A stretch of DNA of 64,000 nt from contig OZ024740.1 in the NCBI GenBank assembly GCA_964016885.1, forward strand, positions 419,616,001-419,680,000, in the 5' to 3' direction. Shown piece after piece: positions 1 to 64,000 of the stretch (position 1 is the first letter of the stretch; every line of letters begins with the position of its first letter). The notes beneath the pieces were generated by a model. The model saw only the letters and a program-made list of their open reading frames with translations, did no database searches and was not told the DNA's origin. The translations under genes and the position numbers were made by a program. This DNA is from Eledone cirrhosa (lineage: Eukaryota).

Positions 1-106
1 GGGGGGGAGAGGTCAGTATTTAGCGGTGTCAGCAAGCTGCCTATTTATAAATGTATCTATAAATTTAGAAATAAAAAGAAAAAGAAAAAAGAAATATATT
101 AAGAAA

Positions 107-214
107 ATATACATATATATATATATACACATACACATATACACACATATATATATATATATATACACATATATATAAACAAGTAAAATATAAAATATAC
201 ATCAATATACATAC

Positions 215-249
<35 letters not shown>

Positions 250-583
250 CGTATATATACATACATATACATACACATATACATAAACACATACATACAC
301 ATCCATATACATACATACACCATATAAATACACATACACATACACACATGCATACATATAGAGACACATACATATACACATAAATACATAGACATATACA
401 CATATACACGCATATATACATAAACATACATACATACATATATATATATATCCATTCACAACACACATATATATATATATATATACATACACATATCTAC
501 ACACATATAAAACACACTCATGCATATACACACATACACATACATACCCACACACATATATATATATATATATATATACACAT

Positions 584-650
<67 letters not shown>

Positions 651-1204
651 TATATATACACACATACATACACTTACATACACATACACATATACAAAGA
701 TATATATACATACACACACACATATAATGAATATATATATATATATATATATATATAATCATATATGTATATACACACATATATATATACATACATACAC
801 ACACATACTCATACATAGACATACATATATACACACATACATACACATACATATACGCATATATACACATACATACACATCCATGTATGCGTATATACAT
901 ACAAACACCACCACACGCTCACACAACTCAGACATACATAAATAAAGGGATATACATACACATATATACATATATAAATAGAGATACATATACAGATATA
1001 AATATATACACACATACACACACACACACACATACATACACATACATATACACACGCTCACACAACTCAGACATACATAAATAAAGGGATATACATACAC
1101 ATATATACATATATAAATAGAGATACATATACACATATAAATATATACACACATACACACACACACATACATACACATACATACACACATACATATATAT
1201 ACAC

Positions 1205-1271
<67 letters not shown>
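107..1271. repeat. Degenerate (TA)n/(CA)n compound microsatellite with an internal ~140-bp duplication
   Basis: Alternating purine-pyrimidine tract; block cacacgctcacacaactcagacatacataaataaagggata occurs at ~912 and ~1051. Confidence 0.95.
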
Positions 1272-1272
<1 letters not shown>

Positions 1273-1890
1273 CATCATCATCATCATCATCATCAGGTTT
1301 AGCGTCCGTGTTCCACGCTTGCATGGGTTTGGACGGGGGTTTTCCCACTTGAGGCAAGAGTGGTTGTCTTGCTCGCATAGGACTGTCTGGCGGGTTTTCT
1401 ACAGTTGGATGCCCTTCCTAACACCAACCACATTTACAGTGTGGGGCTGGGAGGTTTTTACCGTGTTGCCTACACGGCCACATTACAGCGTGGACTGTCT
1501 GGCTGGTTTTCTACAGCTGGATGCCCTTCCTAACACCAACCACATTTACAGTGTGGGGCTGGGAGGTTTTTACCGTGTTGCCTACACGGCCACATTTACA
1601 GCGTGGACTGTGTGTTTTTTTGTCGTGACACCTACACGATCTCATTTGTTTCGGCCTGGATGTTGTGGGACCAACATAACTTTACATTGAAAGGGGCGGT
1701 GTGGGTGGGGTGGAGGTGGTGGGACGGGGGTGTGTTTTGATAGAGGTGCCTACTGACTGTAGTAGGTTTTTACTTTGTATTTAGGTAAGGCGGGTCTTCT
1801 CTATTACTGAGTACCGCCAAAGGTCTCGGTCCAGTGACATTGTCTTGGAGAGGTGTAAGCGTGTGAGGTCGGAATTTATCAGCTCGTCCC
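1272..1890 (-). mobile_element. 5'-truncated RTE LINE (ORF C-terminus, 3' UTR, (GAT)n tail) inserted in (TA)n
   Basis: Minus frame [36 protein letters not shown] matches the C-terminus of the LINE at 37558-38373; (CAT)n at 1272-1294. Confidence 0.9.
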
Positions 1891-1933
<43 letters not shown>

Positions 1934-1941
1934 CATATATT

Positions 1942-2080
<139 letters not shown>

Positions 2081-2110
2081 AAATCAAAAGATGGTTAAAT
2101 GAGTTACATG

Positions 2111-2182
2111 TATTTTATTATGCACATTTCAAAAACAAATATCATTCATGCAATAACATTTGTGTTTTCATCAGATAAAATA
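2111..2182 (-). ncRNA. Type I hammerhead ribozyme motif (mirror copy in left arm)
   Basis: Reverse complement of 2304-2374 with core intact (tcatcag 2168-2174). Confidence 0.75.
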
Positions 2183-2303
2183 GGAAGACATGATATGAAG
2201 GTTAAAAACACTTGTGGATAGTGCAGTTTTAAATCAACATATCATATGTTGATTTAAAACTGCACTATCCACAAGTGTTTTTAACCTTCATATCATGTCT
2301 TCC

Positions 2304-2374
2304 TATTTTATCTGATGAAAACACAAATGTTATTGCATGATGATATTTGTTTTTGAAATGTGCATAATAAAATA
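2304..2374 (+). ncRNA. Type I hammerhead ribozyme motif with minimal stem III
   Basis: Stem I tattttat/ataaaata; CTGATGA 2312-2318; stem II AAACACAAATGTTATT-gcat-GATGATATTTGTTTTT; GAAA 2355-2358; TGTGCA; TA, predicted cut after 2366. Confidence 0.8.
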
Positions 2375-2537
2375 CATGGAACTCATTTAACCATCTTTTG
2401 ATTTTATATATTATGTATACTCCAGTCCTACAAACTGTAGAGTGCTTCTTATCCGATATCTACATTGCTTTATTGTACTACAATAAAACTCACCTCCTAC
2501 ATATACCTATATATATATACATATATTTATATATATA

Positions 2538-2579
<42 letters not shown>

Positions 2580-2621
2580 TATATATATATACATATATAT
2601 ATTTATATATATACATATATA

Positions 2622-2675
<54 letters not shown>

Positions 2676-2676
2676 C

Positions 2677-2722
<46 letters not shown>

Positions 2723-2725
2723 ATA

Positions 2726-3398
2726 TAAATGTAAGTATGTATGTATACGTACATATATGTATACAGACGTACAGTAGCATGTATATATATATACATACAG
2801 GCACACATATATATATGCACGTATCAGTTTACCGAACATTTATTATAATGCTCGGTTTGTTCGTTTGTAAACAAACAAACAGCCTGAATTACGCCGTACA
2901 GTGTTTAGGCAACCACGTCACCTTTTTGTGAGAAATGAAATTTCGTTTCATTCTATTCCATTTATCGTTTTCGGTGCGCCTGGCCGACTGAACTCACTCG
3001 ATATGCAAATTAGGCTGCTCAGCCGTTAATTTTCATAAGGAAAGTATATACTTTCGGACGTTCAACCATCTGGCAGAAAGGTATACGGTGCTGACGATAG
3101 CTAATAAGCTTGAAACTAGTACATCGTTCCTGTGTCAGTGTTGAACAAAAGGTGATGTGGTTGTCTAAACACTGTACGGCGTAATTCAGGCTGCTTGTTT
3201 GTTTACAAACGAACAAACCGAGCATTATAATAAATGTTCGGTAAACTGATACGTGCATATATATATGTGTGCCTGTATGTATATATATACATGCTACTGT
3301 ACGTCTGTATACATATATGTATGTACGTATACATACATACTTACATTTAAGTGCCATACTAAGAGTGAGAAATGAAATTTCGTTTCATTCTATTCCAT
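2726..3398 (+). mobile_element. Non-autonomous Penelope/retrozyme-like element: inverted 5' copy plus 437-bp unit with 34-bp terminal direct repeat
   Basis: 2726-2929 is inverted relative to 3145-3349; gtgagaaatgaaatttcgtttcattctattccat at 2928-2961 and 3365-3398; internal hammerhead; (TA)n flanks. Confidence 0.75.
3085..3127 (+). ncRNA. Minimal type I hammerhead ribozyme motif
   Basis: acggtg/catcgt stem I; CTGACGA 3091-3097; AGCT-aata-AGCT stem II; GAAA; palindromic CTAG; GUA site, predicted cut after 3121. Confidence 0.8.
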
Positions 3399-3430
3399 AT
3401 ATATATATACATATATATATACATATATAT

Positions 3431-4102
3431 CATCATCATCATCATCATCATCAACGATTTTGCGCCTAGAATGTTCCCCTCTAGAGCACAAGTCTGTGCT
3501 AAGTTGTTTGTGGAAGACCAGCAGTCATTCACACATATCAATCTCCCTTCTCCACACCACCAATGTTGTCCAAGAGAAAGGCAAAGACCGATACAGCTCG
3601 ACACCAGTGACATGACAACATCATCATCATCATCATCATTTAACGTCCATGTTCCACGCTTGCATGGGTTTGGACGGGAGTTTTCCCACTTGAGACAAGA
3701 GTGGTTGTCTTGCTCGCATAGGACTGTCTGGCGGGTTTTCTACAGCTGGATGCCCTTCCTAACACCAACCACATTTACAGTGTGGGGCTGGGAGGTTTTT
3801 ACCGTGTTGCCTACACGGCCACATTACAGCGTGGACTGTGTGTTTTTTTGTCGTGACACCTACACGATCTCATTTGTTTCGGCCTGGATGGCGCGGCACC
3901 AACATAACTTTACATAGAACGGGGTGGTGTGGATGGGGTGGGGATGGTGGCGGGACGGGGTGTATTTTGTTAGAGATGCCTACTGGCAAGGCGGGTCTTC
4001 TCTGTTACTGAGTACCGCCAAAGGTCTCGGTCCAGTGACATTGTCTTGGAGAGGTGTAAGTGTGTGAGTGACATTGTCTTGGAGAGGTGTAAGAGGTGTA
4101 AG
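3431..4102 (-). mobile_element. 5'-truncated RTE LINE with tail, downstream SINE-like segment and a second (GAT)n tail
   Basis: Near-identical inverted copy of ~10520-11162; (CAT)n at 3431-3453 and 3619-3639. Confidence 0.85.
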
Positions 4103-4123
4103 TATATATATATATACATATAC

Positions 4124-4172
<49 letters not shown>

Positions 4173-4184
4173 TATATACACATA

Positions 4185-4255
<71 letters not shown>

Positions 4256-4405
4256 ATACTTTGGGAGGGTCATGTTGCCAATAAGAAACACACGCACCAT
4301 TTGCTTTCACTTCAATTTATTATACATTTATAAATTTACAAATTTACAAACCTATGAATTTCTGGTTGGTTGGTTGGTTCCGCAACCAGATAGTTGTTTA
4401 TATAT

Positions 4406-4450
4406 AGTCATAGTCCTTTCGTCACACACTCTGTGACCTCTTCAGTGACT
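4406..4450 (-). ncRNA. Minimal type I hammerhead ribozyme motif in PLE 3' region
   Basis: Minus strand: agtca CTGAAGA g-gtcaca-gagtg-tgtgac GAAA ggac TA tgact. Confidence 0.75.
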
Positions 4451-4534
4451 GGGGATTCCTTTCTTCGTTTCTGTGCCTTTCCTTTCTTCTATCCTACGCC
4501 ATTTTGTTTCTGTGTGTGTGTTGTGTGCTCAGTT

Positions 4535-4555
4535 TGCGCATGCGCCACATCCGGG
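4535..4555 (-). promoter_or_regulatory. NRF1-like (GCGCATGCGC) plus ETS-like (CCGGATGT) motifs, candidate pLTR promoter
   Basis: CpG-retaining motif pair ~90 bp upstream of the hammerhead on the element strand. Confidence 0.3.
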
Positions 4556-4735
4556 TGTCTGTGTGTGTTTGTGTTCATTTTTTTATTTGTTTATTTATTT
4601 ATTTATTTATTGTTGGTTGGTTGTTTGTTCTATGTATGTGTGTGTTTTCATTTTGTCCTGTGTGTGTTTTCATTTTGTGTGTGTTTTCAATTGTAAGTTG
4701 TTTGTTCTATGTGTGTGTGTGTTTTCATTTTGTCC

Positions 4736-5399
4736 TTAATTGTAAGTTGTGATGTTGCTGTTCCACTCATATTTTCTATTTAATTTTGGTTTTAATTCTT
4801 TTATGCTTACTGCCTCTGTAATTTGCCTAAACATTGCGTCTTTTCTGTGTGTGGATTCTATTTTTATTTCTATGCTCTCTAATCTACCCCTGTGTTCTAT
4901 CTTTAGCATGTTGGTAGAGCACAGATGATTCTTTATTATCTTGGAGGTCTCGCCAGTGTTCATTTATTCGTTCCCCTATACTATGAGCTGTCTCACCTAT
5001 GTACACTATATTTTTGTTTCTACATTGTCCTTCAGTACATCTTATGCTATACACTACATTTCTAGTTTTACAGTTAATATGGGGGCTTATTTTACAGGTT
5101 ATACATTTCTTATCTATACATGAGGGTCTTTGGAACGGGTATGTCTTGCTAATAAGTGTTTTTACGGAGGTACCAGGTCTTTCTACTATCTTAATATTGA
5201 GATTATGTTTATTTAAGGCCCTTCTAAATTTGTAGGCTAGTTCGCCTCTAGGGGTTGTATTGATGAACATTACACTCTGGTATTTATTGCTATCATACCA
5301 TGAGTTTATTCTATTGGCCTTGTTCCTAGTTCTTTCTATTCTATTCCAAAATTTGCTCCTATACAAGGGGCAGGTCCCATTTATGTCATTATTTACCAT
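4736..5399 (-). pseudogene. Frameshifted GIY-YIG endonuclease domain of a Penelope-like element
   Basis: VVY-x-IRC and YIGET motifs, conserved R..EH, EA..I and LN motifs split over two frames. Confidence 0.85.
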
Positions 5400-5476
5400 T
5401 TTTTTCCCATTTGGTTCTGGCTCCTTTATACACTCTGATTCTATCTCTCTGATTGTAGCCAGAGAACTGCATACGG

Positions 5477-5536
<60 letters not shown>

Positions 5537-5619
5537 TACATATATATATATATGTATATATATGTATATATATATATGTATATATATTTATTTATTTATA
5601 TGTATATATATTTATTTAG

Positions 5620-5651
<32 letters not shown>

Positions 5652-5658
<7 letters not shown>

Positions 5659-6310
5659 TAATTTAATATATCAACTAACATAAGCGCACAGATGCACGCC
5701 CATGCTAGCAAATACACAGGTTATGTCATAGTACCTAGGTGGTTCAATGCAGGAGAATGCAGAACAATAATATAAAGGACGTAAAATAAGAAAATATTTT
5801 TTAAAAAAAATTAAAAAAAAATTTTTTTTTTACTTACTTAAATTTTCACTCCAACTAATTAGTTTCTGCAATGGGATAAAGACAGTTACGTAATCCAACT
5901 GTCGAGAATTCATTGCGTCATCAGGGAGTCTATTCTCAGTTAAGTCTCCAGGCAATGCGCGGACACTAGCGGCTCATATAAAAATAATAATTCGGTAGAT
6001 CGAACAGCTTGCGAGGACTGGATTCTATGTACCGAAATTCTCACTGCTTCAAGTCAAATGGCCGATTCTAAAGAATCAATCACGTGACACAGAGGCTAGT
6101 TAGAAGGAATGGGATGGTAAGATGACTGACGCCTACTAACACCCCAAAAAAAAATTTTTTTAGAAGTGGTTTTGGCAAGTTTGCTCGACAAATCAGTGAT
6201 TTGGAGATAAATATAGATAATTTAATATATCAACTAACATAAGCGCACAGATGCACGCCCATGCTAGCAAATACACAGGTTATGTCATAGTACCTAGGTG
6301 GTCCTTTATA
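5652..6310 (-). mobile_element. Retrozyme/pLTR-like element: 559-bp unit with 92-bp perfect direct repeat
   Basis: 5652-5743 equals 6211-6302; internal hammerhead; 6301-6310 gtcctttata is inverted relative to 5771-5780; TA-rich flanks. Confidence 0.75.
5848..5929 (-). ncRNA. Type I hammerhead ribozyme motif with extended stem II
   Basis: Minus strand: actcc CTGATGA c-gcaatg...gacagtt/aactgtc...cattgc-a GAAA CTAATTAG TT ggagt. Confidence 0.8.
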
Positions 6311-6541
6311 TATATGTATATATATACCCCGTCTAACCCATGCTAGCATGGAAGATGGATGTTAAACGATGATGATGATGATGATATACATTTTCTTCAT
6401 TATTTCCAAAATGATTTGAAAATGCTAGGCAGTGTTTTTCATAAGAAACATGACAATAAAACAGTTAAGATATATCTACCTACTTCCAAACATTCTTATT
6501 AAGTTTAGCATTGTATGCAATAATGTGTAAACAAAAAAGAA

Positions 6542-6720
6542 ATAATTGTTTCTACTTTAGGCACAAGGCCAGCAAATTACCCAGTACATTACTGGTACTT
6601 TATTTTATCGACCCCGTAAGGATGAAAGGCAAAGTTAACCTAGGCGGGATTTGAACTCAGACTGTAAAGGGACATAACTATGCTAGAAAGCATGGTGTCC
6701 GACCCTCTACCGATACTGCC
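6542..6720 (-). mobile_element. tRNA-headed SINE (Meta-domain-like family) with TSD
   Basis: B-box gagttcaaatccc and gcctttcatccttacggggtcgataaaataaagtaccag on minus strand; aaaaaagaaataat duplicated at both ends. Confidence 0.85.
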
Positions 6721-7232
6721 AAAAAAGAAATAATAATCAGTTGTCAGCATTCTTATGTCTCATATTTCAGGTTGAGAAACGTTTAAGGTTGTTGTTTGAT
6801 TCTGATGAATATGGCAATATTAGCAGGAAAAACTTCCATCTCAACCACAGTTCTAAAATAAAAGAAATATAAAATCCTAACATTATACATATGTTCTGTG
6901 TTTGTATATAATAGAATTCATTAGAATATAATTAGAAATGTCCTAAGAAGATATACTATTCCATATATTTTGCTGATATAGCTGTCTTCCTATTTTAACT
7001 ACAGCTGCTACTTCACAGGATAACAATAAATAGAATATATTGTGTATTAAACAAAATGAATCGTTCATTGTATCTAAAATCAATGTCCATCTTGGATGAA
7101 ATGGTATTAATATTAAGCTGAGAACTTTAAAAAGGAAAAAAATTGCTATAGTTGTGTGGGCAGGAATAAGTAGGAAAATAGCTGAGTGGTTGAAGTGTCT
7201 GTTTTATAGACTGTCAGTTGAAATCTACTGCA

Positions 7233-9988
7233 GACCTTTCCTAGTGTTACAGGGCTAAAGACCTTTCCTAGTGTTACAGGGCTAAAGACTTTCCTAGTGT
7301 TACAGGGCTAAAGACCTTTCCTAGTGGTACAGGGCTAAAGACTTTCCTAGTGTTACAGGGCTAAAGACTTTCCTAGTGTTACAGGGCTAAAGACTTTCCT
7401 AGTGTTACAGGGCTAAAGACCCTTCCTGGTGTTACAGGGCTAAAGACTTTTTCTTGTGTTACAGGGCTAAAGACACTTCCTGGTGTTACAGGGCTAAAGA
7501 CTTTCCTAGTGTTACAGGGCTAAAGACTTTCCTAGTGTTACAGGGCTAAAGACCTTTCCTAGTGGTACAGGGCTAAAGACTTTCCTAGTGTTACAGGGCT
7601 AAAGACTTTCCTAGTGGTACAGGGCTAAAGACCCTTCCTGGTGTTACAGGGCTAAAGACTTTTTCTTGTGTTACAGGGCTAAAGACTTTCCTAGTGTTAC
7701 AGGGCTAAAGACTTTCCTAGTGTTACAGGGCTAAAGACCCTTCCTGGTGTTACAGGGCTAAAGACCCTTCCTGGTGTTACAGGGCTAAAGACCTTTCCTA
7801 GTGTTACAGGGCTAAAGACTTTCCTAGTGTTACGGGGCTAAAGACTTTCCTAGTGTTACAGGGCTAAAGACTTTCCTAGTGTTACAGGGCTAAAGACCCT
7901 TCCTGGTGTTACAGGGCTAAAGACTTTTTCTTGTGTTACAGGGCTAAAGACTTTTTCTTGTGTTACAGGGCTAAAGACACTTCCTGGTGTTACAGGGCTA
8001 AAGACTTTTCTTGTGTTACAGGGTTAAAGACTTTCCTAGTGTTACAGGGCTAAAGACCCTTCCTGGTGTTACAGGGCTAAAGACTTTTTCTTGTGTTACA
8101 GGGCTAAAGACTTTCCTAGTGTTACAGGGCTAAAGACTTTCCTAGTGTTACAGGGCTAAAGACCCTTCCTGGTGTTACAGGGCTAAAGACTTTTTCTTGT
8201 GTTACAGGGCTAAAGACTTTCCTAGTGTTACAGGGCTAAAGACTTTCCTAGTGTTACAGGGCTAAAGACTTTCCTAGTGTTACAGGGCTAAAGACTTTTT
8301 CTTGTGTTACAGGGCTAAAGACACTTCTTGGTGTTACAGGGCTAAAGACTTTTTCTTGTGTTACAGGGCTAAAGACTTTCCTAGTGTTACAGGGCTAAAG
8401 ACCCTTCCTGGTGTTACAGGGCTAAAGACTTTTTCTTGTGTTACAGGGCTAAAGACTTTCCTAGTGTTACAGGGCTAAAGACTTTCCTAGTGTTACAGGG
8501 CTAAAGACCTTTCCTAGTGTTACAGGGCTAAAGACCTTTCCTAGTGTTACAGGGCTAAAGACCTTTCCTAGTGTTACAGGGCTAAAGACTTTTTCTTGTG
8601 TTACAGGGCTAAAGACTTTCCTAGTGTTACAGGGCTAAAGACTTTCCTAGTGTTACAGGGCTAAAGACCCTTCCTGGTGTTACAGGGCTAAAGACTTTTT
8701 CTTGTGTTACAGGGCTAAAGACTTTCCTAGTGTTACAGGGCTAAAGACTTTCCTAGTGTTACAGGGCTAAAGACTTTCCTAGTGTTACAGGGCTAAAGAC
8801 CTTTCCTAGTGTTACAGGGCTAAAGACCTTTCCTAGTGTTACAGGGCTAAAGACTTTCCTAGTGTTACAGGGCTAAAGACTTTTTCTTGTGTTACAGGGC
8901 TAAAGACTTTCCTAGTGTTACAGGGCTAAAGACTTTCCTAGTGTTACAGGGCTAAAGACCTTTCCTAGTGTTACAGGGCTAAAGACTTTTTCTTGTGTTA
9001 CAGGGCTAAAGACTTTCCTAGTGTTACAGGGCTAAAGACTTTCCTAGTGTTACAGGGCTAAAGACCCTTCCTGGTGTTACAGGGCTAAAGACTTTTTCTT
9101 GTGTTACAGGGCTAAAGACTTTCCTAGTGTTACAGGGCTAAAGACTTTCCTAGTGTTACAGGGCTAAAGACTTTCCTAGTGTTACAGGGCTAAAGACTTT
9201 CCTAGTGTTACAGGGCTAAAGACCTTTCCTAGTGTTACAGGGCTAAAGACCTTTCCTAGTGTTACAGGGCTAAAGACTTTCCTAGTGTTACAGGGCTAAA
9301 GACTTTTTCTTGTGTTACAGGGCTAAAGACTTTCCTAGTGTTACATGGCTAAAGACTTTCCTAGTGTTACAGGGCTAAAGACCTTTCCTAGTGTTACAGG
9401 GCTAAAGACTTTTTCTTGTGTTACAGGGCTAAAGACTTTTTCTTGTGTTACAGGGCTAAAGACTTTCCTAGTGTTACAGGGCTAAAGACCCTTCCTGGTG
9501 TTACAGGGCTAAAGATCTTTCCTAGTGTTACAGGGCTAAAGACTTTCCTAGTGTTACAGGGCTAAAGACTTTCCTAGTGTTACAGGGCTAAAGACTTTCC
9601 TAGTGTTACAGGGCTAAAGACTTTCCTAGTGTTACAGGGCTAAAGACCTTTCCTAGTGTTACAGGGCTAAAGACCTTTCCTAGTGTTACAGGGCTAAAGA
9701 CTTTTTCTTGTGTTACAGGGCTAAAGACTTTCCTAGTGTTACAGGGCTAAAGACTTTCCTAGTGTTACAGGGCTAAAGACTTTTTCTTGTGTTACAGGGC
9801 TAAAGACTTTCCTAGTGGTACAGGGCTAAAGACCCTTCCTGGTGTTACAGGGCTAAAGACTTTCCTAGTGTTACAGGGCTAAAGACTTTCCTAGTGTTAC
9901 AGGGCTAAAGACTTTTTCTTGTGTTACAGGGCTAAATACCCTTCCTGGTGTTACAGGGCTAAAGACTTTCCTAGTGTTACAGGGCTAA
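7233..9988. repeat. 26-27-bp minisatellite, ~100 copies (gactttcctagtgttacagggctaaa and variants)
   Basis: Head-to-tail units with no spacers; about five recurring variants. Confidence 0.98.
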
Positions 9989-10320
9989 CTGTAACATTTA
10001 ACTGTAGAAATGAATTGTGACATCACTGGTGCCAAGCTGTATCACCATTTTGCCTTTCTCTTGGATAACAACACATGTAGTGTATATAATGTATTATATA
10101 GTTAGTATATTGTGTATATATATATAGTGTATATAATGTATTATATAGTAAGTATATTATTTATATATATGTAGTGCACATATAGTGTATATAAAGTGTA
10201 TGTAGTGTATTATATAAGGTGTATATAATGTATAAATATGTAGTGTAGTGTACATATAGTGTATATAAGGTGTATGTAATGTATATATAGTAAGTATATA
10301 ATATATATATATATATATAT

Positions 10321-11185
10321 ATGCAAAGCATAAACGAACTAAGGGAAAAATTAGAAATAAGAGGGATCAGATGTTGTTTACTCGAGAGAAGGCTACGTTG
10401 GTATGGTCACGTGATGCGCATGAAAGACGACAGCTGTATAAAAAAGTGCAGGGCAATAAAGATAGACGGTAGCCACGGAGTAGGCAGACCCAGAAAAACC
10501 TGGGACGACCTGATAAATTCCGACCTCACACACTTACACCTCTCCAAGACAATGTCACTGGACCGAGACCTTTGGCGGTACTCAGTAATAGAGAAGACTC
10601 GCCTTACCTAAATATATAGTAAAACCTACTACAGCCAGTAGGCATCTCTAACAAAATACACCCCCGTCCCACCACCCTCACCCCATCCACACCGCCCCTT
10701 TCAATGTACAGTTATGTTGGTGCCACAACATCCAGGCCGAAACAAATGAGATCGTGTAGGTGTCACGACAAAAAAAACACAGTCCACGCTGTAATGTGGC
10801 CGTGTAGGCAACACGGTAAAAACCTCCCAGCCCCACACTGTAAATGTGGTTGGTGTTAGGAAGGGCATCCAGCTGTAGAAAACCCGCCAGACAGTCCTAT
10901 GCGAGCAAGACAACCACTCTTGTCTCAAGTGGGAAAACTCCCGTCCAAACCCATGCAAGCGTGGAACATGGACGTTAAATGATGATGATGATGATGATGT
11001 TGTCATGTCACTGGTGTCGAGCTGTATCGGTCTTTGCCTTTCTCTTGGACAACATTGGTGGTGTGGAGAAGGGAGATTGATATGTGTGAATGACTGCTGG
11101 TCTTCCACAAACAACTTAGCACAGACTTGTGCTCTAGAGGGGAACATTCTAGGCGCAAAATCCATGATCATTTATGACTAAAGGG
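10321..11185 (+). mobile_element. 5'-truncated RTE LINE with (GAT)n tail followed by SINE 3' part
   Basis: ORF 10321-10611 ERRLRWYGHVMRMK...GRPRKTW; tail 10979-10999; SINE body similar to 28000-28160. Confidence 0.9.
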
Positions 11186-11200
11186 TTTTTTTTCATTAAT

Positions 11201-11369
11201 AGGTAACATTATCTGGGAATAGTATCTCAATAGACTGGCATCATATCATAGGAAATAGTTATATCTCATCTACTTCACACTATAGAGGTAACATTATCTG
11301 GGAATGGTATCTCAATAGACTGGCATCATATTATAGGAAATAGTTATATCTCATCTACTTCACACTATA
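11201..11369. repeat. 85-bp tandem duplication
   Basis: aggtaacattatctgggaat...cttcacactata occurs twice. Confidence 0.9.
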
Positions 11370-11419
11370 AATGCACAGCTAAGATTTACTTATCAAAGGC
11401 TCCTTAAGGTTTAGAAGTT

Positions 11420-11632
11420 GTGTGTGTGTATATATACATGCACGTGTTTATGTACACATGCATGCACACGTGTCTATGCATACACACAAGTGTGCATATG
11501 TATGTATGCACACATATGTATGCATGTACATGTATATGTATGTATGCATGCACAAGTGTGTATGCATGAATGTGTGTATGCACATGCATGTGCATGTATA
11601 CACATGTACATGCATGCACATGTGTGTGTGTG
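11420..11632. repeat. Degenerate (TG/CA/TA/GCAT) purine-pyrimidine tract
   Basis: Low-complexity alternating sequence. Confidence 0.9.
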
Positions 11633-13207
11633 CTTTTACAAACAGTTGATTTCATTAGAAACTTCTAGATCTGTATCCATGCGAATTATTGTTTGTCCCA
11701 CATGATAGATGACATCTGTCTCCATGTGAACTATTGTTTGTCCCTCTCCACATGATGGATCACATCTTGCCACAAGTATTTATTTAAACCTCATCCCTTT
11801 ATTCCACCTTATTCAATCTCCCCAGAAATATATTCTATTGGTTTCAACATCAGACTTCTACAGATATTATTGCTTTATATTTTATTATAATGCTGCTTGT
11901 CAAAAGTTTACCCATGTTTATATATGTTGTTGGGGCGATGAATTGGCAGTCATTAGAACGTCAGAGTGCTTTGCAGTATTTATTTCAGCTCTCAGAGTTC
12001 ACATCTGGCTATGGTCAGCTTTGCCTTTCATCGATTCAAGGTCAATAAAAAATGTACCAGTCTAATACTGGGGTTGATATCTCTTTCTCACTTCCATTCT
12101 CTCTCACTCTCTATGCTTCTCTGGAAGAACTCTGCTGTACTCGGTCTTGGAGTAGAGATGGGCTCTACCAGGTTTTAAGATTGCTCTAGAAACACTGTAT
12201 TTCAATACGGTGCCACCACGGGTCCTTCAGGTGTTTCACAAAAAAGAAAACATGTTGTTGATTTTAATATAAAACCTTTCCTTTTTTAAATGTTCATATT
12301 TAAGTTAAAACCTCTCGTCATAGTTTTTATCTAAGACCTTTATTGTTATATTCTGAGCACAAACCCAATAATGAAATTCCTGATTATTTAAAAAAATTAA
12401 TTGACCCTTATAGGCAGTGCATATCATTAGAAATATGGTTATGAAAGGGTTAATAAAGTAACAGAATATTTACTGTTGTCCAAGAGTTACACCAGAGAAA
12501 AATTTACTTTGTCTGTTAAATCTCTTGATACTTGTGTTTAAATCTTTGGGGAATTTATAGAAAAATCAACTATCAAAATAGCAGAAGAGTAAGATCTATA
12601 AGTCTAAGCAACTTTTTCTAGAATATAATTTCTCATGCCAGCATGACAAAAACAGGCATAAAATGATGACCATTATGATTGTTGATGTCTGTTCAATAAT
12701 GTTTGATCTAAAGATACCCACTGTTGTTTTAACATAGTTTTAGCTGATAGAAATAGTCTTGTTTGTTAATATACAAGCTTGTAGTCAATTATGATTAGAA
12801 TCAACATGATTTTCACTTTGACATTTAACATAACGTTGTAATTCTACATTGTAATTTGCCTGTCATTAGATCTTGTTTTAATATTGACTTTTAAATTCAC
12901 ATCATTGAGCTAGTTTAGCCGACAGTACTGCTAGTAACTGTATATGTTTAGTTTGCCTCTTCTTATGAAATGCTAGATATATGTGAATGTAAGATTTTTG
13001 AAAAGTCAAGTATCTATCTTCTACATATTTACACACTAGAAGTAAATGGACCGAGCCATTTATATGTTTGCTTCACCAACCATCATTAATTTATTGCGAT
13101 AAAATTGATGTAAAGGGTTCAGATTTTTCCGGAGATCTTTTTAACCATCAGATTTGTTATCATTTTCATTTCTATAATCGAACAAATATTTTTCTCTGCA
13201 TACATTG

Positions 13208-13520
13208 CAGGAGCTGGTGCAGTAATGTGCTGGCTTCACCATTTAGTAATCAGAAGAAGGGAGGTAGGTGTAAAAGTCAAACTCAGTGTCTTCAATTCAG
13301 TATTTGTACCAACCCTTACCTATGGTCATGAATCTTGAGTAATGACCGAAAGAATTCAATTGCGAATGCAAACGGCTAAAATGGGGTTCTTTGGAGTAAT
13401 GTTACTCGTTAGTGCATAGCTCAGAGAGTTGCTCCATGTAGAGCCTCTACTTCTCCGAATTGAGAGATCACAGCTCCAATATTATGGACATGTGGTTAGA
13501 AAGTCCCTGGAAAGAATCAC
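13208..13520 (+). mobile_element. RTE LINE fragment, second family (Rex3/Expander-like)
   Basis: PTLTYGHES and VEPLLLRIERSQLQYYGHVVR remnants; same family at 15315, 26340 and 54285. Confidence 0.75.
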
Positions 13521-13912
13521 CAACATTATGCCAATGTTAGAAACAATTACTTTAGGAAAGGCATTAATGTTACAACTTTGTATTTCTCTTTCTTCTAAGA
13601 AGTTACTCAGGATAATTATAGGCTGATCAATATTACTATGAACAGTAAAACAGTAATTGATGACATTACAATTGTGTGAGATCAATATCTTGGATTTATA
13701 AATTGATCCATTATATGTGAAGTATTCAAACCTAGCTACTAACCTTGCATCAGCAACACATATACTTATCTCCTTTAATCACTGTGTGTAATATATTGAA
13801 ACTTATGTAGCTTTAAAATACTAGGTGTAACAATATAAGCTGATATCTAGATTTACTGCATTAAATAATTAGTGTAAAACCTTTAAAATATAAATATATA
13901 TATATATATACA

Positions 13913-15032
13913 CAGGGGGTCTCAAAAAATGTATACACACTTCAACAACAACAACAAAAAAGGCATTAAAATAAATTTTGTTTTATATACACTAGCAGAA
14001 ATGTGTAGTGTGTATATTGATATTATACGCAAGTATATATACATGTAGATATGATCAAATAAAATCGTAATTGACAATATACACAGAAATTGAAAGAAGA
14101 CTGTGTTACACTCTTTTATGTAATCAGTAACGTAATCCATTATACATTAAAAAAAAGACGATATTATATGTAAACTGCATTAGGAGAAAATTAGTGACGG
14201 AAAATAAGTATGTTTATTTAAGCGATTGCCACCAGAAGTGGTGGTATATATATGGTTTCTATATATATGGTAGTTGAAGTGGTGGTGGTGGCAACGATAT
14301 ACCGGAAGTGCAACTTTGAAAAGAAGTCAATTTTAAATTATTTACTTTTACGAAATTATTTTTGTTTACGAAATTTAGTAGATAAATTATGTAATATTCA
14401 TTATTTATTCAAAGTAATCCAACTTATTTTACTAACGGGATAAAAAAAACAAAAAAACGTATGCAGTCCCGCAGACCTTCCTTTATTATAGTTTAGATTG
14501 GTGGATTGGCAGTATCGGTAGAGGGTCGGACGCCATGCTTTGCAGCATAGAGTTACGGCCCTTGCCATTCTGAGTTCAAATCCCGCCGAAGTTAACTTTG
14601 CCTTTCATCCTTACAGGGTCGATAAAATAAAGTACCAGTAATGTACTGGGTAATTGCTGGCCTTGTGCCAAAAGTAAAAACATTTAAATTATGAGGGCAG
14701 TGAATTAGCAGTATCTGTAGAGTGTCAGACACCATGCTTTGCAACATAGAGTTATGGCCCTTTACATTCTGAGTTCAAATCCTGCTATAGTTAACTTTGC
14801 CTTTCTTTTTTACGGGGTTGATAAAATAAAGCACCAGTATTGTACTGGAGTGATTGCTGGCCTTGTGCCAAAAGTAGAAACAATCATTTAAATTATGTAA
14901 ACATTTTTAGGTGTTTACATACAATTGAAATATGTCTGTAGATCATTTTATTTTGGGGAAAGGCTGTGCATTCTAATAAATATTGCCTGTACAGGTAATC
15001 AAAGTGTGTATACATTTTGGGGGGACAGCCTG
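13913..15032. mobile_element. Tc1/mariner-type MITE with nested insertions
   Basis: Imperfect TIRs cagggggtctcaaaaaatgtatacacactt / aagtgtgtatacattttggggggacagcctg in TA-rich flanks. Confidence 0.65.
14498..14886 (+). mobile_element. Two tandem tRNA-headed SINEs (Meta-domain-like family)
   Basis: Both have tggcagtatc A-box-like head, gagttcaaatcc and gcctttc...ataaaataaagtaccag core. Confidence 0.85.
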
Positions 15033-15182
15033 TATATATATGTATGTATGTATATATGTGTGTGTGTTTGATGACCTTGTGATAAACAGGTGAAACTCCA
15101 GAGTAACAAGACTCACTATTTAGCCTTCAGACATTTTGCTGCCCAGCTCTTCTAAGAGTTTCCTACCATTTGATAAAATGAA

Positions 15183-15245
<63 letters not shown>

Positions 15246-15314
15246 TAAACTACATTTGGTTGAGTTAGGCAGTATTGGGAAAATTGAAATTAAAAAATTA
15301 AGTGTAAGAATTTC

Positions 15315-15843
15315 AGGAGCTGGTGCAGTAATGTACCAGCTTTAGCATTTGATCATCAGAAGAAAGGAGGTAGATGTAAAAGCCAAACTCGCTATCTTCA
15401 ATTTGGCATTCATGCTAACCCTTACCTATGGTCATGAGTGAAAGAATACGATCATGAATACAAGTAGCTTAAATGGGGTTTCTCCGAAGTGTCTTTGGAA
15501 TGTTACTCGATAGAATGTGTAGCTCAGATATCAGAGAGTCGCTCCATGTAGAGCCTCTACTTCTCTGAATTGAGAGATAACGGCTCCAATATTATGGACA
15601 TGTGGTTAGAATGTCTCAGGAAAGAATCACTGGACAGATTTAACAAGCAAAACCAACTGGCAGGAGACCCAGGGGTAGACCCCGAGTAAGATGGTTGGAT
15701 AGCATCCATCAACTTGGTTGGTTTTGCTTGGGGATCCAACCAGATTAATTGAAAACAGTTGCTTCTAACAAGACCCGCTGGAAGGATTGTGATGAGGACT
15801 CTTCCCCCATGAATCTCTCAGGAATAAGTGGGTGAAGAAGAAG
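15315..15843 (+). mobile_element. RTE LINE 3' fragment (Rex3/Expander-like) with (GAA)n tail
   Basis: KPTGRRPRGRPRVRW remnant; homologous to 13208-13520 and 54285-54690. Confidence 0.8.
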
Positions 15844-17180
15844 AAAATATAGTCACCACAATGTAGGTAACTATAATAATATTTTAACAAATCAGGTAAA
15901 CTACTTCTGGAGATAGAAGAGGTGCTTCAATTCCCTGCAAGTGTCTCTGTCAACATTGTTTTCATCTCCAGAAGTACTTTACCCAATTTATCCAAATACT
16001 ATTATAGTTATCTGCAGTGTGGCAACTATATTTTCAAAAATATGTTTATATTTTGAAATGTGTTCATCCCAGCTATTATTTATAGTGATCAAATATTATT
16101 ATTATGGTTTTGGAACACACACATTTCAAAATACAAATATATATTTGAAAATATAATTACCACTATGCAGAAAACTATAAATAATAGTTGAATAAAATGG
16201 GTAAAGTACTCCTGGAGATGAAGAAAAAGGTGTACAGACTGTTGCAAGGAACCAAACTGCTTTTTAGTGCAGTGGTTAATACACAGGCCCCCACATCCAT
16301 GAGGTGTTTGATTCCTTGCAGGTGCCTCTCTTCACTCTTTTCTCAGCTATTTATAGTAATTAACTATTATTGCAGTATCAGTAGAGCGTCAGACAACGTT
16401 TTATGGCATTGAGTTATGGCCCTTTACGTTCAAGTCCCACTGCCGTTTGCTTTGCCTTTCATCCTTATGAGGTCAATAAAATAAAATATCAGTAACGCAC
16501 TAGGGTCGAATTAATTGACTTTCCCCTTCCCACAAAATTGTTGGCCTCGTGCCTAAATCAGAAACCATTATTATAATCATCTGCATTTTCAAATAATTTT
16601 CCCAATACTTCTTAAGACAACCATTCTTTACACTTCTAGCTACAAGCTTAAAATCTTTTAAGTAGAGAGAATTAGCAGCCAACAGCTCTTTAGTGCATGC
16701 ATTTGAAATATTCCTAATACATCTTAAATCAACCGTTGTTGATGTATTTCTATATCTGGGATGTCAACCGTTGTTGATGTATTTCTATATCTGGGATGTA
16801 CAGTCTTGGCCATAATTTATCATTCAGTAACACACTATTCAAAGTTAATGCATTATTGTATTAATGAAGAATAATGGTACATCAATTCAAGGTGGTGCCC
16901 CAGCATGGCCTGCAGTCTAATAACTGAAACCAATAAAAGAGTAAAAATTCAATGGAAAATGTGCAATTTAGTTACATAATTTACATGAAGATTGCAGTAT
17001 ATTCTTGCAGTTTGTTTTTCAATTCATAAAAATTAACCCTTTAATTTCCAACCCGGCCAAAACCGAATCTGATTTGCTGAAATAAAACCACCCATTTTAA
17101 AGGTTTCCAATTTAAATTAAAATCTTCCTACAAAATTTTTTTATAAGATCCTTACATTAAGTTACTATCTTAGTAATGAA

Positions 17181-17686
17181 ATCATCATCATCATCATCAC
17201 CGTTTTACGTCCGTTCTTCCATGCTAGCATGGTTAGACGGGTTGTCCTGTTGTGGGCAGTGTCTGGTAGGCTGACCATGCCTTGCTCATACAGGAACTGA
17301 TTTTGGCTTGATTTCTACAGCTGGATGCCCTTCCTAACACCAACCTCATTTACAGTGAGTGCTGGGTGCTTTTTCCGTGGCGCCTACACGACCACTTTAC
17401 AGTGTGGGCTGGGTGCTTTTTTGCCGTGGCACCTCCACGACCACCTTGCAGTGGGAGGGTGTGGGGGCATATTGTCTATATGCTTCAGCTTGTACCCATG
17501 GGAGGTCGATTACTCTCTATTACTGCGTGACGCCAGAGGTCACGGTCGTGTGTCATCGCCTTTGAGAGGTGTAATTGGGTAATGTCGGCTTTTATCACCT
17601 CATCCCAGGTCTTCTTGGGTCTCCCCACTCCGCGGTTTTATTGACTTCTAGTGCTCTGCACCTTTTTATGCAGCTGTCATTCTTCA
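17181..17686 (-). mobile_element. 3' end of RTE LINE-A (ORF end, 3' UTR, (GAT)n tail) in inverted orientation
   Basis: Minus strand starts tgaagaatgacagctgcataaaaaggtgcagagca (KNDSCIKRCRA), continuing where the plus-strand body stops at 21614. Confidence 0.85.
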
Positions 17687-20600
17687 AGACACACTTAACT
17701 CTGAAAGGCTAAAATGAATCACTAGAGCTGCTTAAACACGTTCCCGCCATCCATCCATACAAATCTTTTCAGGTATCCCTATTTCCCTAATTGCAAATGT
17801 TCTGCTCACAACTATTGCTGTATTTATCACTTCGCTAGCTTCCACAACATATTTATTTTGTTACCCTCTTTTTCTCTACCATGCTGCCTCTCAATCTGTC
17901 TATTTTGCCATCAAAAGCTACAGGCCATGACTTGGCTACCTAATTCGCTGTTGCTGTATTCACTTCTATCGGTTATTTTGCCATAACGGCAACCCCCTCT
18001 CTATGATGGCTACCCCCTCTCTCTATGATGGCTACCCTCTCTCTATCTATCTCTAAGCCACCTATTACCTCCCTGTCCCTCTCACCCATTCCTTCTTCAC
18101 ACATCTTGAAGTTATTGAAGAGATAAGACACACTTGACTCTGAAAGGCTAAAATGAATCTAGAGCTGCTTAACCACGTTCCAGCCATCCAGCCATACAAA
18201 TCTTTTCAGGTATCCCTATTTCCCCAATTGCAAATGTTCTGCTCACAACTATTGCTGTATTTATCACTTCGCTAGCTTCCACAACATATTTATTTTGTTA
18301 CCCTCTTTTTCTCTACCATGCTGCCTCTCTATCTGTCTATTTTTCCATCAAAGGCTGCAGGCCATGACTTGGCTACCTACCTCACAATTTCCCTCCCACC
18401 ACCATAGCCTATTCGACCAATCAAACCTGAGCATGACCCCCTCCTCCCCTCCACTACCAACCCCAACAAACCCTGCCATTTCTACTACTACTACCTAACT
18501 CTCTCCTCCCCCCGTCCCAGCCCAACACACCCTGCCATTATTACCACCACCACTGTTCTTCTAGCCCTGAATTTTCCTACCATTATGTATGGATGAGCTG
18601 AGAATAAATTGGAGCAACTCTGAATTAATAGATGAAATGAATATGAATCCGGGAGCTACCAAGCACCCATGTGAAGCCCCAATCCAGAGACAGGAAGCAC
18701 ACACGCACCCCTGCAAAAATCGACCCTTCTCTACAAATGTCAACAAATGCCTAGAACTCCGAGTTGGTACCATCAATGTAAGCACAATGAAAGGAAGAGC
18801 AGGAGAAATCGTAGAAATGCTAGAGCAAAAGGAAATTGATGTATGCTGTGTGCAAGAGACTAAATGGAGAGGAGAGTCTGCTAGAGTCCTTGTAGGAAAA
18901 AGTCAGTGCTACAAATTTTTCTGGGTGGGAAATGACGATGGGATGGGTGGTGTAGGTATACTACTAGCTGACAAGTGGGTAGATAAAGTAATCTCAGTGT
19001 ACAGGGTAAATGCAAGAATCATTAAACTCAGACTAGTCCTGAATAAAACAATTGCCGCAATGATATCAGCTTACGCACCCCTATCAGGGTTGCCAGACGA
19101 ACTTAAGGATAGGTTTCACGAGTCCCTAATGCACACTACTGCTCTAACAAACGACAATGACTTCCTAATCATCGCAGGAGATTTTAACGGACACGTAGGT
19201 AAACACTGTGACGGCTTCAATAGAGTCCATGGAGGCCATGGGGTTGGCACAAGAAATGAAGAAGGATTCAGACTTCTAGAATTCTGCGACGCCAATGACA
19301 TGTTGATATGTAACACAAACTTCAAAAAACCTGACAACCACCTGATCACCTATAGATCAGGAGAGCATTCTAGTCAGATAGATTTTATCCTCATCAGAGG
19401 ACGTGACAGATGGACGGTCGTAAACACAAAAGCCTACCCTAGTGAGGAATGTACCTCCCAACATAGCTTAGTTGTCAGCGACCTCACGGTCAGAACTAGA
19501 CGAACCTGGAAACAGAGGCCAACCTGGAGAAGAAAGATCTGGAAGCTGAAAGACCCCTCAGCCAGCAACAGATTTAAAGATATTTTACTCAACGCCTACG
19601 ACAGTAAAGAAGGACAGATAGCGACATTCAATGTAGAGGAGCACTGGGAGTTCCTAAAAAATAACTTACTAGAGGCGACGGATGAGGTCTGTGGCTGGCG
19701 TAAGACCACAAGCAGGAGGAGAGTGACTTGGTGGTGGAACAATAAGGTAGATGAGGCAGTTAAGGTCAAGAGACAGGCATGGAAAGAATGGAAGAACGGG
19801 GGGAGCAGGGTACATTACATAGAGACCAAGAGGGAAGCTAGGCGACAAGTATACTTAGCTAGGAGGGAAGCAGAGGATAAAAAATTCAAGCACGTTTTGC
19901 AACGTGAGGACCAGAAACAGGAGGTGTTCAAGATTGCGAGGCAGTGTGTCAAAGAGAATTGTGATGTCATTGGAGAGAAGTGTATCCGGAATGATAAAGG
20001 TGAGCTTTCCCTCACAAGTGCTGAGAAGAAAGATGCATGGAAGAGCCATTATGATAGATTACTAAATGAGGAGAATGCATGGGAAGAAGAGACCCTACCC
20101 CAAGTAGACCCTATAGAGGGGCCAGCAGTACAAGTCAGCAGCAGAGTAGTAAGTAAGGCAATCAAAGATATGAAGATGGGGAAGGCAACCGGTCCATCGG
20201 GGATAGCTGCCGAGATGCTGAAGGCATCTGGGTCTGTAGGTCACACTATAACCACACGTATTGTTAACCAGATAATACTAGGTGTCATACCAAAAGATTG
20301 GTGCAGTAGCATCATTGTCAACTGCTACAAAGGTAAAGGTGATGCACTAGATAGAGGAAACTATAGAGGTATAAAGCTGATGGACCAGGTCATGAAAGTA
20401 ACAGAAAGAGTTATAGCACAGCTGACAAGGGACCGGGTGAAACTAGATGAGATGCAATTTGGGTTTGTACCAGGAAGAGGCACCACTGATGCCCTCTTCC
20501 TTGTGAGGCAGTTACAGGAAAAGTACCTAGCTAAAAGTAAGCCACTCTACCTGGCATTCATCCATCTCGAGAAAGCCTTTGACAGAGTTCCATGTGCTGT

Positions 20601-21614
20601 AATCTGGTGGGCTCTTAGAAAACTAGGAGTAGATGAATGGCTTGTGAAAGCTGTACAAGCCATGTATAGGTGAGCAGTCAGCAAAGTTAGGATTAGCAAT
20701 GAGTATAGCGAGGAATTTAGCGTACAGGTCGGTGTCCTCCAGGGCTCTGTTCTTAGCCCTCTCCTGTTCATCATAGTCCTGCAGGCAATAACGGAGGAGT
20801 TTAAGACCGGATGCACATGGGAACTCCTGTATGCTGATGACCTCGCACTTATAGCTGAATCTATGGTAGAACTAGAGAAGAAATTCTAAACTTGGAAGCA
20901 GGGACTAGAAAGAAAGGGTCTCAAAGTCAACATGACAAAGACTAAGGTCCTTGTAAGTAGATGAGAAAACAGAACCCAGATCCCCTCAGGGAAATGGCCT
21001 TACTCAGTATGTAGGAAAGGTGTAGGTAGGAACTCCATTCTCTGCCTCAAATGCAAACAATGGGTACACAAGAGATGTAGCGGGATCTCAGGAAGCTTAA
21101 TTAAGAATGTAGGCTTCACATGTAGCAGCTGTGCTGGGACAGCAAGCAGCAAAGAGCCACAGGAAACAAGTACCACCAATCTCTGGGAGGGCTCTGTAGA
21201 AACAGTAGACAGCTTCTGCTACCTAGGTGACCGAATTAGCAGCGGAGGTGGGTGTTCAGAAAGTACAATAACTAGGGTAAGAACGGGATGGAAGAAGTTC
21301 AGGGAACTACTGCCACTGCTAGCTGCAAAAGGCTTTTCCCTCAAAATGAAAGGCAGACTGTATGATGCGTGTATACGAACAGCAATGTTACATGGTAGTG
21401 AGACCTGGGTGCTGAAGGTGGAAGACTTACGTAGATTAGAAAAAAACGAAGCCTGCATGCTCCGATGGATGTGTAATAGTATATACGCGAACGACAAAGC
21501 ATAAATGAATTGAGAGAGAGAGACTGAGCATAAGAGGAATCAAATGCTGTGTGCAGGAGAGGTGGTTGCGTTGGTATGGACATGTGATGCGTATGAAGGA
21601 TGACAGCTGCATAA
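17686..21614 (+). mobile_element. RTE LINE-A body: 5' UTR with ~255-bp duplication plus APE-RT ORF
   Basis: 5' UTR repeat 17686-17942 / 18125-18379; ORF motifs as in the pseudogene entry. Confidence 0.9.
18589..21614 (+). pseudogene. RTE ORF: APE endonuclease, reverse transcriptase and PHD-like Cys cluster, disrupted by stops
   Basis: VGTINV, VQETKW, AGDFNGH, SQIDFIL, NYRGIKL, EKAFDRV, QGSVLSPLLF, LLYADD (~20824-20841); stop at 20671-20673 and further stops. Confidence 0.95.
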
Positions 21615-21743
21615 TTGATAATTTTAGTAAAACCCTCAAAATTCTTTACCTATTTGAAATAGAGTGTATTTTATTATAAATACAGTCACGAAAGGGAGTT
21701 TTAAACATCATCATCATAATTTATCATCCATTTTCCCCATTAG

Positions 21744-22455
21744 CAGGGCCAGATTTACGTATAAGCTAAACAAGCTATAGCTTGGGGGCCCCACTCTCTT
21801 GGGGCCCCGAAAAAATTGAAAAAAACGGTGTGTACATTTCCAACATATAAGTTAAAAAAAAACTAAAATAATGGTTTCTTATATAGGCACAAGGCCAGCA
21901 ATTTTTGGGAAGGAGAAAGGTGATTAAATCGACCCCAGTACATTACTGGTACTTTATTTTATCGACCCTGTAAGGATGAAAGTCAAAGTTAACCTCGGTA
22001 GGATTTGAACTCAGATTATAAAGGGCCATAACTCTATGCTGCAAAGCATGGCGTCCGACCCTCTACCGATACTGCCAATACTAAAATAATGCAATAGTTT
22101 TAAACAGTTTTCTGCCTTAATATTGAACGTTTTGCAGTTTTTATAACATTTTTTATAACATATAAAGGCCCCCATTATCTCAAATAGCTTTAGGGCGGTG
22201 GATTGGCAGTATCGGTAGAGGGTCGGACGCCATGCTTTGTAGCATAGAGTTATGGCTCTTCATGATCTGAGTTCAAATCCCGCTGAGGTTAACTTTGCCT
22301 TTCATCCTTACGGGGTCGATAAAATAAAGTACCAGTCATGCACTGAGGTCAATTTAATCGACTTTCCCCTCCCCCAAAATTGCAGGCCTTGTGCCTATAT
22401 AAGAAACCATTATCTCAAATAGCTTAGGGCCTCATCAAATCTAAATCCGGCCCTG
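21744..22455. mobile_element. hAT-type MITE containing two SINE insertions
   Basis: TIRs cagggccagattta / taaatccggccctg; 8-bp TSD cccattag/cccactag; SINEs 21872-22078(-) and 22193-22411(+) each with own TSD. Confidence 0.85.
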
Positions 22456-22709
22456 CCCACTAGAAAGGATTGAATTGGTCATCACAGACCAAGTCAGTAC
22501 ATAATGATGTGGAGAAAAATAGCTGCTACATGCTGTAGTTTAGGTGCTATGCCTACAATAATTACTATAGAGTCATATATCTCCAACTTCTTCAGTAGAA
22601 GCTGCTAGATTTCATGCAGATGAAAGGTTATGGCTACTTTCAGCATCATAATACTCCTGTCATCATCATCATCACTGTTTAATGTCCATTTTTCCATGCT
22701 GGTATGGAT

Positions 22710-22927
22710 TAACACTTTAGCAGTCTATATATACTATTGTATTTTCGCAGTAAAGGCTTTATCTCAATTAATTATCTCAAATAGTAATGAATCAACAAGC
22801 TTTTGATATTATTTATTTTGAGAACAATACCTTAACGTCTATATAATTGGCCGGTTACGACCAGTTTGAACAGAAAGAGGTGAGAGTATTCTGGCTGGAT
22901 ATAGCCAGTTTAAATGTTAAAGGGTTA
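22710..22927. mobile_element. TTAA-flanked MITE (piggyBac-like termini)
   Basis: ttaacacttta ... taaagggttaa; homologous to 61319-61534. Confidence 0.75.
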
Positions 22928-24528
22928 AGAGTTGTCCTGTTTTGAGACAAGACAGATCTGATGCCCGTGTCTTGCTCATACAGAACTGTTTCTGGTTTGG
23001 TTTCAACGGTTGGATGCCCTTCCTAATGCCAACCACATTTACAACGTGGAATAGCAGTCAAACATTAGCCTTAGAAGAGAGTTCAAATCATAAGTTTATG
23101 ACCTGGAAACAGTTCAGATTTGAACCCAGTTGAAAATTACTGAGCTATTCTCAAACGACATGCAGATAGAAGTTATTTCACACCAATGAAAGCATTGATT
23201 GAGACAATGAAATTGGTTTAGTGCACCAAAATAACCACAGAGCTGCTAAACTGACTGAATCAATACCTCTTCAGATAACTATTATCATGTGAGTATAGAG
23301 AAAACACTAAATATTAAGAAAAGATGATGTCATTAACTTGTTGCCATTCATTTTATATCAGCGGCTAATTATCATTGTAATAATAGAATAAAATGTTTTT
23401 CTTCAAAAATATTCCTATTTTCCTAGTGTATTACAAATAATAGCTAATATATATTTGGGCAGGTAGATATGACAAGGTGCAAACTGAGAACAGTAAAATA
23501 AAAAAAATAAAAATGAATGTTATTTTCATTCATGCTGAAGTTCCATTTAACCACCCACTTCATCTCCCCTCCATCTCTTGTATAGCTAGCTCCTTCATCT
23601 CCCCTCCATCTCCCCTATTTATAGTTAGCTAACTCCCTTATATGAGTGTATTTGCAACCCAAACTGTAGGTCATACATATTCTAGGTCAGCAAATGTAAG
23701 ATATGATTTCAATAAATCTACTAAGCAAAGAAAACTAAGTTGAAGAAACAAGGTAGTTGAAGAAACAACGTATTTTCAGAAACAATATTTATATGCATAG
23801 AATTATGAGAGAAAGGAAGACACAGAGAGAGTGGAAAGAAGAAAAGGGGGTACCAGGAGAAAGTATGGTTACTTGAAAAAGAAGATAGGCTTAGAGTAGA
23901 ACAAGTAAAGGAAGATTTTATTTCTTTTTCTTTTCACCTTTTTGTCCATTTCTTTCTGAGTCAATATCACTAAGGTAAACAAAATGTTTATTCACAATTG
24001 TCAGGTTTTTTTGTTATATTGATTTTGAGTGTTGGTATTGTTGTTTGTTCAAGTTATTACAAACATGATTATTTCACTTTATGGTTATGAAAAGATGACA
24101 AACACGCATTTTCAACTATTGACACAATGTAACATGAATATAAATATATATGTATATAAAGATTATCATTTCAGTCCACATATATGTAAATCACTGTTTT
24201 ATTTCACTTTGCTGACAGTGCTGTTTTTCAGGACATTCATCTGTAAAATCTAATTTTCCAGTATTCTGAAAATAATAATATCTGATCCTACGTCTTCTAT
24301 CTGTTATTATATTCCTAAGACTGTTTCTTATCAGTTCAACATTCTCAACAAATATATTGCACTAAACAACACAGTTTTTATTGATATATCTCAGACTTTT
24401 GTTGTTTTTCCTACTAATTTCCCTGTGTTGGACATCACATTGGGTTTTAACTATCACATCATTTTTTTTTTTTTTGTTCTGTGCCTTCCATGATATTTCT
24501 TAATAACCTTCATAAAAGGTACAAATAT

Positions 24529-24935
24529 AGGCTGTGACTACAGAGGACATGCATAGACTGGAGGGAAATGAAGCAACCATGCTTCGTTGGATGTGAAATG
24601 TAAATGTGAGCGAAAAGCAGAGCTTGGATGAACTGAGGGAGAAGCTGGGTTTAAGAGGAATCCAAGGTGGAGAGAAGACTGTGTTGGTACAGACATGTGG
24701 TGCACATGGATGATAATTGCTGGGTGAAGAAGTGCCAGGAAATGCCAGTGGAAGGAAACTGCAGTAGAGGTAGAACAAGAAAGACCTGGAGAGATGTGGT
24801 GAGAGCTGATCTCAAATCAAGGAGAAGACTCACAGATGAGATGACGAAGGAACACTGTGTGTGGGAAGATGCTGTGCTGCAAAGGATCCATCCAACCCAT
24901 GCAAGCATGGAAAGGTGGATGTACAAATGATGATA
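24529..24935 (+). mobile_element. RTE LINE 3' fragment
   Basis: RRLCWYRHVVHMDD...RGRTRKTWRDVV; ends aacccatgcaagcatggaaa...atgatgat. Confidence 0.8.
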
Positions 24936-24995
24936 AAGGCTGACCAACATTCGTTTTAGTGTCTAAGAAGTTACACATATACTTTAGTGCTGATT

Positions 24996-25714
24996 TAACC
25001 CTTTAACATTTACATTATTCTATATTTACTATTATATTTTCACAGTAAAGGCTTTACTCCACACAATTATCTCACATAATATTGAATCTGAGATTTTGAT
25101 ATTGGTGAATTGGCAGTATCGGTAGGGGGTCAGACGCCATGCTTTCTAGCATAGTTATGTCCCTTTATGATCCGAGTTCAAATCCCGCCGAGGTTAACTT
25201 TGCCTTTCATCCTTACGGGGTCGATAAAATAAAGTACCAGTAATCATTTCATCATCATTTCATTTCATTTTACGTCCGCTTTTTCCCTGCTTGGGACGGG
25301 AACTGATTCTGGCTTGATTTCTACAGCTGGATGCCCTTCCTAACACCAACCTCATTTACAGTGAGTGCTGGGTGCTTTTTGCCGTGGCACCTCCACGACC
25401 ACTTTGCAGTGGAATCATATGGACCTTAGTCCCTATCATCTCATTTCTACAGCTGAGTAAACTGGAGCAATGTGAAATAAAGTGTCTTGCTCAAGGAAAC
25501 AACACATCACCCGGTCTGAGAATTGAACTGACAACCTTTCGATTGCAAGGCCAATGCTCTAACCACTAAGCCATGTGCCAAAAAGTAGAAACAATTATTT
25601 ATTTTGAGAACAATACCTTAACATCAGTATGAACGGCTGGTTACAGCTAGTTTGAACAGAAAGAGGTGAAAGAATTCTGGCCGGATGCGGCCAGTTTAAA
25701 TGCTAAAGGGTTAA
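24996..25714. mobile_element. TTAA MITE with nested SINE and RTE-UTR fragments
   Basis: ttaaccctttaacattta ... taaatgctaaagggttaa; SINE 25102-25243 resumes at ~25575. Confidence 0.8.
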
Positions 25715-27856
25715 GGTATACACTCAGTTTTCTCCTATCAATTCTAGTTTTTAAGATACAGCATACCACTTTATATACTGATGTATCTGTCCAGTCACAC
25801 ACTGACATTAGAGACACCTGTAGCACCGCATATTTTGGTGCTTTAGAATTTACACCTGTGTTTGAGTATATTTAGATTACTGATTCCAACAATGGGCCAT
25901 TTTTACTCTGTGTGCTCAAATTAATTATCTACTATTTTGATACATAAATAACATTATTAATGCTATTAATATTACAACAAGCCAACACAAGGATTTTAAG
26001 AATATTTTCCTTGTCAAAGCAAAGGTTAGCCTTGCAAACCCCATGACAATGTACCCCATATTGCCCTATACTCTACAGCCCCACCTTGCCAACCTCTTGG
26101 CTTTCATTTTCTCTTCTCTCATTTTTAGCCATGTTTTTCTTGGTTTTCTCCTTCTACATTCACTTCCATCTCTTCTCTTACTCAACCATTTTCATCCTTC
26201 ATCAACACATGACCCAGCCATCTCATTCCATTTTTTTCACAACAATCATTACTGGCTCTATTGCCATTATCCTCCACTAGTCATTGTTTCTCTTCTCTCT
26301 CTTATTACTATATATCTACTTTGTCCACTTATTCTTGACAGGGTCATTGGAGCAGAGTCCTCAAACACTCCTTCCAGTGGGTCATGTCTGAAGCAACTGT
26401 TACCAACTGATTCAGTTGGATTTCCAAGCAAGACCAACCAAGCTCATGGATATTATCCAACCATCTTGCTTGGGGTCAACCCCTGGGTCTCCTGCCAGTT
26501 GGTTTTGCCCGTAAAATCTGTCCAGTGATTCTTTCCTGAGACATTCTAACCACATGACCATAGTATCAGAGATGTGATCTCTCAATTCAGAGAAGTAGCA
26601 GCTTATCGATTGGAGTGGAACTCGTCAAATCGGACCAAGGAAACAATGTTTCCATTGGTCTTTCCATGGCTGATACTATCTACCAGTCACAACACCCAGC
26701 AGAATGAGCAATGTGAAATAAAGTGTCTTCCTCAAGGACATAACACATCACCTGGTCTGAGAATCAAACTTGCAACCTCACTATTACCAATCTAATTCTC
26801 TAACCACGAAGCCATACACCTTCATTATTAATGTATTACACACTGTTACAGATTGTTAAAACAACCTCATATTGCTAAATCAGCACAAAAACTAACAGTA
26901 AAGGCAAAAAAAAGGTGTCTGCTTATTTCCATAAGTGATAAATTCTCTGAATTGAGTACAGAAAATCTTAAATATGGATTTATATGGTCCCTAGATAAGA
27001 GAGTTTATAAAAGATTCCCATGTCATAGCTTCAGTAACGAACACAGAACCCCCTTCATATTCAAAAGCTTTCTTGGTAACCATAATGCAGACAGCTACAC
27101 TGATTTAGGAGAGGACATGTCCACCAATTTAATAATATTAACTGTAACATAAACACCAACATCTATTACCTTTATATTTATGTAGATAGCTTTCCAGAAA
27201 AGTTTGAGGATTTAAGAAAAGAGCAGGGAGAAATATTCAAGTCTAAAGTCTGCCTTGAGCCCAGAGAGTATCAGGCTAGTGCTTATCCTGGTTTCAATGG
27301 TGTGAAGTGACTGAGAGTACAAGACTCCCCCTGGACAGGACGCCAGTCCATCTCAGGGTTAAAGTTTGTTTAGAGCCCTGAGGCTCATCAGGCCAGTGGT
27401 TATCCCGGTTTCTGTTGCATGAAATGACTGAGTACAAGACTTCTCCTGGAAAGGATGTCAGTCCATTACAGCGTTAAACGCTCAGTTATTGTTGGTACTC
27501 ATGTTCAGCTGAGTATACTGGAGCAACATGAAATGAAGTGTTTTGCTCAAGAACACAACACACAGCATTTTGATTGTAAGTCCGACACTCTTACCACAAG
27601 GCCATGGGCCTTCAGAAATATTTAACCAAAATGTAAAAACAATGGAAGATTATTACTGGAACATTTTGGAGGACTGTTCTGTTAAATTACACCCTAGAAG
27701 GTCTTATAAAACAATCTTTATGGTAAATGTCTGATTATTTTATATGGTTTGTGTGTGTTTCTTAGTTGCAGTTACTATAAATTTTAACAGCACTTTTAAT
27801 TGTTGTGCCAAAGTAAACTGTTAAGTAACATGACTGTGTTAATAGCATTGATATAT

Positions 27857-28160
27857 TGTGAAGGCTTAGTGGTTAGAGCATTGAGCTTGCAATCGGAAGG
27901 TTGTGAGTTCAAATCTCGGGTGATGTGTTGTGTCCTTGAGCAAGACACTTTATTTCACGTTGCTCCAATTTACTCAGCTGTAGAAATGAGTTGCAGTGTT
28001 ACTGGTGGTGCCAAGCTGTATCAGCCATTGCCTTTCCCTTGGACAACATCGGTGTCATGGAGAGGAGAGACTGGTATGGGTGACTGTTGGTCTTCCACAA
28101 ACATACTTGCCAAGACTTGGGCCTCAGACGGGAACTTTCTAGATGCAAATCCTATGGTCT
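27857..28160 (+). mobile_element. tRNA-headed CORE-like SINE
   Basis: A-box ggcttagtggttagagc, B-box gagttcaaatct, gtgtccttgagcaagacacttta. Confidence 0.8.
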
Positions 28161-28749
28161 TTAATATATTAATAGTTTTAATTTGTTATTTCTGTATCGA
28201 AATAGCCTGATCATTAGTTAATTATAGCTGACAGGGCAAATTTGATGCCATTTTGGAAATATAAAATATACCTCAAAAGAGATCAAAATATAAAGTGTTA
28301 CTGGGATAATAATTCTGGGCTCCTGGGTGGATATATCAACATAGAGGTATGATGTATCTCTTAAACTGGAGGTAATTGTGTAAAACTAATGGTATGTTTG
28401 TAATCAATGCACCAAATATACCAAAGAATAAGTCTAAATTCTAAGACAACAGTAAGGTTTTTGATGTTGACCAGTACAGTCTTTTGACTCTCATAATTCC
28501 TTGCAGTTATTATTTTTCCTTAGTTTACATTAGATTAAAACTATACATTTTTAATTATTTCTCTCCAATTTCTGCAAACCTACCTTTACAAACAAAAATG
28601 CCATAGCTGTCAAAATTAATTACATACACATATATCTATCTCTATTACTTAATTATATAAATATTTCATACGAAAACATAGAACCAGAATGAAAGAATAT
28701 ATCAAGTCAACTCTGTGTCAATCGGTCTCACACCACCACCACCACAAGG

Positions 28750-30290
28750 GGTACTAGAGCGTCCTTCTATGTTTTGAGGCAAGCCAACACACTGGCTGCA
28801 TTATCGCATTATCGGGGGTAATAGCGAGGCAAAAGCAGTGAGGCAATCAAGCACCCTCACAGATATCTCTAGATACCTTGATAAGGTGAGCCACCAGTGA
28901 TGACAAGAACTTCGTTGTCAGAAGCCCAGCTCCTCTAAATATCTCGAATGCCACAGGCCGGAAAAATTAGTTTATCGATAATTCAGTTTGGCCAAGGAAC
29001 AAGTGACCCTCACTTTTATTGTAGCATCCAGCATGTGGTACGGAGCAAAAGAGTCACTGACTGTAGTGTCCTAAATGAGACATCTACTTACCTAATGACC
29101 TTCTAGTAGATCACCTTGTTGGACTCCTGAGGCAGATGGGATGAAATGGTCACTAAAGGAGAAGTAGGAGGGCTCCTGATAAGCCTACCAAACAAAGTGG
29201 TAGAGCTGTGGGACCCTTTTCTTTACTGAGCGGAGGATGATATGATAAATGGAGTTGAAGGCATTCTTGAGATCAAGTTTGAGGATAACTTTGGGGACTT
29301 CATAAGGCAAGTTGGTAAAAGCTCTTGTGGCATGGGTGACTTCTTCACAATGGGAAAATTCTGCAGACAGGCAATCAAAAACTGGTGAGAGATACATTTT
29401 TACTGTTAGCTATCACAGAGTACACCCAACTGCAATGGGGTGGAGGTCACCATTGGGTTTTGTGAGGCCAAATAGTATAGCCCCAAAGAACAAGAGGCGA
29501 ATATAGGGGACGACAGTCTCAGACGAGAACATGTTGACAAACTGAGTCAGATTCTCCAAGTGTTCAAGGCCAATATGACTGGCCAACAAGGAGATACCAT
29601 CCTTAAGATGCTGGGGTCATGGACTATCGATCCCTGCACCAGAACGCACAGGAAAGGATGCAATTGCCTTCCTGGTATTACCCGAAGTGAAAACTGGTTG
29701 TAAATAACCTGCTGGGTCAGGCCAGTGTAAAGAGTTATCCAGAGAGACCAGAGGATATTTCTCTCTGAATCATCCAAGAGAATCTGTATTACACTGAGGA
29801 AGGACAGAGAGGAGAGAAGCTGAAGAGCCCCTTTAATGTTAAATTGACAGTTTTCTTTGAATTTGGTGATAGTCCATTGTTAGGAGCTGTGCTGATCACC
29901 AACCCAGGATGAACAGTGGTTGAGGTGCACTCAAACGACTCAAGCTGTTATTTTAGGGAAGATGTGTAGGAACCAGTTTTCACATTATGCACGTGGAAAG
30001 AAACAAAGGAATAAGAACAGTTTCTGCCAATCAGATGTGTTGGATAGGCAAATGTACTTTAACAGTTTGGAAAGAGCAGGGGCGAAACAATTCCAAACCT
30101 CACTTTGGGATCCAATTGATGGGCTTCAACTTGATTAAGCCCCAGAGGGCAGCAACAAAATCTTCAGCAGGAAGCTGGTCATTGGAGCAAGGTTCTGCCC
30201 CACAAAATATGTCAGAGTTGAGGTGACATTGGTTACAAGTCAAGTTTGAAAAAGTTTCAGCTTGAACCTTAGTAATACCCACGCAATTCC
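28750..30290 (-). mobile_element. Decayed, internally deleted CRE-clade non-LTR retrotransposon
   Basis: Minus-strand remnants SGAGIDSP, KPNGDLHPIAVGCTL, ILKLDLKNAFNSI, SGVQQGDLL, DTTVSDSFAP. Confidence 0.75.
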
Positions 30291-30396
30291 TGTGATAGCT
30301 TCAGCAACACAAATGACATTTGATGGACTTCAAATGAGGACTTGTGCGGATACAGAGAATGTAATTTGGTAGTGAATTGGTGGCAACTGTAGAACT

Positions 30397-30590
30397 TCCA
30401 CCAGCAACGCCACCACCACCACCACTACCTGCAACAAAGCTACCACTATCGCCACCATTGCCACCACATGAAACAGAACTACTACAACCACCACCACCAC
30501 CACATGTAACATAATTGGCACTACCACCACCTGCAACAGAACTGCCACCACTTCCACCATTCCCACCACCACCACCACCACCAGAACCAG
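30397..30590. repeat. Degenerate (CCA)n low-complexity tract
   Basis: CCA/ACT triplets. Confidence 0.85.
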
Positions 30591-31061
30591 CTGTAAAATA
30601 GTCTACCATTCATTTGAAGAGACAATAAACTTGTTTCTGTCAAAAGTTACAATGTTATACTGTAATATATAGCATTGATACTAAATATTGTTAATACACC
30701 AACCATTACTAGCAAGGAAAATAGATGTGAAATAATGATGATACTTGTAATATATTAAAAATTAAAAGCTACAGTATCTTAAACGTCTCTCATCTCTTTA
30801 AACCAGCTTGTTACAGGTTTCACTGACACCATTAAATAAATCACCCAACTGTTTGGTTACCCTAATTCTAATAAGAAACATTGTTGTATGATTTTTAATT
30901 AATTTTTTAAATACTCAAGAATTTGGAAGGGTTTAGTTATATAATTATTTTTTTCAGTACTAAGCAGGCATCTGGAACATAACTTAACAAATGTTCTTAT
31001 ATAAAATCATGGTGGACAGCTTTTAGATAAATACAAACACTTTTAAATGAATAGTTTTATA

Positions 31062-31360
31062 AAAAAAAGAAGATATGTAGCTGATCCGTTGGACTCTAAG
31101 CACTGAGAATATAGTGTAAATATAAAGAATGATGTTAGAGATGCTATTAACTAGAGTGAAGATGCTTAAAAGATGGAAAAAGAGGATGTCATTGGTTGCT
31201 ATGAGGAATTGAACCCTTAGCTAGTCTCTGGAAGATATGGGGTTCAATTCCTCATAGCAGCCAATGGCAACTTCTTTTTCTGTCATTTAAGGGTTTCGCC
31301 CTATTTCATAAGCTGTTTTATAGTATCTCCACACATGAGCCCATCATTCTTTATATCAAC
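31062..31360. mobile_element. Imperfect fold-back insertion with 14-bp flanking direct repeat
   Basis: tgaatagttttata at 31048-31061 and 31361-31374; cattggttgctatgaggaattgaaccc / gggttcaattcctcatagcagccaatg. Confidence 0.7.
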
Positions 31361-33472
31361 TGAATAGTTTTATATTGTAGAATCAGGGCAGTTTCAAGTA
31401 GACTGGTATAAAAAAGGATTAAAGTATGAAATAGGAGGGATTTATCTATCTGATTTTACCATAAAACCACCAGAACAGTCCATTGTCTGTCACCTCTGGT
31501 TGCTTACACTTTTGATACCTCTAACACAGGGTTTCCCATTAAAAGTCTTCATTCCTAGTAGGTTTATTTTGTTATTGTTGGGTGATGGGCTGGGATAACC
31601 CCTTAGTTATGTGAAGGGCATCACAGCCTCCCTATTGTTGCTGATCTCCACAATAAACACACCCAGTACATTCTGTAAAGTGGTTGGTCATAAGAAGAGC
31701 ATCCAGCCATAGAAAGCTTGCCAAACAAAGGTTGGGAGGACTCTTCAGTCATGTCATAAACATTACAACCTCTCCTGTGCACCCGGTATAATGTGAGATC
31801 ATACATAAGCGAAATGCAGATCTCTAGCCTGTCTGGGAGATGAGTAACTCCACTTCAGTACTGACTTGGTCTAGCAGGGAAAGTGGACATTAAAACAATG
31901 ATGATGATGAGGAGGATGATGATGATATTTCTCAAGACATAAATCAGGTGAAAACTACTTTTAGAAACTGGAACCAAGTTTCAGACTAAGTTAGTCAAAA
32001 GATGACTGTACTTTCTTCTGTTCAGTGTTTGCCAACTCTAATTAACAGGATGACAAAAACATAATTAGTTCTCTCTTATTAACATTGATTAATGTTTAGT
32101 TTTGCTTTTAGCCCATCACACAAAGACCAAGTGTCATGACTAATTTGTTTGAAATAATATTTATGATTCATTCTTAAATAAATTAATGAACTTCTCAGGT
32201 TTTGATGTTTCTATGCAAAGGTTAATTTTTAACATAATAATCAAATAATGAACTTTTTTAAAAGACATTTTGAAAGACATCCATATCAGTATCTAGTGTA
32301 ATATAGATTGAACTGTTAATAGAAACCATTTCTTGTTTGTGATATAATTTAGAATCATTTCTTTGATGACAAATTCATCCTAAGGATCATAAGAGTGACC
32401 AGGTGATTTCATGCCTCTATATGATGAGGTTATTGTGTAAGGTACTATTTTTGTAGTAACCTAAAGACAGCTTCAAATAACTATTGGTAGCCTGGTATAG
32501 AGGTTGTAAGCTGCCCCCCCCCCCCCCCCCACACACACACTCACACACATATATATATGCACACACACATATATGTAAACAAGACTGTTATTGCTCCAAC
32601 CAGTCTATTCACTTTCAATAACTACCCTAAATATACATACACTTATACTACACATATATACACTATATACATATATAGAACAAACAGAAGCAATCATTGA
32701 ATGTCTTGTGTATAAACAATGCACTTGGAAAACAAAGCCAACAATAAACACATATATATTATATACACACAAACTTCCTTTCTTCATTTGAGTTGCCTCT
32801 TATAAAGTTTTGTAGATATTCTAAGTACATGCTTGCGCAGCAGCTGTTCCCAGCTCTGTTGATTTATGTTGGTAATAGAGAGTTATTTCTGAAGTGGGGA
32901 TTCTCAAGTCTCCCTTCTCAGAATAATTCAATAAATAAAGTGACTGCTTATCCAGGAGAACCTCTGTGTTTATTCAACCTACTAGAAATAGCAGCCATTT
33001 ATCTCCTTTAAGTGCCATCCCTCAGTTTGAAAGGGGAAGGATACCTTGACTAATGTGGTCCAGGGTGCACTATGTCTGAATACAACTGAATGGCTTTGAT
33101 CATAGGCCTGCTTAATGAGGGCTAACCTGGGATTTCAAGATTTTAGTTATCCTGAGGTAGATGGACTGGCGTCTTGTCTGTTGGGGGGGGGGGTATTGTA
33201 CTCTATTGTTTAATGCCATGGTAACTGTGATAAGAGCCAGCCTGATGAGGCCCCCCTCCTTCCGGCTGGAGACAGAATTTAGACTTTTTTAAAGGTAGAT
33301 ATAAACAGGAAGTTTATAAAGTGGCCCCTACAGGAAGCTATGTTCATGTGGGAGCAAGAAGAACACAATCAGAAGTGTTTTTCTTTTAAATTAGAAATAT
33401 GGTAACAAAAGGGTTAAGGAGACATGGGTTCAGATTTTACTCCTGTCAATCCATATTTATTGATTTGTTATC

Positions 33473-33737
33473 TAGGACCACATTTAAACTTTGACGGGGC
33501 CCAGGGCAGTTCAGGTTTAGCGGAGCCCTCATGTAACAACACACATGCACGCATCATCATCATCTTCATTTAACGTCCATCTTTCATGCTAGCATGGGTT
33601 AGAGCATATATATATATATGTGTGTGTGTCTATGTATATATACACACATAAGTAGGAAGAAAGAGAGAGAGAAGAGACTCATTTGATGAGGAGGGGTGGG
33701 GGGGGGGGGGGCATTTGCCCAAATAAATCAGGTCCTG
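33473..33737. mobile_element. hAT-type MITE, degenerate
   Basis: TIRs taggaccacattta / taaatcaggtcctg; 8-bp TSD ttgttatc/gtgttatc. Confidence 0.6.
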
Positions 33738-34651
33738 GTGTTATCTTACCCCAGTTCAGGTGAGAGTAAAAATTAGATTGTCTAAAAAGTAAAAGAAATT
33801 ATAATCATCAGCTTGTGCCCTTAACAAGGTACTTAACTTTAGCCCAGTTTGTTCCACTGAATGAAAAACTAGTGGACACTCCTTGTTCATGGTTGAACGG
33901 TAAGCAATAGAAAGACCACCTACCTATAAAAAGAATTGCTCCAACTAACAAACCATTCCATTAAAATATTCAGAAAATTTTTGATTTAAATCTAAATTGT
34001 GATAGCTTCCTTTGTGAATAGATTTTAAGTGATATGTTGTTTTTTCTTTAAGTCTCATTTGTTTTTAAGAATATTTTCATTCTCCAAAGCTAATTTTTTT
34101 ATTGCTTTGAGGAAAGATTCTTGTTGTCTAAACCATGTTCTTTATTGACATTTTTATGATATTTTGTTACCCTCATTGAATACAAATATAACATGTCATT
34201 GCAGATATACTCTTACAACACAGTTTATACAAATATAACATGTCATTGAATACAAATATAACATGTCATTGCAGACTCTTACAACACAGTTTAATTCATC
34301 CTGACATCTGTGTAAATCGAAATATTTTATGTTTCACATAATCTCAATGTAAGACAGCCTGCAGGTATCAGCCCCACGATCTAAATGTACCATGTTTCAC
34401 ATACTCTCAATGTAAGACATTTAACCTGCAGGTGTGAGCCCCAGGATCTAAATATTTTATGATTCACAGGTGCGATCCCTGTGAGGTGGGGTGGCTGTTC
34501 CAGTACGTCTTCCTCGCTATCCTCTAGGGTAATGTCTTCTCCATTTTGTCAGCCTGGACCAAGAGGTGGACAATATATTAGAAAAGATGTATATACATAT
34601 ATTAACCTTTTAGCATTTACATTACTCCATATATATTACTCCATATATATA

Positions 34652-37600
34652 TATTATTATATTTAATTATTCTAGAACCTTCATCACATCACTCCCTATC
34701 ATTGTCTATAGCTTGCTCCTTCTCACCCCCCCCCCTCTTATCTCCGCAAGTATAAAATAAACCCTGTAGGGTTCTAAGGCCAGAATATCTATCTAATCTC
34801 TCTTTACGGACGATTTGTTGACTTGAGAAATGTAAGCAAAACACTTGTCTTTCCATTTTTCCGTACTCCATTTGATGACCAGTGTTTTAAACTTTTATTT
34901 ATGCCAGTCTGGAATCTAATCTCTTTTTTTTTCTCTTGGATTTTCAATTAATATTTTACATGTTTTTTAATAATATGCCTCATTCTGTTTGGACCCTTCC
35001 TAAAAACTAACCTTCTCCTAAAGTTACCATCATTGCTATTTGGTCCAATCATAACTCAGTGGTTTATAGTAAGTTCTCTTACAAATCTGTATAGCAAAGC
35101 TACCACCTCAGTTATTATTCCATAAGTTTAGACCTGGTTGATTTTCAGTCTGCTAGGTGGACTGCGGAATTTGGAAAGTCTGAACACTCAATGACAATGT
35201 CACAGATAAAGATAAATTCACCTCCCGCTGCAGGACGAGAATGCAAGGACCGCTCTTTATTTCAGACATGGATGACCTACATAATTCCGTCTCCCACACC
35301 CCTCCCTGCCCCTCCAACCCATCCATTCCACCCACCCAACTTCAGAGTTGGTACCATGAACATAGGCACATTGAAATGCCACTCAAATGAGGTTGTAGAG
35401 ATGCTTGAACATAAGGAAGTTGATGTTTGTTGTGTTCAAGAGACTAGGTGGAGAGGTGGGTCTGCTAGATTCATTGTGGGTAAAAAACGATGCTATAAAC
35501 TTTTCTGGGTGGGAAATAACAACCGACTGGGTGGAGTAGGAATTATGTTAGCTGAAAAATGGGTACATAAGGTAATTGACATAAATAGAGTGAATGACAG
35601 AATAATTAAAATAAGACTAGTTCTAAATAGAACTACTGTGACAATAATATCAGCTTATGCACCCCAATCTGGTCTACCTGACGTTATAAAGGACAGGTTC
35701 TATGAGTCGCTAATGCACACTACCTCCCAAATAACCAACCGTGACTACTTAATTATTGCTGGCGACCTAAATGGTCACGTTGGACAACATAGGGATGGCT
35801 ATGATGGAATCCATGGAGGTTATGGGTTTGGTAATAGAAATGAGGAGGGCTTCAGAATCCTGGAATTCTGTGACGCTAATAACCTAATATCTGTAACACA
35901 AACTTCATAAAACGAGAAAATCACTTGATCACCTATAGATCAGGGGAACACGCCAGCCAGATAGATTATATCCTTACTAGAAGACGTGACAAAGTGTCTG
36001 TTGTAAACACTAAATCCCTCCCCTGTGAAGAATGCACCTCCCAACATAGCCTAATAGTTAGTGACCTCATAGTCAGGAATAGATGTACTCGATGACAGAG
36101 GAGGCCTACCTTGAGGAGAAGAATATGAAAGTTGAAGGGCCCCAAAGCCAGTGACAAATTTAAAAGCTTATTACTTGATGCTTTTGACAGTAAGGAAGAG
36201 CAATTAGAGACGTACAATGTAGAGGAACAGTGAGAATTCTTAAAAGTGAACCTGCTGAAAGTGACGGATGAAATCTGTGGCTGGAGCAGACCTATTGGCA
36301 GGAGGAGAGTAACTTGGTGATGGAACAGTAAGGTGGAGGAGACAATCAAGGCCAAAAAGCAGGCTTGGAAAGTATGGCAGGATAGGGGAAGTAGAGAACA
36401 CTATCAAGTGGCCAGGAGAGAAGCTAGGAGACAAGTATACCTTGCAAAAAGGGAAGCAGAGGATAGAAAGTTCAAGCATGTTCTACGTGAGGACCAAAAA
36501 CATGAGGTGTTCAGGATTTCTAGACAATGTATCAAGGAAAACCGTGATATTGTCAGGGAGAAGTGTGTCCGTAATGATAATGGTGTACTTGCCCTCACTG
36601 ATACTGATAAGAAGGTAGCTTGGAAGTCTCACTACGAGATACTACTAAATGAGAATAAATGGGAAAAAGATAGTCTGCCCCAAATCGATCCAATAGAAGG
36701 ACCAGCGGTGCAAGTTAAAGGTAGTATAATAAGTAAGACAATCAAAGATATGAAGACAGGCCAGGCCACGGGCCTTTGGAGATAGTTGCTGAGATGTTGA
36801 GCATCTGGAATGGTAGGGCATGCTATGGTCACCCGGATAGTAAACCAAGTAATACAAAATGGGGTCATACCAAAAGACTGGCATAGCATCATCATCATTA
36901 ACTGCTACAAGGGTAAACGGGATGCTCTAGATAGGGGAAACTATAGAGGCATTAAGTTAGTTGACCAGGTCATGAAGGTCACAGAAAGAGTTATAGTGCA
37001 ACTATTCAGAGAGCGAATTGATCTAGATGAAATGCAGTTTGGGTTTGTGTCAGGTAAAAGTACCACAGACGCTCTTTTCCTTGTACGACAACTACAGGAG
37101 AAGTACCTAGCTAAAAGTAAACCCCTCTACTTAGCTTTTGTAGACCTGGAGAAAGCCTTTGACAGAGTCCCCCGCTCCATTATCTGGTGGGCTCTTAGAA
37201 AACTAGGTGTAGATGAATGGCTTGTGAGAGCTATACAAGCCATGTATAAAGAAACAGTCAGTAAGGTTAGAATTAACAATGAATGTAGTGAAGAATTTAG
37301 TGTAAAAGTTGATGTTCATCAAGGCTCTGTCCTTAGCCCCCTCCTATTTATTATTGCCCTTCAGGTTATAATAGAGGAGTTTAAGACCGGCAGCCCATGG
37401 GAACTCCTATACGCAGATGATCTAACTCTCATAGCTGAATCTATGGCTGAACTAGAGAAGAAATTCCAAACATGGAAGCATGGCCTAGAATCAAAAGGCC
37501 TTAAAGTTAACTTGTCTAAGACTAAAGTTAGTATGTAGAAAAGAAAATAGGGCACAGGTGCCCTCTGGGAAATGGCCATGTTCAGTGTGTAGGAAAGGAG

Positions 37601-38755
37601 TAGGTAGAAATTCCATTTTATGTCTCAAATGCAAACTATGGGTACATAAAAGATGTAGTGGGATCACAGGTAAACTATCTCAGAACGTAGATTTTATATG
37701 TGGCCGATGCTCAGGTGCAATAAGTAGCAAGTGCCCCTTCTATTGCCCAGATGGTTCTATAGAAATAGTGGACACTTTCTGTTACCTGGGTGACAAGATC
37801 AGCATTGGTGGAGGGTGCTCTGAAAGTACAGTAGCCAGAGTCAGAGCGGGATGGAAAAAGTTCAGAGAGCTTATACCGCTGTTGGCCACAAAAAGTTTCT
37901 CTTTAAAAATGAAAGGCAGATTGTATGATGCCTGTATACAAACAGCAATACTACATGCCAATGAGACATGGGCATTGTGTGCAGAGGACCTGCGTAGACT
38001 GGAAAGGAACGAAGCATGCATGCTCCGTTGGATGTGTAATAGTAATATACATGAACGGCAAAGCATAAATGAACTAAGTAAGAAATTAGGAAAAAGAGGG
38101 ATCAGATGCTGTTTACTTGAAAGAAGACTACGTTGGTATGGCCACGTGATGCGCATGAAAGACGACAGCTGTATAAAAAAGTGCAGGGCGATCAAAATTG
38201 ATGGAAGTTATGGAGTAGGTAGACCCAGAAAAACATGGGACGATTTGATAAATTCCGACCTTGCACACTTGCACCTCTCTAAGACAATGTCACTGGACCG
38301 AGATCTTTGGCGCCACGCAATAATACAGAAAACCCATCTTGTCTATGTACAAAGCGAAACTTACAGTCAGTAAGCACCTTAACCAAATATGCACCCCATC
38401 CCACTACCCCTACTCCACCCTCCCACTCCCAGCAACACCACCCTTTCTCTGTAAAGTTGGTACCACAACATCCAGTCCAAATAAATGAGATAATGAGATC
38501 GAGATCGTGTAGGTGTCACATAAAAAAAAACACAGTCCACATTGTAATGTGGCCGTGTAGGTAACACGGTAAAAAGTTCCCAGTCCACACTGTAAATGTG
38601 GTTGATGTTAGGAAGGGCATCCAGCCGTAGAAAACCTGCCAGATAGTCCTATATGTGCGAGACACGGTCACCCGACCAACCTTGCCTCAAATTGGGACAA
38701 CTCCCGTCTAACCCATGCTAGCCTGAACGTTAAACGATGATGATGATGATGATGA
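34652..38755 (+). mobile_element. Near-full-length RTE LINE-B inserted in a TTAA MITE
   Basis: 5' UTR, ORF, 3' UTR and (GAT)n 38737-38756; MITE left part 34602-34650 and right part 38756-38956. Confidence 0.9.
35191..38373 (+). pseudogene. RTE ORF (APE, RT, PHD-like finger) with frameshifts and stops
   Basis: VQETRW, AGDLNGH, VDLEKAFDRV, QGSVLSPLLF, LLYADD, KWPCSVC...C..C..WVHKRC...C..C, RLRWYGHV. Confidence 0.95.
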
Positions 38756-39205
38756 TATTTACTATTATATTTTCAAGGTAAAGGCTTTACCTCACATAAT
38801 TATCTCACATAATATCGAATCTATGAGAGTTTGATGGTATTTATTTTGAGAACAATAACTTAACATCAGTATGAGTGGCCAGTTACAGTTGGTCTGAATA
38901 GAAAGAAGTGAGAGAATTCTGGCCGGATACGGCTGGTTTAAATGTTAAAGAGTTAAGTAAGAAAAGAGATAGTTTTATATATCCAACTTCAGTTTACTAT
39001 CTGACATCACACCTGAGAGTTTATCTCTTCTCTTCTTAGTAAATTTGTTATAAAACCTCCAAATATAAATTAACTGTTACTTCTTCACAACCTTTCACTT
39101 GTGAACATTCTCCTCTTTATTACACATCATTATTTTGGCATCAATTTTTCTACACTATCACAGGTTAGATAGATCTAATATGTAGCAGATCACATTTAAT
39201 TCATA

Positions 39206-39455
39206 CCCTCTTTCTCTTTCTCTCTCACTCACTCACTCACTCACTCACTCACTCACTCACTCACTCACTCACTCACTCACTCACTCACTCACTCACTCAC
39301 TCACTCACTCACTCACTCACTCTCTCATACACACTGTCTCTCACTCTCTCTCTATCTCTCACTCACTCTCCCATACACACTCACTTTCTCTCTCATACAC
39401 ACTGTCTCTCACTCTGTCTCTCTCTCTCTCATCTCTCTCTCTCTCTCTCTCTCAT
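39206..39455. repeat. (CACT)n and (CT)n microsatellite
   Basis: Direct reading. Confidence 0.95.
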
Positions 39456-39540
39456 ATCTAGCTCTCAATGATAAAATCTGCGATTCCTCAAAGCTTGATA
39501 TGTTTATTTGAATTAAAACCAAGTGATAAAAATCCTGACA

Positions 39541-41520
39541 TTATTATTATTGTTGTTGTTGCGTTTTTCCTCTTCCTTCAATTTTATTGCCATTTTTTAC
39601 AGTGCCTTCCCGACACCTAGGGCAGAGAAACTCACTGTATACATTGATAAGCCACAAAAATAAACACACCAGATTGTTAAAATCACACACTTTACACAGT
39701 TACAAGTAATATAATTTCTCTGTTTAAAATCATATTTACAACAGAATGATATTCAATCATATAAGAGTGTTCAGTTATTTACAACTCAGATAATTATGGA
39801 ATATAACCAAATAAAGCTATGTAAAAAAATTACATAGATGATTATCTTTCTCACAGTGATAGTACTCTTCTCAATATGTAAAACAATTTTTCTGCACTTC
39901 TTGCATTGATGCTAAGCCAGGGATCATTATAAAATAATTTACTGTTCCTTTTTTATCATTCCTAGTGTTCCTATAATCACTGGTATTGTTACCACCTTTA
40001 GATGCCACATTTTTCAATTTCAATCTGCAAATCTTTATATTTTCTGAGCTTGCCAAATTCTTTTGCCACAATATTGTGATCACATGGGATATCAATCAAT
40101 AAACAGACGTTATTTTGGTCTTTCACAATAATAATCAGTCTGTTAGCTTTGATGGTTTTGTCTGTATGTACACGAAAGTTTCAAAGAATCATTATATTTT
40201 CTCTCTTAATTACAGCCTCAGGGTAATGCTTATATCCACTTGTCAGCAGTTTTGATTTTATAATGCTGACATATTAACCAGTGTAGATACTGACTGACAA
40301 CTCTGTCATGCTTTGGTTTATACTGTACTGACAATAAAACTTCACATTCAGAGATTACGTGGCCCACTGTTTCAATTCCATCATTGCAGAATCGGCAATT
40401 TGGATCTATTATTCTCATTACATTGGCTTGATAGTTCCTAGTTAATAAGATTTGGTCTTGAGCAGCTACGATGAAGACTTTACTTTCTACCTTTAGCTCT
40501 GAGCTATGTAGCCACTGATGGGTGTGTTTAGGGTCAACATCAGCTTGTTTGCTACGGGTCACATATTTTCCAGGCAAAGAATTTTGTTCCCACCTCAATG
40601 TTAACTGTTCATGCCCTAGTTTCTTAGCTATTAATTTTACTTCCTTTGCAACAGTTCCCTCGGTCTGTCCAGCTTGGATATTAGTCATGAGATCAATAGC
40701 AACATTTTTGCTTTCTTTCAAGATCAAATGAAGTTTCTTACTCCACTCATGTTTTTCAGCATACAGTCATTTGTTGCTCCAAGATATTTGACCAGTCCAA
40801 TTATGGTGGGTTTGTAAGACAGGTCAAACTGGATCAAGCCTCTGTCTCCTTGAGTTTTGGAAAGGTAAAGATGATCCACATCTACCTTTAGGTGGTTCAT
40901 CTTATTACAAGTCAGAAACTTATGAATGTTTCTGTCTATTCTCTTTATTTCACTGATATTCCAGTTGAACACATTGGAGCTATAACTAACAACTGGAACT
41001 GCTAAGGAATTTATGACTAACACCTTGTTATGTGCATTTAGCTCAGATTTCAGAACTGCTCGTATTCTCCAATAATATTCCTTCTGTTTCTTCTCTTTCA
41101 TGTTTGTATGCTGAATGCCAGAGCCTTCATTTATACCTAGGTATTTATAAGTTTGTTCCTGCTCAAGTTCTTTTATAACTGCTTCATCATCCAGTTCAAC
41201 TGGATGATGAAGCAGTTATCAACTTCCCTTTCTTGAAAGTAGCCTTGGCACACTTATCAAACTCAAGCTCAAACTTCATCTGGATGTCATCACTGAAACC
41301 TTTCACAGTACATAAAAGACCTTCAAACTCATCATTGTGTTTGTCATATAGTTTTAGATCATCCATATAAAATAGATGGCTTATTTTCCAGTTGTCAATT
41401 TTATAATCATAACTTGTTCTGTTAAGTTTGATTGTAAGAGTTATACAAAATATTAGAGGTAAAAGTGAGTCACCTGGAAAATGCCACAGTTGATGTTAAT
41501 ATTGTTTGAACTCCTTTTTC
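39541..41520 (-). mobile_element. 5'-truncated R4/Dong-clade retrotransposon (RT, CCHC, restriction-like endonuclease) between (TTA)n tracts
   Basis: ISHLFYMDDLKLY, KYLGI, NKVLVINSLAVPVVSYS, LYLSKTQGDRGL, CRFC...ETVGHVISEC, TDKTIKANR; (TTA)n at ~39541 and ~41553-41590. Confidence 0.85.
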
Positions 41521-41592
41521 GTGTTCCACTCTGATACATTATATTTCTTCTTTTTATTATTTTGACTATTATTATTATTATTATTATTAATT

Positions 41593-41785
41593 GGGTAGTG
41601 GATTGGCAGTATCGTTAGAGAGCCAGGTACCATGCTTTGCTGCATAAAGTTACAGTCCTTTATATTCTGAGTTCAAATCCCGCCGAGGTTAACTTTGCCT
41701 TTCATCCTTGCAGGGTTGATAAAATAAAGTACCAGTAATGCACTGGGATAGTTGCTGGCCTTGTGTCAATAGTAGAAACAATTAT
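41593..41785 (+). mobile_element. tRNA-headed SINE (Meta-domain-like family)
   Basis: Same consensus as 14498. Confidence 0.85.
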
Positions 41786-42429
41786 TACTAGATCAGGACA
41801 ATGTCCTCTCCCTTTCTCTCTTTCTCTCTCTCTCTAAACAAATAACGTTCCTTTTCTCTCTCTTTCTATATACATATCTCTTGCTTGGCTCTCCTCCTCT
41901 CTATATAAAGTGAGCATGACAGGTGGATAGACAGACAGACAGACAGCACTCTTCTTATTATATAGATTATTATTGTTATTATTATTAACTTTGCCTTTCA
42001 TCCTTACGGGGTCGATAAAATAAAGTACCAGTAATGCACTGGGTTATTGCTGGCCTTGTGCCAAAAGTAGAAACAATTATTATGTAATATCAGATTATTC
42101 AATTCATACTCAATAAAGCTTCAATGATTACATTGACATAAGTTTTAATATTTTGGATTTACAATTTCCACTTTAGATTTGATAAGGGAATCCATTAGGA
42201 GCCATGTCATCATCACCATTTTACGTCCAATCTTCCACGCTAGCATGGGTTAGACAGGTTGTCCTGTTGTGGGCAGTGTCCAGTTGGCTGACTTTGTCTT
42301 GCTCATACGGGAACTGATTCTGGCTTGATTTCTACAGCTGGATGCTCTAAGAATATGTTGTTGTCAGTCATTTTGACCCTTTAAATACACAAACATATAT
42401 ATTATTAGATTCACTTTTATTTCTGTATA

Positions 42430-42813
42430 GTTGTTTCTACTTTTGGCACAAGGCCAGCAATTATCCCAGTGCATTACTGGTACTTTATTTTATCGACCCC
42501 ATAAGGATGAAAGGCGAAGTTAACCTCGATGGGATTTGAACTCAGACCATAAAGGGGCGTAACTCTATGCTGGAAAGCATGGCATCCGACCCTCTACCGA
42601 TACTGCCGTGTGTAGGTTAAACATGTATAATAATTGTTTCTACTTTTGATACAAGGCCAGCAATTATTCCAGTACATTACTGGTACTTTATTTTATTAAC
42701 CCCGTAAGGATGAAAGGCGAAGCTGACCTCGATGGGATTTGAACTCCGACCGTAAAGGGACGTAACTCTATGCTGCAAACCATGGTGTCCGATCCTCTAC
42801 CGATACTGCCAAT
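42430..42813 (-). mobile_element. Two tandem SINEs (Meta-domain-like family)
   Basis: Reverse complements of the family consensus at 42430-42607 and 42630-42813. Confidence 0.85.
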
Positions 42814-42972
42814 GGAAGACAAATATATAATACTATTAGTGATTAACAGTAATAAAGAAGGGAATTTATTATCAGATGTGTTTTAATCCATTTGATAACC
42901 TTTTCAACCCTACCCTTCATCCTATCTTACCATCCAGCCTGGAATTACCCATATTAAACTGTTTGTATTTAA

Positions 42973-43235
42973 ATTAGTGTGTTGGACTTATGATCATAAT
43001 GTCTTGGGTTCAATTCCTGGACTGGGTTGTGTGTTGTGTTCTTGAGTAAAACACTTCATTTCATGTTGCTCCAGTATACTCAGTTCAAAATGTGTACCAG
43101 CAATAGCTGAAGGGGAGGGGTTAACCCTGTGATGGACTGGTATCCTGTCCAGGTGAAAGTCTTGTACTCTCAATCACTTCATGCTACCGGCACCAAGATA
43201 AGCACCGACCTGATGAGCCTCCAGACTTTAGACTT
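42973..43235 (+). mobile_element. tRNA-headed SINE with CORE-like and Nin/Deu-like domains
   Basis: ggttcaattcc; aaccctgtgatggactggtatcctgtccagg; tail cctgatgagcc...agacttta; relatives at 27245-27612(-) and ~33150-33280. Confidence 0.65.
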
Positions 43236-43387
43236 AGATTTAAATTAAAGATACTGTCCAAAGTCTTATTACATGATTGGTTAACAATACAACATTTCAG
43301 GAGATAAAATAAAAGTTTCATCATAGATTTTATATAAGAGATTTATTTATTAAAGTTAAATTTCAAATATCAGCTTAATACACCAAT

Positions 43388-43632
43388 ATATGTGGGTGGG
43401 TGTATATGTGTGGATGTACATATGTGTGTGTGCGTGTATATGTGTATTTATGTGTGTATATTTATTTATGTATATATATAAATATGTGTGTGTGTATATA
43501 TGTGTATGTGTGTATATATATGTGTATGTGTATATATGTGTGTATGTGTACATATGTGTGTATATATATATGTGTGTGTGTATATATATATATGTGTGTG
43601 TGTGTATATATGTATATATATATATGTGTGTG
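43388..43632. repeat. (TG/TA)n microsatellite
   Basis: Direct reading. Confidence 0.95.
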
Positions 43633-44020
43633 TACAACTGATTCTCTTAATTACATAGTCTTGGTGACTGAAATTGCCAAGCAATTAACTAAATTAATAT
43701 ATTAGGTAATAACTTCCAAGATATCGATATACAACCCTAGCATAGAAAAATAGACATTAAATGGTGATGTTGATGATGATATGCTGAAAAGTTCATAGGC
43801 TGACCAAGATACTCTCATGGAATGACCAAATGATGTTTATTTTTCAACATAGTCCCTGGAAAGAAACAATGTAATTAATATAAGCGTTGAAATTAACGCG
43901 AGATTTCACAGCTCTAGCATCACTCCTTTATAGTCAGCCTATAAAGTTTTTAGCCCAAACTTGTATTGTTAGTAGTAAGGTATTGTGATTATGTTAATAC
44001 ATATATGGACTACATATAAA

Positions 44021-44241
44021 ATGATTTCTAGTATAGGCGCAAGGCCAGCAATTTGAAGGGGAGGGGAAAGTCAATTAAATCGACTCCAGTATATTACTGG
44101 GGGTGCTTTATTTTATCGATCCCGTAAGGATGAAAGGCAAAGCTAACCTCGGCAGGATTTGAACTCAGAACGTAAAGGGCTATAACTCTATGCCACAAAG
44201 CATGGTGTCTGGTACTCTACTGATATTGCCAATCCACCACC
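44021..44241 (-). mobile_element. SINE (Meta-domain-like family) with TSD
   Basis: gactacatataaaat / gactacatatgaaat flank the copy. Confidence 0.8.
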
Positions 44242-44479
44242 CTTTGACTACATATGAAATAGTAATAAAATACTTTGTTTTTGTGTTTGTTTTGGAAGAT
44301 TTCTTATCTGAAAATGTGTGTTGAAACAGATATTGTTATACATTGGGAGGGCCATGCTGAAAAATATATTACAGTATTTAAAACAATATAATATTGCACC
44401 TGAATTTGAACATCAAACCATAATTAGTGTGTTTTCCCTGCTTTTTCTCCACCAGTCTCAGAAGTTATTCCAAAACGTT

Positions 44480-45160
44480 GTTAGCAATTCATCCCCTCTC
44501 TTGTCTCAACCATAAAAAAAGTTTTTTATCATGTCACCTTTACATATCTTGTACCCTGGATAAGATCAACCTTTACAAAAATATAATCAAGATCTACCTC
44601 CAATATAGTCACTAAATATGAAAACGTTATAAAAGAAATTCAAACATTATTTACCAGCTTGTAGAAGTGACTGATGTTATATATTTATAGCAACCAACTG
44701 TATACACAAATGTTGTGATGCCTGGCTGTTGTAGTGTTATCTAATTTGATATGATGTTGCACTTGTTCTTAAGAACAAGCTAATAATAATGATAATAATT
44801 TAAAAACCTTTCAAAGACATTAACTGTTGTTTGTGCCCTTGTGGCATTATGTTTTATTACAATTGATTGTAAAATGTGCGTATTATCAAATTTTGCCTCG
44901 AGTGTTAGGTTGACACGATTTGGGAATGAAGCAGAATTCAAAGGAAGTTTCAAAGAATGATAATTAATAATAATAATGTGTCAAAGAGTAATGTCAAGAA
45001 ACAATAAAATAATTACCTGTCAAACTTCAGAATCCCTGAAGGGTAACATAAGACCAAACTCTCCATTTATATCTGGAATATCAAAGACAAATACTTACTC
45101 TGACTCAGCATAAAATGGAACATACTAGAAAAATACAGACCTTACCAGAGTGAAAAACCG
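44480..45160 (+). mobile_element. Highly decayed Penelope-like GIY-YIG fragment
   Basis: Remnants EGSFKE, TKLSIYIWNIKDK, SIKWNILEKYRPY. Confidence 0.4.
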
Positions 45161-45307
45161 CAAATATTGGATGTGGTCCATAAAAATGCCTATAAATGTC
45201 AAAATATAACATAAAATATAATTTTAAAGAAAGCGTCTTATGCAAAGGGGGGTTTAATAGGCCAGCAAATACAGTATATTGTTATTAATAATTTAGCGTA
45301 AAATATC

Positions 45308-45340
<33 letters not shown>

Positions 45341-45570
45341 TGCCATAATAAAAATCGTGGAAGATATATATGATTCCATGAATATGTGGTGGTTTCCACA
45401 AACAATTATTAGTTAGGTTCTAAAGCAAATTCTGCAAATAACTGGGACCATGAAGTCAAGAGTACACTGTATATATATTAAGAACAAAACTCTGCCACAG
45501 CATAGAGTGCTGATTTTGGTACCTTCCTCAGTAAACCACAAATCTACTGAACTACTTATATATCTATCTA

Positions 45571-45611
<41 letters not shown>

Positions 45612-46516
45612 TGTATAAACTTAGTCATATTTTTCAGTGACCATTTTTTAAAATTCTATATTTAGTTTTGTTCAGTGAAAAATTGTTCGTTTCAGAAAGT
45701 TATTTGTAGTTTTAATCAAAAAAGATTCTATTTTTATTTTCTTTAAAAAGTTAACAATAATTCTAAATAACAAATATATAACCAAACTTGGAAAATCTGT
45801 AGGTGTGTATAAGAAAGATTGTAGGAGTAAAAAACAATTTTTTTTTCAAATAAGAAAATTTGTTTCACTTAAATTATCAAAGCTAATTGATTCAGATAGC
45901 ATTGAAATCAATAGAAATATTATATTTACTGTATGCAAGTTTAAATAGTACTGGTTGAACCTTCTGGGCGTAGGTGGTGGCAAGAATTCCTGGTATTGAT
46001 AAAAATATATTTGCAAGTATCACCATTCCATTGACTAGAATTATTGACTTGATCATAAAGCTAATGTATCAGAACAGCATTACTCTGCTACTCACTCATT
46101 CTTGAATGCTTTTAATAAAACTCTGTTTTATTTGAATATCATATTAAAAGTAATGTCTAATTAATTTACTTCAGAAATTCAAGGTATTGTTATTAGTTTA
46201 ACCCTTTTAATACCAAACCACCTGGAACCACCCTGAGTTCTATAATACTACACTGTTTATTTAAAAGTTTTTATATTAATAAAAAAAAAGGCAGCGAATT
46301 GACAGAGTTGTTAGACTGTCGGATATAATGCTTTATGGTATTCCAGCTCTCTGCTCTCTCAGTTCAAATCCCACTGAGGTCAACTTTTCTTTTCATCCTT
46401 TCAAAGTCGATAAAAAAAAAGTACCAGTCTAGTACTGGGGTCAATTCTTCCTCTATATCTCTTTCTCATTTCCTCTCTCTCACTTTCTATCTTTCTCTGG
46501 AAGAAATCTGCTGTAC

Positions 46517-46671
46517 TCAGACCTGGAGAGGGATGGGCTCCACCAGGTCAGACCTGGAGAGGGATGGGCTCCACCAGGTCAGGCCTGGAGAGGGATGGGC
46601 TCCACCAGGTCAGGCCTGGAGAGGGATGGGCTCCACCAGGTCAGGCCTGGAGAGGGATGGGCTCCACCAGG
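46517..46671. repeat. 31-bp minisatellite x5
   Basis: tcag(a/g)cctggagagggatgggctccaccagg; single-copy homologue at ~12140-12172. Confidence 0.95.
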
Positions 46672-46919
46672 CTTAAAATGCCCAAGAAACACCATATGTC
46701 AATACAGCACCCCTACGACTCTATCGGGAGTTATGGGACCATATACACATATTAATTGAAATACTTTCCAACGTAATTTTATGTAATAAGATTTGTTAAG
46801 TTATAATAATGAGAAAGTTTTATTACTAAATCCTTCCAAATTCTTGATTATCAAATTCAACTTCATTATCATGCTCCACATTTTCTCCTTCATTATGTTG
46901 CTGTCATGACAAAAAAAAT

Positions 46920-47476
46920 CACTAAGTCCATTCTGGGGGCACAACAACAAAAACACCCAGTCCACTCTGTAAGGTGATCATGCTGATGACACTAGAGGCT
47001 CTTGGTCCACTATGTATAATGGTTGTGGGTGATATGAAAGGTGGGGAAGCACCCAGTCCACTCTGTAAGGTGGTCATGCTGATGACACAACAAAAAGCAT
47101 CCAACCCACCCTGTAAGGTGACACAATGAAAAAATGTCCAGTCATACCTGTAAGGTGATCGTGCTGGTGACAGTCAAAATCCATCAAGTTTATCCTGTTA
47201 AATGGTTGTTTTGCTGTTACAATAAAAAGCACCCAGTCCACCTTGTTAAATGATTTCTATGGTGCTATAATAAAAAGCACCTAGTCCACCCTGTAAAGTG
47301 GTTGACATTAGGAAGAGCATCCAGCCGTAGAAACCAAGCCAAAATACAGGTCTATATGAGCAAGTCATGATCAAAATACAGGTCTATATGAGCAAGTCAT
47401 GACTTGTTTCATAAAGTGACAACCTGTCTAACCCATGCTAGCGTGGAAAATATGGACGTAATTGATGATGATGATG
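46920..47476 (+). mobile_element. RTE 3' UTR fragment with expanded ~47-bp units
   Basis: Repeated cacccagtccac.ctgtaaggtg, then ggaagagcatccagccgtagaaac, aacccatgctagc and (GAT)n. Confidence 0.75.
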
Positions 47477-48126
47477 GTTCTAGATATCTAAAAGTGATGT
47501 CAATGTTCCTTTATTGACAACCTCACCTGTCTAATGTATATAACATTATTTATCTCAACATTTCAAAATATTGTATCAAAGATATGGGTCACTTTTAGCA
47601 GTCATAAAAGAAATACTTTAGATTTGTAATTAATGGGTAAAGGTTTCCCTAACAACTAGGTATATAACTGCATACTAAGATGAAAAAAAAACTGTAAAAC
47701 ACAGTCTAGTCGTTCTGGGGATGAAAGAATATGGAAATAAGTTTTACCAACAACTCTAGGCAAATAACTGAGTTACCAAGATGAAAAATGGTAAAAATAA
47801 AATATTCTGAAGATAAAAGAACTAATATGGAAATTTTTATCTCAATTTTGCTTATTTCTTTTTTTTTTACGTTTCCTCTCATATGATATGTCACTTTTTA
47901 TTTGATTTTCACGTTTATATGGCAAAAATCAATAAATATATTGGTGAAACTAGAAATACTACAAGACAATTGACAACAGAAGCATGTATTGAGTTAATAA
48001 ATCTGTGTGTATTATGTTTTAATAAATACTAATGTAGTCAAATCATGCATGTTTTCAATCAGTCTTTATTCTCTATTGTTAATTTGATAGTCTAGTAATA
48101 AAGATAAAATACACAATAATAATGTG

Positions 48127-48722
48127 TAATGGGTGTATAATTCCATGATAATCTATAATGGGTGTATAATTCCATGATAATCTATAATGGGTATATAATT
48201 CCATGATAATCTATAATGGGTATATAATTCCATGATAATCTATAATGGATATATAATTCTATGATAATCTATAATGGGTGTATAATTCTATGATAATCTA
48301 TAGTGGGTATATAATTCCATGATAATCTATAATGGGTATATAATTCCATGATAATCTATAATGGGTGTATAATTCTATGATAATCTATAGTGGGTATATA
48401 ATTCCATGATAATCTATAATGGGTATATAATTCCATGATAATCTATAATGGATATATAATTCTATGATAATCTATAATGGGTGTATAATTCTATGATAAT
48501 CTATAGTGGGTATATAATTCCATGATAATCTATAATGGGTATATAATTCTATGATAATCTATAATGGGTGTATAATTCCATGATAATCTATAATGGGTGT
48601 ATAATTCTATGATAATCTATAATGGGTGTATAATTCTATGATAATCTATAGTGGGTGTATAATTCTATGATAATCTATAGTGGGTGTATAATTCTATGAT
48701 AATCTATAGTGGGTGTATAATT
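48127..48722. repeat. 29-bp minisatellite, ~20 copies
   Basis: taatgggtgtataattccatgataatcta. Confidence 0.97.
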
Positions 48723-48745
48723 CTGCTTCACTCTTACTGACTCCA

Positions 48746-48864
48746 TTAATATAGTTTATATTTTAGTTAACTGTTTAATATAGTTTATATTTTAGTTAAC
48801 TGTTTAATATAGTTTATATTTTAGTTAACTGTTTAATATAGTTTATATTTTAGTTAACTGTTTA
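48746..48864. repeat. 29-bp tandem repeat x4
   Basis: ttaatatagtttatattttagttaactgt. Confidence 0.95.
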
Positions 48865-49748
48865 TCTTATTATAACTAAGTATTGGATTCCACTCTATGA
48901 TTTGTGTGGTTTTTAAGTTAACTACTAATTGTTAACTTAAATTTAGTTAAATGATGGTTAAACAAGTATAAACCCCCCCCCCCTCCTCTCAATGTTTAAT
49001 TAATTAAAATTACACTTGTAATGAAGTCAAGCAAAAGAAACAATTCCAAAATCCAATTTAACTGGAAATTGAATGTGGGTATGTGGAGTGGGGTGGACCT
49101 GATCTTTGGCAAGTATTGTAACAACTTCAGGCATGTTTTTAACTTATTGTATTTCTTGAGCAAGTCATAGCCTTAATTCTGCTCACCAGATGTTGGAATG
49201 ATTTGATGGATTTAAAGATTACTATATATCAATATCTAGGATATTGATTTGTTGAAAGTGAGCTTGTGTTTGGAGTGGAATGCTGGATACCCACAAAAGA
49301 GATGGAAAGATGGTTAGATGGCACATATACATGACTACTGAGGAAAGTGAAGATATATCTTGGAGGGAACACAGAACAAACAAGTCCTTATATGGCAACC
49401 TGAGTCTGATTACAGACATCAGAAAGGCTAGAAGATTTGGTCTGATAGATCACATATGGTAAAGAGATCAAGTAGAGGCATTACACCAGTTATTGCCATG
49501 GGAAGCCACATAGGGTAGAACAACATGAATCTTAGAAATAATTGTTTCTACTTTTGTCACAAGGCCAGCAATTATCCCAGTGTATTACTGGTACTTTATT
49601 TTATCGACCCTGTAAGGATGAAAGGCAAAGTTAAAATCGGCGGGATTTGAACTCAGAATGGCAAGGGCTGTGAGTTCAAATCCCGCTGTGAACTCATGGA
49701 AGCCATGCTGGATAGGGACAAATGGAGAAGTATAATTATCAACATTTT

Positions 49749-50130
49749 AGTCCACACTGTAATGTGGTCATGTAGGTGTCATGGCAAAAAGCATCCAGTA
49801 CACACTGTAATGTGGTCATGTAGGTGTCATGGCAAAAAGCACCCAGTACACACTGTAATGTGGTCATGTAGGTGTCACAACAAAAAGCACCCAGTACACA
49901 CTGTAATGTGGTCATGTAGGTGTCATGGCAAAAAGCACCTAGTACACACTGTAATGTGGTTGGTATTAGGAAGGGCATCCAGTTGCAGAAACCAAGACAA
50001 AATCAGTTGTGTGTGAGCAAAACATAGTCCTTTGACCTGGCTTGTCTCACAATTGGGCAGCTCATCTAACCCACGCTAGTGTGGAAAATGGATGTTAAAT
50101 AATGATAATGATGATGAAGATGATGATGAT
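49749..50130 (+). mobile_element. RTE 3' UTR fragment with 48-bp unit x4-5
   Basis: ccagtacacactgtaatgtggtcatgtaggtgtcatggcaaaaagcac; (GAT)n tail. Confidence 0.85.
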
Positions 50131-50935
50131 ATTCATCTGAATTAGCTTCTACATCCAAAAGTGCTTCTATATATATTTCTGTTGCTGTTTCAACAATTAT
50201 ATGACATTTTTATCTATCACATTATTTGATTGATTCCATGCTGTTGTCTTGGATTATGTACATGGTGGAATGAATGAGATTAATATAGTAAATATGCAAC
50301 ATAATGTCTCGAGTGTCTTGTAAAGAATGTGAGTGTGGAGGAATTCCACAAGATTACAGTCATTCCTGAAGGTTTGTATGTAATGATTGATGTAGAGTTA
50401 GAGTTCAATGAAAGAGGTTTCCAAGTATTACACCACTACTCTATAGTATGTTGTATTTCAGTCTTGTTTGTTGTTACATAGTTGAGATTGTTTGCCATAA
50501 GGTGGGTTTGTTTCTCAATGCTTTAAAAACTAAACTCATGCATTCAAATCCATCCACTCTCAGTCCACTACATGCTTTTGATGGTTTATCTATTCAACTG
50601 GTTCAAGAATATAAATATCTGAGTGGCTACACTGACTCTGAGTATGACATGTCCACCAGAATTAGTCAAGCATGGTGAGCAATAAATTCACTATTAAAAA
50701 TCTGGAAATATCTACAAAATACAAAGTTTTCAAAGCTTTGCTTAAAACCATCTTATAGTTCAGAATCCTGGACTCTCAGTATTGCTCGCTCAATGTAGTT
50801 AAAAGCAGTTCAAGAATTAATTATTTCATAGTTATTATGAATCCCTCACTTACCCTTATCATGACATAGTAATGTTGAGAATGAAGGGCTTCTCAGAAAG
50901 AACAAGAGACATGTATAGAGACAGAGATAGACTTG

Positions 50936-51316
50936 TTAACATTTTAACATTTACATTACTCTCTATCTACTATTATATTTTCATCGTAAGGGCGTGGATT
51001 GGCAGTATCGGTAGAGGGTCGGGCGCCATGCTTTGAAGCATAGAGTTACCTCCCTTTATGATCTGAGTTCAAATCCCGCCGAGGTTAACTTTGCCTTTCA
51101 TCCTTACGGGGTCGATAAAATAAAGTACCAGTAATGCACTGGGATAATTGCTGGCCTGGTGCCAAAAGTAGAAACAATTATATTTTCATCGTAAAGGCTT
51201 TATCTCACATAATATCGAATCTATGAGATTTTGATATTATCTATTTTTTTTTAGAACAATACCTTAACATCAGTATGAGTGACCGGTTACAGCTGGTTTA
51301 AATGCTAAAGGGTTAA
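50936..51316. mobile_element. TTAA MITE with SINE insertion (50990-51180)
   Basis: TSD attatattttcatcgtaa on both sides of the SINE; ends aaagggttaa. Confidence 0.8.
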
Positions 51317-51581
51317 ATACTTTTACATATAAAATCCGATCTGTACTAATCATGATAATCACCAAGTTCTTTAATATTAGTTTGATACTAGTATGTATTA
51401 AAGGAGCTTTAAGTTACATCCCATTGACTTTCTAAGGTTACACTGAACACCACTGAAAACTCAGTATAAAGGGATTTACAGCAGGAATACTTGATTGGTT
51501 TCCTCATTGTCTTCTCAGTTCCCACTGGAAGACTTCAAGACAACATTGCAAACAGATGAAACTGAGAGTGCTCCCTAATGT

Positions 51582-51876
51582 CTACAGCAATGTACTATAC
51601 TACTACTACATACAGCAGTGTACTATACTACTACTACTAGCAGTGTACTATACTACTACTACTACATACAGCAGTGGACTATACTACTACTACTACTACA
51701 TACAGCAGTGGACTATACTACTACATACAACAGTGTACTATACTACTACTACTACATACAGCAGTGTACTATACTACTACTACTACTACTACATACAGCA
51801 GTGGACTATACTACTACATACAACAGTGACCTGTACCATATTATACTACTACATACAGCAGTGGACTATACCATAT

Positions 51877-51966
<90 letters not shown>

Positions 51967-52106
51967 CACCACCATCACTACCATTACTGCTACCACCACC
52001 ACCACCACCATCACTACCATTACTGCTACCTCCACCACCACTACTATACCACCGCTACCACTACTACCACCACCACCACTACTACTACTACTACCACCAC
52101 TACTAC
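51582..52106. repeat. Compound repeat: tacatacagcagtg(t/g)actatac units grading into (TAC)n/(CAC)n
   Basis: Direct reading. Confidence 0.95.
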
Positions 52107-52818
52107 TCTCACTATAGAATTAGTTAGAAACGTGTTTTGCTGATATCTGGAAAAGAAATGAAAGTCACTGTAATTAACTGCATCATACTGGTTAATAATA
52201 TATCATGGTTAATAGAATAATATCTCACATAGAAACCTTTTATCCTGCTTCCTTATTAATATGTTATAATTGTAAATGGTCTTTTATGGAAAATTCAATT
52301 GACAAATTAATTTCTGGGTTTCAGTTTTCAGTTTTTTCTCTGAAATTAAGTTTTTTGTTTTGTTTTTCGGCGTATATATATATATTTTTTTTAAGGAAAA
52401 AAGACAGGCTAAAAATGTTTATCCACATTCATCACTTTTCTAGGGGAAAAGAAAAAAAAATGTCTACTTAAGCTTTATTATTTTAAAGGGTCTGACGCCA
52501 TGCTTTGCAGCAAAGAGTTACGGCCCTTTACAGTCTGAGTTCAAATCCCGCCGAGGTTAACTTTGACTTTCTTCCTTACGGGGGTCGATAAAATAAAGTA
52601 CCAGTAATACACTGGGATAATTGCTGGCCTTGTGCCAAAAGTAGAAACATTTATTTCAAAGGGCCTGTGTTCCCTGTTATTTCCCTGGTATTTAATTATC
52701 TTTGTAAATATATTTACATTGAAAATATTTATTAAAACAGATTTATTTATAAACATTTCTGATAACCAAAGTAGGAATCATCAAAACACCAGTTTTAACA
52801 ATTTTCAGCATCTCTAGT

Positions 52819-53280
52819 CATCATCATCATCGTTTAACATCCATCTTCCACGCTAGCATGGGTTAGACAGGAGTTGTCCCACTTGAGGCAAGATTGGTCG
52901 GGTGACTGTGTCTTGCTTGTATAGGACTGTCTGGCGGGTTTTCTACGGCTGGATGTCTTTCTTAACACCAACCACATTTACAGTGTGGACTGGGAGCTTT
53001 TTACTGTGTTACCTACACAGCCACATTACAGCGTGGACTGTGTTTTTTTTGTTGTGACACCTACATGACTTCATTTGTTTGGACTGGATGTTGTGGTACC
53101 AACATAACTTTACAGAGAAAGAATGGTGTGAGTGGAAGTGGGAGGGTGAAGTAGTTGGTTGGGGTGTATGTTTGGTTTGGAGGAAGCCTACTGACTGTAG
53201 GTTAACTTTGCACGTAGGGAAGGTGGGTCTTCTGTATTACTGCGTGGCACCAAAGATCTCAATCCAGTGACATTGTCTTA
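52819..53280 (-). mobile_element. RTE LINE 3' stub
   Basis: Homologous to 38280-38755; (CAT)n at left end. Confidence 0.85.
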
Positions 53281-54284
53281 GTAGAAATGTTGATACAATA
53301 CTTGGTGATAGGAAGGGCATCCAACTTTAGAAATGTTGCCAAACAAAGGGTTAGAAGGACCCTCAGTTATGTCAAAGACATGATAACCCCTCAACTCAGT
53401 GGAACGTAAGACCATACATAAGTGAGAAACAGATCCCTGTCAGTGGCTCTGCTTCAGTACCAATTTGGTCTATGTGAACCTGTCCAACCTTTGCCAGCAG
53501 GGAAAATGGACGTTAAAACAATGATGATGATGTATACTACTAACAGAGCATCATGCAATTATAATGTTTTACTGTTTATAGTAATGTTTATATCAAATTA
53601 CTGGTAGGTGACCCAAACCACCAACATTTCAGTATCTTTAAGTATCTTTATAAGGAACACAATACAACATTACTTCTGTCTATTTACCATATAATGGTGA
53701 TGATGATGAATTATGAATGTAGAAGATGTATTGCAACTAATATCCTGATATGTAAACAGTAGTGTAGAGATAAGAGATATATCGATATCAACTAATAACA
53801 GTAATTGAGATAAAGTTACACAGGAAATCCCAATGGAAGGAAGCCACAGTGGAGGTAGACCAAGAGAGACCTGGGCAGAGGTGGTAAGAGCTGACCTCGA
53901 GTCGCTGAGACTCACAGAGGAAATGATGAAGAAACACAGCAAGTAGAGAGATGCTGTGCTGAGAAGACATCCAACCCATGCAAGCATGGAAAAACGGACG
54001 TGATGATGATGATGAATTATGCACCATTCATGTAGATATTTCCCAAGAATCTAACTACATGGGATGCTAAAAAGAAAGACCAGTACATACTTCAGCAATA
54101 CCAAATATAAAGATGGAATCTATAGAAAATTTGTAAAAGGGTCCATTGTATAGATGGGAGTGAGAGGAAATGTCTTAATTGAAGTCATTGTAGATTTAGC
54201 CTCACCAAAGACACGGAAATAAAGTAGAATCAGGTTTCTGTGACTGTGAAACAGTGTTAACGAAGTGTATTAACCATATAAACT

Positions 54285-54690
54285 CAAATCTTGGGTAATG
54301 ACTGAAAGAATATGATCGTAAATACAAGCATCCAAAATGGGGTCCTTCCGAAGGGTCTTTGAAGTAACATTACTTGATAGAGTGCATAGCTCAGAGATCA
54401 GAGAGTCCCTCCAGGTAGAGCCGCTACTTCTCCGATACTATGGGCATGTGGTTAGAATGACTCAGGAAAGAATCGCTGGACAGATTTTACAGGCAAAACC
54501 AACTGGCAGGCGACCCAGGGGTAGACTCCGAGCAAGCTAGTTGGATAAAATCCATGAGCTTAGCTGGTCTCACTTGGGGATCCAGCAAGATCAGTAGATG
54601 ACGGTTGCTTCAGACAGGACCCACTGGAAGGAGTGTTTGAGGACTTAGCCCAGTTATTCCTGAAAATATCGTTGGGGCAAAGAAGAAGAG
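54285..54690 (+). mobile_element. RTE fragment (Rex3/Expander-like)
   Basis: TLLDRVHSSEIRESLQVEPLLL...YYGHVVRM...PTGRRPRGR. Confidence 0.8.
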
Positions 54691-55297
54691 AACTCAAATA
54701 GAAGCTGATATGAATATAAGCACACCGCCCACTCTACCATTAATGTTTTCATCACATATTCCTCAGCTTATATTTGAGTAGATACAGTAAATAGTATACC
54801 TCAATGTTTACAACTTGGTCAGCTGCAATTGTTATCAATATATAATTGATTATTGTGTATTGATCTAAAGATGTTTTTATATCTCAGAGATATCCATTAG
54901 ATGGTGGTGGTGGTAGTGATGATGATGACGATGTATCATCATCATCATTTTAATGTTCGTTTTCCCAGCTAGCAATGGTTGGGCAGGTGTACATAGTCCA
55001 AGCCAGTACTGAAGTGCTGGCTACTGATCTTCCAGGCTGGCTATGGATCCTGTGTCTCGCTTTATGTATGATCAACACTCCACCAAGTGCACAGGTGAGG
55101 TTGTCATGTCTCTGACACGACTGAGGGTCGTTGATGAATTGAATGTGAAATAGGCTGTTGTATATCAACAATTACACACAGCATATAATCAGAAGTTGAG
55201 TTTAAATCCAATAACAAGGAGGCAAAGTGAAAGGACTAGTGGTTTCTGGTCTGAGGCCTAAACCAGACCCTACAGATTGAGCCAACATCTAGATGAC

Positions 55298-55506
55298 TTA
55301 ACCCATTAGCATTTAAACTGGCTGTATCTGGCCATAATTCTCTCCCCTCTTTCTGTTCAAACCAGCCATAACTGGTCATTCATACTGATGTTAAGGTAAT
55401 GTTCTCAAAATAGATATTATCAAAATCTCAGATTCGATATTATGTGAGATAAAGCCTTTACCATGAAAATACAATAGTATATTTAATGTAAATGCTGAAG
55501 GGTTAA
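55298..55506. mobile_element. TTAA MITE, reverse orientation
   Basis: ttaacccattagcattta ... gaagggttaa. Confidence 0.8.
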
Positions 55507-56313
55507 GTAATGTTCTGCTGAGAAATGTAACAAATATCCAAGATTGGATTTGAACCCATCATTGACGTGGAGCTAGATTAACACCTTATCCACTTATCAT
55601 GTCTCCCACAGACAGTATATTAATAATAACTTAGTCACCTGTTAGCTTTAATATCAAACATATAAAGGAAGGCATGAAGGTGTGTTTAACTAAAGCAGAG
55701 ATCAACTTGACATGACTTTCTGTACACACCTATTGTAGTGTATTATCTCTTTTAATAAGACTAAGTCTTTTCATGTGTTTGTTGGGAGTAAAGACGTCAT
55801 TGTCATCATCATCACCACAACCATCATTGTCATTATCATCACCATCCCCACAACCATCACACCCACCACCACCACCATCATTATCATCCTATAACCGTGT
55901 TTCAATGCTGTCTTGAGACAATATTACTGTTCTATACAGTCCATAGTATCATGTCTAGCTAAGTATATTCTATTTTTCATTTGGTTTCTCCAGCTGAATG
56001 TCCTAATACCAACCATTCTACACAGTATTAAAACATTGCTGAACCTCTGTCAGTTCAGCTGATGAGTATTCCAGTTGTTTGGATAGCATAACAGCCTTCT
56101 TGTGAAATTAACATGCATATGGCTGAGTATTCCACAGATATATACACCCTTAACGTAGTTCTCAGGGAGATTCAGTGTGACACAGTGTGTAACAAGGCTG
56201 GTACCTTGAACTACAAATACAACTTATTTTTACCAGCTGAGTGAACTGGAGCAATGTGAAATAAAGTGTCTTGTTCAAGGACACAGTGAACTGGAGCAAG
56301 GTGAAATAAAGTG

Positions 56314-56548
56314 TCAGAATAGGGAAGACGTTTCCCCGGAAGATAGTAAGGGAGATGCGTTGGAAGAGCCATTCCAGCTTGTGAGGCTCACACCTGCGGG
56401 TAGCCAACTCCATGGTGGTGAGTAGGGAGATGGTCCCAGGGCCAAGGACACCAGAAATCTCCACTGCTACAGGCTTGACCGCAAACATGTCAGAGAGCGA
56501 CCGATATTTGAAAAGTTTACCCTCCTTGGCCCAAAGTGCAGCAGCACT
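56314..56548 (-). mobile_element. CRE-clade restriction-like endonuclease C-terminal fragment
   Basis: KYRSL...PVAVEISGVLG...WLFQRISLTIFRGN. Confidence 0.75.
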
Positions 56549-58846
56549 ATAATTAACCCCTACATTGTTTTATAATCTTTTACTGACAAGTAAACAGTTG
56601 AACTTGGATCATTGTTATAATGTCTTATTTGTTATTTCATTGGACTAAATTCAATCTTAATAAAATAAGTACTGGTAAGATTTTAGGTTAATTAAATCAA
56701 TTATAGTTTTTATAAGATTTATTCTAGTCAAAAAACTCCTTGTCATTTTAATGTTCATTTTGTTGTGAAGCATTAATTAATTTCTAAATCAGAATGATAA
56801 TCTTATTTCATTTGATATCAGTTTTGACTAGTTTCCAGTTATTTTAGTTCAGCTTCCATTAAGAAAAAATAATATATTTAAAAACTATTGGCACAGAATT
56901 GATTAAATCTAGTATTACATGCATTGAAAGACGACACAAATCTGAGTTAGTTGCATTTTTTGAGAAATCTTTGATCAATAAAATAGAAATAAATAAAAAA
57001 TGTTGATGTATATGAAATGGAACACATGAAAGAAATGTAGTTTCCAATTTTCTAAGCAATATTTTGAGATACTGACATATCTCAGATATTTGTGTTGTGT
57101 GCCAATTGTCCCTGAAAGTTGGTTCAATATTTTACATTAGTCTAGTACTTGCAGTCCACATTTTTAACTTGTATCAAAACAGAAAATAATAAATATGTTA
57201 CTATATCTCCAAGGTAATTGCTTTAAGTTGTTTGGGTGAAACAGTTGTAAAGATTGCTATAGTTAAGTGCTCTGCTAACTCCTTTTCAATGTTCAACTTA
57301 TTATTTTATGTCTATATCAAACATTCCCATTTTTATTTGCACACACTTTGTCTTATTTCTCTCAAATAATCCAAATAACAAATGAAATCCAATAATAGAC
57401 AAACCAACACGAAATGCTTGATTAACACTGTTTCACAGTCACAGAAACCTGATTCTACTTTATTTCCGTGTCTTTGGTGAGGCTAAATCTACAATGACTT
57501 CAATTAAGACATTTCCTCTCACTCCCATCTATACAATGGACCCTTTTACAAATTTTCTACAGATTCCATCTTTATATTTGGTATTGCTGAAGTATGTACT
57601 GGTCTTTCTTTTTAGCATCCCATGTAGTTAGATTCTTGGGAAATATCTACATGAATGGTGCATAATTCATCATCATCATCACGTCTGTTTTTCCATGCTT
57701 GCATGGGTTGGATGTCTTCTCAGCACAGCATCTCTCTACTTGCTGTGTTTCTTCATCATTTCCTCTGTGAGTCTCAGAGATTCGAGGTCAGCTCTTACCA
57801 CCTCTGCCCAGGTCTCTCTTGGTCTACCTCCACTGTGGCTTCCTTCCATTGGGATTTCCTGTGTAACTTTATCTCAATTACTGTTATTAGTTGATATCGA
57901 TATATCTCTTATCTCTACACTACTGTTTACATATCAGGATATTAGTGGCAACACATCTTCTACATTCACACATTCTAAACTACATTCAATAAAATATTAT
58001 CTGGTTAATAATAATCTCCTACCTATGCTAACATGGAAGATGGATGTTAAATGATGATGGTAGTAGTCAAAACTTCCCAAACAATGATCTCCACTCTTCT
58101 CAATTTGCTTATTCTACACTATCCTTACTTAAAAGTATTTCATTCCCTTATTTCTTGTGCTCTGCAATCTCTCACTTTCCAGACTAAATATAAAAAAAAA
58201 CTTGATGAATTGTTTCTTAAAAATTCAATTATCTAGGACTTTTTCTCTCTGATTATGTCTTTCATTTCAGTACTTGGAACAATTTATCTCTCAACCAAGG
58301 GGACTAACCGTATATACTTGAATATAAACTGATACAAATATAAGCTGACCCCTATTTTATGTCTGAGAAATGGGCAAAAATCCAAACCTTATTTACATAT
58401 AATTTGAAGTTGCTGGAAAGCAATTTTTTTGGTCACATATTCCTCGGCTTTTATTCAAGTATTTAGGTCTACAGCTATGGTCACTGTCACTTGTCATCAA
58501 ACTAGAATATACAAATACATATACTATGACTGCAAAAGTGTATTGTTGTTGTTGCTGCTATTTAGCTGTATATCAATCCTGATTAAAACCACTACAGCCA
58601 TGAACATCTAATGTGTCCTTCATTTTTTAACATGGAAGGATGGAATTTGAGGTGGTAGGGCTGTTATTTCTTTCAACTTAAACAACCCCATAGAGGGTAA
58701 CTTGATGTGTCCTTCATTTTTTTAACATTGAAGGGTGGAATTTGAGGTGGTGGGGCTATTATTTCTATCAACTTTAACAACCCCATAACTTGTTGGCTCA
58801 GTAGAAGTGTTTTGAATGTGAAATGAATCCCCTGGTGTATTCATTT

Positions 58847-58895
<49 letters not shown>

Positions 58896-58953
58896 TATAT
58901 ATATATATACAATGATATTAAATAAATGGAAACTATATTTATAAAACCATATT

Positions 58954-59018
58954 TATTTTATTATATATATTTCAAGGGCAACCAAGACAACATTGGTACA
59001 CTTTCATCAGATAAAATA
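58954..59018 (-). ncRNA. Type I hammerhead ribozyme motif (mirror copy)
   Basis: Reverse complement of 59157-59221 with core intact (tcatcag 59004-59010). Confidence 0.75.
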
Positions 59019-59156
59019 CAAAGTTTGTTTTATAAATAGAGACATACCCATGAAAATCAAACCTTATCGGTTGGAAATCATACCTTATCAGTTGGAAATT
59101 CCAACCAATAAGGTATGATTTTCATGGGTATGTCTCTATTTATAAAACAAACTTTG

Positions 59157-59221
59157 TATTTTATCTGATGAAAGCGTACCAATGTTGTCTTGGTTGCCCT
59201 TGAAATATATATAATAAAATA
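59157..59221 (+). ncRNA. Type I hammerhead ribozyme motif
   Basis: tattttat CTGATGA aagcgtaccaa-tgttgtc-ttggttgccctt GAAA TATATA TA ataaaata; predicted cut after 59213. Confidence 0.8.
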
Positions 59222-61318
59222 AATATGATTTTATAAATATAGTTTCCATTTATTTAATATCATTGAATCCAGTAATATGTTGAGTGCTCTAAATCAGGTA
59301 TAAACATTTGTATTTGTCAGACTTCCAACAAATTAAATACCACTTCTACTTATATATATATATATGGACCTGTAACTCATGCGGGAGTTCATCATTTTTA
59401 TGGCCAGGTCATTTGGATGTACTTACTGTTAAATTAGTTACATCAAATATTGCTTATGATAAAGAAATGTTATGTAAAGAAAAATTGAGAATATGTTGGT
59501 AGATTGTGGTTGTTAGTGTTATATCACTAAAATAGAGCTGTGACTAAAAGCATTCTAGCTAAAACCAGACATTCTTTAATAATTCTAACTAAAACCATTT
59601 ATTCTGTGATCATAAATTGAAGGTATAGGTAAACCAGACATTCCTTAATAATAATTTAGTGTTAACATATTTAATGTAATTATTTAGTGTTAACATATTT
59701 AACGTAATTATTTAGTGTTAACATATTTAATGTAATTATTCAGTAAAAAAAAGTATTACTAATATTGTTTCTTCCTCACTGCATACTTATCCCTAGTTAG
59801 TCTTTTGATGTCCCCTGCATTTATTATATGTTAGCATTATTAACACACCCAGTGGTTGGTGGTAGGAAGGGCATCCAGTCATAGAAATCTTGCCAAGCAA
59901 AAGGGCTTGGAGGACCCTCAGTTGTGTCAAAGACATGACAACCTCTCCTGTGTGCTTAATGGAGTGTCGACTGTACATAGGCCAGAGATCTGTGTCTCAC
60001 TTTATCTGGGAGACCAGTGGCTCTGCTTCAGTACTGACTTGATTTATGTCGACCCATCCAACCCTTACTAGAAGGGAAAGTGGGCATTAAAACAACAATG
60101 ATGATGATGATGATGATATTAACATAGATGTTTTTCATGTAGCTGTCTCAGTAATTTATGCTTTAAACAACAAATTTATATAACCAGAAGCCATGATTTA
60201 TGATAGAAACTATTAGTGAAATGAGTTTGTAAACTCATCTAAATCATATTAGACAACATGGTTAAAAATATATGCTGATAGTAGTATTTCAACAACAGTT
60301 GATGCAGAAGTCTTGTTTTCACTGTACATTCACTGTTTAATATAAAACTTACTGATCACTTGTAAAAGCATAAAAGTAATTAAAGACTAAATTATTTATA
60401 CTAACAAAATGTCAAGCTTGGTGAATATGAAGTAAATTATATATAATTTCATGCGAGACGTATTTGATGAAAGATCTTGTGGCTACAAATAAAATGAAAT
60501 ATTAACATAACACGAGTTTTTCAAATGATTGACTTAAAAGGGTAATATTCAACATCAAACTGCCAATTGTTTCATGAAACAGTTGAATCTCCAGACTGTT
60601 CTGTTTATTTTCTACTTTATATTTGTTGAAGCTGACATTAAACAGTTTGTCTGATTTGCAACTATTCAAAGAGCAATTTATATATTTTGTTTGTTTGTTA
60701 AGTAATTTGTCTGCTACAGTTGTTGATCTCATGGCCATATTTGAATGTATTAATCTGTCACTCCAACCATTTATTTCATATCTCCTTCCATATACTAGTT
60801 ATTCTAAATACAATACCAAACCAGCATGTTGTATTGGCAGAATCATTAGAGCATCACATAATATTCCTTCAAGTATTTATTTATAGATCTTTACATTCTG
60901 AGTTCAAATCCTTCTTGGGTGAACTTCACCTTTCATGCTTCTGGTATTAATAAAGTACTGGAATCGATTTATATTTCAGTAATGTCTCTTAGATATGAAT
61001 AGAATTTCGAAGGTCATGAAGGTGTGATGCTAGTGTTGTGAAATCTTGCATGTATTAATTTCAACTCTTCTTATTAACTGCATTGTTTCTTAATTTAAAT
61101 TGGAAACTTTTGAAATGGGTGGTTTTAATATCATAGAATCAGAGTTGGTTTTGGCCAGGTTAGTAACAAAAGGGTTAAATATCAACATGTTTCATGAGCA
61201 TGAACTACGAAGATCCTTACATTTGATAATCCCCTTCAGTTGATATTAATAGTCGTTTAGGTCAGCCAGATCTATATGTAGGAAGTAATTCTAACAACTA
61301 GGTACAATATGAAAGATA

Positions 61319-61534
61319 TTAACCCTTTAACATTTACATTACTCTATATATACTATTGTATTTTCACGATAAAGGATTTACCTCATATTATATCGAATCT
61401 ATGAGATTTTAATATTATTTATTTCTAGAACAATACCATAACATAAATATGAGGAGTCAGTTATGGCTGGTTTGAAGAGAAAGAGGTGAGAGAATTGTGG
61501 CCGGATATGGCCTGTTTAAATGCTAAAGGGTTAA
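61319..61534. mobile_element. TTAA MITE, uninterrupted reference copy
   Basis: ttaaccctttaacattta ... taaatgctaaagggttaa. Confidence 0.85.
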
Positions 61535-61954
61535 CTTGTTATGATTTGACCAGTGTTTCAATCAATACCATCCTTTCTTATTTTCAGACAAAGGGTTTCT
61601 TGAAGTACATTATCTAGTCTACCTTTTCTTCTCTAAGATGAAAACCTGTGGTTTGAGAGAGATTTGGTTGTTATTTTGAGCAGGTCATGGTACAGAGAAG
61701 TTCCTTCCTATGCTCACATTACATCATTTTAAGAAACAGAGAGACAATTTCCATTATCTTAGTGAGAGATATTATTTTATATTGTAATTTGTGAACATTT
61801 TTTTGGTGGTTGCAGCTTTATGATGCATCAATTAGTGTCTCGCAGCAGCTTTTACAGCAAGAATAATAAAAAGGTGGGGCTGTTTCTTTAGTTTCTTGAT
61901 AATGTGCCATTGCCATGACAAAATGCACAAAGTTCATCCTGTATGCTGATCCGG

Positions 61955-62455
61955 TGCCACAACAAAAGCACCCAGTCCACCCTGTAAGGTGGTTGTGTTG
62001 GTAACATGACAAAAAGTGCCCAGTCAACCCTGTAAAGTGGTTGTGTTGGTGACACAACAAAAACCACCCAGGCCACCCTGTAAGTTGATCGTATTGGGGA
62101 CATGACAAAAGTTGCCCAGTTCACTCTGTAAGTTGGTTGTGTTGGTGACAACAAAAACCACTCAGTCAACTCTGTAAGGAGGTCGTATTGGTAACAAAAC
62201 AAAAACCACCCAGCCATCTCTGTCAGGTGGTCATGTTGGTTACACAACAAAAACTACCCAGTTCACCCTATAAGATGGTCGTTTTGCTTACATAATAAAA
62301 TGCACCCAGTCCACACTGTAATGTGGTTGGTGTTAGGAGGGGCATCTGACCGTAGAAACTAAACCAAAATACAAATCCATATGAGTAAGATATTGTCTCT
62401 GAACCTGGCTTGTCCCATAGCATGACAATACGTCTAACCCATGTAAGTGTGGAAA
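61955..62455 (+). mobile_element. RTE 3' UTR fragment with ~8 diverged ~47-bp units
   Basis: Repeated cccagtc.accctgtaa.gtggttgtgttggt; ends gtctaacccatg. Confidence 0.75.
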
Positions 62456-63559
62456 AGAGAGATAAGTCACACTCAACCCTGGTACTTATCTTAATTAGAT
62501 CTGGAGAGTGATAAGTCACACTCAACCATACTAAGATTTGAAGCCAGAAACTAGAGGTACGAGAAAAATTAAGTACTTTGAGGTGTTTAATCTGATACTT
62601 TGATGTTTCTGCCAACTTACCACCCTTCAGTGGTTTCTTGGGCACAAAACCAATTTGGTGGGAAGGTGGGTATAGTCAATTAAATCAACTTTGATTTCCA
62701 GTGTTGTCATTCATCAAATATATTGGATGAATGACAAAGTTAAACTTAACCAAATTTGAACTCTGGCCATAATATTATATTATACCATATATACCACAAG
62801 TTATTTTGTCTGTCACTCTACCTATTTTCCTAATCTACTATTCGACATTAAGAGAAATAACTCTATTCATAATTTCATCATTTATTCTCAGTAAAGTAAT
62901 GACTACATGCATTTAGAAAGACAAATATTTCTGTGAAACTGTGTAATAAATACATTTATCATAAAATATATAATAGAATTTACTCTCCAGAAAATTATTT
63001 TCTTATGGAAATTTTTACTTAAAGTGATAAAAATACATTTTTTATTTTTTTATTTTATTTTATAAATTTTTATTTACTATTCATAACATATTTCAATCTT
63101 CCAACTTCATTGCTGAATAAACTTGTCACTATTTTGCAATTATCAGTTGTGAACAACATCTCAAATATTTAATTTTACTTCATATTATTTACACATAAAG
63201 ATGTTTGCCAGCTATGATTTGTTAAATACCATCATAATTTTCATCTTAGTTTTCCACATCAGTAAATGTCATGTCAACATAACTGGATATTATTCTTCTG
63301 TGTGTTTGATTGGAAAATTTTATTGAATCGATGGAAGAAACTGGATTGTTGTTGTTGTTTATATTATAAATTCTTGTGTGAATATGAATTGAAAGGTATT
63401 CAAAATTCTGTTACACAATATTGTATTTTACAAATTTGAAACCTGATTAATGCCAGCTATAAAAATGTAAAATGGGAATGATGTAGTTTAGTTAGATTGA
63501 GAAATATAGCTTGTCACAGATTTCTATGAGACAAAAGAGACTGTGTGATATTCATGCCT

Positions 63560-63992
63560 TTCTTAAGGGTATAAATCAATAAAAATGCTGGTAGACAGGA
63601 ACCACTCCTTGTGATGGTGAAAAGATGGAAGTTTGCCTGGTATGGTCATATATCCTACCACAATCCCTTGTCTAAAACCCTCCCTCAGAGCACAGTCAAG
63701 AGAGGGTGAAGAAGAAGCAGATAAAGAAAATCCTGGTCTGATGACATCAAAGACTGGACTGGTCACAGCACTGAGACACTTCAATGCATGACAGAGAATA
63801 GAGATTTATGGTGACAACTGACAGCAAAAGCCTCTAGAGTGGCACCCCAACGACTGGTTACACCAGTGGTACATCTAGAGTGGCACCCACATGACTGGCT
63901 GCACCAGTGGCACATCTAGAGTGGCACCCACATGACTGGCTGCGCCGGTGGTACATCTAGTGTGACACCCCAACAACTGCTTGCACCAGTTA
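63560..63992 (+). mobile_element. RTE-like 3' fragment ending in ~41-bp tandem repeat x4
   Basis: WYGHI...RKSWSDDIKDWTG remnants; ctagagtggcacccca...accagtggtacat units from 63834. Confidence 0.65.
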
Positions 63993-64000
63993 CAGGAACA

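Follow-up and report, generated by a model that had tools for sequence, protein, structure and literature searches.

The window analysed here is a 64,000-nt stretch of the Eledone cirrhosa genome (assembly GCA_964016885.1, contig OZ024740.1, positions 419,616,001-419,680,000, forward strand), and coordinates without a locus prefix refer to it. At 58910..59350 the window carries an inverted repeat, with arms at 58907-59076 and 59099-59268 that agree at all but 5 of 170 positions (97% identity). Runs of (TA)n lie on both sides, and are annotated without strand as the left (58850..58909) and right (59351..59365) target microsatellite. The left arm (58910..59098, minus strand) is an inverted pLTR copy that includes the junction and the duplication at it, and its 3' end is a site here termed S1, about +100 from the hammerhead position C3. 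The right arm (59099..59265, plus strand) is a sense pLTR copy that starts about 66 nt upstream of C3. The unit is asymmetric: an 85-nt tail (59266..59350, plus strand) follows the right arm only, corresponding to the PLE tail between S1 and a second site, S2, with 7 nt missing near the tail start in this copy. A first-pass annotation of this DNA had reported a 21-bp duplication beside the hairpin tip, and this is indeed present at the junction as a tandem duplication (59055..59096, plus strand; 59055-59075 and 59076-59096, 19/21 identical) that is absent from all other tips displayed for the same family.

Each arm contains a minimal type I hammerhead motif. The left-arm motif (58954..59018, minus strand) was located by descriptor scan, and the right-arm motif (59157..59221, plus strand) has C3 at 59165, GAAA at 59202-59205, the stem III sequence TATATA at 59206-59211 and a predicted cut after 59213 on the plus strand. 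A comparison element at 2071..2500 (plus strand) has the same architecture, as the first-pass annotation had stated. In contigs from four sequencing runs, the type of which is unrecorded, the summed depth over 58910..59350 was very high with identical end points, and no single piece among these contigs spanned the element end to end. As an object, the element is ordinary: it is one of many non-coding PLE stumps, and inverted pLTRs, one-sided tails and opposite-strand hammerhead pairs have all been published already.

Several other repeats were observed in the window. A 552-bp inverted repeat (53714-54265 and 57417-57968) has arms that are 99% complementary and separated by 3.15 kb; it encloses no convincing ORF. 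A high-copy SINE-like repeat is found at 14501-14887, 22198-22385, 41598-42079, 50994-51181 and other positions, and tandem arrays occur from 7184 onward (unit 26-27 nt), from 46951 onward (unit 48 nt) and at 47971-48869 (unit 29 nt). No PLE ORF remnant was found within the 64 kb.

Parent elements and clade

The element at 58910..59350 defines family B, and that at 2071..2500 defines family A. Searches of the genome from which the window comes returned 1,269 first-look candidates for the 58910..59350 arm and 1,215 for the 2071..2500 element; scoring covered 40 candidates from each set, among which the full-length matches were mostly 92-99% identical. Exact matches genome-wide numbered 1,079 for a family B 24-mer and 5,480 for a family A anchor. 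Copies of both families follow a common plan, comprising (TA)n, an inverted arm, a variable junction, a sense arm, a tail of about 90 nt and (TA)n again, and 27 of 28 two-ended copies of the sister family have at least four TA units on both sides. Other short palindromic repeats in (TA)n, by eye unrelated to family B, were seen in the flanks of loci L028, L020 and L003.

In the longer family B copies, an AT-rich UTR and then an ORF are reached upstream of the arm. At loci L120 and L121 the order is pLTR-tail-ORF-UTR-pLTR, with the same arm and tail as at 58910..59350, and in full-length copies about 50 nt separate the PLE tail from the ORF downstream of it. Open stretches of 699 aa (L101) and 689 aa (L115) contain RT and endonuclease-type motifs. 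The motifs of the parent ORF include DKT, RWC/RWR, Y[R/H]DD and CxCx5C, with CxxCxxE and CxH in other copies; by eye, YxDD and a GIY-YIG-type pattern (VVY..YVG..R..E..N) can also be recognised. For instance, SDKTNNLY, in which DKG is changed to DKT, occurs in L101, L104, L105, L110, L112, L113 and L115. The RW motif reads RLRWC in L115 and RLRWR in L118, and RW[KRC] was matched by 15 of the 24 long proteins scored. The Hydra clade has been defined by DKT, an RWK N-terminal motif, CxCx5C, CxxC/CxH around E and N, and a (TA)n preference (PMC8557442), and the DKT, the CxCx5C linker, the CxxC and CxH flanking E and N and the (TA)n targets found here match that definition. The supplement of the same paper includes an octopus Hydra family and protein (Hydra-1_Obim).

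A protein search with the parent ORF gave 38 homologues at 30-46% identity, many of which carry a precomputed assignment to PF26215. Pfam searches with pieces of the parent ORF and with three homologues returned no families, and a PDB sequence search with the parent ORF returned no matches. Additionally, a hammerhead motif lies inside the pLTR of the parent element, and 5' truncation, partial tandem or inverted copies and a tail at one end are all present, as is characteristic of EN+ PLEs.

The parent ORFs of families A and B are 47-48% identical over 483-541 aligned residues. Therefore, the elements at 58910..59350 and 2071..2500 belong to sister PLE families, and the former is not the second, diverged copy of the 2.1-kb element that it had been taken for. 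The element at 58910..59350 is a 5'-truncated, head-to-head pLTR insertion of a Hydra-clade PLE into (TA)n, the clade being assigned putatively, from ORF motifs and by-eye likeness rather than from a tree. PLE-type ORF fragments of another kind were seen at L093:652-1852; these have RT thumb-like, zinc finger and GIY-YIG-like parts ending GLN and appear by eye unlike the Hydra family.

Arm ends and the formation of the mirror image

Arm ends were recorded in 80 of 84 family B loci from the first 100 of 1,079 matches, all on one contig, and in the first 60 family A loci of the matches listed, on the same single contig. Arm 3' ends fall at two sites, S1 and S2 (the latter at about +190), with TA repeats after each. 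Among the 80 family B loci, 52 are two-armed; 14 of these have at least one end off both sites, while 38 have both ends on a site, and 37 of the 38 combine S1 with S2. The 60 family A loci comprise 46 S1+S2 copies (46/46 classifiable), none with S1/S1 or S2/S2, one that is unclear and 13 that are single-armed. Across both families, 83 of 84 classifiable two-armed copies have one S1 arm and one S2 arm.

The opposite ends of the arms show a sharp 5' stop, at about -80 in family B and -68 in family A. In family B, 23 of 132 arm starts lie at -84..-76 and 4 of 132 at -200..-85. By eye, 1 of 81 anchor-bearing family A arms continues into parent sequence, as do 18 of the first 100 of 332 family B anchors. 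Some S2 arms are much shorter: the start lies at or beyond +99 in 10 of 53 family B S2 arms, and at +85..+101, at S1, in 7 of the 13 truncated S2 arms of family A (p=2.5e-5 versus uniform). Such arms therefore do not overlap with their partner arm, and could not be produced by fold-back copying without an extra deletion. The junctions between arms are variable, with microhomology and insertions, and family B tips differ between copies.

The first-pass annotation had attributed the element to fold-back, but the distribution of arm ends favours the head-to-head joining of two cDNAs. The presence of S1 and S2 in each copy, the fixed 5' stop and the S2 arms that stop at S1 together favour twin priming over fold-back self-priming. 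Our preferred reading, to which a probability of about 0.6 is given, is thus that 58910..59350 is a short head-to-head PLE pLTR insertion into (TA)n, likely made by two cDNAs at two fixed internal sites. The PLE protein would cut the (TA)n target and leave two broken ends, and both would be primed, presumably one at S1 and the other at S2, and probably on the same RNA. Each cDNA would then either extend as far as the RNA 5' end, which is probably a start site within the pLTR, or terminate before it. Microhomology end-joining would connect the two head to head, and is likely also the source of the 21-bp duplication. The hammerhead would be a passenger carried from the pLTR. In PMC11167929, a PLE protein is described as extending both target strands in vitro with starts at two internal sites bounding the tail, and the PLE hammerhead as protein-assisted and dispensable for in vitro insertion. 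An internal promoter has been described in the Penelope pLTR (PMC2377424).

The base preceding the 5' stop was also considered, as a capped end would be recognisable by an untemplated G (PMC9341517). A G is found at this position in 24 of 81 family A arms, but the bases left unexplained after a strict test are down to 3 G, 8 C and 3 A; the strict test in family B leaves 2 G and 3 C. A cap-derived G is therefore a weak signal and suggestive only. No strong hairpin at the 5' stop was obvious in the two folds run. Regarding the surrounding sequence, a donor-like G|GTATGT upstream of the hammerhead (window 59128-59133) is kept in six of eight subfamily examples, the other two having GTGTTT, and an acceptor-like CAG is found after S1 (window 59269-59272) in five of the six examples reaching that far. 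These could delimit a candidate 5' UTR intron, which would include the hammerhead and S1.

A more general and more tentative proposal, judged to fall somewhat short of an even chance, is that PLEs integrate by obligatory two-ended priming on the same unspliced RNA, with S2 used at one end and S1 at the other. Where priming occurs in the 5' pLTR, both cDNAs would run off the capped 5' end, similar to retroviral strong-stop DNA, and would be joined head to head. If true, this alone would explain inverted pLTRs, one-sided tails and thousands of short palindromes; families A and B would be the natural footprint of two-ended priming, and the hammerhead might lie within a 5' UTR intron.

Several considerations limit twin priming. 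The two arms carry the same source variant at a G/A site (+31) in 35 of 36 elements, a concordance that fits fold-back or later homogenisation equally well; divergence is 2.9% within elements and 3.9% between them. AT microhomology may have exaggerated the pile-up of arm starts at S1, the short arms could alternatively reflect a deletion on one side following insertion, and unequal ends could arise from staggered endonuclease cutting of a self-primed intermediate. The last of these belongs to the strongest alternative, which keeps the same PLE origin and is regarded as unlikely: one cDNA (or an antisense template) would self-prime and fold back, and staggered endonuclease cuts would leave the one-sided tail. 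Self-priming has been put forward in PMC3846280 to explain head-to-head PLE palindromes, and EN-mediated resolution is the published origin of the tail (PMC8557442). The source variants common to both arms are consistent with self-priming, as is the location of the family A 5' stop within a small palindrome. However, the tail-only S2 arms would need the extra deletion noted above, and the variable junctions, with their microhomology and insertions, and the extension of both target strands in vitro (PMC11167929) also speak against self-priming.

It is considerably less probable that the palindrome is itself a non-autonomous SINE- or retrozyme-like unit, transcribed and amplified whole by the PLE protein. 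The same tip does occur in many family A copies, short copies are more numerous than long ones, and non-autonomous PLE derivatives are known (PMC8557442; bioRxiv 10.64898/2026.07.22.740005). However, a shared tip is expected anyway if both arms run to one fixed 5' end, family B tips vary from copy to copy, and nine tips in an unbiased family A sample represent seven insert types. Additionally, retrozymes consist of head-to-tail tandem hammerhead units, whereas among the first 100 of the 1,079 family B matches listed there were 15 divergent pairs within 10 kb, one convergent pair and no direct pairs.

The less ordinary part of these families is the occurrence of one S1 and one S2 arm per copy, the fixed 5' stop and the S2 arms stopping at S1. 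A literature search, with many subscription papers outside its reach, found no statement of a one-S1/one-S2 rule or of twin priming for PLEs. The value of 58910..59350 is statistical, in that it leads to young, high-copy families with fixed coordinates for S1, S2 and the 5' stop. The near-absolute one-S1/one-S2 rule bears on how PLEs form inverted ends and tails, for which self-priming was proposed in 2013 (PMC3846280) and two internal start sites were described in vitro in 2024 (PMC11167929).

Hammerhead motifs and their conservation

A type I descriptor scan of both strands of the 64 kb identified four motifs, with the sense C3 at +59165, -59010, +2312 and -2174, while shuffled windows (n=100) contained a mean of 0.01 and a maximum of 1. 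An Rfam scan gave no hits at the gathering threshold for 58910..59350. The family B motif consists of stem I (TATTTTAT/ATAAAATA), CUGAUGA, a stem II with AAG/CTT and ACCAA/TTGGT, GAAA, TATATA and UA, so that the CUGANGA/GAAA/UH core with stems I-III of a minimal type I hammerhead is present. Descriptor scan and sequence thus bear out two features of the first-pass annotation, namely a minimal PLE-type hammerhead with the palindromic stem III TATATA and a stem II that still pairs despite its different sequence.

The designation as a double hammerhead was not upheld. The two motifs of each window element sit on opposite strands, such that each strand has one sense and one antisense copy; therefore, no single RNA has two sense hammerheads, and a dimeric hammerhead in cis, with two sense motifs on one RNA, was not found. 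The 58910..59350 region folds into one predicted hairpin of -244 kcal/mol, and in the both-arm RNA hammerhead stems I and II have a predicted pairing of 0.000. When a transcript runs through both arms, the 170-bp duplex is predicted to bury the hammerhead. For the isolated motif, predicted pairing is about 0.10 for stem I and 0.76-0.98 for the five upper stem II pairs, and the 8-nt AU palindrome duplex is predicted at only -3.2 kcal/mol. Hammerhead cleavage was rejected as the origin of the arm ends, given that 2 of 132 5' ends and 3 of 132 3' ends lie at the cut site.

Conservation was compared at two levels. Ten subfamily representatives vary in stem II but retain the core and stem I, and their stem III stays self-complementary. 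In this set 95.9% of cells are paired, seven pairs are changed on both sides and the pairing or covariation score was reached by 0/500 shuffles, although the descriptor used to choose these representatives already required the core, stem I and the first stem III pair, such that stem II and the inner palindrome provide the only free evidence. Two of 12 subfamily clusters, one unrelated-looking and one a deleted form, were left out of the covariation set. A C that is invariant in the ten representatives is a T at 59000 in the minus-strand motif of 58910..59350. Among 136 family B elements, for which 80 of the input loci had been selected with a pattern that overlaps the core in part, variants shared by at least five elements numbered 0 in 31 core and stem I sites, 6 in stem II, 5 upstream and 5 downstream. 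In 28 arms picked on upstream sequence only, the core and stem I differ at 12 of 868 sites versus 63 of 2658 in the flanks (p=0.10).

The first-pass annotation had argued that conserved structure with diverged sequence implies selection on ribozyme function. The first part holds across families, but selection on this particular element does not follow; the core and stem I are kept across subfamily representatives, and copies picked regardless of the hammerhead show no significant excess conservation there. Taken together, the result in arms picked on upstream sequence and the conserved core across subfamilies place the hammerhead constraint best in the source lineage, with no significant sign of it among dispersed copies like 58910..59350. 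That a functional fold-back double hammerhead was selected at 58910..59350 and cleaves as a dimer is thus highly improbable: the motif is intact on both arms, with a palindromic stem III and a core kept across subfamilies, and weak dimer cleavage is described for minimal PLE hammerheads (PMC4209133), but the opposite strands, the single hairpin, the weak palindrome duplex, the non-significant excess conservation among dispersed copies and the lack of arm-end clustering at the cut site all stand against it. Opposite-strand hammerhead pairs should not be called double ribozymes.

The genome holds at least eight more subfamilies in which this hammerhead type is combined with a different stem II (among them L234:2583-2647, L173:4939-5008, L174:2256-2310, L207:3989-4062, L037:1119-1184 and L208:2129-2194). 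Loci L162, L065, L156 and L056 carry hammerhead families of other type, with, for example, a CTAG, GAAC or CCACTGG helix III.

Comparison with known systems

In L1 twin priming, the position of the second site varies and the arms are non-overlapping. The Poseidon PAc system in vitro (Frangieh et al. 2024, PMC11167929) shares with the families studied here two internal RT starts bounding the tail, extension of both target strands and an AT-rich target, whereas inverted arms and a fixed 5' stop are not addressed in the available text of that study. Non-LTR retrozymes (PMC7229834; bioRxiv 10.64898/2026.07.22.740005) are similarly short and non-coding, with a type I hammerhead, and derive from PLE pLTRs; however, they are described as head-to-tail tandem arrays, in contrast to the head-to-head or single copies found here.

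The hammerhead resembles the minimal hammerheads of metazoan PLEs (Cervera and de la Pena 2014, PMC4209133) in being type I with a long stem II and a small palindromic helix III. In comparison to those, the putative motif here has 8 A-U pairs in stem I, and its stem II has 3 pairs followed by a conserved unpaired C. The same report describes dual minimal hammerheads on opposite strands, separated by about 100-700 bp and probably derived from truncated PLEs.

Hydra-clade C-terminal EN+ PLEs (Craig et al. 2021, PMC8557442; Hydra-1_Obim and Hydra-1_Amil) have in common with the parent elements DKT, an RW-type motif, CxCx5C and CxxC/CxH around E and N, as well as (TA)n targets, a hammerhead in the pLTR, inverted 5'-truncated copies and a tail. 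By eye, the Hydra-1_Obim protein is a clear homologue of the parent ORF with a different sequence. Relative to the clade as described, the elements here have RWC/RWR for RWK, a unit of about 3.2 kb, a 3' UTR that is long and AT-rich, and a tail of about 90 nt where 30-40 nt are described. Finally, the inverted-pLTR Penelope elements of Adineta vaga and Drosophila virilis (PMC3846280, PMC2377424) share head-to-head pLTRs, a junction palindrome, a one-sided tail and an internal promoter. Self-priming is the published explanation there, whereas two priming events are favoured for the E. cirrhosa families, most copies of which are without an ORF.
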